Program-made: the position numbers and the translations under genes
NCBI GenBank assembly: GCA_031285625.1
Contig: JAITVV010000038.1
Location: forward strand, 1 to 56,330
DNA length: 56,330 nt
Direction: 5' to 3'
From: Prevotella sp.
Lineage (GTDB): Bacteria; Bacteroidota; Bacteroidia; Bacteroidales; Dysgonomonadaceae
Notes under the pieces: generated by a model
Seen by the model: the letters and a program-made list of their open reading frames with translations, nothing else
Told to the model about the DNA's origin: nothing
The model's database searches: none
Shown: positions 1 to 56,330 of the stretch, piece after piece
Numbering within the stretch: the stretch's first letter is position 1
How the letters are laid out: each line of letters starts with the position of its first letter

Positions 1-1
1 G

Positions 2-184
2 ATAAAATTTGCTTTTGAAGAACTTGACTTATGGAGGATTTATGCGAAAGTCTACGAGTATAATATAGGCTCAATGAAAGTTCTTGAAAAAGTTGGTTTT
101 GAAAAGGAAGCAATTATTAAGTCCTCGGTTATAAAAGAGGGACAAATAGTTGATGAGCACTTATATAGTATTAGGAAAGAATGA
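2..184 (+). CDS. GNAT family N-acetyltransferase, RimJ/RimL type (5' truncated by window edge)
   Basis: Hand translation of frame 2: IKFAFEELDLWRIYAKVYEYNIGSMKVLEKVGFEKEA...YSIRKE*. Has the N..S.KVLEK.GF motif. Its TGA overlaps the next start (ATGA). Confidence 0.85.
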   Translation: MKFAFEELDLWRIYAKVYEYNIGSMKVLEKVGFEKEAIIKSSVIKEGQIVDEHLYSIRKE

Positions 185-1113
185 AAAAAGATATAGGAAG
201 TCATATTATCAATAAATTGGACTTACAGGATATAGTCAAGGTCTTATCCGAGGAGTTAAGCGGGTCGGAGTTAAACTCCGTACTTCTGGATGTGTTTAAC
301 AAGCGTGTCGGGCAGGAAACTCCCTCGTCTTTGCTTAGTAAATATGAAAGGAATAAACTTGTGCAACCTGCCGGAATAGATGTTTTGAGCTATAAAGAAA
401 ATGAATTGACTTGTTATAAAATCTTAGCAGGTAGAGGATTTGAACCCATAGAACTTTCCCCGGTCGCTCAGTTTGGGACAAGTAGTGTTGTTGCTACGGT
501 AGACCAAAAGAAAGTCCTAACTGCAATAAGAAACACAGAAGTACAGGCAGACCCGACCAATGCAATCGCATTACATTACGCATCGTTAAAGAAAAAAGGA
601 GAATTAGATAACAAAACCTATAATTACAGTAACATTTCACGAGTAATAAGGACACAGGTATGGCATAATCCTAATTTCGTCTCTCAGCATTTTATTGTTC
701 TCGCCCTTATTTCATGTGGTAGAGATACCGGTAGCTTTAATTTTGAGAAAGAAGAACTATTAAAACATTTAACTACATCATACGAAATATGTAAAAGTTT
801 CGGTGTGGAGAAAATATATTATGAGATTATTCCGTGCAAAGGTTATGACAGTCAAAGCCCGCTTATAATGGAATCAATATCGTATGTCCGGGAAAAGAAT
901 AGTAATCTTGAGGTCTTGGTTACAGCACCAGAAGATGATAATAACTATTATCAGGGCTTTAGAATAAAGCAGCAAATAGTGATTGGCGGCAATACGATTG
1001 AAATTGCTGACGGTGGATTGCTCGATTGGACACAACTGCTTTTAACCAACAAAAAAGAGCGAATGATGACATTCGGGCTTGGTATTCAGATATTATATCA
1101 ATTAACTAAATAA
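181..1113 (+). CDS. Hypothetical protein with class II aaRS (HisRS/HisZ-like) catalytic-domain motifs
   Basis: 310 aa. GFEPIELSP, ADPT, SRVIRTQ, NYYQG, IADGG and FGLGIQIL parallel HisRS motifs in order. Confidence 0.6.
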   Translation: MKKDIGSHIINKLDLQDIVKVLSEELSGSELNSVLLDVFNKRVGQETPSSLLSKYERNKLVQPAGIDVLSYKENELTCYKILAGRGFEPIELSPVAQFGTSSVVATVDQKKVLTAIRNTEVQADPTNAIALHYASLKKKGELDNKTYNYSNISRVIRTQVWHNPNFVSQHFIVLALISCGRDTGSFNFEKEELLKHLTTSYEICKSFGVEKIYYEIIPCKGYDSQSPLIMESISYVREKNSNLEVLVTAPEDDNNYYQGFRIKQQIVIGGNTIEIADGGLLDWTQLLLTNKKERMMTFGLGIQILYQLTK

Positions 1114-1115
1114 AC

Positions 1116-1913
1116 ATGCTAAAGAGTAAAGTCATATTTGAAGATGAAGAAAAAATAAAGATTAAATATCCTTGTTTTGAATTAAAGGATATTGTTGAGT
1201 ATTATTTTGAAATATGTACTCCTAACAATTCTATAACTCCATTTTCACTTGTGGCTTTGCCAAATGCTAATATCTTAGTTTCAATTTATATCTCTGATAG
1301 TAGTCAGACATTCAAAGTACATCGTGAACATGGTATAATTGATACATCGGGTGATAAGGTATCCGGTAGCTTAACAGAAGCAATCACTGTAATACACGCA
1401 CCCGGAACCCATGAATTTTCAATAAAATTCAAGCCGGGAGTTTTGTATTCCTGTTTATCTAAAGATATTTCAACTTTGGTGGATAATCATTTGTCTCTGC
1501 AAAAGTATCTAAATCAAAAAGTAATAGACGAACTAAAAATGAAAAGCTCTTTTGCCGAGCGAGTTCAGTTTGTAGAGAATTGGCTTTTAAGTAATATGAA
1601 AATCTTTAGTTCTGATTTCAAACTCAACACTGTAATAAAAGCAATTTACTATGTCAATAATAACCGTAATTACAAATTGAACACAGTAAGTAAGGACGTT
1701 GGTGTGTCAAATCCTACACTCAATAGATATTTCAAAGAAGTATTAGGTATCTCACCCAAACAATGCTTTAAAGTTTTACGCTTTAAAACTGCATTGAAGA
1801 ACTATCGTGCAAATGGTAGTTATGATTTATACGACGAATTGGGATATACCGACTTTTCCCATTTTGTAAAAGAAGCTAAAAATTTGGCAAACACAACTCC
1901 ATCAGAATTATAA
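1116..1913 (+). CDS. AraC family transcriptional regulator
   Basis: C-terminal TLNRYFKEVLGISPK and LGYTDFSHFVKE double HTH. Confidence 0.9.
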   Translation: MLKSKVIFEDEEKIKIKYPCFELKDIVEYYFEICTPNNSITPFSLVALPNANILVSIYISDSSQTFKVHREHGIIDTSGDKVSGSLTEAITVIHAPGTHEFSIKFKPGVLYSCLSKDISTLVDNHLSLQKYLNQKVIDELKMKSSFAERVQFVENWLLSNMKIFSSDFKLNTVIKAIYYVNNNRNYKLNTVSKDVGVSNPTLNRYFKEVLGISPKQCFKVLRFKTALKNYRANGSYDLYDELGYTDFSHFVKEAKNLANTTPSEL

Positions 1914-2037
1914 CAAAAAGAGAAAGTAATAAAGACTTATTCAGAGAATGAATATTAAAAATTATCAGTTAAAACCTATATTCACTTGCTGAATTCTGTT
2001 ATATAATCACACAACTAAAATATAAGTTTTAATTGGG

Positions 2038-2067
2038 TGTTAAACAAAAAGATGTTTTTGTTTAACA
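2038..2067. terminator. Hairpin between convergent genes
   Basis: TGTTAAACAAAAA-gatg-TTTTTGTTTAACA, a perfect 13-bp stem. Confidence 0.5.
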
Positions 2068-2102
2068 GAGAAGGCTTTCTTGTTAACCGTTTTTTTGTTA
2101 TT

Positions 2103-2870
2103 CTAAAGAGTCTCATCCCTTCTCAGTTCTTCCAATAACCCGTTTTGCCGCGGTTCCCATCCCAACAGCTCTTTTGTTTTATAAGCTGTTGCCGGTTCAT
2201 CAATGGTGACGATATCCGTCATCCATTCCAGGTATTTCGGGGCTTCCTCTTTGGATACGGATTTAACCGGGACATTGAGCTTTTTGCCAATCGCTTCCGC
2301 TATATCACGCATTTTGACTCCTTCCTCGCCTACGGCATTATAACGCATGCCTTTTAATCCTTTTTCGATAGCCAGTCAGAACAGGTGGGCAGCATCCAAA
2401 CAGTGAACAGTAGGCCAGCGGTTACTACCATCGCCAATGTAAACAGACGAACCACTCTTGCGCGCCTGTTCCATTATAAGCGAGACCAGTCCGTACATAC
2501 CTTGCCCATACACCGATGGCGGAAGGCGAACCACAGATGCCTTGATATTCTTTTCAGCCAAAGTCATTGCCGCAGCTTCGGATGATCTAGGAAGTTCGGA
2601 AGCAACGTCCGCTTCGGTAGCAAATCCATTGGTTTTAGGAAGTCCGAGAATTCCTCCTGTCACAACGATAGGTTTACTTGTACCCATAAGGGCTTCGCCC
2701 ATAGCTGCGATAGCCGCTTTATCAATTTCATTGGATTTGGCAAAGTTGCTGAAATCATTGACAAAGGCCGTATGCAATACCGCATCAGCCAGAGATACTC
2801 CCTGTTTCAGAATATCGAGGTCTTCAAGACTTCCCTTTAAAACCGAGGCTCCGGCATCAGTCGCCCCGAG
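2103..2870 (-). pseudogene. NAD-dependent epimerase/SDR oxidoreductase pseudogene
   Basis: GSLEDLDILKQG..VLHTAF..VVRLPPSVYG..RWPTVH. In-frame TGA at 2376-2378 (AHLF*LAIEKG) joins ORFs 2376..2981 and 2103..2348. The N-terminal GxxGxxG is missing, replaced by unrelated sequence beyond about 2870. Confidence 0.85.
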
Positions 2871-3071
2871 GCTTGCCTGTTCCCCTGCCCGAAGTGTAAA
2901 GAGGTATCCTGCAACGAAAACGACTGACCCGACGATGACGCATATCTTCAAACCAAAACAAGCATCCCTGATTAACATCAAGAATGCTTGTTTTCATTTT
3001 ATGCGTAAGTAGCAACTTCAACTCCCTTTCCTTAGAATCTGCATATCTATTATTCTATTTTTCATCTTCCT

Positions 3072-3371
3072 TTAGAAAGGCAGTTCCGGCGATCGGTAGT
3101 TATCATACAGTACCTGTTGAAGTTCTTTCTCGGGATAAAGTATTTTTCCTCCAATGGCCGTATAGCAGATCATCCGCTTATCACGCAAGGTCTGAAGCGT
3201 TCGAGGCGAGATATGGAGATACTCCATGACTTCCTCCCCACTCAGATAGAGTTCATCTGCCAATGTTGGGTGATGCTTGTCTCGAACATCCTGCACATCG
3301 TTCAAGGCTTGCTCTATTTGCCCTTCGAGTTCCTTGAACTCTTCGGACTTATAATTGATAAATTTGTCCAT
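3072..3371 (-). CDS. Excisionase-like helix-turn-helix protein (HTH_17 type) typical of Bacteroidota conjugative elements
   Basis: YLSGEEVMEYLHISPRTLQTLRDKRMICYTAIGGKILY. Confidence 0.9.
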   Translation of the reverse strand: MDKFINYKSEEFKELEGQIEQALNDVQDVRDKHHPTLADELYLSGEEVMEYLHISPRTLQTLRDKRMICYTAIGGKILYPEKELQQVLYDNYRSPELPF

Positions 3372-3373
3372 CG

Positions 3374-3661
3374 CTATTTGTTTGTATACTTCATATCGGT
3401 TTTTAGCAACTCAGAAATATCCTCTTCTTTGTAATAGACTTTACCACCCAACATTGAAAATGGTATCTTGCCATTGTTTCGCCACGTTTGCAGTGTACGT
3501 TTCGAGATGCCCAAAGCGCGGCAGACATCTGCCGAATCCATTCAGTCGTCTCTGGGGTTGGTACAATATAACTCTTTCAAAGCATTAGCTTCAGAAGTGA
3601 GCCTGTGAATCTGCTTTTTCAGCAATTCCCATGTGTGCAAATCAACACATACAATCTCCAT
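3374..3661 (-). pseudogene. Second excisionase-like HTH gene with a nonsense codon
   Basis: Not in the ORF track. Hand translation: MEIVCVDLHTWELLKKQIHRLTSEANALKELYCTNPRDD*MDSADVCRALGISKRTLQTWRNNGKIPFSMLGGKVYYKEEDI. TGA at 3542-3544 sits where Trp is expected. Confidence 0.85.
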
Positions 3662-3679
3662 TTTTTTAGTTTTAAATTG

Positions 3680-4469
3680 ATGGCTTTTTCGACCGAAGAT
3701 TTCACACCCCTAACCCCTACACCTGCCGGAAGAAAGAATATCTATTTCCCGAATCTTACGGAGGTAACCATCACTTCTAACAAAGAAAATGATAAATTGG
3801 AGCTGCCTCTCGGACTGAAATTCGGTATGAACTTCGAAGAAGTACTAAAAACACTTGGCAAGCCTACACTTGATAGACGTAATAATCCTCGTTACAACGT
3901 ATTTGGTGGATGTTCATGGGGAAATCACATTAAAAGAAAATCCGGATAACAGATACTATAATGTAGAACTCTTTATAGATACAACAAAGCCGGACGAATT
4001 TGTATTAAAAGAATTCACTATTCAGACTAAACGCTGGACAGAGACTTTCCCTCTGAACTATGTCCTGGAAGGGCAAAGTGCATTTAAAGACTGGTCGAAA
4101 CCTAACAAGACAACCCATTTTGTAGAATGGGCTATCAAAAGAAACTTTTTTGTAGAAACAGCTAAGAATAAAGAAGGAATAGACAAAATCCGTAAGGGTG
4201 AAATAACAGGCGTTGAGTTTGTGAAAGAGCATTACAGCAACTTTCCTGCTATTTATGAAGATGAATTCAGCCCCGAAATACAATATTTTACACTCTGTTA
4301 TATAAACCGTTTAGGAGGTGATATATGGTATGATACAGATACTAAATACCTGTACGAAACATTAGGGGACAAATACAATCAGGAAGCTGTGGAGAAAGTA
4401 ATAGACCAACGTCTGGAAGAATTTACTCCGGAAAATGAGTTCCGAAACAGCAAGCAATTAGGAGAGTAA
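3680..4469 (+). pseudogene. Frameshifted hypothetical protein, possibly toxin-immunity-like; may be 5' truncated
   Basis: LPLGLKFGMNFEEVLKTLGKP followed by FVEWAIKRNFF..IRKGEITGVEFV. Removing one G from GGGG at 3918-3921 fuses the two ORFs (CSW-EITLKEN). Confidence 0.65.
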
Positions 4470-4510
4470 TAGCCCCTGAATAGATACGAACCTAAATAAA
4501 ATATATAATT

Positions 4511-5272
4511 ATGCTGACAATACCCAAAATACTAGATACCCCGGAGTTCTTAAAGAAAGAGGGTAGTATTAAATGGGATGTTGAAAAATATCCTGACTAC
4601 TTCACTTATAACATAAAAAACGAAAAGCTGCTTGATGCCATTTGTCTTCTAAATCATAAAGCGACACTTGGCATCGTTGCTGCCTGTAGTGAATGGGTGT
4701 TCTGGCGATTCAGTAAAGAACGCCGGGTAGATAATGCCATCAATTCAATAGAGGCTCTCTGGCTGGCTATAGTAGACAAACGATACCTTCTGAATTGGAA
4801 GTACACAAGTTCTAAGGGTGAAACCATGTATGCAAATATATTATGGATTATTTTCAACAACCATCTTTTTATTCGAGATAATTATAAAAAAGGGGACTAC
4901 CAAATGCAGTTTCGCGTAGTTAATATGATAATGCTTGCACGCCATATAACTCCCAATCAGAAGATGTTTGATACTTGGCTCAACGACTGTCTGAAACGTT
5001 CGCTCAAATTGTTTCCTGCTCAATACGACCGGTGGGAAGTCCGAGACGATAAAAAGAAATATTCGCAACCATACGATTCAACTTCTGAACCACCCATTCC
5101 TCGTGAATTTTATTTCGAACCCGGTTTCGATTACCAAACAGCAGATATTCATGCCTTATTAAAAAAGTTCGTAGATGAAATCGATATTTCTATTGCAACT
5201 TTCTTTTTTACTCCCGAGAAGATGCTTGAACAAGGTTTTGAAGGCACGCCCTACAAATATGAACCGAAATAA
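4511..5272 (+). CDS. Hypothetical protein, array paralog 1
   Basis: MLTIPKILDTPEFL...LNHKATLG..SEWVFWR...LARHITP...FPAQYDR...GFEGTPYKYEPK. Confidence 0.85.
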   Translation: MLTIPKILDTPEFLKKEGSIKWDVEKYPDYFTYNIKNEKLLDAICLLNHKATLGIVAACSEWVFWRFSKERRVDNAINSIEALWLAIVDKRYLLNWKYTSSKGETMYANILWIIFNNHLFIRDNYKKGDYQMQFRVVNMIMLARHITPNQKMFDTWLNDCLKRSLKLFPAQYDRWEVRDDKKKYSQPYDSTSEPPIPREFYFEPGFDYQTADIHALLKKFVDEIDISIATFFFTPEKMLEQGFEGTPYKYEPK

Positions 5273-5281
5273 ATCGGAATA

Positions 5282-6517
5282 ATGACAGATAAACTAGAAC
5301 AAGTACAGGCTTTATATGAAGCAGACAAATATGAAGATGCAGTAGACCTCATAGAAAATATACTGAACGAAGACGAAGCTTATCGTGATTCATTCTTTCT
5401 TAATGGAAAATTACTCAATGAACAAAGCCTGTCGGCTCTATACCTGAAAGGGAAAATATACTACGAATGTGAAGATTATAGCGAAGCCGAAGAAGCATTG
5501 TCCGAGATACCCGAATCACATCATAATTACTACGATGCAGTTTTTATGCGCAGTAAAATGTTTTTCGATACAGGTGATTATGAAGAATCACTCGAACTGT
5601 ATGAAAGCATACCTCAATCCTCCGATAAATATTTTGAGGCACAGCATGGAATCGCATTGGTACATTGTGCGCAAGATGATCATCAAACCGCATTGGATGT
5701 ACTGAATTCGATTCCATTAGATGATAATAACTTCGGGAATATAATAAACAGTATTGCCCATATATACAGGGATTTGGGAAACAAAGAAAAAGAAATGGAG
5801 TATTATGACAAGGTTCCTGTAACGGATTCTGCCTATGGAATGGTGCTGCCAATGCACTTTCGATGTCTCTGTCTTCGTTGAGTTGTGCGGCTTTCGAGAT
5901 TTGCACTGGCAACTATCCCTGAGCACGATCAATGTTATTTCAATAGCATACAGAAAGCTTCACAAATACTGATGAAAGCTAGCTGAACAGACGAAGCTCT
6001 CGAACTTTGGCTCAAAATACCTGCCACGAGCGAATATTATAATACTGCGCTTTATTACAGAGCAAGTATTCTTGCCGAATCGGATAATCATCAGGCGGCA
6101 TTAGACGAACTGGAAAAGATACCCCAACTGGCTCAGGGTTATTTGAGTGTATTGGAGTTGAAGGCTAAAATATACCGCGATTTGAAAAACGAAGAAATGG
6201 CTGCCAAATATAACTTGTGGTATTATATTCTCGAAGAAAATTGGTGTATGGACCGAAAGTTGAACTCTTGCATCTTTGCTCAGGCCACACCGCAACAGCA
6301 ACTCGAATTCTGGGACAGCATCTTACCATCAAGCACCGAATACTATTATGCTATCCTGAAAAAAGCGTTGGTTTACAAAAAGGAACTGAAAGACTTTGAT
6401 ACAGCCCGCCGGATATTAGATACGATTCCGGCAGAAGGGCGTAAATGGCTCGAAGAGGAATACCGTTTCGACTTTAAGAAAGTAGAGTCATTTGAAGAAA
6501 AAAATGAAAATAAATAA
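5282..6517 (+). pseudogene. TPR-repeat protein disrupted by an internal inversion and a nonsense codon
   Basis: Repeats of about 34 aa (A...L..IP.....Y). ORFs at 5282 and 6143 share a frame. Stops at 5879-5881 (inside the inverted segment) and 5984-5986. Confidence 0.85.
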
Positions 6518-6532
6518 TTAAAATACAAAATT

Positions 6533-7306
6533 ATGCTAACCATACCTAACATATTAAATACACCAGAATTTTTAGATGCACCGTTAGACTATAAGTGGGA
6601 TAGAAAATTATCAGACTATCATGCAGTAGATGCTATGAATGACAAATTAGGAGTTGCTCTGTTTGCTCTAAATCATAAATCTACCTTTGGGATTGCTGCT
6701 GCTCTGTCCGAATGGATATATTGGCGTTTATCCAAACATATTAATATTCCGGAAATAGTGCCTATTTTAGAAGCACAATGGGCTGCAGATATTGATAAAC
6801 GCTATTCCTACTTGTGGGAGTTTAGAGATGCCGCGAAAATAGATGCTGAACAAAGGAAGGCCTATAATACGATATGGGTAATGCTTTGGATATTAGACAC
6901 ACCGAAATTTGCTTATTTTGATGGACGGTTTTTCATTAATCTAAATATAGATAAGTTAGCCATATTAGCCCGTTATATATCGCCCGACAAAAAGATGTTT
7001 GACGCCTGGTATGACAATGTGTTTAAAAGAGCAGCCAAACTATTCCCTGCACAATACGACCGTTCGGAAATAATGGAGAACAGAAGTGCTTATCAAGGTA
7101 AAACCTATGATTCCTCCGGTGAGCCTGTTATTTCAAGAGAGTTTTTCTGGGATGAGAAATTTGATTATCAAACGGCAGATAATACGAGATTGATAAATGA
7201 TTTTCTATCCGGTTTGGATTATGAAAATAATCCATATCTTAATTCTCCTGATAAAATGCTTGAGTTAGGCTTCAAAGGCACACCCTACCAATACGAACCA
7301 AAATAA
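6533..7306 (+). CDS. Hypothetical protein, array paralog 2
   Basis: MLTIPNILNTPEFL...LNHKSTFG..SEWIYWR...FPAQYDR...GFKGTPYQYEPK. Confidence 0.85.
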   Translation: MLTIPNILNTPEFLDAPLDYKWDRKLSDYHAVDAMNDKLGVALFALNHKSTFGIAAALSEWIYWRLSKHINIPEIVPILEAQWAADIDKRYSYLWEFRDAAKIDAEQRKAYNTIWVMLWILDTPKFAYFDGRFFINLNIDKLAILARYISPDKKMFDAWYDNVFKRAAKLFPAQYDRSEIMENRSAYQGKTYDSSGEPVISREFFWDEKFDYQTADNTRLINDFLSGLDYENNPYLNSPDKMLELGFKGTPYQYEPK

Positions 7307-7319
7307 AAATATTACAATT

Positions 7320-8129
7320 ATGCTGACAATACCAAAGATACTAGATACACCTGAGTTTTTAGATGCACCGTTAGGTTATAAATGGGATAAAAACTCTGCC
7401 GGATATTATTCGGTAGATGCAGAGAATGAAAAAATAGTGGATGCTTTGTGGCAATTAAATCATAAAGCGACGTATGGTCTTGCAACAGCTTTAGGAGAAT
7501 GGATTTATTGGCGATCGTCGAAATATATAAATAAAGAAACGACTCTTCTCGCTTTAGAAGCACAATGGGCAGGATTAGTCCATTACTTATATGGTGTAAA
7601 TTGGAAATTTGGAAATGAATATATTTCCACTCCGGTTGATGGTCCCTTTTGGGCTATGATGACTTGTATGCAAGATTGCAGGGAGAGTTATATGACAGGT
7701 GACTATTTCATTAACTCAAAAACAGATAATTTAGCTATATTGGCCCGCCATATTTCACCCGATAAAGAATTTTTTGACACTTGGCTTAATAATATATTAC
7801 ACACTTCTTCGAATTTATTTCCGGCAAGATATGACCGACAGGAGATCTTTGAAAATATGGATGATTATGAAGATAAATATTATGATTCGACGGACGAACC
7901 GGCAATCCCTCGCCAGTTCTTCTGGGAACCGGATTATAGTTTTGAGAACGAAGATAATGTAAAACTCATAAATGATTTTTTATCAAATCTAGACTACAAA
8001 AATAATACATTTTTATCATCTCCAAGATCGTTGTTAAAGCGTAATTTCAAAGGCACACCCTATATACGAACCCCAGTGAATAAGATAAACATAATCATAT
8101 TAAAATGCGCTGAAAGGTTTGAATGGTAA
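7320..8129 (+). CDS. Hypothetical protein, array paralog 3 (extreme C-terminus frameshifted)
   Basis: Same motifs. CCC TAT A TAC GAA CCC CAG TGA shows a 2-nt loss that shifts the YEP ending out of frame. Confidence 0.85.
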   Translation: MLTIPKILDTPEFLDAPLGYKWDKNSAGYYSVDAENEKIVDALWQLNHKATYGLATALGEWIYWRSSKYINKETTLLALEAQWAGLVHYLYGVNWKFGNEYISTPVDGPFWAMMTCMQDCRESYMTGDYFINSKTDNLAILARHISPDKEFFDTWLNNILHTSSNLFPARYDRQEIFENMDDYEDKYYDSTDEPAIPRQFFWEPDYSFENEDNVKLINDFLSNLDYKNNTFLSSPRSLLKRNFKGTPYIRTPVNKINIIILKCAERFEW

Positions 8130-8150
8130 CTATTTGTCCGTCCATACCGC

Positions 8151-8183
8151 AAAAAACTCATTGATTTTTCAATGAGTTTTTTT
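8151..8183. terminator. Bidirectional intrinsic terminator
   Basis: AAAAAACTCATTGA-tttt-TCAATGAGTTTTTTT between convergent genes. Confidence 0.8.
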
Positions 8184-8210
8184 ATTTGAGGCCTAATCAT
8201 ATTACAAATT

Positions 8211-8960
8211 TTATTTTTTGAGTATTCTCGTTAAATAAGTGACATCTAATAAATTCACCGTCTCAAAATTTCCTTTATAAAATACAGCCCAGTTATTAAA
8301 AACACAGGGTAATTCCTTGGCTTTTTGTAGAGTATCCACTTGCATTAATGATACAGGAAGCTTATTCATTTCACAATACTGCTTTATCATTTCAATACTT
8401 TGATAGACATAGGGGCATTGCATATCATAATAAATTGTTAGCTCTTTGTTTTCAATCCCTTGGCCTTTGACACTTGGTGAAAACTTTGGCTTTGCTCCAT
8501 CAAAAGAAAGGGCAAGCAACTCATATCCATTATCAGTAGTATCAACAACTTCAAAACCGAACTTCTTCGCAAATGATTGATCTGTAAGCCAGTTTTTTTG
8601 CTTTTTTGCTCCGAGCATACAAATGCCGGACCTACCTTTTTCTTTAGCATCGGCCACGCAATACTCCATCAGCGATTTTCCATATCCTTTTCCTTTATGA
8701 TTACCCAAAGCCCATAAGCAATACAGATAATAATAATTATTACCGGTTATAGGAACCCAAGCCATTTCAAGCGGAGCATATTCAATAAAGACGGTAGCTT
8801 TTGCCTTTAATTTTCTAAAAACATGCCCTTCATTTAGTCGGTCAGAAAGCCATTGTCGTTTAGCCTCAATACCTTGATGAGGCTTTTTACTACGGATAAT
8901 ACAGCATAAATGCTCATCAGCGAGATTTTCTGTTGTTATGTTTATAAAATCAGTATCCAT
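8211..8960 (-). CDS. GNAT acetyltransferase with YoaP-like C-terminal domain
   Basis: FIEYAP, KGKGYGKSL, QCPY, PCVFNNWAVFYKG. Confidence 0.85.
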   Translation of the reverse strand: MDTDFINITTENLADEHLCCIIRSKKPHQGIEAKRQWLSDRLNEGHVFRKLKAKATVFIEYAPLEMAWVPITGNNYYYLYCLWALGNHKGKGYGKSLMEYCVADAKEKGRSGICMLGAKKQKNWLTDQSFAKKFGFEVVDTTDNGYELLALSFDGAKPKFSPSVKGQGIENKELTIYYDMQCPYVYQSIEMIKQYCEMNKLPVSLMQVDTLQKAKELPCVFNNWAVFYKGNFETVNLLDVTYLTRILKK

Positions 8961-9021
8961 GTTTGACTCTGATTAGCTGCTTTATTGTTAATACCATGAA
9001 ATGTAAATGTAGCTAATTTAT

Positions 9022-9786
9022 TTATATTATTCCCATCAGTTTAGCAATACGACATGCTTCAAGAGAATTTTTTACGCGAAGTTTAGATAAAATATTCTGT
9101 CGATGCCTACTTACAGTATTTTTACTAATACATAATGCCTGTGAGATATCCTCACTGCGGTTTCCCCTTTCAATCAATTTCAATATTTCAACCTCGCGTT
9201 TAGAAAGAATAGAATCAATTTGTCCATTGCCCGGATTGATTACTTCTCCAGTAAATGAATCAATAATCATTCCATTGGGAAACTCGGGAACAAATTTTTC
9301 ATGAGAAAGATTATAGAGACATAATGCCAACCACAAATTACCTAATGGACAATTTTGAACATAAAACATTCTGTGATGAACATGCTTATATTGCCCTGTA
9401 TTATCTTTCATCCGGATAATGCTGGTTATTTGATAATCCGAACGTTTTTCAATTGGTAAAGATTTGAGTAATTGAGTAAATTTCAGCTCTAGTAAATGCT
9501 TATTTATCAGATCATCAGGATGTATGTTATTAAAAATACCATCTTCCCATATGGAGCTAATGTGTTCATGTAAAGGCTTTTCTATTTGAAACAACTTGTT
9601 TGATATTCTACCATAAAATATATCACTGTGATTCGATTTCAAGTCACTCAGTACAGCAATAGAATTCTCTATTTTACTATACATATAAGCAATCTGACGA
9701 CAGCTCTCCAATGCTATATTATCATTTTTACCTTCTGCAAAAGGCTGTTTTAACAAACTTTCGTTTAGAGTCTGAATAATATTCAT
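9022..9786 (-). CDS. LuxR family transcriptional regulator
   Basis: LSKREVEILKLI..G..SEDISQALCISKNTVSRHRQNILSKL. Confidence 0.9.
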   Translation of the reverse strand: MNIIQTLNESLLKQPFAEGKNDNIALESCRQIAYMYSKIENSIAVLSDLKSNHSDIFYGRISNKLFQIEKPLHEHISSIWEDGIFNNIHPDDLINKHLLELKFTQLLKSLPIEKRSDYQITSIIRMKDNTGQYKHVHHRMFYVQNCPLGNLWLALCLYNLSHEKFVPEFPNGMIIDSFTGEVINPGNGQIDSILSKREVEILKLIERGNRSEDISQALCISKNTVSRHRQNILSKLRVKNSLEACRIAKLMGII

Positions 9787-9830
9787 TAAAATGGTTATTT
9801 ATGAGTATTGATTACTAACAATTGGCTTCA

Positions 9831-9838
9831 TATCTTTG
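9831..9838 (+). promoter_or_regulatory. Bacteroidota -7 promoter box
   Basis: TATCTTTG matches TAnnTTTG upstream of the DUF1349 gene. Confidence 0.5.
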
Positions 9839-9942
9839 CAAAGATAAATAAGATGAATGGTTATTTTTCCATAAACGATAAAATCATTATCTGTAATAAA
9901 TTCAAAACTATCTATATAAATATGAAATTACGAAATTGCCCT

Positions 9943-10599
9943 ATGAACAAAACATTAATTACTACCATTCTCTTGGTATTAATGTTTACATTAAAAAGTA
10001 TGTCACAAAGTCTTGAAAAAATGCAATGGTTCAATGAACCTGAAAAATGGGAGATAAAAGATAATTCCCTTTCCATGTTTGTAACACCACAAAGTGATTA
10101 CTGGCGTATATCGCACTACGGATTTACGGTAGACGATGCTCCGTTTTATTACACTACTTATGGTGGTGAATTTGAAGCAAAAGTAAAAGTTACAGGAGAT
10201 TATAAAGTACGCTTTGACCAGGCAGGACTAATGATCCGTATTGATCATGAAAATTACATAAAGACCGGAATAGAATTTCATGATGGGAAATATAAACTCA
10301 GCTCTGTAGTTACCCACAAGACAAGTGACTGGAGCGTAATTGAACTGGAAAAACCAGTTCCATTTGTATGGATTAAAGCAGTAAGAAGACTGGATGCGGT
10401 TGAAATATATTATTCTTTCGACGATAAAACATATACAATGATGCGCAATGCATGGCTACAGGATAATCGCCCTGTGATGATAGGTTTAATGGCAGCATGT
10501 CCGGACGGAAACGGCTTTAATGTGAAATTTGAACATTTTAAAGTGAAACATCTACCAGACCAAAGAAGAGTAAACTGGCTCAAAAACAATACAGATTAA
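9943..10599 (+). CDS. DUF1349 domain protein
   Basis: WFNEP..SDYWRISHYGF..DQAGLMIR..YIKTGIE..MAACPDG. Signal-peptide-like start at 9943 (track start is 9808). Confidence 0.8.
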   Translation: MNKTLITTILLVLMFTLKSMSQSLEKMQWFNEPEKWEIKDNSLSMFVTPQSDYWRISHYGFTVDDAPFYYTTYGGEFEAKVKVTGDYKVRFDQAGLMIRIDHENYIKTGIEFHDGKYKLSSVVTHKTSDWSVIELEKPVPFVWIKAVRRLDAVEIYYSFDDKTYTMMRNAWLQDNRPVMIGLMAACPDGNGFNVKFEHFKVKHLPDQRRVNWLKNNTD

Positions 10600-10692
10600 A
10601 GTTACTCCCCATTTTTGTTGCTCGTTCAAGAAAATAACAGAAGTTTCGCCCAGCGACTTTATTAAACAAGCCACCAGTAGATTTATTATATT

Positions 10693-11595
10693 ATGGTAAA
10701 TGATACATATCTGGAATATATAAAAAGAATAAATAACGTTCTTTATTTTATAGAAGATAATCTGGATGGTGATCTATCTTTAAAAACACTATCACAAATT
10801 GCTGCATTCTCACAATTTCACTTCCATCGGATATTTTCTACAATAGTAGGCGAATCCCTGAATGATTATATCGTAAGAAAAAGGGTTGAACGTATAGCCT
10901 CCATTCTTCTTGTTGGAACAGATGAAAAACTGACAAATATAGCATACAAATATGGGTTTAACAGTGTAAACACCTTTTCAAAGACTTTTAAAAAATTATA
11001 CGGAATCAGCCCAACTGAATTTAACAAAAATAAGCCTGAAATATTTAGCAAGATCGGGATAAAACTTGTTACTGATGAAAAATATTTTTGTATAGCAAAT
11101 CACTTAAAAAAATGGATAGATATGAATGCAAAAGTAGAAATTAAAGAATTACCAGAAATGAAGCTTGCCGGTATTACAACTTTCGGTAATTTTGAGTTGA
11201 CCAATAAAAATTATCTGAAGCTTTTTAAATGGGCAGATGAGAATAAACTGATTGAAGGTAGAGAAGTAAAGGTAGTTACAATCTATTATGATAATCCTCA
11301 TGTAACCACAACTATGGAAAAGGTAAGGCATGCAGAATGCATCTCCATAGATACCGAAATCAGAGCAGTTGGAGACATAGTACCTATTATAAATCCAAAG
11401 GGTAAATATGCCGTTGGGCGATTTGAAATACGCCCCGGCGATGAATTCCAAAAAGCTTGGGAAGGTATGTATTCTACAGTTATTGAGAAAAATTATAAAT
11501 TCAGGGATGGAGGCTATATGGAGATCTTTCATAACGATTGTCGTAATCATCCCGAAAAAAAGTTTATTGTAGATATCTGTATTCCTATAGAATAA
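10693..11595 (+). CDS. AraC family regulator with GyrI-like domain
   Basis: FSQFHFHRIF N-terminal HTH; GKYAVGRF...DICIPI C-terminus. Confidence 0.9.
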   Translation: MVNDTYLEYIKRINNVLYFIEDNLDGDLSLKTLSQIAAFSQFHFHRIFSTIVGESLNDYIVRKRVERIASILLVGTDEKLTNIAYKYGFNSVNTFSKTFKKLYGISPTEFNKNKPEIFSKIGIKLVTDEKYFCIANHLKKWIDMNAKVEIKELPEMKLAGITTFGNFELTNKNYLKLFKWADENKLIEGREVKVVTIYYDNPHVTTTMEKVRHAECISIDTEIRAVGDIVPIINPKGKYAVGRFEIRPGDEFQKAWEGMYSTVIEKNYKFRDGGYMEIFHNDCRNHPEKKFIVDICIPIE

Positions 11596-11635
11596 CTATT
11601 ATGGTTTTAATGTAGAATAAAAAGATGCATTAACA

Positions 11636-11666
11636 CAAGGAGCAAAAGCTGGTTATTTGCTCCTTG
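11636..11666. terminator. Hairpin between convergent genes
   Basis: CAAGGAGCAAA...TTTGCTCCTTG. Confidence 0.6.
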
Positions 11667-11698
11667 CAATATTATCTTCAAAACTTATCATCTCCCTA

Positions 11699-12466
11699 TT
11701 AAAACAAGTCCGCTATTTTAATATCTGGATTATGGTATTGCAATCTACCTTTAGATCTGCCTAAGCTAATTGCATTTTTAGGACACCAGTGTACACAAGC
11801 ATGGCATGACTGACAGTTTACACTCCATTGTGGTTTTTTATTTTTTATTGATATATTATTCACAGGACATACTTTACTGCATATACCACAACCAATACAA
11901 TTATCATCTGAGGTTATTTTTTTATAAGTGTCCTTGAAAAAAATATTGAACATGCTTTTATGTAATTTCTCAGACACTCCGCAATATTTAGACGGCTGTA
12001 TTTCAGTTTTATCTTTTATATCATTGGCTATTTTATCTGTAATTGTATCTGCACGTTCCAATATAGCCGGTCTTTTCACTGCAGAAACTTCATATTCTTT
12101 TAAACAATTTCCCACTGTAGGAACATAGTTACCATAATTTAAGCTGACTCCCTTATTGTTTAATATCTTGTTGACTACCGATAAAGTACTTCCTTTGTAA
12201 GTATAGTATGTGGCTATGGAAAAATAATATACATTGTCTTGAAATGGAAAATCTTCCAAAAAACGATAGACTATATCAGGCACTCCTCCCATATAAACAG
12301 GGAATACAAATCCGACGATAGATGAGTCAGGATGTTCTGTCACATTCATTCTGTTTATTTTCACTAATTTCGATTGTTCATATAAGGAAGCTATTACTGA
12401 TGCTGCCTTTAGGCTGTTACCTGTTGCCGAGAAATAATAAATTATAATTTTTTCATTTGTTTTCAT
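11699..12466 (-). CDS. EFR1-type flavodoxin/4Fe-4S ferredoxin
   Basis: YFSATGNS, GFVFPVY, two CxxCxxCxxxCP motifs. Confidence 0.9.
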   Translation of the reverse strand: MKTNEKIIIYYFSATGNSLKAASVIASLYEQSKLVKINRMNVTEHPDSSIVGFVFPVYMGGVPDIVYRFLEDFPFQDNVYYFSIATYYTYKGSTLSVVNKILNNKGVSLNYGNYVPTVGNCLKEYEVSAVKRPAILERADTITDKIANDIKDKTEIQPSKYCGVSEKLHKSMFNIFFKDTYKKITSDDNCIGCGICSKVCPVNNISIKNKKPQWSVNCQSCHACVHWCPKNAISLGRSKGRLQYHNPDIKIADLF

Positions 12467-12608
12467 ATCGGTTTATTTGCACATAATAATAAAGTTACTT
12501 ACTTTTAGAAAGTGTAAAAGTATTTACTTATATACTAAAAAGCAAGAACTTACAATATGAATCGTTACTTACCTATTGGTTTGAATTATTGAAATACAAG
12601 AATTTATA

Positions 12609-12971
12609 ATGGAACAATTTTTGAAAAAATATCCCTATACGGAAAATTGTCCGTTTAGGATGGTTATGGAACATTTCGGTAATAAGTGGTCTATGATTAT
12701 ATTAATTACTTTGGGCGAAAACGGGAAAATGAGATTTAATGAACTGGATAAATGTATTGTTGATATCTCGCAGAAGGTACTCACAAGTACACTCAGGACA
12801 TTAGAGAAAGACGGGTTTGTGAAAAGGAAAATGTATTCCGAAATTCCACCAAGAGTCGAGTATAAACTTACTGCATTAGGTATGGATTTGTTACCGTTAA
12901 TTGAACGTTTTGCTGATTGGTCTTATGATCACATCGATGAAATAAAAAAGGCACAGACACGAAAAGTATAA
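12609..12971 (+). CDS. HxlR family transcriptional regulator
   Basis: CP...GNKWSMII..RFNEL..ISQKVLT..PPRVEYKLT. Divergent from the flavodoxin gene. Confidence 0.92.
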   Translation: MEQFLKKYPYTENCPFRMVMEHFGNKWSMIILITLGENGKMRFNELDKCIVDISQKVLTSTLRTLEKDGFVKRKMYSEIPPRVEYKLTALGMDLLPLIERFADWSYDHIDEIKKAQTRKV

Positions 12972-13034
12972 TTTTCATATTTTCAGTAATGTAAGATAAC
13001 TCTCAAATAAAATCATTCCATGTAAAAAAATCAA

Positions 13035-13952
13035 TCATTTAGTAAATAATAATTTATTCTTACTAATTATCATTACGCTAAGCAATATCACAATCAATCC
13101 TACTATCTGGATCCATGTTACATCTTCATTTCCAAGAAACATTCCCAGAAAAACAGCCACAAACGGATTGACGTATGCGTGGGTAGCCACTTCTGTTGCC
13201 GGGCGTACTTTGAGTAACCACACATATGCAGAATAAGCCATAATGGAACCGAATATTATCAGGTATACTAATGAAAGCCACGAATAAATAGGCACCAGAT
13301 GAATATCGGTGTGCACAATATCACCATTGACGATCGTACACATCCAGAATGCTGCACTCGCAAAAAGCATCTGCCAGGCTGATCCTGCAAAGGCATTGAC
13401 CTCTTCCTCACCCGATGACCTATATTTGGCGTATAACGTCCCCAATGCCCAAGAAATACAACCAACAAGTAATAATAACACCCCATACTCACGGTGTTCT
13501 CCAAGAGCATTATCGTAATTGAACTGCTCAATATACAACATCATCACCCCCAGAAAACCGATAATAATACCGATGACTACTGCCGGATTGCGAAAATTCT
13601 TTTTCCACATAGGTGCATCCAGCGCCATAATCCAGATAGCAGTCGAACTGGCAATGATAGCCACAAGGCTACTGCTAACATATTTCTGCGCCAGCATCAC
13701 TACTGCCATATCTATAAACAACAGCACAATGCCACTAATAGCAGATTTCTTAATCAGCCTCTTCTTGAAAATGGGTTCGCCCCTGAATTTGCACCACGCC
13801 AGAAGTAAAAGTCCGGCAGCAGTAAAACGAAGAGCACCCAGCAGAAATGGCGGTAATCCTTTGAGGGCTACACCTATAAAATAATAAGTGGAGCCCCAGA
13901 CTACATATATCAGAAAGTAAGCAATAATAATGTTTATTCTCCGAACTTCCAT
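13035..13952 (-). CDS. EamA/DMT family transporter
   Basis: VVWGSTY, RFTAAG, AYVNPFVAVFLG; about 10 hydrophobic segments. Confidence 0.9.
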   Translation of the reverse strand: MEVRRINIIIAYFLIYVVWGSTYYFIGVALKGLPPFLLGALRFTAAGLLLLAWCKFRGEPIFKKRLIKKSAISGIVLLFIDMAVVMLAQKYVSSSLVAIIASSTAIWIMALDAPMWKKNFRNPAVVIGIIIGFLGVMMLYIEQFNYDNALGEHREYGVLLLLVGCISWALGTLYAKYRSSGEEEVNAFAGSAWQMLFASAAFWMCTIVNGDIVHTDIHLVPIYSWLSLVYLIIFGSIMAYSAYVWLLKVRPATEVATHAYVNPFVAVFLGMFLGNEDVTWIQIVGLIVILLSVMIISKNKLLFTK

Positions 13953-13966
13953 TCCGCCGCGTTATT

Positions 13967-15127
13967 TTATTCTCCGAAAAGGTTTCTGATCTTTTCCAAT
14001 CCATTTATCAGCCTATCGCGCTGTGTGGCAATATTAATGCGGATAAATCCTTCTCCAGCTTCCCCGTACATCGTACCCTCATTCAGCCACAGTTTTTCTT
14101 TTGTCAACAATTTATCCACAATCTCTTTGGATGTAACTCCGAGGGCAGAACAGTCTACCCAGACTAGATAAGTCGCTTCCAAAGGGAGTACAGGCATATT
14201 AGGAAGGTACTTTTGAAAGAAGTTTGAGAGAAGTCTGTAATTATCATATAAATATATCTTTAGTTCATCCAGCCAGTCGTCCCCTTCGTTATAAGCAGCT
14301 ATCAGCGCTTCAACGGCAAAGCAATTTATTTCACACACCTCGTTTACATTCAGTGCCTTGTCTATTCTCTTTTTTATTTCTCCATCTGCCGCAATTATAT
14401 TAGCTACCTGTATTCCTGCCAGGTTGAATGTTTTACTTGGAGCGATACAGGTTACCGAGTTTTGCAGAAATTCATCACTGACGGAAGCGAAAGGAATATG
14501 CGTATGACCATCGTAAACAAGGTCGCAGTGTATTTCATCAGACACTACAATAACATTATTACGAAGACATATCTCTCCGATCGTAGTCAATTCTTCTTTA
14601 GTCCATACCCTGCCAACTGGGTTATGAGGATTACAAAGGAGCATCAGCTTTACTTTCGGATCGGCTGCTTTATCTTCGAGGTCATCGAAATCAATGCTGT
14701 AAACATTGTTCTTATATAGTAGTTTACTGGCAACCATTTCACATTCATCATTGCGTATACTGGAAAAGAAACAATTGTAAACGGGCGTCTGTACTAATAC
14801 TTTATCCCCGGGGACTGTCAGTGCTTTAATCACAGCAGATAAGGCAGGCACTACACCCGACGTGAACAATATCCATTCTTTCCTGATACTGAACTCATGC
14901 TTTCTCTTAAACCATGATATAGTGGCCTCATAATATGCTTGAGGGACTTTCGTGTATCCAAATATACCATGTTGTACACGCTTTGCCAAAGCATCAACAA
15001 TAACAGGGGCTGTACGGAAATCCATATCAGCTACCCACATCGGCAATACATCGTTATCAGTTGCCGTATCCCATTTGTAAGAGTTACTGCCGCTGCGTTG
15101 GGTTATTTCATCAAAATTATATTTCAT
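13967..15127 (-). CDS. MalY/PatB family PLP-dependent C-S lyase
   Basis: [34 protein letters not shown]. Likely start MKYNFD. Confidence 0.92.
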
Positions 15128-15150
15128 TTTTGTCGATTCGGTTTTCTTAA

Positions 15151-16017
15151 TTACGAAGCAACGCAAGCTTCTTTTCTAGACTTGATTTTACAGCCTTCAG
15201 GTTTTTTACAGTTCTTATCGATAATAATTTCGCCTACACTCTCACACTCAATAAATCCTTCAGTAGGATTTTTAATACTGGTCACATGGCTGTTAATAAC
15301 AGCTTCTACTATACTGTACTCAAATGCAAGATCACAATCTTCAGCAAAGGTACAATTCTCTAAAACTAAGTTGGTACAGTAACAGAGCGGCTGTGTTCCT
15401 GAAATCTTACAATTCACCAATTTCAGATTTTTAGAATGCCATCCTAAATACTCGCCGTTCAGTTCAGAATCATAAACAGTCACGTTTTCCGTTTTCCAGA
15501 AAGCATCTTTGGAATCCAGTTTTGCATTGCGAACTGTAACATTCTTTGCATCCTGAAAAGAATAATTACCTTGCAGGTAAAAACCATCTATATCGATGTT
15601 GATGCCGTTCATAAAGATGTAGTCCCCTCCCCGCGCTTCCACATTGCGCAGTTTCATATCACGACAATTCCACATAGTTTCACCGGCTGAAGTCAACTTT
15701 ACATTTCCAAGATATAATCCGTCTATTTCACGAAACATCTTCGGAGCCTCAACTTTAGTATTTACCATACGTACATTCTTCGAATACCAGATAGCAGCAC
15801 GGCTATATACAGTAAACAGGCAATCTTCAATCACTGCATTGTCATTATGCCAAAAAGGGTATTTGCACATAAATTCGCATTTGTGAGCTTCGATATTTGT
15901 ACATTCTTTCAGTGCCGATTCGCCCGGATAGAATTTCACGTTTTCAAGGCGTATATCATTTGTTGCAAAAAGAGGTCTTTCTCCTTCAAAGAAAGTGTCT
16001 TTAATAATTTGTTTCAT
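15151..16017 (-). CDS. DUF3737 family protein
   Basis: [33 protein letters not shown]; adjacent to PatB as usual. Confidence 0.9.
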
Positions 16018-16131
16018 TGTTGTTTTAGTAGTTTAGTTATTATATATGTTATTTAGTCAGTTACAATTTGTATTAATATTTATTATTGCTTTCCTATACT
16101 CGATAATATTGAGTTCAGTACATTTATCACA

Positions 16132-17373
16132 TTATTTAATAAGTTTGAACCGCTTACCATAAGTCAGCATCCGCCAGCCCCATTCGAAAGGACCAAAACG
16201 AAAACGATGAAGCCATAAATAACTGTATATTATTTGTATGCAGAATACTGCGACAGCAATTAGTTCCACATAAACTAATCCAGTACGTGCACCCAGTTGA
16301 AAACCGATACCATAAAATATAATTATTCCGAAAACAGACTGCATCAGGTAATTAGTGAGGGCCATGCGTCCCGGTACAGCGAATACTTTGAACACCTTTC
16401 TTTCTGTATTTGTAAGGTACCATAAGCAAATAGTTGAAATATAGAAAAAGGCGAAAGGAACAACACTAACTGTATAAATGACTGAATGTATAGTCAATCC
16501 TAAAGGGCGTCCATTCATGGCGCTCCACGCATAGAGTAAGGTGAAAGGAAAGCCTATGATAAATCCGCAACTCATCACTTTTTTAAGAAGACTTTTATTC
16601 TTATTCAGATTAGCATAAATACCTTTCCTTCCTATATAAAGCCCAAGCAAGAACAATCCAAGTACTTTAAAAAAGCGATTGCCATCGATAAACTCCTGTA
16701 AACGGATAAAAGAACCTGCCAGATTGAATTTTAATACTTCGAGGTATGTCCGGCTTTCAGCCAACCATACAGGAAAGTTATTTTCTGTTATGCCGAACTG
16801 CCCATGAAAATATTTTGTTGTTGCGATAGCAAAGGCAGCAGGATTCCAACCGAGAAATTCCACGCCGGCATCGAGGACTACAGGAATCACTAATAATACA
16901 ATTATGCATGTTATGAGTATTCGGTCTGATACCTTAATAAATAATGGAAGAAATAAACCTGCAAAAGCATATAAAGCCAAAATATCACCAGCCCAAAGGC
17001 ATACAAGATGTAATAGACCAATAAGAAATAAAACAAGTATCCGGCGATAAAAAATTCTAATGCCATTCCTATTGTTCTTTTCTGCATTAGAAAGGATAAT
17101 GGAAAAACCTATGCCGAATAATAGTGAAAAAATCGTATAGAACTTACCATCAATAAAAATATATTGCAGATATCTTATTACCGTATCAACTCCTGCTGTC
17201 GACATAGCAGCCGCCATATTAGCAGGCAGAAAAGTATATAAGGAAAACTCAGGAAAATTAGCCAAACAGATGCCAAGTAATGCGAGTCCGCGTAAACAAT
17301 CCAGTATAATGTGCCTTTTAGAGATGGGTTGGTTTAAATTACCAGACATATGTATTGACTGTTTTCCTGCCAT
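16132..17373 (-). CDS. DUF418 (YeiB-like) membrane protein
   Basis: LDCLRGLALLGI, KFYTIFSLLFG, GRMALTNYLMQS, GPFEWGWR. Confidence 0.9.
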   Translation of the reverse strand: MAGKQSIHMSGNLNQPISKRHIILDCLRGLALLGICLANFPEFSLYTFLPANMAAAMSTAGVDTVIRYLQYIFIDGKFYTIFSLLFGIGFSIILSNAEKNNRNGIRIFYRRILVLFLIGLLHLVCLWAGDILALYAFAGLFLPLFIKVSDRILITCIIVLLVIPVVLDAGVEFLGWNPAAFAIATTKYFHGQFGITENNFPVWLAESRTYLEVLKFNLAGSFIRLQEFIDGNRFFKVLGLFLLGLYIGRKGIYANLNKNKSLLKKVMSCGFIIGFPFTLLYAWSAMNGRPLGLTIHSVIYTVSVVPFAFFYISTICLWYLTNTERKVFKVFAVPGRMALTNYLMQSVFGIIIFYGIGFQLGARTGLVYVELIAVAVFCIQIIYSYLWLHRFRFGPFEWGWRMLTYGKRFKLIK

Positions 17374-17488
17374 TATTGATATAATTTAAATACAAAGATT
17401 TAATTTAATTTTTTTAGTTTGTTGTATGTTTCGTTAAGAAGAAAAATCAATGTATAAAAACGAATTACTTAACATAATATTTTGCAGC

Positions 17489-17977
17489 TTACTGTAATTC
17501 AAACTTAACAGTTATGCTACTTCCTTCGAGTGCTCTTTGCAATCCTGACGGATTCTCAACTTTACCTATCCGGGTATAGCTATATGATGTAGAGAAAGTT
17601 TTATAAAACAATACTAAAGTGGTAGACCCGTATAACATTAAATCTCCATTTTGTATAGTATCGGGATTTGAAGTATCTGTCGGCAATGCGCCAGGCAAAC
17701 CGTAATACTTTTCGTTATTGTTCAGGTCGGACATATCGATAGTCATCGGCAAGAACTGTTTAAAAGCATTCGCTGTCATATTATCCTGCAATGTAACTAT
17801 AAATTCGGTAGTACCAATAGTTAGTTTCACATTCATATTTTCATTGTCTTTATCAGAATCCGGGTCTGTATTATCATTGATTTCTGGTGTTAAGGCATCG
17901 TTTCTGTCATCAGAGTTGCATGCAGAAAGACTTGTTATCATAAGAATAGAAAGTAATACTACAACTATCTTTTTCAT
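17489..17977 (-). CDS. Cyclophilin-like fold lipoprotein
   Basis: Lipobox LSAC; NEKY, GDLMLYG, LVLFY, YTRIGKV. Confidence 0.85.
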   Translation of the reverse strand: MKKIVVVLLSILMITSLSACNSDDRNDALTPEINDNTDPDSDKDNENMNVKLTIGTTEFIVTLQDNMTANAFKQFLPMTIDMSDLNNNEKYYGLPGALPTDTSNPDTIQNGDLMLYGSTTLVLFYKTFSTSYSYTRIGKVENPSGLQRALEGSSITVKFELQ

Positions 17978-17979
17978 AA

Positions 17980-18546
17980 TTAATCTGTTTTTATTTTTCT
18001 AATAATTTTTGCAGGATTGCCTCCTACTACCATATTATCTGGCACATCCTTTGTCACAACTGCTCCGGCTGCAACTATCGCATTTTCTCCGATAGTCACT
18101 CCCGGCAGGATAATTGCTGCCGCACCGATCCACGCATTACGTTTTATCAGAATAGGTTTTGTATATACGCTGTGACGTAATCTGGGTTCTTCGGCATGAT
18201 TTTCTGTAATGATATTTACATTCGGCCCTATAAAAGCACCATCTTCCAATGTAATACCACCTCTGTCCATAAATATACACCCACTATTTATGAATACTTT
18301 CTTTCCCAAACGTATAAATTGCCCGAAGTCGGTATAAAAAGGAGGCACTATCCAAGTCATTTCATCTAGTTTCTGCCCTGTAAGTTCACTTATAATTTCA
18401 CGTGTCTCTTCTTTGGTATGATATGATGCATTTAATTGGCCTGTAATACGCATTCCCCTCAAAAGAGCTTCATATAACTTCGGATATTCGGGATCATTTT
18501 CGAGAATCAGTTCACCTTGTTTCATTCTTTCAAATATGTCCATCAT
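17980..18546 (-). CDS. Sugar O-acetyltransferase (Maa/LacA hexapeptide family)
   Basis: PPFYTDFG, WIGAAAIILPGVTIG, VVTKDVP..GGNPAK. Confidence 0.9.
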   Translation of the reverse strand: MMDIFERMKQGELILENDPEYPKLYEALLRGMRITGQLNASYHTKEETREIISELTGQKLDEMTWIVPPFYTDFGQFIRLGKKVFINSGCIFMDRGGITLEDGAFIGPNVNIITENHAEEPRLRHSVYTKPILIKRNAWIGAAAIILPGVTIGENAIVAAGAVVTKDVPDNMVVGGNPAKIIRKIKTD

Positions 18547-18550
18547 GCAA

Positions 18551-19648
18551 TTATTTAAAATTTGTGGTAAAGAAAGACTCTATTTTATCAAATGGAATTA
18601 TATCCATACGGTCGTATAAATCTACGTGGTTTGCACCAGGAATAATCATCAGTTCTTTGTTATCTCCTTTCAGCTTTTTGAAAGCATCTTCACCGAAATA
18701 TCGTGAATGAGCTTTCTCTCCGTGGACAATAAGCACGGCACTGCGAATCTCGTCACTATACGATAGTAGGGGCATATTGATGAAAGGCAGAGAGGATGTC
18801 ACATTCCACCCGTTATTTGAATTGAGAGAGCGTTTATGATAACCACGATTTGTTTTATAATAGCTGTAATAGTCTTTCACAAATTGTGGTGCATCGTCAG
18901 GTAATGGATCTACAACACCTCCGGCAAGTGCATATGTACCGTTCTTTGCGTCGATTACACGCTGGGCATTGAGTTGTTGTCGAAGTTTATAGCGAGCGTC
19001 CGCATCCATCGAATCATTATATCCGTTAGCGTTGACACGGCTCATATCATACATTGTAGATGCAACACTTGCTTTGATGCGGGTGTCTATAGATGCTGCA
19101 TTGATTGCCATACCTCCCCAGCCACAAATGCCGAGTATTCCGATGCGTTCGGGGTCTACATCATCGCGTAATAATAGAAAATCGACAGCTGCACTGAAAT
19201 CTTCTGTATTGATATCGGGTGAAGCTACATAACGAGGCTCACCACTACTTTCGCCAGTATATGAGGGATCAAAGGCAATGGTGAGGAATCCCCGTTCGGC
19301 TAATGTCTGGGCATAAAGGCCAGAAGACTGTTCTTTCACTGCACCGAAAGGCCCGCATATAGCAATAGCTGCCAATTTTCCACTAACATTTTTGGGGATA
19401 TACATATCGGCAGCAAGTGTGATGCCGTAGCGATTGCGGAATGTCACCTTACTATGATTCACTTTGTCACTTTTGGGGAATACTTTGTCCCACTCCTGGG
19501 TTAAATTCAGATTTTCGTTCATAATGGTATTGGTATTATTTTTTATTGTTTCATTTGTTTTATCATCAGAATTCGATGCTAATAGACTACTTGCAGTAAA
19601 TAAGCTAGCAATTAGTAGTATATTGAATTTTTTTATTGGCCTTTTCAT
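18551..19648 (-). CDS. Alpha/beta hydrolase (YcjY-like)
   Basis: GPFGAVKEQ, FDPSYTGES, GICGWGG, GANHVDLYD. Confidence 0.9.
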   Translation of the reverse strand: MKRPIKKFNILLIASLFTASSLLASNSDDKTNETIKNNTNTIMNENLNLTQEWDKVFPKSDKVNHSKVTFRNRYGITLAADMYIPKNVSGKLAAIAICGPFGAVKEQSSGLYAQTLAERGFLTIAFDPSYTGESSGEPRYVASPDINTEDFSAAVDFLLLRDDVDPERIGILGICGWGGMAINAASIDTRIKASVASTMYDMSRVNANGYNDSMDADARYKLRQQLNAQRVIDAKNGTYALAGGVVDPLPDDAPQFVKDYYSYYKTNRGYHKRSLNSNNGWNVTSSLPFINMPLLSYSDEIRSAVLIVHGEKAHSRYFGEDAFKKLKGDNKELMIIPGANHVDLYDRMDIIPFDKIESFFTTNFK

Positions 19649-19666
19649 ATCTTTATTTTTAATAGT

Positions 19667-20131
19667 TTATTTTATTTTTAATCCTGGTATGAGTGGTGTG
19701 GCGTCAATCAATTCAAGAGACTGAACCATATCAAGTGTTCCTTTCTTGTATTTTAAGAAATGAGGTGTTTTGATATGCTTTTGGTAGGCTTCTTCATCGG
19801 CATAAATTTCGAGGATAACCAGTTTGTTTGGGTTATCTTTTTCCGAAACGGCATACAGCGTAAGAACATCCGGTTCCAGGTGCATGGAGGCTTCGATTTC
19901 TTCTTTCAGGAAAACGTTGTATTCTCCAAGTCGCGTAAAATCTACTGTAATCATTGACAAGCGGACTTTGTTGCTATCTGCAAAAATAGATATTTCGCTC
20001 ACGATTGATTCCTTATTTTCATTGTTGGATGAACAACTCGTAAATACAATAGTTAAGATCATTGTAAGTATAAAGAGGAAAAATAATTTTTTCACCATTA
20101 TTATTCTATTTTGCATTATCATATTCTTCAT
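19667..20131 (-). CDS. Antibiotic biosynthesis monooxygenase (ABM) domain lipoprotein
   Basis: ILEIYADEEAYQKHIKTPHFLKYK; lipobox-like FTSC. Confidence 0.8.
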   Translation of the reverse strand: MKNMIMQNRIIMVKKLFFLFILTMILTIVFTSCSSNNENKESIVSEISIFADSNKVRLSMITVDFTRLGEYNVFLKEEIEASMHLEPDVLTLYAVSEKDNPNKLVILEIYADEEAYQKHIKTPHFLKYKKGTLDMVQSLELIDATPLIPGLKIK

Positions 20132-21155
20132 CGGTTACCGGTCTCAACCATGTTACTGCACTATTATTTTTGAAATTAGTGATGGCAATGTGTACAAGTT
20201 TTGAATCTTTGGATGCTCCGTGCCAATGCTCGACTCCTACAGGAATAGGTATGACGATTCCCTTCTGTAATTTTACCGCCTCCTTGCCACGTTCCTGATA
20301 CCATCCTTCACCTTCGGTTACTATTAAGGTTTGTACAGATGGGTGGGTATGCCAGTTGGTGCGTGCACCAGACATAAAAGTTACACTTCCAGCTGAATAA
20401 TAGCCGTCGGATTCATCTTGACTGACTAATGGTTTCAGATATACTTCACCTGTAAAATAGTCAGGGTTATTTCTTTCTCCTTTTGAAAAAAGGGTGTTGC
20501 TAATAGTATTTATGATTGTTTGAACTTGTTCGAGCTGTGCGTCGGTAATGCCCACATTCCTACCTATGTTTTTATGGGATTGCAACATGGGTGCTACTCC
20601 ATGCATAGCGGAAAGTGCCGATATGGTTGCCAATTCCCTCTCGAAGTAAGTGAGTACATCCCGCTCAAATATATCGGCAAAAAGATGTTCTTTCAGATAA
20701 ATATCGATTGCCGGGGCAAAAGCGTTAGCTCCTGTGATATTTTTCTGGTTGGTAAGGGTTAACTTTTCTAGCACTTCACGCCCACGAGTATATTTATCGC
20801 GGGTATCGGTTAGAGGTGATGCTTCTTTGCCTTCAAGGTCGATGATACCTTTTGCCTTACGGTCGTTTAATACAGATATAAAGGTATTGATTCCTTGCAG
20901 GCTTCGGGGGAAACCGGCATAGGCGTACATCTGAACAAGGATTTCTTTTATCTGGTTAACAGTCAGTCCGGCATTCAGTTCTGTTTTTAAGTTATCAAGT
21001 TCACCTATTGCTGTGTTGGCGGCAATAGTTACGATTTTCAGCTGTGGTGTGGTAAGATTACTTTCCATATTCTGAGCGTTTAATTTATTGTTTTGTAATA
21101 ACAGGATAGTAAGGACTATCATTAGTAGAAAATTTATTTTTTTCATATCATACAA
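20106..21155 (-). CDS. Carboxymuconolactone decarboxylase-like / cupin fusion protein
   Basis: YAYAGFPRSL, HLFADIF, then GARTNWHTH..Q.LIV..G.GWYQ..HWHGA. Confidence 0.88.
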   Translation of the reverse strand: MYDMKKINFLLMIVLTILLLQNNKLNAQNMESNLTTPQLKIVTIAANTAIGELDNLKTELNAGLTVNQIKEILVQMYAYAGFPRSLQGINTFISVLNDRKAKGIIDLEGKEASPLTDTRDKYTRGREVLEKLTLTNQKNITGANAFAPAIDIYLKEHLFADIFERDVLTYFERELATISALSAMHGVAPMLQSHKNIGRNVGITDAQLEQVQTIINTISNTLFSKGERNNPDYFTGEVYLKPLVSQDESDGYYSAGSVTFMSGARTNWHTHPSVQTLIVTEGEGWYQERGKEAVKLQKGIVIPIPVGVEHWHGASKDSKLVHIAITNFKNNSAVTWLRPVTDEEYDNAK

Positions 21156-21891
21156 TTTGTCTGGTTGGACGGATAATAACTTCGCTTACGGATACATGAG
21201 AAGGGGTTGCAATGGCATATACTACCGCTTCTGCTACATCTTCAGGGTCGAGTCCATAACCTTCTTCACGTTGCTTTCGGTACAGTTGTTCGGAAGCAGT
21301 TTTATCGTTGATTGTTTTGTAAAGCTCGGTACGTACAGCTCCCGGTGATATAAGGGTTGACTTGATGTTGTTTTCCCTTTGTTCCTGACGTAGACCTTCC
21401 ATAATAGCACGAAGTGCGAACTTTGTTCCGCAATAAACTGCTGAACCGGGATAAACAATGTGTCCGGCAACTGAATCGGTAGTAATAATGTGTCCTGATT
21501 TTTGTTTTGCCATAATGGGTAGTACGGCTGCAATACCATTAAGCACCCCCATAATATTGATATCAAGCATTTGCTGCCACTCATCGCGTTTTCCTTCTAC
21601 TAATGGAGCTGTAGGCATAATACCTGCATTATTGAATATAGCGTCTATCCTGCCATACTTTTCGAGAGCTAAATCAATTACATCTTTTACTTCTTCGAAA
21701 TTTGATACATCGGCTGCCTTGTATTGTATTTCTGCACCAGGTAACGATTCTGCTATTTCTCTTAACTTTTCTACTCTTCGAGCTGCAATAACCTGTTTAC
21801 CACCTTTCTCTGCAATTTTCTTTACGGTTGCTTCTCCTATTCCGCTGGAAGCTCCCATAACGACAATAACTCTTCCGCTTAATTCTTTCAT
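21148..21891 (-). CDS. SDR family oxidoreductase
   Basis: GASSGIG, NNAG, YCGTK. Confidence 0.93.
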   Translation of the reverse strand: MKELSGRVIVVMGASSGIGEATVKKIAEKGGKQVIAARRVEKLREIAESLPGAEIQYKAADVSNFEEVKDVIDLALEKYGRIDAIFNNAGIMPTAPLVEGKRDEWQQMLDINIMGVLNGIAAVLPIMAKQKSGHIITTDSVAGHIVYPGSAVYCGTKFALRAIMEGLRQEQRENNIKSTLISPGAVRTELYKTINDKTASEQLYRKQREEGYGLDPEDVAEAVVYAIATPSHVSVSEVIIRPTRQIV

Positions 21892-21956
21892 ATTTTATGT
21901 TATATATTTATAATTAATTGTATAACACAAAATTAATGCTTAAATATTTTATTTAT

Positions 21957-21995
21957 TTTGCTATAAAGTTCATATTATTTTGCTGTGAGGTGCAT
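21957..21995. promoter_or_regulatory. Tandem AraC-type operator upstream of the SDR operon
   Basis: TTTGCTATAAAGTTCAT and TTTGCTGTGAGGTGCAT, 22 bp apart. Minus-strand TAATTTTG box at 21928-21935. Confidence 0.65.
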
Positions 21996-22040
21996 TATTC
22001 TTTTTGGAAAGAAATGTAGTTTCCATACATCGTATAAAAT

Positions 22041-22072
22041 AAAAAAGCCCATCGCAATTTGCTATGGGCTTT
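22041..22072 (-). terminator. Intrinsic terminator of the AraC gene
   Basis: AAAGCCCAT.GC/GC.ATGGGCTTT stem with U-run on the minus strand. Confidence 0.8.
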
Positions 22073-22085
22073 CATTATACACTCT

Positions 22086-22907
22086 TTATTTGGTTGGTGC
22101 ATATCCATACATTTCTTTATATGTTTTGGAAAAATGAGAAAGGTTTTTAAAGCCAACATCTATATATACATCTTTTACTTTTTTATTCTGATATTTTATC
22201 AGTTCGTGAGCTACTTTAAGACGTTTTTGTATCAGCCATTTTTGAGGTGTAAGGTTACTTATCTTTTTAAAATCCCTCTTAAAAGTGGCTAAACTGCGAC
22301 CTGTGTAATTGGCTATTTCTTCCATAGAGAGATCACACATGAAGTTTTCGTTGAGAAACTGAACGATATCGATTTTCCATGGTTCGGTAAAGTCGAAAAG
22401 GGTGGAATAGAATTTCTTATCCGTGTTGGTTAATAGGTAGATACCTTCCTGCATTTTAAGGTTCATGGTTTCCTCGCGCGGTTTTATTTCAGTATTGAAG
22501 TAGGGAGTCATGGAATTGAAAAGGCTTTCTACTTCGGGTACCTGAGGGAGTTTTATTACTGATTTTTCAAAATTGCCAGGATTTTTAGGAATATTATTAC
22601 GATCAAGCTTTGCATAAAACTCGCGCAAAACATTGCGATGGAAGCTCATAAAAATTCCTTTATACGGTTCACCATCTTTAGATTGTTTAGTCATTACAAT
22701 CCGGTTGTCACGCTTGATAAAGGCACATTCACCTTTATTGATAACCGTTTTGTTGCCTCTTTCCTCGATTATCATTTCTCCACCGTAAACATAAGTCAGG
22801 GAATGAGATGATACCATTTTTGAGCAACGGGTATCGTTTTCAAAATAATAACTAAAGAAAATATTAGAGTATTGAAAGAATAATGAATTACTATAGTCTT
22901 TTTCCAT
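22086..22907 (-). CDS. AraC family regulator
   Basis: TGRSLATFKRDF..TPQKWL..VGFKNLSHFS. Confidence 0.93.
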   Translation of the reverse strand: MEKDYSNSLFFQYSNIFFSYYFENDTRCSKMVSSHSLTYVYGGEMIIEERGNKTVINKGECAFIKRDNRIVMTKQSKDGEPYKGIFMSFHRNVLREFYAKLDRNNIPKNPGNFEKSVIKLPQVPEVESLFNSMTPYFNTEIKPREETMNLKMQEGIYLLTNTDKKFYSTLFDFTEPWKIDIVQFLNENFMCDLSMEEIANYTGRSLATFKRDFKKISNLTPQKWLIQKRLKVAHELIKYQNKKVKDVYIDVGFKNLSHFSKTYKEMYGYAPTK

Positions 22908-22961
22908 ATTATCCTGATTTTTAGTTTTTCAACAAATATAGGGATAAGATTTGTATATAAC

Positions 22962-22978
22962 TTTGCTGTAAGGATCAT
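22962..22978. promoter_or_regulatory. Third copy of the AraC operator (probable autoregulation)
   Basis: TTTGCTGTAAGGATCAT, with the same 29-bp offset from a minus-strand TATATTTG box (22933-22940). Confidence 0.6.
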
Positions 22979-23252
22979 ATTTATATCTAAAAGGATTAAA
23001 GTAACAAACTTATTATACTTTCGTCTCTGCCGGACATAATATTTACCTCAACTTCTTTCTTTATAGTATCCTATTGAATTATAATAATGTACAATCGATA
23101 AACAATGCTTAATCACCAGTTGTTTAACTATTTATTTAACTAAGGAATTATGAAGGTTTATAAAAGGACAATCAGTGTTGGTTACAGGCAAAATGCAGGA
23201 GTACAATTCACGTTAAAAATACCTCCCAAAATATCTTTAAATACATAAAAGA

Positions 23253-23656
23253 ATGAATAATAATACAATATTAGTTATAGATGACGAAATTCAAATAAGA
23301 GAACTACTTGCCCGTATACGGGCATCACTAAGGCTTGGAGAAACAGTAAACAATAATCCGGTATTTAAGGTTGGCGATCTGTCGGTCAATATGATAAACC
23401 ATATTGCAAAGAAAAAGGAAGAATTACTGGATCTGACTCCAACTGAATTTTCATTACTAAGTTTATTCATAAAAATCAGGGATGCGTATTAACACATAAG
23501 TATACCCTTAAAGAAGTATGGGGATATAACTATGCAGACCAAACCCAATCCCTACGCGTCTTCATAGCCCAACTAAGAAAGAAAATTGAAGACAACCCGG
23601 CTAAACCTGTTTTATTAATCACTGAATCGGGTATAGGATATGGCTTCGGAATATAA
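23253..23656 (+). pseudogene. kdpE: KdpE-like response regulator pseudogene
   Basis: ILVIDDEIQIR is fused directly to ELLARIRA, so most of the receiver domain is deleted. After a frameshift it reads VLTHKYTLKEVWG..QSLRVFIAQLRKKIEDNPAKP..TESGIGY. Confidence 0.85.
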
Positions 23657-23702
23657 TTTTCCGTTGCCTAAAAGGCTATTCAACTTATCTCAAGAAGTTA
23701 AC

Positions 23703-24581
23703 CTATTTTTTTGTACCTTTTCTAATTTGTCCAGGTGTCATATCGAACATCTGTTTGATAAAGTCATTCATCACTGAAGGTGAACTGAATCCATATTTAT
23801 CACTTATTTGCTTGAAATTCATCTCTCCTGCAATAATATCTGTGTGAATATCATAAGCCCTTTGAGTCATCATCCAGTGATAAGGTGTATCATTAAACAC
23901 TTTTTTAAATCGTTTTTCAAAACCAGATACACTGTAATTCAATACTTTTGCCAATTCTTTTGCATTATGACACTTTGCATAATGTTCCATTACCTGCTGA
24001 GAAAATATCATATCGCTGCTCAACAACGATCGAAAAAAATGAAATAAATCTTCTTTGGTATAATAACAACGAAGAATATAGAAAAACTCCTTTATTTTTA
24101 TAGATAAATAGTTCTGGCAACGAAATCCGGAACGAATTAGTCCTACTAGTGAAAACAAATAATTTCCCATTTCGACATTTACATCCAGTAAGTGGAAACT
24201 ATCTTGTCTTAAGATTTCCGTTTGTGAATCCTGTTTATTTATTTGTTGCCAAAGATGTTCGAGTCGATATGTTTCGCAAAAATGAGTTTTATTTATTATA
24301 CGTATGACCAGTATTTCACTTTCGAAAGAATTTTCCTGAAAACTAGCCGAAGTACCTGATGCTAAAAACAACATATGACCGGTCTGCAGAACTTCTCCAG
24401 TATCATTCTTGCCTGATATAAAATGGAAACTACCTTTTAACACAATAACAATTTTGTGAATCTGAGGTATTACCTGCCAACCATCATTACCTTTTATTTG
24501 TTTTATTTCTATACTAGGTTTATCACTTCTGTCAAAATATATACAGGATGCATGTTCATCTTTATATAATATTTCTTTCAT
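23703..24581 (-). CDS. AraC family regulator
   Basis: YSVSGFEKRFKKVF..PYHWM..YGFSSPS..TPGQIRK. Likely start MKEILY. Confidence 0.88.
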   Translation of the reverse strand: MKEILYKDEHASCIYFDRSDKPSIEIKQIKGNDGWQVIPQIHKIVIVLKGSFHFISGKNDTGEVLQTGHMLFLASGTSASFQENSFESEILVIRIINKTHFCETYRLEHLWQQINKQDSQTEILRQDSFHLLDVNVEMGNYLFSLVGLIRSGFRCQNYLSIKIKEFFYILRCYYTKEDLFHFFRSLLSSDMIFSQQVMEHYAKCHNAKELAKVLNYSVSGFEKRFKKVFNDTPYHWMMTQRAYDIHTDIIAGEMNFKQISDKYGFSSPSVMNDFIKQMFDMTPGQIRKGTKK

Positions 24582-24961
24582 AATCAATATATTTAACAGA
24601 CAACCGGATTTTAACTTCCTCGAATAAAATGTAGCCTTCTTTACCAAGGAAACATTTACAACTTATTCCATATTTACGGAGCAAAATTACTAGGTATCTT
24701 ATAAAGGTTTTATAAAGAAAATCGTTTATATATAAAGATTTCATAAGTATTAATATATGTGAGATATTCATTGACAATTAATATGTATTATTCTTTTAGT
24801 ATACGGTCTATTGTATGTTACCCGAAAAGTAAGAATTTACTGATATTAAAACACATAGCATCTTCTTTTCTTTGTTTTAGAAAGAAAACTAAATATGACT
24901 CTGACTTTTCGGATATCTACTTACTTCTTATTACTGCTGGACGATCTTTTTTATCGGTTGT

Positions 24962-25459
24962 AAAATAACAAGATATACTCAATGTATTGATTAAGAATTA
25001 TCGTAATTTTATTCGTTATTTCCTCCTATCTTCAAGCTGAACGAAGACATGTATAATCGTGTTATAGTTGATCAGATTACGAAAAATTCAATGCTTCAAA
25101 ATTTCCATTATCACTTTCACAAGCAATAGATAAGGATAGAGACAAGTTTAAAAGACAACATTCATCACTCTTGAAAGCATTGAATTTTCATATCAGCTTT
25201 TTGTTTCTTTATGATTAGTATTATTACCAATCATGTAAATGTACCATCGTATAGATATGAGAATATCTGATAAACCAGACAAAACACATGATACTGGAAT
25301 ATAAATTAGATTATTTTCTCTCTTCAAAATTTTCATAAAGAGGGTTATAAGTCATTTTGTTTAGTAATTCCCATAATTCTCTTCACTAGAGAATTTACAA
25401 TTACAAAATAACAGGATGTACTACAAATACCGATTAAGAATAATCGTATATTTATTCGT
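24962..25459. repeat. Degenerate 55-bp direct repeat (24962-25016 and 25405-25459)
   Basis: 44 of 55 positions identical by hand alignment, no gaps. Confidence 0.75.
25083..25188. repeat. 14-bp perfect inverted repeat
   Basis: AAAATTCAATGCTT (25083-25096) / AAGCATTGAATTTT (25175-25188). Confidence 0.7.
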
Positions 25460-25600
25460 AATAATCAGATACATCTTCCTTTTATCTACAATTACCCAAA
25501 TAATACTATCTTATTGTCTAAAATTAAGTTCTGTATGGTATTACTTATAGAAGTTAGAGGCGAAGAAAAAGTAATGAGGGGAGACTATAAAGACAAACTC

Positions 25601-26131
25601 CTCTACTGATAAATCGGCATCTTCCATAACGATGTTGGCTGATTTTCCTCCCAACTCCAAAGTAACCCGTTTGAGTGTTTCCGCTCCATCGCGTGCAATT
25701 GTTTTCCCGACAAGGGTTGAGCCTGCAAAAGATATTTTGGCAATATTGGGGTTGCGGGTTATTTCTGCTCCGACTACATTTCCTAAGCCGTTTACAATAT
25801 TGAATACTCCTTTAGGTAGACCCGCTTCGTGCAGGCATTCAGTAATCACCTGTGTTTGCAGGGCGCTCATTTCACTGGGTTTAATTACTGCCGTACAGCC
25901 TGCTGCAATAGCAGTAGATAGTTTGGTGCAGATATATCCGTTACTGGCGTTCCATGGGATAATGATGCCGACCACACCTACCGGGTTGAGTGTTATAACG
26001 GCATTGCCCATTTTCTTAGTAAACTCAAAATGTTTCACAATCTCAATATTGACGAATATGGAGCTATTGCATAGTGAAAGGAGGAGGCTGCAAACTGTAC
26101 AGGGGCTCCATACTCTTCAACCATTATGTCG
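25601..26131 (-). pseudogene. Aldehyde dehydrogenase fragment
   Basis: PVGVVGIIIPWN, IKPSE, FAGST, LELGGKSA. Ends before the catalytic Cys. Upstream DIMVEEYGAP lies in another frame. Confidence 0.88.
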
Positions 26132-26260
26132 ATAAGTTGCAGTCTATCGAAATATCAACCCATCATCTTAAGTACTGAAATTAAAAGGTTGAAATGCAGC
26201 TTAACTGACATTAAATAGCTCTTTACATGATATAAGAGTTAATTATCCAGCAAAATTGAA

Positions 26261-27175
26261 TCAATCTATCTTCAGTATCTGTGTCACCCGCACACTTATA
26301 TTGTTAGGTAAACCTGCCGAAGCGGCGGTATCCACACCAAAGACAATTTTATAACCTTTGTGGTTTGCGGCAGTATCGCTAAGTGTGGAGAAAAACAGGC
26401 TGAAGGGTGCTGTATGCCCGGTATCCAGTCCTCCGGGAACAACAATAGCCTGCGAAAAGACAGCATTCCCGCTATCATTATCTACAATATCCACTTTGAA
26501 GTACCGTGTCTGGGTCGGTGGATTGTTTCCCATCTCGAATTCAAAGCCTATCCTCCAGAAAGTTGGGATACCGATGTCAGCTTTTTCTACTAATAAAGCC
26601 CCATCGTCACCCAGAGTGGATGTGAGAATATCCGATACAGCTGTAGTAAAAGGAGACCATACCCCAATAATATATGAAGGAGTAATGGTCGTCTGTTGGT
26701 TCTGCATAAGTAAGCCCCAGGATGTTTTTCCGCTTAATGTGAGAAACTTTGACTGATTAACCCCTATAAGTACGCCTGTCTCTCCTAAATCTGTTCCACC
26801 TGAATTGGAGCTCGTCCCGGACAAGTTTATCCACTTTGCCCCGTCCCACACATAAATACCTTTTTTGATAGGTGTGCTTCCAGAAGTATCTTCATGTATA
26901 TTGTAGACTGTGAGGCCCGTATGCCTTTCGTTTTCAGCGGTATCGTATCCAACAGGAAACATCGGGTAAAGCTTGGTCAGGTCGGTAATGCTTACCCTGG
27001 GCATCATCATTCCTTTATTTGCATTTTCTGACCCATCAGTGACGTTTTGTATATTCTTTAGTTGCAATAATGCTCCGGTAACGGACTCTTCTCCTGCACC
27101 AATCGTAACTTGTGCAGTCAGGAAGCCAGAGTAAACTATAAAAAAATATATTAACACATAAAACTTATATTTCAT
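26261..27175 (-). CDS. Secreted hypothetical protein
   Basis: Signal peptide, then AQVTIG..GALLQLK..NKGMMMPRV..GLTVYN..GIYVWDG.KW, a Bacteroidota surface-protein N-terminal module. Confidence 0.8.
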   Translation of the reverse strand: MKYKFYVLIYFFIVYSGFLTAQVTIGAGEESVTGALLQLKNIQNVTDGSENANKGMMMPRVSITDLTKLYPMFPVGYDTAENERHTGLTVYNIHEDTSGSTPIKKGIYVWDGAKWINLSGTSSNSGGTDLGETGVLIGVNQSKFLTLSGKTSWGLLMQNQQTTITPSYIIGVWSPFTTAVSDILTSTLGDDGALLVEKADIGIPTFWRIGFEFEMGNNPPTQTRYFKVDIVDNDSGNAVFSQAIVVPGGLDTGHTAPFSLFFSTLSDTAANHKGYKIVFGVDTAASAGLPNNISVRVTQILKID

Positions 27176-27360
27176 ATCATTTCTAATAAAGTTATAATTT
27201 TCATTTTTTGTTTTGCATAATATTGGATAGATGTTCAGATAAACATTTGGATAAGAACAACCAAAATCGATAATTTGTTCTGTCCCTCATCAATAAATAA
27301 AATTTGAAGAAGTAGAATATAAGCTGGCTCTCTGTCCATATTTTCGTTTTAAACGTAAGC

Positions 27361-29526
27361 CTAATTTACCAGCTTATTCAAGAAATTTAATGTCTGACTT
27401 TGTGTAGGGATATTATATTTTGATACGCTTGAGTTCCGCCCTACTTTAATTGTTATCGCATCTTCAGGCAGAGCTAAAAACATGTCTTCATCTGTTGTAT
27501 CATCTCCTATAGCCATAATGAAATCATAATCATCCTGATTCACTAATCTCACGGCTTCCGAACCTTTGGTTATGTCGTTATATTTAACCTCAACAATTTT
27601 ATTTCCCTTCATTATTTGCAGATTCTGTCGTGAGCAGGGATTAATCAGGGCATTGATCAATTGCGTCACCCTAAGATCTGCAAGCCATGCATCTACATTC
27701 CGGTAATGCCATACCAAAGCGGTATCCTTTATTTCTATTTTAGAACGTGGAGTCCGTTTTACGGTATGTTCCATAATATCGATAATTTCTTTATCCCACT
27801 CTATTTCCGATATTTTAGAATGCCATTTTCCACCCTCTTTATAAAAAGCTCCATGCTCTGCGGCTAAACCTATAGGGAGGCTTCCAAGCCATTTATCCAG
27901 GGTGTGGCGGTCGCGGCCGCTACTGATAACTACACTGTTTCCGGAATCCTGAGCTAACCGGGATAGGAGTTCTAAAAGTTCTTTTGTTGGGAATGCATCT
28001 TCCGGTTTAGCCTGAAATGGAGCTAATGTACCATCATAATCAAGTATAATAAGCCTCTTTTGCGATTTATCATAATCTTTCTTTATTGTATCGAAATTAC
28101 TTTTCACTACAATCTTACCGGCGAGTGTATTATTTTTCTCTCGCACTTCTTTTAGTTCCTCTATAAAATCCGTGGCCCATTGTTTTACATTCTGTGTTGA
28201 AACTATTTCCTGCATTGCATTTAACCGTTTCATTTGCTTTTCTACAGGCATCTTCAGAGCCTCTACCATTGCATTTTCTATTTCGTGTATGTCGGTCGGA
28301 TTTACAATGAGGGCATCTGATAATTCGATGGAGGCTCCAGCCATTTCGCTTAATATCAGAACTCCTGATTGTTCCCTTTTGGTTGCCACATATTCTTTCG
28401 CTACCAGATTCATACCATCACGCAATGGAGTAACCAGTGCAATATCTGAAATCTGGTAAAGAGCAGCCAGTTCTTCAAACTGGAACGGATGATAAAAATA
28501 ATAGACAGGAGTCCAGTCTATAGTCGCATATTTGCCGTTTATGGCTCCTACCAGTTTATCTATTTCGTTTTTCAACCCTGCATAAATATCAACTGAATCG
28601 CGGCTAGGAGCAACAATCATCACTAACGAAACCTTTTCCCGGTATTGAGGATTATTCTCCAGAAAACTCTGGAAACCGTGTAAGCGAATAGGTATGCCTT
28701 TGCTGTAATCGAGGCGGTCTACAGACAACATTAGTTTCGCTTTCCCAAAACTCTTGCGCAATTCTGCCGACTTCTTTTTAATATCGGGATTCAGCAGGGC
28801 ATCATGGTACATGTCATAATTGATTCCCATCGGGAAGGCATCTACATCTACCACCCTGTCGTTTAACTGAATTTCGTCCAGATTGCAATCCAGTTTCAAG
28901 ACCCTGTAGACTGCACTTATAAAGTGCCGCATGTAGCTGTGTGTATGGAATGCCACCAAATCAGCACCCAGAAGGCCTTTAAGTAATTCACCCCTTTCCG
29001 GTAAAGAACGGAACAATTCGTATGAAGGAAAAGGGATATGATGAAAATATCCGATGCTGATATCAGGCATTTTATCGCGCAACATTTTTGGTAACAGCAT
29101 TAACTGATAATCCTGAACCCAGACAATATCACCCGGCTCAATGATTTTGAGTGTAGCCTCACAAAAAAGAGCGTTCACTTCTTTATAAGCTTCCCAGTAC
29201 TCATTACCATATTCAATATAGTTCGAAAAATAATGGCATAGCGGCCAGAGAACACTGTTGCTATAACCCTCATAATAGTTTTCTATCTGATCCGGTGTCA
29301 GGTATACAGGGGTATATTTTTGCTCTGCCAGCTGTTTATCTATTGCTTCTTTCTCTTTGCAATTGTCGAGATACATACCCGGCCAGCCAATCCAGTGTTT
29401 ATCAACTTTTGTTTTTAGCGAATCAAGGCCTGTAGAAAGGCCTCCCGGACTGGGTATGACTTTATATTTATTATTTTCTTCAACAATTTTCAGAGGTAAT
29501 CTGTTAGATATTATAATAAGTTTCAT
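27361..29526 (-). CDS. Bifunctional trehalose-6-phosphate synthase/phosphatase
   Basis: SNRLP, WIGWPG, HIPFP, DRLDYSKG, DGMNLVAKEY, then HAD motifs LDYDGTL and GDDTTDED. Confidence 0.95.
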   Translation of the reverse strand: MKLIIISNRLPLKIVEENNKYKVIPSPGGLSTGLDSLKTKVDKHWIGWPGMYLDNCKEKEAIDKQLAEQKYTPVYLTPDQIENYYEGYSNSVLWPLCHYFSNYIEYGNEYWEAYKEVNALFCEATLKIIEPGDIVWVQDYQLMLLPKMLRDKMPDISIGYFHHIPFPSYELFRSLPERGELLKGLLGADLVAFHTHSYMRHFISAVYRVLKLDCNLDEIQLNDRVVDVDAFPMGINYDMYHDALLNPDIKKKSAELRKSFGKAKLMLSVDRLDYSKGIPIRLHGFQSFLENNPQYREKVSLVMIVAPSRDSVDIYAGLKNEIDKLVGAINGKYATIDWTPVYYFYHPFQFEELAALYQISDIALVTPLRDGMNLVAKEYVATKREQSGVLILSEMAGASIELSDALIVNPTDIHEIENAMVEALKMPVEKQMKRLNAMQEIVSTQNVKQWATDFIEELKEVREKNNTLAGKIVVKSNFDTIKKDYDKSQKRLIILDYDGTLAPFQAKPEDAFPTKELLELLSRLAQDSGNSVVISSGRDRHTLDKWLGSLPIGLAAEHGAFYKEGGKWHSKISEIEWDKEIIDIMEHTVKRTPRSKIEIKDTALVWHYRNVDAWLADLRVTQLINALINPCSRQNLQIMKGNKIVEVKYNDITKGSEAVRLVNQDDYDFIMAIGDDTTDEDMFLALPEDAITIKVGRNSSVSKYNIPTQSQTLNFLNKLVN

Positions 29527-29680
29527 ATGTTAAATTATTTTTCTTCACAATACTCTATGCAAGCATTGTATTATTCTTCGGTTAAAAAGAAACATTCTGA
29601 TGTATAATGTGAATAATTAATAATAAAACATTATTTAAACGAGTTTAGTTCAAATAATAAATATAAGATATTGAAAATCA

Positions 29681-31495
29681 ATGATAAAAAACATGAATAA
29701 AACTATAGATCTGGATTATGGAGTTATAGGAAATGGTAAAACGGCAGCATTAATATCAAAAAGAGGGAGTATAGACTGGCTCTGTTTCCCGTCTTTCGAT
29801 TCACCTTCTGTTTTTACTAAAATTTTGGACAATGAGATTGGAGGAAGCTTTGCTATAGAAGTGGCTGATGATTATCAGATTATCCAGAAATATATTAAAG
29901 GAACCAATATCCTGTCCACAATCTTTACTTCGAAGGAGGGCAGTTTCGAGTTGCTCGATTTTATGCCCCGATACAGGACGCAGGATATGGATTATTATAT
30001 ACCACCTGAAATATACCGTTATATAAAATTTCTGGACGGGAAACCCCGGTTTAAGGTAAAATACAATCCAGTAATGAATTACGCGAAGGAAACAGCTATA
30101 CATAAGAAATTCCCTGAGCTGATAAAAACATATTCATGTGAAGACAAGAGGGAAAATATGTATCTCTATTCCAGCCTCAATTTTGATGCTATACTAAACG
30201 AAGAAGAAATAGTTCTGGAAAAAGATGAGTTCTTCTTGCTGGCCTATCATCAGAAACTGGTACCTATAGATATTGACCGTGTCAATCTGGAATATCAGCG
30301 GACAAAGGTTTACTGGCTCAACTGGAATAACCGTTCCCGCAAATTCTATCAGTATAATGAAGCCATATCGCGAAGCCTTCTCATCCTGAAATTAATGTCC
30401 TATCAGCATACAGGAGCGGTTATGGCCGCACTTACTACAAGTATTCCCGAGACAATAGGGGAGGTGCGCAACTGGGATTACCGTTTTTGCTGGATACGGG
30501 ATGCTTCTATGTCGATGGAGACTTTGCTTTCTATGGGACACCGATCGGCAGCCCGGCGGTTTATGGGATTCATAAAGAGGATTCTGCGATCCAAGTCGGA
30601 CTCGTTCCAGATAATGTACGGTATAGATGGCAGCAGGGTACTCAAAGAAGAAGTATTGCCGCATTTGGCTGGTTATGCCGGTTCCAAACCGGTCAGGGTA
30701 GGAAACGCTGCATATAATCAGAAGCAAAATGATTCGTTGGGATACCTTATGAATGTGATATACAATTATTATTTGCACTTCCCGGGTACGTTGGACGAAA
30801 TTGAAGAAATGTGGGAAATTGTAAAAACGATTGTGAAGACCATATTTGCAGAATGGAAAAATACGGATCAGAGCATCTGGGAATTCCGTAATATTGAGAA
30901 ACACTTTGTCTTCTCAAAGGTTATGTGCTGGGTTGCGATGGATAGGGCAGTCAGTATTGCGTCATTTCTGGGAAAGACCAATTATGAAAAAGAATGGAAA
31001 GAAGAGGCGGATAATATAAAAAAAGACATTCTGATACATGGCTGGAATAAGGACATACAAAGCTTCACTCAATCATATGGCAGCAGCGATGTGGATTCTT
31101 CTTTGCTACTAATGGAGCAGTACGGATTTATTGAAGCTAATGATGAAAAGTATATAAAGACAGTAAAACGGATTAAGAAGGAACTGATGCACGAAGGATT
31201 GATGTACAGGTATAAGAACAGTGACGATTTCGGTCAGCCTTCTTCATCTTTTACTATCTGTACATTCTGGCTCGTGCGGGCGCTTTATGTGACAGGGGAG
31301 AAGAAAGAGGCTCAGGCTATTTTCGACAAATTACTATCTTATTCTAATCATCTGGGACTTTTTAGTGAGGATCTAGATTTTAAGACCAAACAGCAACTAG
31401 GTAACTTTCCTCAGGCATACTCACATCTGGCTTTAATTAATACAGCTAATTTGTTTGCAGAGGAAAAACCTTTTTCCAAATTTATAAAACCATAA
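29681..31495 (+). CDS. Glycoside hydrolase family 15 (trehalase/glucoamylase-like)
   Basis: RNWDYRFCWIRD, IWEFR, GLFSED, LGNFPQAYSH. Confidence 0.93.
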   Translation: MIKNMNKTIDLDYGVIGNGKTAALISKRGSIDWLCFPSFDSPSVFTKILDNEIGGSFAIEVADDYQIIQKYIKGTNILSTIFTSKEGSFELLDFMPRYRTQDMDYYIPPEIYRYIKFLDGKPRFKVKYNPVMNYAKETAIHKKFPELIKTYSCEDKRENMYLYSSLNFDAILNEEEIVLEKDEFFLLAYHQKLVPIDIDRVNLEYQRTKVYWLNWNNRSRKFYQYNEAISRSLLILKLMSYQHTGAVMAALTTSIPETIGEVRNWDYRFCWIRDASMSMETLLSMGHRSAARRFMGFIKRILRSKSDSFQIMYGIDGSRVLKEEVLPHLAGYAGSKPVRVGNAAYNQKQNDSLGYLMNVIYNYYLHFPGTLDEIEEMWEIVKTIVKTIFAEWKNTDQSIWEFRNIEKHFVFSKVMCWVAMDRAVSIASFLGKTNYEKEWKEEADNIKKDILIHGWNKDIQSFTQSYGSSDVDSSLLLMEQYGFIEANDEKYIKTVKRIKKELMHEGLMYRYKNSDDFGQPSSSFTICTFWLVRALYVTGEKKEAQAIFDKLLSYSNHLGLFSEDLDFKTKQQLGNFPQAYSHLALINTANLFAEEKPFSKFIKP

Positions 31496-31912
31496 ATAAT
31501 GAGAATAGAGCAAAACCACTCTATAGGCAATCAATTGCCCTTTATCAGGATATGGATTGAAGGGGCGATTAAGAACAAATGCAACGAGAGTATTTGAAAA
31601 ACAAATTAAAGAAAGTTGTCTAATTGAGATACGTTACGAAATATATTACCATTGTGTAATAAAGAATAGTTTTAATGCTTTTGAGTAATGTTAGTCGTTC
31701 TCTGAAAATGCTGCTCAAAGGTGTTATTTTAGATAATCCAGAGAAAGAAAAATATTATTGTGAGGTTAAATAAACTTTGTTATTGTGTTTTTTGAAGTTT
31801 TGTTTATTGATAAGGGATAGAAAGATGTTAAGTATATATTCAGAAATATATTAGTTAGGAATATAACAGTATTATAAATAAGTTATTTCTAAATTTGGCT
31901 AAAATAATTACT

Positions 31913-32518
31913 ATGAAACTATTTGAAAATAAAGAACGAACTGATACAAAACCATCAAGATATATTGACAATAAATATGATTTTTATGACCGAAATAATC
32001 AACCCCATATATCAAGAGTTAGGGATATATTAAATGATTGGTTTTCAAAATATCCAATTGATGAACAAAATGAACTGGAAAGTAGATTTAAGAAAGATTT
32101 TGAATCAGCTTTGTATGAATTGTACCTCTTTATTTTCTTTTCTCAATTAGGTTTTGATATAGTTATACATCCTAAATAAACCTTATATTATTTGTATAAA
32201 TACTTTTACTGGAACTTTCTTTAACGAGGAAAATTAATAGATGCTATTTGGGGTAGCACTTGCCAATATGAAGATGAGAATAAAATTTTCAGATTAGATA
32301 ATGGCTTCTTCGGTAGTATAAAGAATAAGAAATATACACGTGTTAGTGGCGTAATGATTACTAATGTTATGGATGCTAATTTACAATCTGCAAATTATCT
32401 ATTCTGCAAGAATCCTTATTCAATATATGATTTTGACTTTAGTATTATGGGATTAGACTATTATTCCCTTATCGAGAATAATGTAGTCAAAATTATTTCA
32501 TCTAATTATGAAAAATAA
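31913..32518 (+). pseudogene. Hypothetical protein remnant with internal deletion
   Basis: N-part WF..YP..FESALYEL..GFDIVIHP*. C-part IDAIWGS..DNGFFG..YTRVSGVMIT..KNPYS..YEK*. Confidence 0.6.
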
Positions 32519-32558
32519 AAAGGACTAAAATAAGTTTTAGTCCCTATTTTAGTCCTTT
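32519..32558. terminator. Inverted repeat 3' of the tRNA (terminator and/or integrase site)
   Basis: AAAGGACTAAAATA / TATTTTAGTCCTTT with an extra internal TTTTAGTCC. Confidence 0.65.
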
Positions 32559-32580
32559 GTTTTCGTAATCATCTGATATT

Positions 32581-32666
<86 letters not shown>

Positions 32667-32794
32667 ATTAAAATGCTTTTCTCCAAAAGCGATGCAAATG
32701 TAGGTGTTTTTTTTGTTTCTACAAACTATTATTACAACTTTTATTCACTCTTTTTATAAGAAGCTAGTTATCAGCTAATATTAAGATGCAAGAT

Positions 32795-34057
32795 TTATAC
32801 AATATATCTTCCTAAATCACTATCCGGATCAAGAACTGTAAAATCAAGACCATATTCAACCATACGTGAAATCAGCCCATTATAATCATCTATCGTTTCT
32901 AATTCAATACCAACAAGTGCAGGACCATTCTCTTTTTCATTCTTTTTCATATACTCAAAACGTACAATATCATCACGATCTCCCAGCACCTTATCAACAA
33001 AGTCCTTCAAAGAATTAGCCCTTTGTGGAAAACGAATAACAAAGTAATGTTTCAATCGCTCAAATATCAAAGAACGCTCTTTTATCTCCTGCATGCGATC
33101 AATATCATTATTACTGCCGCTGACAATACAAACAATATTTTTACCTCTTATTTCTGGAGCATAATGATTCAGAGCAGTAATACTCAAAGCTCCTGCAGGT
33201 TCCACCACAATTGCATTTTCATTATATAATTTCAAAATAGTAGAACATACCTCACCCTCCGGAACCAGACATATATCATCCACTACCTTAGAACAAATAT
33301 CGTAAGTCAAATCCCCCACCCTTTTTACAGCTGCTCCATCAATAAATTTGTCGATATGAACAAGTGTGACCGGATGACCTGCTTTAAAGGCAGACCTAAG
33401 GCTAGGTGCACCTTCCGGTTCAACAGCTATGATTTTTGTATCAGGAGAATGATCTTTTATATATGCCCCTACACCCGAACACAAACCTCCTCCACCAACA
33501 GGTATAAATATATAATCTATCGGAATTTCAGGTAATTGCTTTAATATTTCTAAACCTATGGTTCCTTGCCCTTCCACTATATAAGAGTTATCAAATGGAG
33601 GTATAAAAGTCATATCATGAGCTTCCGTGTATTCTATCGCAGACTGGGCACAATCATCAAAAGTATCACCAGCTAGTATTATCTCAATATAACCGTTGCC
33701 AAACATCTTAGTCTGCTTGATCTTTTGCTTAGGTGTTATCTTAGGCATAAAAACTACACCTCTGATCCCCATTTCATTGCAACTGTATGCAAACCCCTGC
33801 GCATGATTTCCGGCACTGGCACAAACAACCCCTTTTTCCAAAACAGTACGGTCAAGTCGGCTAATCATATTATAAGCTCCTCTTAACTTATAGGAACGAA
33901 CAACTTGCAAATCCTCTCTTTTGAGATAAATATTGGCTTCAAAATATTGTGAAAGTGAGTTTAAGTATTGTAAGGGCGTTTCCTTCACAATACCTTTTAG
34001 TCGCTCCTCAGCTCTTTCAATATCGAGTCCAAATTTTTCTGTTAAACTTATTGGCAT
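32795..34057 (-). CDS. ilvA: Threonine ammonia-lyase (short form)
   Basis: KREDLQVVRSYKLRGA, ASAGNHAQG, VGGGGL, single ACT domain. Confidence 0.95.
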   Translation of the reverse strand: MPISLTEKFGLDIERAEERLKGIVKETPLQYLNSLSQYFEANIYLKREDLQVVRSYKLRGAYNMISRLDRTVLEKGVVCASAGNHAQGFAYSCNEMGIRGVVFMPKITPKQKIKQTKMFGNGYIEIILAGDTFDDCAQSAIEYTEAHDMTFIPPFDNSYIVEGQGTIGLEILKQLPEIPIDYIFIPVGGGGLCSGVGAYIKDHSPDTKIIAVEPEGAPSLRSAFKAGHPVTLVHIDKFIDGAAVKRVGDLTYDICSKVVDDICLVPEGEVCSTILKLYNENAIVVEPAGALSITALNHYAPEIRGKNIVCIVSGSNNDIDRMQEIKERSLIFERLKHYFVIRFPQRANSLKDFVDKVLGDRDDIVRFEYMKKNEKENGPALVGIELETIDDYNGLISRMVEYGLDFTVLDPDSDLGRYIV

Positions 34058-34214
34058 ATTCTATATAACATTTGATATACAAAATTAGAAAAATAAACTA
34101 TTAGTCAACTATAAAAATAAATTTAGACAAAAAGCAACAAAAACACGACCTTCTTTAGAATAATATCACATTTGCCATATAATGATATACAATCACTTAC
34201 AGTCTGTAATAATT

Positions 34215-34264
34215 AAAAAGGTGACAAAAGTAACAACTTTCCCAAACTTTTTCTTTGTTACTTT
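34215..34264 (+). repeat. Intergenic GTGACA/GTAACA element, copy A
   Basis: AAAAAGGTGACAAAAGTAACA...TGTTACTTT. Confidence 0.75.
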
Positions 34265-34380
34265 CCACAATATCAATTCGCAATAAAGATTCTTTATATA
34301 GATAAATCTTAACGTCATAATACAAATTATCCGATTGTGTTATTCAGGTTCTTTCAAATAAAATTTCCATTTCTTTTTTG

Positions 34381-34388
34381 TATATTTG
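34381..34388 (+). promoter_or_regulatory. -7 promoter box for lepA
   Basis: TATATTTG. Confidence 0.6.
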
Positions 34389-34454
34389 CAGCCTAATTTG
34401 GGGTAGTGTGCCTGCTTCAAATTCTCAGAGTAGAAAGACGATTATAATTACGGA

Positions 34455-36242
34455 ATGAATAAAATACGAAATTTTTGCATTATAGCACATATTGACCATG
34501 GTAAAAGTACGTTGGCAGACAGGCTTTTAGAATATACTAAAACAGTTGAAGGAAAAGACTTACAAGCTCAGGTACTGGACAACATGGATCTGGAACGTGA
34601 GCGCGGTATTACCATAAAGAGCCACGCCATCCAGATGGAATATGTATATAAAGGAGAAAAATATATACTTAACCTCATAGACACTCCGGGACACGTAGAC
34701 TTTTCATACGAAGTATCGCGGTCTATTGCGGCTTGCGAAGGTGCCTTGCTCATAGTGGATGCAGCACAAGGTATACAAGCCCAAACAATTTCCAATCTTT
34801 ATATGGCAATTGAAAATGATCTGGAGATTATACCTATCCTGAACAAGATAGATCTGCCAAGTGCCATGCCGGATGAAGTGGAAGATCAGATTATCGAACT
34901 ATTAGGTGTCAAAAGGGAAGATATCATTCGGGCCAGCGGCAAAACCGGTGAAGGTGTGTACACTATACTGGATTCCATAATAGAACGAGTTCCTGCTCCC
35001 AAAGGAGACCCTGAAGCACCCTTACAGGCATTAATATTCGACTCGGTATTTAACTCATTCAGGGGAATTATCGCTTATTTCAAAATAGTTAACGGCTCCA
35101 TAAAAAAAGGGGATCGTGTAAAGTTTTTTGCAACCGGTAAAGAATACGAAGCTGACGAAGTTGGTGTCCTTAAACTGGATATGTCACCTAGAAACGAAGT
35201 TACCTGCGGTGATGTAGGTTATATAATTTCCGGTATCAAGACATCAAAAGAAGTAAAAGTTGGGGATACAATCACACATGTAAAAAATCCATGTGAAAAA
35301 GCAATTGAAGGATTTGAAGAAGTAAAACCTATGGTTTTTGCAGGTGTGTATCCTATCGATAGTGAAGACTTTGAAGACTTACGCTCTTCTCTGGAAAAAC
35401 TTCAGCTGAACGATGCATCCCTGACATTCCAACCGGAATCTTCTGTAGCTCTTGGCTTTGGCTTCCGTTGCGGATTCCTGGGGCTCTTACATATGGAAAT
35501 CATACAGGAACGACTCGACAGGGAGTTTAATATGGATGTAATTACAACCGTTCCTAACGTTTCTTATATAGTCCATGATAAAAAAGGTAACAAGAAAGAA
35601 GTCCATAATCCTGCAGGGCTACCGGATCAGACATTGATAGATTATATTGAAGAACCATATATACGTGCATCTGTTATCACCAATACTACTTATATTGGCG
35701 CTATTATGACATTGTGCCTCGGCAAGCGTGGTATCTTAATCAAACAAGAATACATATCCGGTGACCGCGTAGAAATTATCTATGATATTCCTCTGGGTGA
35801 AATAGTAATTGATTTTTATGATAAGTTAAAAAGCATTTCTAAAGGATATGCATCTTTTGACTATCATATGCATGATTACCGCGAAGCGAGACTTGTAAAA
35901 CTGGACATACTACTCAATGGTGAATCCGTAGATGCATTATCGACACTAACACATATCGACAACGCAGTCACTTTTGGCCGTAGGATGTGCGAAAAGCTGA
36001 AAGAACTAATCCCCCGACAGCAATTTGATATAGCTATACAAGCTGCCATAGGAGCAAAAATCATAGCCCGCGAAACTATAAAAGCTGTACGGAAAGATGT
36101 GACTGCAAAATGTTATGGTGGTGATATCTCCCGTAAACGAAAGTTATTAGAGAAACAAAAGGAAGGTAAAAAACGCATGAAGCAGGTAGGTAACGTTGAA
36201 GTACCACAAAAAGCGTTTTTAGCTGTATTAAAACTTGACTAA
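34455..36242 (+). CDS. lepA: Elongation factor 4 (LepA)
   Basis: [20 protein letters not shown]...[14 protein letters not shown]. Confidence 0.99.
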
Positions 36243-36265
36243 TAAAAGATTACAGTATAAAAAGG

Positions 36266-36295
36266 AAAAGAGGCTTATTATTAAGTCTCTTTTTT
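36266..36295. terminator. Bidirectional terminator
   Basis: AAAAGAGGCTTA..TAAGTCTCTTTTTT. Confidence 0.75.
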
Positions 36296-36298
36296 ATA

Positions 36299-36505
36299 TT
36301 ATTTATACCTTATTCCAGCAATAATACCTTTCTCTTTCAATAGGTAAAGAACCCTAAACTCATTTGCTGATTTAGCAACTTTCCCCTTCGAGAGACGATA
36401 TATACTAAAAGCACTCATTTTAGCCTCCCCTACCAGGTCTATAAACTTCTGTTTATCTCCAGAACTCCAATAATACGAAATAAAATCTCTAACAAATTTA
36501 CTCAT
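36299..36505 (-). CDS. Small basic hypothetical protein (68 aa)
   Basis: Occupies an otherwise empty interval and ends at the shared terminator. Minus-strand TATCTTTG box at 36610-36617. Confidence 0.6.
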   Translation of the reverse strand: MSKFVRDFISYYWSSGDKQKFIDLVGEAKMSAFSIYRLSKGKVAKSANEFRVLYLLKEKGIIAGIRYK

Positions 36506-36930
36506 CGATATCCCCCATTTGATTATTCAAACATATCACACCACAAAAATTGTAGTTATAGTAAAATTGTCGCTAAGGCTTGCAAGAGTTGTAAGAACAA
36601 ATCTTGGTACAAAGATACACTTGTATTTATTAATTACAATATCGGAAGAAAAATTTAAAAAACAAAAAATCATATTAACTTTTTCCAGACAAGAATGCAG
36701 CCGAATCTTAACCGAAAAAAAACAGAGTCAATCCTGCACAACTATTTATATATTAACTAAATAAGAAACATCATTTGTTAATATTGGCAGATTCTGAATA
36801 ATAAATATAAACTCCATTTATTATTTAGCAGTTTACCACTTATTTTTATTAATTTTGCAGTTTAAAAAACGACTATTCGAACAGAAACAGACAGAAAAGT
36901 TTCGGGTTAACTTACTAGCTAAAATATAAG

Positions 36931-37437
36931 ATGAATTTCAAGAAAATAAACACAAAGGATTTCACTCCCGATTCATTCGGACTAAAAAACAAATGGATGT
37001 TGATTACAGCTGCCAAGCCAGATGGTTCTGTCAATACAATGACAGCCAGTTGGGGAGGCTTTGGGGTAATGTGGAACAAAGAGGTAGCCTTTGTTGTTAT
37101 ACGTCCGCAAAGGTATACACGTGAATTCGTAGAAAGTAGTGAATCTTTTTCTCTTACTTTCTTTAACAATAGCTACAAAAAGGCCCTGTCACATTTAGGA
37201 AGTACCTCAGGACGCGACGAAGATAAAATAGCTAAAACAGGATTAACAGTGGTAATGGAAGATAGTATTCCATACTTTGAAGAAGCTGAGACAACTATTT
37301 TTGTAAAAAAGCTATTTATACAAAGAATCCAGGAGGATGCTTTCCTCGATAAAGATATCATTGAAAAATGGTATCCGGAAAAGGATTTCCACTTCCTGTA
37401 TATAGCTGAAATTGCAAATATCCTGACAAAAGAATGA
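36931..37437 (+). CDS. Flavin reductase family protein
   Basis: NTMTASWG, IRPQRYT, GSTSGRDEDK. Confidence 0.9.
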   Translation: MNFKKINTKDFTPDSFGLKNKWMLITAAKPDGSVNTMTASWGGFGVMWNKEVAFVVIRPQRYTREFVESSESFSLTFFNNSYKKALSHLGSTSGRDEDKIAKTGLTVVMEDSIPYFEEAETTIFVKKLFIQRIQEDAFLDKDIIEKWYPEKDFHFLYIAEIANILTKE

Positions 37438-37904
37438 AACACGAGGAAGTTACATTGGATAAATTCACTGTTGTAGGTATTTCTGTACGTACAACAAACC
37501 AGAATTATCAGTCACAAAGCGACATTGCTAAGTTGTGGGAGATATTTTTCAGGAACGGATATATCCAGCAGCTATTACCCAACAAGGTATCAAATGATAT
37601 TTATTGTATCTATACCGACTATGAAAGCGATTATACCGGTGAATATACAACCTTATTGGGGTATAAGGTTTCGGATACTGAGGGTATACCAACCAATCTG
37701 GGATTAGCAATAAAAGAATTTCCTGAATCCAAATATTATAAATATATATCCGAAGGAGAATTACCATATGCCGTAGGTAAAACCTGGGCACACATATGGC
37801 AGTCAGACATAGACAGACGTTATTTAGCAGATTTTGATATCTATGGCGAGGAGTCAAAAGATCCCAAAAATGCGAAGATAACAACATATTTATCCATAAA
37901 ATAA
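37434..37904 (+). CDS. GyrI-like effector-binding protein
   Basis: GISVRTTN, IYTDYESD, WAHIW, ADFDIY. Confidence 0.88.
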   Translation: MKHEEVTLDKFTVVGISVRTTNQNYQSQSDIAKLWEIFFRNGYIQQLLPNKVSNDIYCIYTDYESDYTGEYTTLLGYKVSDTEGIPTNLGLAIKEFPESKYYKYISEGELPYAVGKTWAHIWQSDIDRRYLADFDIYGEESKDPKNAKITTYLSIK

Positions 37905-37926
37905 TTTTATCACTTTACAAAGAAGA

Positions 37927-39819
37927 ATGAGAAAATGGCGCATCGAAGACTCAACTGAGTTGTATAACATCGCAGGTTGGGGAATTAATTACTTTTCTGT
38001 AAACGAGAAAGGTAACGTTGTTGTAACTCCAAGGAAAAACGGAGTGGCTGTTGATTTAAAAGAACTGATGGACGAATTGCAACTTCGTGATGTATCAGCT
38101 CCTGTATTGATCCGATTTCCGGATATTCTGGATAATCGTATTGAGAAAATATCCACATGTTTTAAGCAGGCTGCGGAAGAATATGAATACAAGGGGCAAA
38201 ATCATATAATATATCCAATCAAAGTAAACCAAATGCGCCCTGTGGTTGAAGAGCTTATCAGCCATGGCAAAAAATTCAATATAGGCCTGGAAGCTGGTTC
38301 CAAACCGGAACTACATGCCGTAATAGCAATCAATACTGATTCGGATTCGCTGATTATCTGTAATGGATATAAGGACGAAAGCTATATAGAATTAGCCTTA
38401 CTGGCTCAGAAAATGGGCAAGCATATATTCATTGTTGTTGAGAAGCTAAATGAAATACCTCTAATAGCTAAAATAGCCAAGAGATTAAAGATAACACCAA
38501 ATATAGGTATACGCATCAAACTGGCAAGCTCCGGTAGTGGAAAATGGGAAGAATCAGGGGGTGATGGCAGTAAATTCGGCCTGAACTCAAGTGAATTGCT
38601 GGAAGCTCTTGCATATCTGGAAAAGGCAAATATGCAGGATTCCCTTCGTCTTATCCATTTCCATATAGGTAGCCAAATAACAAAAATCCGTCGTATTAAA
38701 ACAGCTCTGCGTGAAGCCGCACAATTCTATGTCCAATTGCATGCAATGGGCTTCAAGGTAGAATTTGTCGATATAGGCGGCGGTTTGGGAGTAGACTATG
38801 ATGGCACACGGTCATCATATAATGAAAGTAGTGTGAACTATTCGATACAGGAGTATGTGAATGACTCTATCGCCACAATGGTGGATGCCGCCGACAAGAA
38901 CGAGATCCCCCACCCTAACATCATTACCGAATCCGGCCGTTCACTTACAGCCCATCATTCTATATTGGTATTCGAGGTGCTCGAGACAGCTACCTTACCC
39001 GAATGGGACGAAAGCGAAGAGATATCTGAAGATGACCATGAATTGGTAAAAGAACTATATCAAATATGGGATGATTTGAGCCAATCACGTATGCTTGAAG
39101 CCTGGCATGATGCTCAACAAATCAGAGAAGAAGGTCTGGACCTCTTTAGTCTGGGAATGTTGACACTCAAAACCAGAGCACAAGTTGAACGTTTGTACTT
39201 CTCTATCGCCCGTGAAATTTATCAGATAGCAGGTAGGGCAAAACATGCTCCTGAAGAGTTGAAACAACTCTCTAAACTGCTACCGGACAAATATTTCTGT
39301 AATTTCTCTTTGTTCCAGTCATTACCGGACTCCTGGGCAATAGACCAGATCTTCCCGATCATACCTATACATAGATTGGATGAGAAGCCGGACAGAACAG
39401 CCACACTGCAAGATGTTACATGTGACTCGGATGGCAAGATTGACAACTTTATATCAAACGGTAATCAATCGGCATATCTTCCTGTACATAGCATGAAGAA
39501 AAACGAATCTTATTATCTGGGTGTGTTCCTTGTAGGCGCATATCAGGAAATTCTGGGTGATCTTCATAATTTGTTTGGAGATACCAATGCAGTACATATC
39601 TCTGTAGATAAAGATGGCTATAAAATCGAACAAATGATAGATGGGGAAACTGTTGCCGAGGTATTAGACTATGCACAATACAATGCTAAAAAACTGGTAC
39701 GCACAGTGGAGACATGGGTAACATCCAGTGTAAAACAAGGAACTATAACAGTAGAAGAAGGAAAAGAATTCCTATCGAACTACCGTTCAGGACTTTACGG
39801 GTACACCTATCTGGAATAA
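37927..39819 (+). CDS. speA: Biosynthetic arginine decarboxylase
   Basis: YPIKVNQ, HFHIGSQ, TCDSDG, GAYQEILG. Confidence 0.98.
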   Translation: MRKWRIEDSTELYNIAGWGINYFSVNEKGNVVVTPRKNGVAVDLKELMDELQLRDVSAPVLIRFPDILDNRIEKISTCFKQAAEEYEYKGQNHIIYPIKVNQMRPVVEELISHGKKFNIGLEAGSKPELHAVIAINTDSDSLIICNGYKDESYIELALLAQKMGKHIFIVVEKLNEIPLIAKIAKRLKITPNIGIRIKLASSGSGKWEESGGDGSKFGLNSSELLEALAYLEKANMQDSLRLIHFHIGSQITKIRRIKTALREAAQFYVQLHAMGFKVEFVDIGGGLGVDYDGTRSSYNESSVNYSIQEYVNDSIATMVDAADKNEIPHPNIITESGRSLTAHHSILVFEVLETATLPEWDESEEISEDDHELVKELYQIWDDLSQSRMLEAWHDAQQIREEGLDLFSLGMLTLKTRAQVERLYFSIAREIYQIAGRAKHAPEELKQLSKLLPDKYFCNFSLFQSLPDSWAIDQIFPIIPIHRLDEKPDRTATLQDVTCDSDGKIDNFISNGNQSAYLPVHSMKKNESYYLGVFLVGAYQEILGDLHNLFGDTNAVHISVDKDGYKIEQMIDGETVAEVLDYAQYNAKKLVRTVETWVTSSVKQGTITVEEGKEFLSNYRSGLYGYTYLE

Positions 39820-39887
39820 TATTGAAGAGATTGGAGAGATAGAGCATTATTCTATCTCTCTGCCTTCACCCGGAACCTAACATTACT

Positions 39888-40706
39888 ATGCGAAAACTAC
39901 TTCCCCTTTTTATATTCTTATTATCTGTATCCTGTTATTCTCAAAAAGTAACAGTAAGGGGTAAAATATATACTGTAAAAGAAAAAAATATTGATCCCAG
40001 ATGGAATATAAATTGGGATAAGGAAGACGAAATAAAAAAAGAGATAGAATGGGGTAAAATATCTGTAAAAAACACAAACATACAAAAAGGAAATAATCCT
40101 GATGGCAGCTATTCCATAGATGTACACTACGGAGATACTCTTGTATTCTCATCTGCTTTTCCGGGAGAATATCAGGAAAAAGAACTTCCGGTTACAGATA
40201 GTATATGCGATGTTATTTTAAGACAAGCATGCCATGCCGGTTTTCCGTTAGCTTATGGATTGAGTTGGGAGCCAATGTTCTGGTTATCATTAAAAGGTAT
40301 TGTTGTGGATGAAAATAGCAAACCCATACCCAATGTTATTATAAGACATAAGACATGGTCGCAAAGCAGTCAACTTTACCACGAATATGAAACTGATAAA
40401 CATGGTCGATTTATAATCCTTGTGCAAACAGATGACAAATTGAACTTTAAGAAAGAATCTTATTCGAATACAACAGTCAGAATCAATGATTATATAAAAG
40501 ATTATCAGAATAACAGAGAACCCTATAACATTAATATTAAAGTAGGTGATAAGGAAGAAACCTACAGTTTATATTTGGACAAACAAGATGCCGACAAAAA
40601 CAGGGATTTAATTATTAGTATGGTTCCATATAAAGAAAAGAAGGTTAACGAAAATGAAGGAACCCATCCCACGGCAGAGGACATGAAGAAAAAATTAAGC
40701 CTCTGA
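39888..40706 (+). CDS. Secreted protein with carboxypeptidase-regulatory-like domains
   Basis: Signal peptide; DGSYSI..GDTLVFS; KGIVVDENSKPIPNV..TDKHGRF. Confidence 0.7.
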   Translation: MRKLLPLFIFLLSVSCYSQKVTVRGKIYTVKEKNIDPRWNINWDKEDEIKKEIEWGKISVKNTNIQKGNNPDGSYSIDVHYGDTLVFSSAFPGEYQEKELPVTDSICDVILRQACHAGFPLAYGLSWEPMFWLSLKGIVVDENSKPIPNVIIRHKTWSQSSQLYHEYETDKHGRFIILVQTDDKLNFKKESYSNTTVRINDYIKDYQNNREPYNINIKVGDKEETYSLYLDKQDADKNRDLIISMVPYKEKKVNENEGTHPTAEDMKKKLSL

Positions 40707-40764
40707 CTTTATTATAAACTAATAAAATTGTCTTATATAAAGATCACTAAAGTAAATTAAGCAA

Positions 40765-40813
40765 AAAGTAACACGAAAGAATAACGAAAAAACTGTCACT
40801 TTTGTCACTTTTT
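40765..40813 (-). repeat. Intergenic GTGACA/GTAACA element, copy B (inverted)
   Basis: Reverse complement reads AAAAAGTGACAAAAGTGACA...TGTTACTTT. Confidence 0.65.
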
Positions 40814-40847
40814 CGAAAAGCATAAAATATATTAAACTAAAAAACGA

Positions 40848-41564
40848 ATGAAGAAGAGTTTATTGCTATTGATAGTTACAATCTTATTTTCCAGCTGTTC
40901 AATATACGAAGAGATATACTTTAACGAAGATATGTCTGTAAAATATGAGATGAAGTTTGATGCCAGTGAGTTGTTAGGAATGGTATCGGCATCAAGCCTA
41001 TCCAGTTCATCATTTCCTACTGATTCTGTTTTATCATTTGCTGATATAATAGCTGAGCATAAAGATTCTCTCCATACACTATCAGCAGAAGAACAACTGA
41101 TATTAGAAGATTTTAAGTCCGTTACCCTCAAAATAAAGAGTGATACTATAGACAAGACATTCTTTATCACATTATTAGGTGATTTTAAAGATTCTGAAGC
41201 ATTAAATAGAGCTTTAAAAGTGATATCAGAACAAAAAGGTAAAGGTTCAGATGTAAAGACAGGAAGAAAAGTTGTTGACCAGTTCGACAATACATCAAAG
41301 TATTTTTGGGATGGTAAAAATATGAAAAGGGAAATTCAACCCAAAACATCAGTAAGATCAGAAGCCTCTAAGGATCAAAATATGATGGATATGCTATCGA
41401 CTGGAAAAATGATTGTAAAATATCATTTTCCGAAAAGAGTAACCAAAGTCAATAACCCTGATGCTTTATTTTCTCAAGACGGCAAAACTATAGTTATTGA
41501 ATATTCAACAAAAGACTTTATGGACTCAGCCGAAAAAATAAATATAGAAATTGAGACAGAATAA
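40848..41564 (+). CDS. Hypothetical lipoprotein
   Basis: Lipobox LFSSC; YHFPKRV..NPDA.FS.DGKT. Confidence 0.8.
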   Translation: MKKSLLLLIVTILFSSCSIYEEIYFNEDMSVKYEMKFDASELLGMVSASSLSSSSFPTDSVLSFADIIAEHKDSLHTLSAEEQLILEDFKSVTLKIKSDTIDKTFFITLLGDFKDSEALNRALKVISEQKGKGSDVKTGRKVVDQFDNTSKYFWDGKNMKREIQPKTSVRSEASKDQNMMDMLSTGKMIVKYHFPKRVTKVNNPDALFSQDGKTIVIEYSTKDFMDSAEKINIEIETE

Positions 41565-41668
41565 TCAGTCTGTTAAAATCATCATACTAGGAATACAAAT
41601 ATTTGATATTTTTAAGAGTTTTACTATTTTTGCCATCGAAAAGAACTTACAAATACACAATATCCACT

Positions 41669-43450
41669 ATGAATAGAATTTTACTCTTTTGCTTTTTATG
41701 CCTATTAATAGGTATATCATGTAAACAAAAAGAGCCTGCCAAATTAAGTGAATCAGGAAAGAAAGAAGTTATTCAATCTAAATTTGCAAAAACCTATCCG
41801 GATTACAGCCCTAAACATTTGAGAGAAGTTATACATGATATAATTCAAAAAGATTCGCTATTGCTTCCATTTTATACAGAAAATGAATATTTTCCGGTAT
41901 GGGCACATGATACTCTTGATACTCAAAGATTAAAAAGTTTAATTGCAATACTAAGTAAAAGTGAAGAGCACGGACTATCACCCGACTATTTTGCAACTTC
42001 CCAAATACTTTCTTTAACCGACTCAATCGACTCCGGATTATATAAAGATAACCTGGAAACCTTATACAAAAAAATGGCAGACCTGGAGTTGCTAACAACC
42101 AAAACTACTGTGAAATACGTTACAGGTATGAGTTATGGATTTACTAACCCAAAGAAACTATTCAAAAAAGATTATGATATCTCGGTCTTCGCACCTGATT
42201 CTACATTTTATATAGAATTATACAAAGGCTTGAGAGAGGACCCGTTAAAAATGGTAGAGAAATCCTATCCCGCCGATCCTGTATACCAAACACTTATTGA
42301 TGAATACCTTGATCTTGAGCAAAAAAAACAGGATGCGAAATTCAAAACTATAACAGGGACAGCCACCTACAAAGTGGGGGATAAAAACAAACATATATCG
42401 GATATAGCACGCAGACTAATGCTTACAGGAGAATACAAGCCTGAAGCAGACTCTATAAACAGTGATAGTTTACATCTGATATTGGATAAAGAACTATTAG
42501 CAGCCGTAAATACATTCAGAAGAAAGAACTCATATCCGGAAGAGGACGAAGTTGGTAAATTAACGATAGATGCCCTGAATAGACCATTAGATTACTATCA
42601 GACAAAGCTGAAAGCTAACATGGAACGCTATCGCTGGAGAAGATCAAAAACAAAACACGATAAGCATATTGAAGTAAATGTTGCATCTGCAACATTAGCT
42701 GCCAGCCAGAAAGATAGCCTACCTCTGATAATGAGAGTATGTGTAGGTTCCGTGGGTAATAAGACACCGTTATTACAAAGTGATATAAACTATCTGAACC
42801 TGAATCCGGTATGGAACGTTCCTACAAGTATTGCTCAAAAAGAAGTAGCCGTACTACAAAAGAAGGATCCGACATATATCAAACGTAATAATATGAAATT
42901 GTATAAGGGAGGAAAAGAAGTCGATCTATCCACTATAAACTGGAGTGAAGTAAACCCTTCAAAATTTTCTTATACTGTACGTCAAAGCCCCGGAGGAGGC
43001 AATTCGTTAGGACTTGTAAAATTCATGTTTAATAATGCTTTTTCTGTCTATTTGCATGACACCCCATCCAAATCGAGGTTTAACAGAAAAAACAGAGCTG
43101 TCAGTCATGGATGTGTCAGAGTACAAAAACCCTTCGATCTGGCATTCTTCTGCATGTCTGCAACTTCAGATAATATATACAAAGACAGATTATACTACAG
43201 TATTAATATGCCTCCTGTATCAGCCGAAGGAAAGAAACTGGCCAAAGAAAATAAATTGAAAAAATTACCGGACATTCTCAATCCTGAAGATAAGATATCA
43301 TTATTTATAGACTACTATACCGCTTATATGAATCCGAATGATGATGTATTATATTACGCAGACGACACCTACGGATACGATAATATAATTCTGGATGCTT
43401 TGAATCCAAATAAGCCAAAACAAGAATCTGTAAAACCTAAAAAGAATTAA
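41669..43450 (+). CDS. L,D-transpeptidase family lipoprotein (YcbB/LdtD-like)
   Basis: ANMERYRW, NPVWNVP, YLHDTP, SHGCVR. Start MNRILL with lipobox. Confidence 0.92.
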   Translation: MNRILLFCFLCLLIGISCKQKEPAKLSESGKKEVIQSKFAKTYPDYSPKHLREVIHDIIQKDSLLLPFYTENEYFPVWAHDTLDTQRLKSLIAILSKSEEHGLSPDYFATSQILSLTDSIDSGLYKDNLETLYKKMADLELLTTKTTVKYVTGMSYGFTNPKKLFKKDYDISVFAPDSTFYIELYKGLREDPLKMVEKSYPADPVYQTLIDEYLDLEQKKQDAKFKTITGTATYKVGDKNKHISDIARRLMLTGEYKPEADSINSDSLHLILDKELLAAVNTFRRKNSYPEEDEVGKLTIDALNRPLDYYQTKLKANMERYRWRRSKTKHDKHIEVNVASATLAASQKDSLPLIMRVCVGSVGNKTPLLQSDINYLNLNPVWNVPTSIAQKEVAVLQKKDPTYIKRNNMKLYKGGKEVDLSTINWSEVNPSKFSYTVRQSPGGGNSLGLVKFMFNNAFSVYLHDTPSKSRFNRKNRAVSHGCVRVQKPFDLAFFCMSATSDNIYKDRLYYSINMPPVSAEGKKLAKENKLKKLPDILNPEDKISLFIDYYTAYMNPNDDVLYYADDTYGYDNIILDALNPNKPKQESVKPKKN

Positions 43451-43455
43451 TAGAG

Positions 43456-43480
43456 AAACCTGTCCAACCGGACAGGTTTT
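43456..43480. terminator. Intrinsic terminator
   Basis: AAACCTGTCC-aacc-GGACAGGTTTT. Confidence 0.85.
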
Positions 43481-43509
43481 ATTTTATGATAAGAAAGAAT
43501 TGAATAGAG

Positions 43510-44799
43510 TTATTCGAATACCTGCAAAGCATCTGCTACAACAAAATTGCTTCCACCTATAAATATGAAGTCTGTAGATACTGCCCAATCTTTTGCGGCT
43601 TGCACAGCCTCCTTAACAGTCGGGTAAGAATAGCCCATCAGGCCTTTACTCATAGCTAATTCCTGTAATGTCCTTTCGTTCAGTGCCCGCGGTATAGATG
43701 CCTTAGTAAAATAGTATATTGCTTTTTTAGGTAAAAGTGCCAACACCGAAGAAATGTCCTTGTCATTAACCATCCCAAGAACAACATGAAGAGTAGTATA
43801 CCTTTCATTTATAAGCTGTTCGGCAATATACTTCATACCAGCCACATTATGCCCTGTATCACACACGATCTTAGGGTTATAATCCTGAAGAATCTGCCAG
43901 CGTCCCATTAAGCCGGTATATTCATTCACATAAGCGAAGCCGTTGTATACTGCCTTTGATGGAATAGTAAATCCCTGCTTCATTAACTCACGAACGGCAC
44001 ATAATACTGTAGCGGTATTCTTTACCTGAGCATATCCTGATAATTCACCCTTCAATTGCAGATAGTATTTTGTATCATACAACCAGCCACTTGCAGTTCT
44101 CAGGCTGGAATAAATCAATTTCTCATCTTCTGCAAAAACAATAGGAGCCCCTACCCTTTGGGCTGTTTCTTCAAATACCTGCCGTACACTACCTTCTGCC
44201 TCTCCTATTATAACCGGAATATCCTTCTTTATAATCCCCGCCTTCTCTCCGGCAATTTTCTCTAATGTATTGCCCAGAAATTGCATGTGGTCATAACTTA
44301 TATTAGTTATAATACTTAATACCGGACTTATAATATTTGTACTATCAAGCCTTCCACCTAATCCCACCTCGATAACAGCAATATCAACTTCAGCATCGGC
44401 AAAATACTGGAATGCCATCATCATTGTCAGTTCAAAAAAAGAAGGATGCAAAGGTTCGAAAAATCCCTGATGTTTCTCTACAAATTCGACAACATACTCT
44501 TGCGATATCTTTTCTCCATTCACCCGGATTCGTTCTCTAAAATCGACTAGATGAGGAGAAGTATATAATCCCACCTTATAGCCCGCCTGTTGCAGAATAG
44601 CAGCTAATAGATGAGATGTAGAACCTTTTCCGTTAGTACCTGCTACATGTATCGTTTTATATTTACTATGAGGGTGTTCAAAATACTGATCCAATGCCAG
44701 ACTATTATCAAGGCCTTCTTTATATGCGCTTCCCCCTACTTTTTGATAAACAGGCAATTGATTATATAGATATTCAACAGTTTCGTCGTATGTCATCAC
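43510..44799 (-). CDS. folC: Folylpolyglutamate synthase/dihydrofolate synthase
   Basis: HVAGTNGKGS, YTSPHL, EVGLGGRLDSTN. Confidence 0.97.
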   Translation of the reverse strand: MMTYDETVEYLYNQLPVYQKVGGSAYKEGLDNSLALDQYFEHPHSKYKTIHVAGTNGKGSTSHLLAAILQQAGYKVGLYTSPHLVDFRERIRVNGEKISQEYVVEFVEKHQGFFEPLHPSFFELTMMMAFQYFADAEVDIAVIEVGLGGRLDSTNIISPVLSIITNISYDHMQFLGNTLEKIAGEKAGIIKKDIPVIIGEAEGSVRQVFEETAQRVGAPIVFAEDEKLIYSSLRTASGWLYDTKYYLQLKGELSGYAQVKNTATVLCAVRELMKQGFTIPSKAVYNGFAYVNEYTGLMGRWQILQDYNPKIVCDTGHNVAGMKYIAEQLINERYTTLHVVLGMVNDKDISSVLALLPKKAIYYFTKASIPRALNERTLQELAMSKGLMGYSYPTVKEAVQAAKDWAVSTDFIFIGGSNFVVADALQVFE

Positions 44800-44926
44800 A
44801 ATATGTTCAATTTATTTACCGTTTTATGTATTAGCATAACTCGGGACTAGTTCCCATTCTGCCTTAAAAACGGTCTGTTCCTGAAAAGATAATAAATACC
44901 TTTTCTTTATATTACTCCCTCCATTA

Positions 44927-45622
44927 TCACTTCACACCTAACAGACTATTTAGTTGACTGAAAGCATCAACTTTGAAGAATCTGTCATTCTTTATATCTT
45001 CATTCGCCAATTCATGCTTCCACATTGTATGATATGGTATATAAGCGGCATTCATACCAACAGCTAATGCCGGATATATATCAGACTTAAGCGAATTGCC
45101 TACCATCAGTATATCTTTAGGTAAAACGCCTAAAGATAGAATAAGTTTTTTATATTCCTTTTCAGTTTTGTCTGCCATAATTTCAACATGGTCAAAATAA
45201 TCTGCCAGCCCAGATCGAATTAACTTCCTTTGCTGATCGAGTAAGTCTCCTTTTGTAGACACAACCAGTTTATAGTTCTTACTCAAAAGCCTTAATGTTT
45301 CATCAACTCCATCCAGTACTTTTATAGGCATATCTAACAGATACTTTCCTTTATCGATAATTTGCTCTATAACTTTTGCCGGAATTTTATAATCACTCAC
45401 TTTTAGAGCTGTTTCTATCATCGAAAGAGTGAATGCCTTTGCTCCATAACCATAACTCTCCATATTATTCATTTCTACATTGAATAATGCGGTTGAAATT
45501 TGAGACTCATCTCCATAGCGTGAAAGTATATCACACAATTCTTTTTCGATATTATCAAATAGAGGCTGGTTATCCCAAAGTGTATCATCAGCATCAAATG
45601 CTATTATCTCTATCTCTTTCAT
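44927..45622 (-). CDS. HAD family hydrolase
   Basis: FDADDTLW, TKGD, MVGNSLKSDI. Confidence 0.92.
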   Translation of the reverse strand: MKEIEIIAFDADDTLWDNQPLFDNIEKELCDILSRYGDESQISTALFNVEMNNMESYGYGAKAFTLSMIETALKVSDYKIPAKVIEQIIDKGKYLLDMPIKVLDGVDETLRLLSKNYKLVVSTKGDLLDQQRKLIRSGLADYFDHVEIMADKTEKEYKKLILSLGVLPKDILMVGNSLKSDIYPALAVGMNAAYIPYHTMWKHELANEDIKNDRFFKVDAFSQLNSLLGVK

Positions 45623-46422
45623 TCCTCTTTCCCCATTTTCTTTCTTCGTTCGTACACTTCCCCTGTATACCTGCCTAAGTATGGCAATACATCATCCAAT
45701 GTTGCAATACCTTCTTTCGTAAACTTTTCCTTACCAAAATAACCTTTCAGGCTACTAAGTAACTTTCCATCGCGATAAAATAACAAAAGAGTATTATCTA
45801 CTTTTGCTGTACCTTCCAGTTCAAGGACAAACTCCATTAACTTTTGAGAACAATATTCTGCATCTTTTTTAAGCTGATTCTCCGGTTTAGGATTCTTACG
45901 AACTTGCATCCTGAGATTGTTAGATTCTAATATTTCGTAATTATCAACAGGTAGATTTAAGAAAGGATGTCCTTCTTGCAATGGCTTACCAAACAGGCTT
46001 TCTTTATCTTTCTCAAACCAAAATCCTCTGGCTATAACTTCAACAAACTGGTCGTGAAAAGAGAATAAATAGTGACTAAAATCAGTCAGCATATCATTTA
46101 CATTTCCTCCAAACTCATAATGCTGACCATAGAACTTATTTTCGTAATCAAATCTCTCTTTCAGCCAAAGTGAGTCCTCTACCTTAAATATCCATGTTCC
46201 CTGTACATGCTTATCCCAGTCATATTCATAAGGCATCATTTCACCTCGGCAAACTTTTATAGCATCCAGATTTTCAAAAATTATGCGCCCATGCTGTTCG
46301 TCACTGGTAATAAAGTATATACCTGTATGTGGTTCATCAAGATAAGACTCTCCATAGTGCACCTGTGGACTCAATACACCATCAGCAATTATTGGAATTG
46401 GTATTCCTTTCAGTACTTCCAT
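45619..46422 (-). CDS. Hypothetical protein
   Basis: 267-aa ORF, translationally coupled in the operon; HYLFSFHDQFVE motif. Confidence 0.8.
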   Translation of the reverse strand: MEVLKGIPIPIIADGVLSPQVHYGESYLDEPHTGIYFITSDEQHGRIIFENLDAIKVCRGEMMPYEYDWDKHVQGTWIFKVEDSLWLKERFDYENKFYGQHYEFGGNVNDMLTDFSHYLFSFHDQFVEVIARGFWFEKDKESLFGKPLQEGHPFLNLPVDNYEILESNNLRMQVRKNPKPENQLKKDAEYCSQKLMEFVLELEGTAKVDNTLLLFYRDGKLLSSLKGYFGKEKFTKEGIATLDDVLPYLGRYTGEVYERRKKMGKEE

Positions 46423-46425
46423 AAA

Positions 46426-46812
46426 TCAATTTCCAGTATTATATAAACCGATATATTTCAACCCATTATAATTATCAAGATACGGTTCATTTATTATGAC
46501 CGAAGCATCGGTAATGTAAAAAACAGCGTTTGCTTTATTTATGTTTTTATTTTTACATTCATTGATAACTGATTCAATTTCATTGTCATCAAGAACTACT
46601 TCAGTTAATATTTCTTTTATATCGATCTCTTTTTCAAATAAGGGAATAATAGCCATAAAATCTTCGTCATATTCCTCTATTCCAATATCAAGGCAAAACG
46701 GACAAGTTCCATTGTCCTGATCAAAATATTTATAATAATCGTCTTCTGGCAGTAATGTATTTCCAATCCAGATATGTACCTTTTTCATTCTGTCTAAAGC
46801 ATGCATGTACAT
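46426..46812 (-). CDS. Immunity protein 22 (Imm22)-like
   Basis: VHIWIG..FCLDIGIEEYDEDF..NAVF..LKYIG. Confidence 0.75.
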   Translation of the reverse strand: MYMHALDRMKKVHIWIGNTLLPEDDYYKYFDQDNGTCPFCLDIGIEEYDEDFMAIIPLFEKEIDIKEILTEVVLDDNEIESVINECKNKNINKANAVFYITDASVIINEPYLDNYNGLKYIGLYNTGN

Positions 46813-46814
46813 AT

Positions 46815-47438
46815 TTACTTATATTTATTGAGGTTTTCCAGAAAGTGAGCAATATGTAGCCCATCCATTACAGCATGGTTGGCCGTTATAGACATCGGAA
46901 GCATTAATTGTCCCCCTTCTTCAAACAACTTACCAGTTGATATCTTAGGTATAGAAAATCGTCCTCCTAATTTAGCCGGATGTTTCAGATCTGTGAATTG
47001 TATCCATGGCATAGGAGAATAATGAATAACATTTATACTATCAGTTTGCTCAATGAGAGTTATGCCTGTCATTTTTTTTATATGCTCCATTACTTGAGAT
47101 GCTTTTTCGATAAAAAGATCTCTGTCATCATAATATTCCATAAAAGAGAAACCGAATGTACCATCTTCTCTGCCGACTGTAGACGCAGCATGAATAACAT
47201 CATAGCATACAACGTCATCTCCTTCTATTCTATATCTGAATTCTTCGGTCTCATTTACAGCTTGCATTATCCTGTGCAGCGAAGTTAAAAAAAATGATTT
47301 CCCTGATTCCTTTGTCTGCTTGTAAGTAGTTGTGAAGTCCACATTAACTGTTACACCAAAGAGAGGATCATCAAAATCTTTGAAAAAGTCAAAATGTTCC
47401 TTCCTATTCCATATATTTTTATCTATTGTTCTTTTCAT
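46815..47438 (-). CDS. CatA-like O-acetyltransferase
   Basis: WNRKEHFDFF, SPMPW, NHAVMDGLH. Confidence 0.88.
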   Translation of the reverse strand: MKRTIDKNIWNRKEHFDFFKDFDDPLFGVTVNVDFTTTYKQTKESGKSFFLTSLHRIMQAVNETEEFRYRIEGDDVVCYDVIHAASTVGREDGTFGFSFMEYYDDRDLFIEKASQVMEHIKKMTGITLIEQTDSINVIHYSPMPWIQFTDLKHPAKLGGRFSIPKISTGKLFEEGGQLMLPMSITANHAVMDGLHIAHFLENLNKYK

Positions 47439-47443
47439 TTCAT

Positions 47444-48808
47444 TTATCCGAATAGTTGTCTGAAAGCCTCTTCTACTTTCCTTACCTGAACTATTTCAAT
47501 ATTTACTTTTGATGTAAAACCCTTCAAATTATTCTGAGGAACAAGTATCTTTGAAAATCCCAGTTTTTCAGCTTCCAAAATTCGTTGTTCAATACGGTTT
47601 ACAGGCCTTATCTCTCCCGAAAGACCAACCTCACCTGTCATGCAAACATGTTTCTCTATAGAAATATCGAGACTTGATGATAGGACAGCACTAATAACAG
47701 ACAAATCCATTCCGGGATCATTTACTTTAAGTCCCCCTGCTATATTGAGGAATACATCTTTTTGTATCAGCTTAAAACCTGCACGCTTCTCCAGTACAGC
47801 CAGCAGCATATTCATCCGGCGAAGATCAAAGCCTGTAGCAGAACGCTGTGGCGTACCATAAGCTGCCGTACTTACAAGGGCCTGAGTTTCGATCAAAAAC
47901 GGACGGATTCCTTCTATTGCAGCAGCAATAGAAACTCCGCTAAGCCCCTCATGATTTTGGGTTAATAACAACTCAGATGGGTTACTGACCTCACGGAGGC
48001 CATTTTGCCGCATTTCGTAAATGCCAAGTTCTGCCGTACTGCCAAACCGGTTTTTTATACTGCGTAATATCCGGTACATATAATGCTGGTCTCCTTCAAA
48101 TTGGAGGACAGTATCTACAATGTGTTCCAAAACCTTCGGGCCGGCAATGCTTCCCTCTTTATTTATATGTCCTATCAGTACAACCGGAGTACTGGTTTCC
48201 TTAGCAAACTTAAGGATGGCTGCAGAACATTCACGTACCTGAGACACACTGCCTGGGGACGATTCTACCATATCTGTAAAAATTGTCTGGATAGAATCAA
48301 TTATAACAAAGTCCGGTTTCAAATTCTGAATATGAACAAATATCTGTTCAAGGTTCGTTTCACAAACAATAAAACAGTTCTCACTATTCGAATTAATCCT
48401 GTCGGCACGTAATTTCAATTGGCGTGCACTCTCCTCTCCAGACACATAAAGTGTTTTAATACTATTTAGTCCTAAGACAGTTTGTAAAATAAGAGTTGAT
48501 TTTCCAATGCCTGGCTCTCCTCCGATAAGTACTAATGATCCGGGAACAAGCCCCCCTCCCAGCACACGGTTCAACTCATCATCCTTCATGTCCATACGAG
48601 GTTCCTCCCCCGTTTCCACATCTTTCAGCAGTAAAGGCTTAGCCTTAGACACTTCAAAAAGGTGCTGACTATTTTTTGATGTATTGTCCTTGCTTATAAT
48701 TTCCTCAACATACGTATTCCACTCTCCACACACAGGACATTTTCCAAGCCATTTAGGCGAATCATTTCCGCAGTTGGTGCATACATATGCCGTTTTGGTT
48801 TTAGCCAT
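47444..48808 (-). CDS. radA: DNA repair protein RadA/Sms
   Basis: C4 zinc finger, GEPGIGKST, KNRFG. Confidence 0.98.
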   Translation of the reverse strand: MAKTKTAYVCTNCGNDSPKWLGKCPVCGEWNTYVEEIISKDNTSKNSQHLFEVSKAKPLLLKDVETGEEPRMDMKDDELNRVLGGGLVPGSLVLIGGEPGIGKSTLILQTVLGLNSIKTLYVSGEESARQLKLRADRINSNSENCFIVCETNLEQIFVHIQNLKPDFVIIDSIQTIFTDMVESSPGSVSQVRECSAAILKFAKETSTPVVLIGHINKEGSIAGPKVLEHIVDTVLQFEGDQHYMYRILRSIKNRFGSTAELGIYEMRQNGLREVSNPSELLLTQNHEGLSGVSIAAAIEGIRPFLIETQALVSTAAYGTPQRSATGFDLRRMNMLLAVLEKRAGFKLIQKDVFLNIAGGLKVNDPGMDLSVISAVLSSSLDISIEKHVCMTGEVGLSGEIRPVNRIEQRILEAEKLGFSKILVPQNNLKGFTSKVNIEIVQVRKVEEAFRQLFG

Positions 48809-48826
48809 TATTATGTTCTTAATCTC

Positions 48827-50431
48827 TTATTTTATTATTTTTACCGACTTTGTAGACCTTCCTGCCATCTCCACTGACAAGACATACACACCAGGTCTCC
48901 ATGCTGATACCGGAATTTGATGTTTCTGCAACTCATATTCGGCTGTATATGTATATATATTTCGCCCAAACAGGTCTGCTATCCGTATCTTCTTTATTAC
49001 ATCTTTTGTTGAAACATTCAACATTTCATTTTCAATATAAGCAATAATATCCGGTTGCTGAGTTGGATCAGGTGTATCATCATCGAGAGCGCTCAATCCT
49101 TTCAATCTCGTAGCTCCTGTATTATTGGAATCCAGATATTTCGACATATGCAAATCAGTATCAGGTGACTGATCAAAATGATACCAGAATTTACCATAAA
49201 AATCTAATAAGGTAGGTGTGGCGCAATCGCTGTCTCCACCCGTAAGGGTGCCCACAACCAATCCATTTTGATTAAATATAGGAGCACCGGAAGAACCACC
49301 CTCTGTAGCACCTAAAGAATATGTAGTTACCCAGTATGATCCGTCAGGATTGCCTTTATCCCATTTATCAGAGGTTAAGGGAGTATTGAAAAGGGTAATT
49401 TTCTTAACATCACCCAGTGGATGATGTATTATAGCACCACTTGTTATATTTTTACCTTCATTACCTCTATCCCAGCCGTTATAGTATACATCCCAGTCAT
49501 CAGGAATATTCTCGGATAGCTTTAATAAAGCTCCGTCAGAACCATCCTCTATCGGATTAAGCACAAGAGCTTGAGCACCTTTATGATATTTATATGTCGG
49601 TCTGTTCATCACCTCACAATCAGGTGTTTCATATTCAAAGAAAAATTCGGCCTGGGAAATCTCTTCCAGAGACATATTTTCGAAACAATGGTATGCTGTT
49701 AACACATATGGAGTCTTATCCTCATTTGTATTATTTATAAGTGTCCCTGAACAAAGATAGGTACTGTTCCATTTTTTCACTCTTAATTGTAGTACTCCCT
49801 TTTTTTGATTTTGCCAAAAACTCCCTTCAGGGCAATTGATATTTACCATACAAGAATTTGAAGCATTATCAAAACCACTTATCGGATTATTTTGCTCATC
49901 CAGGTATTTATAGCCTATGTCAGCTACATGAAGCCTTGGTTTCGCTACTCCCTCGGGAGCAACGTATTCCAATGTTACATTATCACCCTTCAGATTCTCG
50001 ATAGAATATGCTCCTCCATGAGGATTATCCTCATGCTTGTATACAACAGCATTTTTAAGGTTTTCCTTACTATATACATATAGAAGTGAACCTTCCGGAA
50101 GATAGAAATCGTCAAATCCTATCTTAAATCCCTTAGCTTCCGGAACTGTAAAAGTAAGCTTCCATACATTTTGTTTGGTAGGTAACACTGACCATACTCC
50201 AACAGTATCTGTCAATATATCTAAAGCATATAATTTTGCTTCGCGAAGAGGAAGCCCTCTTTTCTTATCCTGTATACTGGCTACAGTTAGTTTAGTTCTT
50301 TCTTTTTCAACAATGAGGGATAATTCAGATTTATCCTTATTAAAACTATATTGCTTATTTTGTGCTGTAAGTGAAATGCAGACTACAAATAAGGAAAGAA
50401 CTGCAAGGATCTTAAAAGAACTCAAATTCAT
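48827..50431 (-). CDS. Trypsin-like (lysyl endopeptidase-like) serine protease with probable T9SS C-terminal domain
   Basis: CSGTLINN, LTAYHC, DGALL, GGSSGAP; C-terminus PGVYVL...SVKIIK. Confidence 0.88.
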   Translation of the reverse strand: MNLSSFKILAVLSLFVVCISLTAQNKQYSFNKDKSELSLIVEKERTKLTVASIQDKKRGLPLREAKLYALDILTDTVGVWSVLPTKQNVWKLTFTVPEAKGFKIGFDDFYLPEGSLLYVYSKENLKNAVVYKHEDNPHGGAYSIENLKGDNVTLEYVAPEGVAKPRLHVADIGYKYLDEQNNPISGFDNASNSCMVNINCPEGSFWQNQKKGVLQLRVKKWNSTYLCSGTLINNTNEDKTPYVLTAYHCFENMSLEEISQAEFFFEYETPDCEVMNRPTYKYHKGAQALVLNPIEDGSDGALLKLSENIPDDWDVYYNGWDRGNEGKNITSGAIIHHPLGDVKKITLFNTPLTSDKWDKGNPDGSYWVTTYSLGATEGGSSGAPIFNQNGLVVGTLTGGDSDCATPTLLDFYGKFWYHFDQSPDTDLHMSKYLDSNNTGATRLKGLSALDDDTPDPTQQPDIIAYIENEMLNVSTKDVIKKIRIADLFGRNIYTYTAEYELQKHQIPVSAWRPGVYVLSVEMAGRSTKSVKIIK

Positions 50432-50949
50432 AATATTTTTATTAGGTTCCGGACATATTCATTTACATCCTCACGAGTTACCAGAATCTCTGTTTCAAAT
50501 ATAATTTTAGCTTTAGAATAAAAAGGCTCCCTTTTTGCCAGATTATCTACAACAAACTGATAAAGTTCCTCTTCATCTTTATCTCTTATCAGCGGACGCT
50601 TTTCTTTACAGGTGTTCAATCTGGACGAAAGAGCCTCGGGAGTAGCTTTCAGGTAAACTGTAGTGCCAGCCTGATTCATATACTCCAGATTATCAAAAAA
50701 ACAAGGAGTTCCTCCACCCGTAGATATAACAACATCTTCAAACTCGCCGACTTCCCTCAGCATATTTCGTTCTATATTCCGGAATTCAGATTCTCCGGTC
50801 TCTTCAAATATTTGTCCTACAGATTTTTGATAGCGAGCCTGTATAAAATGGTCCAGATCGATAAAATCCAGATCAAGTTCTTTAGCTAGTTCGCGGCCGG
50901 CAGTCGTCTTTCCGGCACCCATATATCCTATAAGGAATATTCTTTTCAT
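50428..50949 (-). CDS. aroK: Shikimate kinase
   Basis: GYMGAGKTT, DLD, STGGG, RPL. Confidence 0.96.
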   Translation of the reverse strand: MKRIFLIGYMGAGKTTAGRELAKELDLDFIDLDHFIQARYQKSVGQIFEETGESEFRNIERNMLREVGEFEDVVISTGGGTPCFFDNLEYMNQAGTTVYLKATPEALSSRLNTCKEKRPLIRDKDEEELYQFVVDNLAKREPFYSKAKIIFETEILVTREDVNEYVRNLIKIL

Positions 50950-51144
50950 TCTTGAAAATTAAGGTCTCAGACCTATTTATTATCCATTCAAGTATAACGC
51001 TAATTTAAAGTTATGACATTATAACATACCATTAACTTATTAATGTTTACTTATTAAATCATACAAAAATAAAAAATAAAAAGAGAAAGAAGGAGTTTTA
51101 GTAGTGATATTCATTCCTAAATTGCCCATCATAATTTTTAACCT

Positions 51145-51152
51145 TACCTTTG
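51145..51152 (+). promoter_or_regulatory. -7 promoter box
   Basis: TACCTTTG upstream of the HAD gene. Confidence 0.6.
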
Positions 51153-51171
51153 CAGCGAAAAACTTAATTAT

Positions 51172-51810
51172 ATGACTAATATTACAACTGTACTTTTTGA
51201 TTTTGATGGAGTGATTGCTGATACAGAACCTCAGTACGACATATATATGGATGCTATAGGTGAAAGATATAATCTTGGCATTAAAAACTTTGCATTACAA
51301 GTGAAAGGAACAACTTCTCCCGATATCATGAAAAAATACTTCAGCCACTTTTCGAAAGAAGAGCAAGACAACATTATGAATGAATTAGCAGAATTTGAAC
51401 TACAAATGGATTTTCCATTAGTAAAAGGTGCTATGAACTTCATTAATTATCTGAAGGAGAACAAATATAAGGTGGGACTGGTTACCAGTTCACAAGACTT
51501 TAAGATGAAGCGGGCTTTAGATATGCTCAACATGTCAGATACTTTTGATACTGAAGTTACTGCTGTACGTATTACGGAAGGAAAACCAAATCCGATGTGT
51601 TATCTACTTGCTGCCAAAGATCTGAATGTATCCCCATCTGAATGTGTCGTATTCGAAGATTCATTTCATGGAATACGTGCCGGAAAAGATGCAGGAATGC
51701 GTGTTGTTGGAGTATCTACAACAATACCTGCAGAACAATTAACAGACAAAGCAGATCATGTTATTCCTGATTTTTCCGATCTGCAGCAAGTTATTGAATA
51801 TATCAGATGA
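51172..51810 (+). CDS. HAD family phosphatase (beta-PGM-like)
   Basis: FDFDGVIADTE, GKPNP, VFEDS..GI.AG..AGM. Confidence 0.92.
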   Translation: MTNITTVLFDFDGVIADTEPQYDIYMDAIGERYNLGIKNFALQVKGTTSPDIMKKYFSHFSKEEQDNIMNELAEFELQMDFPLVKGAMNFINYLKENKYKVGLVTSSQDFKMKRALDMLNMSDTFDTEVTAVRITEGKPNPMCYLLAAKDLNVSPSECVVFEDSFHGIRAGKDAGMRVVGVSTTIPAEQLTDKADHVIPDFSDLQQVIEYIR

Positions 51811-51886
51811 TCTTTGCTTTAGCCTGATACGAATATGAAACAATGAATAAAATAGTTTTGTATATTTGCATATAATAAACTTTATT

Positions 51887-53149
51887 ATGAATGCCATAAA
51901 ATACATATTATTTATTGTTTTATATTCGGTCTGTTTATCTGTCTCAGCACAAGCATATCACACACAACCGGTCTCTCCTGAAATATATACAATACAGGTA
52001 AACAGAAACGGTGACTGGAGTCAACTTCCGGTTTTAGGGTTAAATAGCAGTGATTATATCAACATCAGTTTCGACCGTATATCCGACAATTCATTCAATA
52101 GGCTACGATACAGGGTTCTTCATTGTGATGCTTATTGGAAACCAAGCAGAGAATTAGCTGAAATAGACTATTTGAACGGCTTCAATGATAATCCGATAGA
52201 GGACTATAATGCTTCTATAAATACAACTGTAGAATATACCCACTTCAATTTAGACATTCCAAATAAGGATATAAATCTGAAATTATCAGGCAACTACGTA
52301 GTAGAAGTATATGAAGACGGGGTACCTGATGAAATATTGTTAACAGCCTGTTTTTCAATTGTAGATGCTCAGGTTAGCATTGGCCCTACGATTTCGTCGA
52401 ATACTGATATAGATACCAACAGGGCACATCAGCAATTATCATTTACCATACTTCACCAAAACCTCAATATACGGGATCCGTTTGCAGACCTGAAAGTATT
52501 TGCATGGCAAAACAACAGGCTGGATACTGAAAGACAGGAAATAAAACCAACCTATGTAAATACAGGTAAGCTTATTTATGAGCATAACCGCAATCTGATA
52601 TTTGAAGCCGGAAATGAATACCGCCGTTTCGAAACAGCAAGCCACAGATATAATGGTATGAACGTAGAGCACATCGAATATCAACGTCCAACCTACAATA
52701 TGTTTCTGGTAACAGACAAAGTACGTGCTAATAGAGGATACAGCTATGATCAGGATCAGGATGGTAAATTCATTATAAGAAGTAATGAGACCGATAATAG
52801 TGAGTCAGGAGCCGATTATTTCAATACTATCTTTTCGTTGGAAATGGATGCCCCTATTTCAGAAGACATCTTTGTTAACGGAAGCTTTACCAACAACAAC
52901 TTCACTGAAAAATACAGACTGGTGTATGATGAGGAAAGTAAGACTTATAGTTTACCCCTGCTCTTAAAACAAGGGCTCTATAACTATCAATACCTCACTA
53001 AGTCCGGAACGAATTACAGTACAGGAAAGATAGAGGGTAATTACTATGAGGCGGAAAATGAATATCAGATATTTGTGTACTATCGCCCATCAGGGCAACG
53101 ATACGATAGCCTCATTGGCGTGCAGAATATGCAGTCAAGAAAGAAATAA
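51887..53149 (+). CDS. DUF5103 / type IX secretion system plug protein
   Basis: SGNY, FEAGNEYRRF, LLKQGLYNYQY, EGNYYEAENEY. Confidence 0.85.
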   Translation: MNAIKYILFIVLYSVCLSVSAQAYHTQPVSPEIYTIQVNRNGDWSQLPVLGLNSSDYINISFDRISDNSFNRLRYRVLHCDAYWKPSRELAEIDYLNGFNDNPIEDYNASINTTVEYTHFNLDIPNKDINLKLSGNYVVEVYEDGVPDEILLTACFSIVDAQVSIGPTISSNTDIDTNRAHQQLSFTILHQNLNIRDPFADLKVFAWQNNRLDTERQEIKPTYVNTGKLIYEHNRNLIFEAGNEYRRFETASHRYNGMNVEHIEYQRPTYNMFLVTDKVRANRGYSYDQDQDGKFIIRSNETDNSESGADYFNTIFSLEMDAPISEDIFVNGSFTNNNFTEKYRLVYDEESKTYSLPLLLKQGLYNYQYLTKSGTNYSTGKIEGNYYEAENEYQIFVYYRPSGQRYDSLIGVQNMQSRKK

Positions 53150-53155
53150 GAATAG

Positions 53156-53187
53156 AAAAACCTGCAAACTTAATGGTTTACAGGCTT
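53156..53187. terminator. Terminator between convergent genes
   Basis: AAAAACCTGCAAAC..GTTTACAGG; U-run on the minus strand. Confidence 0.65.
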
Positions 53188-53210
53188 CTATCTAAATATC
53201 CGTACTTATT

Positions 53211-54191
53211 TTAAATAGAAAGAACTTTTAATGTTTCTACCAGATCCGGTTGGATTGGTTTATTCTTCTTCACAGCCTTTGAGAATGGCACATACACAAT
53301 CACATCATTTTGAATACCAATCATAACATTGCGCTGACCATCAAGTAATGCATCGATAGCTGCAGCCCCCATCCTGCTGGCAAGAATACGGTCATTTGCA
53401 GTTGGTGAACCTCCACGCTGAACATGTCCCAGAATAGTCACACGTACATCGTACTGAGGGAATTCAGTCTTTACACGTTCTGCCATGGCCATAGCACCGC
53501 CTGTAATATCACCTTCGGTTACTAGCACTAAACTACTGTTTTTGCTCTTACGGAATCCATTAGAAATGAGATCGCCTAACTGGTCTTGCCCGATAGACAT
53601 TTCCGGGATTATAGCAGCTTCTGCCCCTGATGCAATAGCACCATTCAAAGCAAGAATACCACATTCACGTCCCATCACTTCAATAAAGAACAGACGCTCA
53701 TGCGAGCTGGCGGTATCACGTATTTTATCTACAGCCTGCATTATAGTATTCAGAGCCGTATCATAACCAATGGTTAAGTCTGTACCCTGCAAATCGTTAT
53801 CGATAGTGCCTGGCAAGCCAACTATAGGATAATTAAACTCCTGAGCAAAAATACGTGCTCCGGTAAGTGAACCGTCTCCACCAATAACAACCAAAGCATC
53901 TATACCTTCCCGTTGAAGGGCCTCATAAGCGATCTGACGTCCTTCGGGAGTCTGAAATTCCTTACTCCGCGCTGTCTTTAGAATAGTTCCTCCCTGTTGT
54001 ATTATATTACTTACGCTATTCGTTTTGAAAGGTTCTATTTCATCGAAAATCAATCCTTTGTAACCACGCATAATACCTTTTACTTCCAATCCATTATAGA
54101 TTGCAGTACGTGTTACAGCACGAATAGCAGCATTCATTCCGGGAGCATCACCTCCTGAAGTCAGGATACCAATACACTTAATGTTAGCCAT
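53211..54191 (-). CDS. pfkA: ATP-dependent 6-phosphofructokinase
   Basis: [27 protein letters not shown]. Confidence 0.98.
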
Positions 54192-54289
54192 AATGTTATT
54201 TATAATTTATTCTTACTTTTCTTTTTTCTAAATCCAGTGCAAAAGTAAGAATAAATTTATTCATTTGGTAATTTAAGTTGTCTATTTGG

Positions 54290-55165
54290 CTAAATTAACA
54301 CCGATCTTATATCCTCTATTTTAGCCTCCACTTCTTCCATTTGCCACTTTGGTGTAGATGTGGCACCACAGATACCAATTGAAGCTGTTTTGCTTACCAG
54401 TGCTGGATCTATATCTGACGGAGTAGTAATAAAATAAGAATGAGGATTATATTTTTTACATTCGGCAAATAATACTTTCCCATTCGAACTTTTTTCACCT
54501 GCCACAAAGAAAATAATATCATTCTTGAGCGCAAACTCCTTAATATTTGGTATACGGTTAGATACCTGACGGCAAATAGTATCGAAAAATTCGAATTTAG
54601 CATCACCGATCATACGGCTTTGTATAATATCTATTATTTCCTGAAAACCATCCAGAGGTTTTGTGGTCTGAGAGAAAAGACAAATATTCTTAGAAAAATC
54701 GAGTTTTTCCAAATCCTCCTTCTTTTCTATAACAATAGCACTCGACTCTGTTTGTCCCAGCAATCCATTTACTTCAGCATGTCCATTCTTACCATAAATA
54801 ACGATCTGGGTATTATTATCCTTTTCGTTATCGTACTTGTCATGTATTTTCTTCTGCAAACGTAGCACAACAGGACATGATGCATCTATAATCTCAATAT
54901 TATTATCTTTTGCAGTCTGATAAGTTGATGGTGGTTCACCATGAGCCCGCAAGAGTACTCTTACATTCTTCAATTGGGCAAACTCTTCATGATTAATAGT
55001 TTTCAGTCCCAGTTTCTCCAGTCTGTCGACTTCCAGATTATTGTGAACGATGTCACCTAAACAATACAGTACGCCACCTTTGGCCAGCTCCTCCTCTGCT
55101 TTTTTAATGGCATTAACCACTCCAAAGCAAAAACCTGACTTAGCATCTATTTCTATGTTACTCAT
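54290..55165 (-). CDS. ispH: 4-hydroxy-3-methylbut-2-enyl diphosphate reductase
   Basis: GFCFGV, IVHN, DASCP, SQTT, DTIC, SSN, GATSTP. Confidence 0.97.
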   Translation of the reverse strand: MSNIEIDAKSGFCFGVVNAIKKAEEELAKGGVLYCLGDIVHNNLEVDRLEKLGLKTINHEEFAQLKNVRVLLRAHGEPPSTYQTAKDNNIEIIDASCPVVLRLQKKIHDKYDNEKDNNTQIVIYGKNGHAEVNGLLGQTESSAIVIEKKEDLEKLDFSKNICLFSQTTKPLDGFQEIIDIIQSRMIGDAKFEFFDTICRQVSNRIPNIKEFALKNDIIFFVAGEKSSNGKVLFAECKKYNPHSYFITTPSDIDPALVSKTASIGICGATSTPKWQMEEVEAKIEDIRSVLI

Positions 55166-55857
55166 TAATTTGTAGTTATTTGTTTGAACTTCTCTAGCAA
55201 CCATTGCATCTGTTCGTCAATGGTCATATATGAATTATCCAGAAGAATAGCATCATCCGCTTTTACCAATGGACTTTCTGCCCGCGTCTGATCTAAATGA
55301 TCTCTGGTTTTTAAATTCTCTAATACTTCTTCAAAAGTAGTTTTCATATCCCCTTTGGAACGCAATTCATCAAAACGCCTCTGTGCCCTTATTTCAGCAT
55401 CAGCTGTTACAAATACTTTTAGTTCGGCATCAGGAAAAACAACCGTACCGATATCGCGTCCATCCATCACAATCCCCTTAGCCTTACCCATCTCTTGTTG
55501 TAAAGCAACCATTGCATGGCGTACAAAAGGAATAGCGCTTACTACACTTACTTTAGAAGATACTTCCATGCTTCGGATCCTGGCCTCAACATTCTCTCCA
55601 TTCAGGTAGGTATCGGGAGTGCCGGTTTCCTTATTCAGATGGAATTCTACTTTTATATTTTCTATTTCGTTATGCAATTGTGCCTCATCGAGGCTATCAC
55701 CATTAAACAGATTGTGTTCGATACAATATAGTGTAACCGCTCTGTACATCGCGCCACTGTCAATATAGATATATCCAATCTCTTTTGCCAGACTCTTGGC
55801 CATAGTACTTTTTCCGTTTGATGAAAAGCCGTCAACTGCAATAACTATTTTTCTCAT
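55165..55857 (-). CDS. cmk: Cytidylate kinase
   Basis: [21 protein letters not shown]. Confidence 0.97.
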
Positions 55858-56059
55858 ACTTTACTTATAGAACATTTAATCAATATAAATGTTTTTCCTG
55901 TTAGTTATAAATTTTGTTTATCAAGAGACAAAGATAATCTTAATTTTCATACCTAAAATTTAAGTTTTAAGACTATAAGATATTCTAATACCTTAAAAAG
56001 GTAACAATAACCACAAAATAGTATAAAACACAAACAATTAACAGTCAAATAGCTACATC

Positions 56060-56119
56060 AAAAAGGTGACAAAAGTAACACTTTTCGGCCGTAATTTATT
56101 TTTCGATGTTTGTTACTTT
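56060..56119 (+). repeat. Intergenic GTGACA/GTAACA element, copy C
   Basis: 21-mer identical to copy A, followed by TGTTACTTT. Confidence 0.75.
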
Positions 56120-56220
56120 TCGAATTAAAAACTCTATTAATAATGATGTGAATCAGTATTTAGAACTGTTATTCAGTATGTTCTATTCAATTATACTACG
56201 CGCAATCACAGATTGCTTGT

Positions 56221-56250
56221 GTTCCTTTTTTCCAAATCAAAAAAAGGAAC
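56221..56250. repeat. Hairpin at window end
   Basis: GTTCCTTTTTT...AAAAAAGGAAC. Confidence 0.5.
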
Positions 56251-56330
56251 CAAAAATGCTTTTGCGCCTCGCTTCAATGTACGACCCGTTAACGTACCGG
56301 ACGGCTAAACGAAAAAACTCGCTGGAAAGT

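Follow-up and report, generated by a model that had tools for sequence, protein, structure and literature searches.

A tandem array of divergent all-alpha proteins in a termite-gut Dysgonomonas genome, predicted to be orphan immunity proteins against deaminase-like toxins

The window, a stretch of 56,330 nucleotides, contains near its start a transcription unit of five co-oriented genes separated by gaps of 41, 9, 15, and 13 nt, three of which code for divergent members of a single protein family that we call FAM (Table 1). The first-pass annotation, made from the DNA alone, had described these three paralogs, and the reading frames are real, carry every one of the motifs LNHK, EWxxWR, LARxIxP, FPAxYDR, PxIxRxF, and GTPY, and diverge in their cores. 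Copy 1 shares 43% identity with copy 2 and 40% with copy 3, and the latter two share 50%. The sequence AATTATG, which had also been pointed out, precedes all three starts. The ends had been described as near-identical at the DNA level, which proved too strong: the 60-nt start sequences are 78 to 80% identical, synonymous differences included, and the 17-nt motif at the 3' end (TTCAAAGGCACACCCTA) is 82 to 100% identical among the copies, so that similarity stands and near-identity does not. In copy 3, the usual ending (YEPK followed by the stop) is gone through a small deletion, and the frame runs on for 16 more residues.

Table 1 Features of the FAM array and its flanks in the window
Feature	Position	Strand	Remarks
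Mobilizable-element remnant	2861-3681	-	0.8 kb; two HTH_17 (excisionase-like) genes
First gene of the unit, frameshifted	3680-4469	+	Overlapping ORFs 3605-3949 and 3855-4469, in two frames
Relic of a FAM 3' end	4484-4499	+	ATACGAACCTAAATAA; outside any FAM ORF
FAM copy 1	4511-5272	+	253 aa; clade A; predicted orphan immunity protein
Acidic TPR gene, broken	5282-6517	+	Open parts 5282-5881 and 6143-6517; in-frame stops between
FAM copy 2	6533-7306	+	257 aa; clade A; predicted orphan immunity protein; copy modeled
FAM copy 3	7320-8129	+	269 aa; clade A; C-terminal tail altered and lengthened after GTPY
Hairpin terminator	8151-8182	.	14-bp stem; A run 5', U run 3'

The other two genes of the unit, described earlier as an acidic TPR gene and an immunity-like pseudogene interleaved with the copies, are both damaged. 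The first gene is split over two frames and shows a weak likeness to DUF7832 (PF25191, E value of 1.6e-4, 22.2 bits, below the cutoff of 27; Atlas structure match with a TM of 0.38). The TPR gene matches TPR_19 (E value of 2.9e-12) and 25 more families, nearly all of them repeat families; the pI of its N-terminal part is 4.33, and TPR-like sequence resumes in frame past the stops. The unit ends at a hairpin that had been called a strong terminator, an assessment borne out by its folding energy (−17.6 kcal/mol; z score of −4.5; none of 200 shuffled sequences equally stable). The hairpin, common to this unit and the convergent gene at 8211-8960, is missing from the list produced by a consensus terminator scan. 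With two broken genes in the unit and a damaged tail in copy 3, the locus may be decaying. That it is a remnant with no present function, to which the stop in one HTH_17 gene could also point, is nevertheless very unlikely, since the three FAM frames are open across the full length of the family and retain its near-invariant residues.

The final codons of the first gene read into the FAM 3'-end relic that lies just upstream of copy 1, and the same sequence closes both copy 1 (5257-5272) and copy 2 (7291-7306), which makes three occurrences in the window versus 0.01 expected by chance. Judging from sequence, the relic suggests an earlier replacement at a terminus. It lends weak support to the proposal that the family was diversified by recombination between conserved termini, against which stand the lack of any long identical DNA stretch between the window paralogs and their closer relationship to copies elsewhere. 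In the tree, each window copy is nearer to Orbaceae or another Dysgonomonas copy than to the other two: copy 1 is nearest to DYSH_3 (65% identity over 249 columns) and belongs to a subtype common to D. hofstadii copy 3 and Orbaceae copies 1 to 4, copy 2 belongs to a subtype common to Orbaceae copies 6 to 8, and copy 3 is nearest to ORB_6 (53% identity). With their nearest relatives elsewhere and no long identical DNA between them, the window copies are old lineages and did not arise by recent recombination at the locus.

Carriage on a mobile element, the other part of that proposal, is partly supported. The array abuts a segment that is 81 to 92% identical to a multicopy module of congeners, where its two HTH_17 genes are flanked by tyrosine integrases and a MobC/relaxase pair. 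Of the HTH_17 genes in the window (profile matches with an E value of 4.5e-9), one is intact (3072-3371) and the other contains one in-frame stop (3374-3661). Integrase, relaxase, and transfer families gave no match among the window ORFs scanned, Phage_integrase gave none in 45 other window ORFs, and the GC content of the array (0.373) is not skewed relative to that of the contig (0.365). On sequence grounds, what adjoins the array is no more than a remnant of an integrative mobilizable element.

FAM comprises 537 clusters in a library of 1.84 billion proteins, and its members, wherever a source names them, are called hypothetical. Neither Pfam, including its Imm families, nor NCBIfam nor PADLOC gave a match for the three copies. 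The proteins are about 250 aa long and all-alpha (AF2 model of copy 2, pLDDT of 97.0 and pTM of 0.94); over 124 members, variability is highest at positions 91 to 140 and 181 to 190 and conservation is highest at 201 to 257 (copy 2 numbering). A tree of 42 copies has two deep clades, A and B, each with support of 100/99. The family is patchy: within the genus, 2 of 35 genomes have it, with the array absent from 33 of the 35 congeners, and it occurs in 4 of 401 sampled Bacteroidota. Subtypes are shared across phyla, and tandem expansions occur.

Following the earlier suggestion to examine the neighborhoods of profile-detected homologs, we found, in line with what had been expected there, relatives directly behind PAAR-like-linked toxins with a deaminase motif, T6SS clusters included. 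The order is a PAAR-like domain, then a protein of about 210 to 250 aa with the motif H[AC]E...PCxxC, here called X, then FAM-A and FAM-B. Clade A takes in all nine toxin-proximal copies of the tree and clade B all eight distal ones; the window copies all belong to clade A, and clade B has no copy in the window. A Peptococcaceae MAG (G402) has 24 FAM matches on 12 contigs. Full-length X lies directly upstream of FAM on five of them, followed by a FAM pair on four (C101, C112, C113, and C115) and by a single FAM near the contig end on the fifth (C24), and an X fragment occupies this position on four further contigs (one match weak, E value of 0.0014). Eight of these nine X-FAM loci have Tox-PAAR-like matches, and in one a single fused gene codes for the PAAR-like domain and X. 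All three FAM-bearing Burkholderiaceae chromids carry a T6SS module in the order Hcp, VgrG, DUF6484, HEAT, DUF2169, an uncharacterized protein of 345 to 346 aa, a PAAR-like protein of 130 aa, X, FAM, and FAM; VgrG and Hcp are upstream of the module on one chromid and downstream on the opposite strand on the other two. Within the Burkholderiaceae collection, X is present in exactly these three records. Only two lineages, represented by one MAG and by three related chromids, show the toxin linkage, and random genome samples yielded no further toxin-linked FAM loci.

FAM also occurs where X does not, in Orbaceae (nine tandem copies), D. hofstadii (three), Listeria, where it adjoins a SUKH-1 immunity gene, and Flavobacterium, where a single copy has a fixed setting of housekeeping genes, lying between an aldehyde dehydrogenase gene and rsmG/GidB in 68 of 71 loci. 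The Flavobacterium gene looks like a case of long vertical retention rather than part of an island gained from elsewhere, and FAM may thus have some further role in the cell. Such a role for the whole family, as a distant DUF416/YjaG-like protein whose adjacency to toxins would be incidental or secondary, could draw on this syntenic single copy and on structure, as the best matches of the FAM model are DUF416 proteins (2q9r_A, Z score of 7.7, rmsd of 3.6, 147 residues aligned; 3f7c_A, 7.0, 4.1, and 137), followed by a next match at 4.8; for helical proteins, Z scores of 7.0 to 7.7 are below the noise or caution level of the tool, so that no solved structure is a clear relative in fold. Atlas features led to DUF416 (0.87) and to Imm6 (0.85), both below the bar of 0.9, and Foldseek retrieved no solved relative (best E value of 0.23). 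Imm6 is linked to deaminase toxins. Both families are all-alpha like FAM, but neither PF14434 nor PF04222 (Imm6/DUF416) matched the three copies at an E value of ≤0.1 or any of the 124 members at ≤1. With DUF416 missing from all 124 members, and with such a sparse distribution in the genus and in Bacteroidota, tandem expansions, subtypes shared between phyla, and a fixed place behind X, we consider a general cellular role unlikely.

X itself has no Pfam or PDB sequence match, and the Pfam deaminase families gave none at an E value of ≤1. PCxxC is present in eight of eight sequences and HxE in six, with one CAE and one ambiguous case. The best match of its model (pLDDT of 67.9) is blasticidin-S deaminase (Z score of 9.1, 121 residues aligned), and the T6SS deaminase toxin SsdA (8.7, 144 of 156 aligned) and cytidine deaminase (8.6) also match. 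From the motif and this middling model, we infer that X is a deaminase-fold toxin with deaminase activity. Cofolding with a candidate effector had been proposed as a check, and X passed with its own proximal FAM at a score of 0.86, compared with 0.00 for the best of three controls; 116 of 157 solved complexes attain this mark, as do 2 of 215 mismatched pairs, counts that hold only roughly here because the alignments are custom and that of X has only five rows. Contacts agreed by at least 84% between runs, with partner pLDDT values of at least 87. On the toxin side they involve the loop preceding PCxxC and its first Cys. In the models, the FAM contact residues are the most variable positions of the family: mean column entropy is 3.63 bits at the 29 predicted contacts versus 2.57 at 208 others, and 3 of 32 predicted contact positions are invariant among the window paralogs versus 69 of 212 elsewhere. 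Gene position and predicted complex together point to an immunity role for these relatives.

As to the window genome (G000, 94.25% complete), the earlier statement that the array has no toxin gene was correct and extends further, as the whole genome gave no match to the X profile or to PF13665 (Tox-PAAR-like), while the Peptococcaceae MAG, used as a positive control, gave 10 and 8. This bears on whether FAM might instead serve in secretion, as an adaptor or chaperone loading X onto the PAAR-like/VgrG spike. It does lie within T6SS accessory modules, where DUF2169 and PAAR-like genes are its neighbors, and the predicted complex speaks to binding alone. An adaptor would be expected with its effector, yet FAM is kept without X and PAAR-like genes in the window genome, D. 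hofstadii, and F. johnsoniae and without X in Listeria farberi, and arrays with as many as nine copies occur that have no toxin; moreover, FAM is coded downstream of the toxin and is predicted to contact X across the zinc-motif region. An adaptor function is therefore decidedly improbable. The suggestion of an anti-phage defense or sensor system fared worse and is extremely improbable. Diversified tandem paralogs adjoining a TPR gene, together with one FAM-TPR and one FAM-LRR fusion in metagenomes, could fit it, but PADLOC gave no family for any FAM copy (E value of ≤0.1), the TPR gene had there only weak generic TPR matches (best E value of 0.0011), FAM is absent from phage records and viral contigs, and the window has no defense genes nearby and no effector or nuclease partner, so that the toxin linkage fits the data better.

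As FAM lies directly behind a deaminase-like toxin elsewhere and the window genome lacks both X and a PAAR-like gene, the window copies are most likely stockpiled antidotes. The three paralogs, clade A members of an all-alpha family without a name, are probably orphan immunity proteins directed against X-type toxins, which upholds the initial idea of an undescribed orphan immunity family. FAM-A would bind X over its zinc and active-site region and block it, with specificity set by a surface of variable middle helices and loops (approximately residues 24 to 45, 95 to 140, and 177 to 188). The bacterium makes no such toxin but keeps a single co-oriented unit with three divergent FAM-A genes, which it would presumably express and so survive X-type toxins injected by gut neighbors. 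The shared subtypes suggest that the same antidotes circulate between phyla sharing insect guts. More speculatively, FAM-A and FAM-B could be an ancient paralogous antidote pair against an undescribed clade of PAAR-like-delivered nucleic acid deaminases, in which A alone gives specificity through its hypervariable contact surface, and toxin-less A cassettes could be traded across phyla in insect-gut bacteria (Dysgonomonas, Orbaceae, and Peptococcaceae), being swapped at their conserved 5' and 3' ends without a dedicated recombinase; the relic at 4484-4499 would then be the record of one such swap. For at least 537 sequence clusters called hypothetical by all sources, the analysis supplies a name and a testable role, and it points out their partner, a deaminase-motif toxin family unrecognized by Pfam. 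Base editors have already been built from deaminase toxins of bacteria and the inhibitors of these toxins (DddA/DddI and SsdA/SsdAI), and a new toxin clade with a natural inhibitor set would therefore be of practical interest.

Among known systems, a close counterpart of X-FAM is SsdA-SsdAI, a T6SS single-strand DNA deaminase toxin with an all-alpha immunity protein over its active site (PMC7901873, PMC12494967). In both, the immunity protein consists of alpha helices only and comes after a toxin of the deaminase fold, as predicted for X-FAM. FAM did not match SsdAI in sequence at an E value of ≤10, and X likewise had no sequence match to SsdA. The FAM model aligns with 7jtu chain B, which we infer to be SsdAI from its length of 193 residues, at a Z score of 4.8 that lies within noise (rmsd of 4.0, 131 residues aligned). 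FAM differs in its length of about 250 aa and its paralogous A-B pair from the 193-aa SsdAI, and X carries a DWR-type loop where BaDTF2, as described in these sources, has SGW.

The architecture of the array recalls the clusters of orphan immunity genes in Bacteroidales. The clusters of the recombinase-associated AID system, rAID-1, have a XerD-like tyrosine recombinase at the 5' end and at least two co-oriented downstream genes with a GC content of ≤41% (bioRxiv 10.1101/471110). The window has five co-oriented genes at 0.373 (3680-8129) with short, similar AT-rich spacers, but HTH_17 genes lie upstream in place of a 5' XerD-like recombinase. The acquired interbacterial defense (AID) clusters, which hold orphan T6SS immunity genes in Bacteroidales (bioRxiv 10.1101/471110), differ as well: FAM falls outside the described immunity families, the window has no intact ICE, and the AID toxins are Bacteroidales T6SS effectors, whereas the FAM target would be a PAAR-like-linked deaminase-motif protein of Burkholderiaceae and a Peptococcaceae MAG. 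In common, they have several co-oriented immunity-type genes in a Bacteroidales genome without the matching toxin, a patchy distribution in the genus, and a position beside mobile-element sequence. Unlike the AID hosts, the window host comes from a termite-gut metagenome, and the stockpiling of orphan immunity genes in human-gut Bacteroides would thus extend to termite-gut Dysgonomonas.

Every gene between positions 3680 and 8129 lies on the forward strand, with intergenic gaps of 41, 9, 15 and 13 nt, and the three paralogs of the unnamed family (FAM) found there are 40 to 50% identical to one another. The first-pass annotation had described paralogs with shared motifs and a divergent middle, each preceded by AATTATG, in a unit ending at a terminator. 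All of these features were recovered, as the listed motifs and divergent middle are present in the window copies, AATTATG precedes the start in 3/3, and folding confirmed a unit-ending hairpin (14-bp stem, dG of -17.6, z of -4.5) that a consensus terminator scan did not pick up. The gene ends, which had been called near-identical, are similar but not near-identical, since the starts agree at 78 to 80% over 60 nt and the 17-nt end motif at 82 to 100%. The differences within the 60-nt starts include synonymous changes, and the conservation of the termini lies at the protein level rather than in near-identity of the DNA. In copy 3, a small deletion has removed the usual ...YEPK stop, leaving 16 additional residues. 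The array does not differ from the contig in GC content (0.373 and 0.365, respectively). No relatives of the first gene or of the TPR gene were found in any fetched FAM locus, and the latter shows no specific relation (best E value of 0.32) to the TPR part of a metagenomic FAM-TPR fusion, P0063.

Features of the FAM array, its flanks and other genes of the contig
Feature	Position	Strand	Length	Remarks
Two adjacent ORFs	2103-2981	-	81 and 201 aa	201-aa ORF weakly NAD-epimerase/SDR- and L-PSP-like
Two HTH_17 genes	2861-3681			in-frame stop in one
First gene of unit	3680-4469	+		split across two frames; weak DUF7832 likeness
Relic of FAM 3' end	4484-4499		16 nt	between frameshifted first gene and copy 1
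FAM copy 1	4511-5272	+	253 aa	
Acidic TPR gene		+		pI 4.33; in-frame stops between 5881 and 6143
FAM copy 2	6533-7306	+	257 aa	
FAM copy 3	7320-8129	+	269 aa	
Terminator hairpin	8151-8182			
Aldehyde dehydrogenase-like ORF	25541-26038	-	165 aa	probable gene fragment
DUF4284 gene	46426-46812	-	128 aa	Pfam "Immunity protein 22," E value of 1e-20

The three window copies had no matches in Pfam, NCBIfam or PADLOC, and a Pfam scan of 124 diverse FAM members at an E value of ≤1 returned single chance rows, none of them recurrent. A profile built from 16 close relatives retrieved 537 clusters at an E value of ≤0.001 from a library of 1.84 billion representatives (338 reach 1e-10 and 55 reach 1e-30), mostly stand-alone proteins of 230 to 260 aa, and every source-given name for a member is "hypothetical protein." Most members are acidic (pI 4.4 to 6.2), while copy 1 has a pI of 7.6. 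Fused forms also occur among metagenomic proteins (P0063, P0044, P0097 and P0030), namely, a FAM-FAM-TPR protein of 926 aa, a FAM-LRR protein of 416 aa and two FAM-FAM proteins, and some of them may be gene-calling artefacts spanning tandem copies. The AlphaFold2 model of copy 2, made with the alignment of the 16-relative profile, is all-alpha with 13 helices (pLDDT of 97.0, pTM of 0.94). Comparison with the sequences of solved structures gave chance helical rows only, such as haemagglutinin HA2, and Foldseek against the PDB found nothing (the best row, with an E value of 0.23 and a TM of 0.14, is meaningless). In an exhaustive structural alignment, two DUF416 structures ranked at the top (Z of 7.7 and 7.0), followed by chain B of 7jtu (Z of 4.8, 131 aligned). 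By its length, we take this chain for SsdAI, which gives immunity to SsdA, a deaminase toxin of the T6SS. All of these Z values are under the aligner's caution level for helical proteins and are leads only. A DUF416 profile had one match in 61 genomes, and a sequence search of DUF416 against the PDB did not recover 7jtu.

A Peptococcaceae MAG contains 24 FAM matches, spread over 12 contigs and nearly always paired in tandem, and on five contigs a protein of about 210 to 250 aa, the candidate toxin X, is encoded immediately upstream (before a FAM pair on C101, C112, C113 and C115 and before a single FAM near the contig end on C24). Four further contigs carry a fragment of X in the same position, one of them weak, which is the pattern of orphan toxin-tip/immunity modules. 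X is preceded by a Tox-PAAR-like domain, with eight such matches in this genome, and on C101 the two are fused in one shared frame. The PAAR-like matches at C112, C113, C115, C24 and C44 span one TGA stop, and these split forms may be separate genes, broken genes or cases of read-through. Three Burkholderiaceae chromids code, in this order, for Hcp, VgrG, DUF6484, HEAT, DUF2169, an unknown protein of 345 to 346 aa, a PAAR-like protein (130 aa), X and two FAM copies, and their FAM modules adjoin T6SS core genes, with VgrG and Hcp upstream of the module on one chromid and downstream, on the opposite strand, on two. Within the chromid collection, X and FAM occur in exactly the same three records.

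The deaminase superfamily has a zinc motif made up of H/C-x-E and PCxxC. PCxxC is present in 8/8 X sequences, accompanied by HxE in six, by CAE in one and by an ambiguous motif in the last. Pfam did not recognise X, a PDB sequence search gave one row (E value of 4.4), and a word-index search for relatives retrieved four proteins only, all from the same MAG lineage. The structure model of X, built from five sequences only, is middling (pLDDT of 67.9). Over the full domain it matches blasticidin-S deaminase (Z of 9.1), SsdA (Z of 8.7, 144/156 residues) and a cytidine deaminase (Z of 8.6), and the remaining rows cover a helical hairpin only. As X carries the deaminase motif and its model matches deaminases, it most likely represents an undescribed family of toxins with a deaminase fold.

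We predicted the complex of X with the toxin-proximal clade A FAM of contig C112, from alignments of 5 and 107 rows, respectively. The prediction passed with a score of 0.86, the best of three controls reaching 0.00, and the mark applied is reached by 116/157 solved complexes and 2/215 mismatched pairs, counts that are only rough here, as the prediction used our own alignments. At least 84% of the contacts agree between runs, and the partner pLDDT is at least 87. Neither X nor FAM resembles in sequence the chains of the solved deaminase-immunity complex 7jtu. On the X side (residues 188 to 200 and 237 to 251), the predicted contacts take in the W188-H195 loop ahead of PCxxC, the first cysteine of that motif and the C-terminal helix, and on the FAM side they fall in residues 24 to 45, 101 to 143 and 180 to 188. 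These contact positions are the most variable in the family, with a mean column entropy of 3.63 versus 2.57 bits (29 versus 208 positions; Mann-Whitney P of about 1e-11, overstated as the sequences are related), and 3/32 of them are invariant among the three window paralogs versus 69/212 elsewhere. As the predicted contacts are the most variable positions, the variable core noticed earlier is the predicted specificity surface.

A maximum likelihood tree of 42 FAM copies shows two deep clades (support of 100/99 each), clade A holding 9/9 toxin-proximal copies and clade B 8/8 distal copies, while one gene of the Peptococcaceae MAG is a B-A fusion. The order is A A A A B A A A B in an Orbaceae array and A B in Listeria, and only clade A is present in Flavobacterium, Dysgonomonas hofstadii and the window. 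D. hofstadii copy 3 is the sister of window copy 1 (65% identity), and Orbaceae copies 1 to 4 belong to the same group; window copies 2 and 3 cluster with copies 6 to 8 of Orbaceae. The window copies are not recent duplicates, and the FAM subtypes are therefore older than their spread across phyla. In the Peptococcaceae MAG, X falls into the same groups as the proximal A copies ({C112, C115, C113} and {C24, C101}), a weak hint, from two groups only, that the two may have codiversified.

FAM also occurs apart from X, whose profile has no matches in the Orbaceae, D. hofstadii, Listeria and Flavobacterium genomes with FAM versus 10 in the Peptococcaceae MAG. In the Orbaceae locus, nine copies stand in tandem, with prophage tail-fibre genes (DUF2612, phage_tail_N) on one side and umuDC on the other. 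Two paralogous 219-aa proteins (L004, 4694-5353 and 12724-13383; 58% identical), apparently membrane proteins with a weak YcxB-like match, bracket this array. D. hofstadii has three copies, in a chromosomal setting unlike that of the window and without the HTH_17 module; after the array come an unknown gene of 130 aa and a DUF4262 gene (L006, 12004-12753; E value of 1.9e-37). Listeria has a FAM pair plus a WG-repeat fusion beside a SUKH-1 immunity gene. The fusion, on contig C31 of Listeria farberi (G403), is an ORF of 834 aa that runs off the contig end (L169, 1761-4265, reverse strand) with WG-containing beta repeats and a C-terminal FAM domain, and the SMI1/KNR4 (SUKH-1) gene lies downstream (482-1066, reverse strand); the arrangement resembles a poly-immunity locus, here in a Gram-positive genome without X. 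The 71 Flavobacterium/Flavobacteriaceae loci have one copy each (one has two copies and one is broken), flanked in 68/71 by an aldehyde dehydrogenase gene and rsmG/GidB, the same in each, and this single syntenic copy may have another cellular role. A metagenome scan with a further alignment (A2) brought up no additional toxin context; most of its matches were single copies of the Flavobacterium type. FAM is present in 4/401 sampled Bacteroidota genomes, in 2/35 genomes of the window's genus and in 1/401 sampled genomes of the phylum of the Peptococcaceae MAG, that one being the MAG itself; random sampling was thus too sparse to yield further loci. A role as an anti-phage sensor, offered before as the alternative to immunity, found no support, as neither PADLOC nor the phage records and viral contigs searched for FAM gave a match.

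Directly upstream of the array, the two HTH_17 genes form a 0.8-kb module 81 to 92% identical to multicopy modules of congeners, where its neighbours are tyrosine integrases on one side and, on the other, a 310-aa gene, MobC/NikA and a relaxase. The window retains the HTH pair only, with a broken SDR-type gene on the other flank. The two adjacent ORFs there, probably one broken gene, are within a segment of higher GC content (0.437 for 2000-3680). As the HTH pair alone remains and the scanned window ORFs gave no match to integrase or relaxase families, the array adjoins the vestige of a mobilizable element; of the proposed carriage on a mobile element this much stands, but present mobility is not supported. 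The relic of a FAM 3' end beside copy 1 (3 pattern matches in the window versus 0.01 expected) is the sole trace of exchange at FAM termini and suggests replacement of an earlier family copy, with the exchange reaching as far as the conserved end.

Elsewhere on the contig, the DUF4284 gene has a CAT-family acetyltransferase gene on one side and a 267-aa gene without annotation on the other, amid housekeeping genes, and appears to be another orphan immunity-type gene, unrelated to the FAM copies. The aldehyde dehydrogenase-like ORF covers just positions 117 to 251 of a 461-position profile.

No X or Tox-PAAR-like matches were found in the window's genome (94% complete), and its only FAM genes are the three array copies. 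A search of sequencing runs gave one DNA run, a termite-gut metagenome that may be the source, and no RNA run. The proposal that the array is an orphan one and FAM an undescribed immunity family is supported by the FAM profile test and by relatives behind X, including those in T6SS clusters, and we infer that X is active and toxic, that clade A proteins neutralise it and that the array is expressed. Stockpiling of orphan immunity genes has been described for the acquired interbacterial defence (AID) clusters of Bacteroidales (10.1101/471110), and the window array fits this pattern. The recombinase-associated form, rAID-1, has a 5' XerD-like recombinase, and since the scanned window ORFs include none, the array is not rAID-1. 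FAM is a new family in a class of system already known, and the X toxin family paired with it is likewise undescribed.
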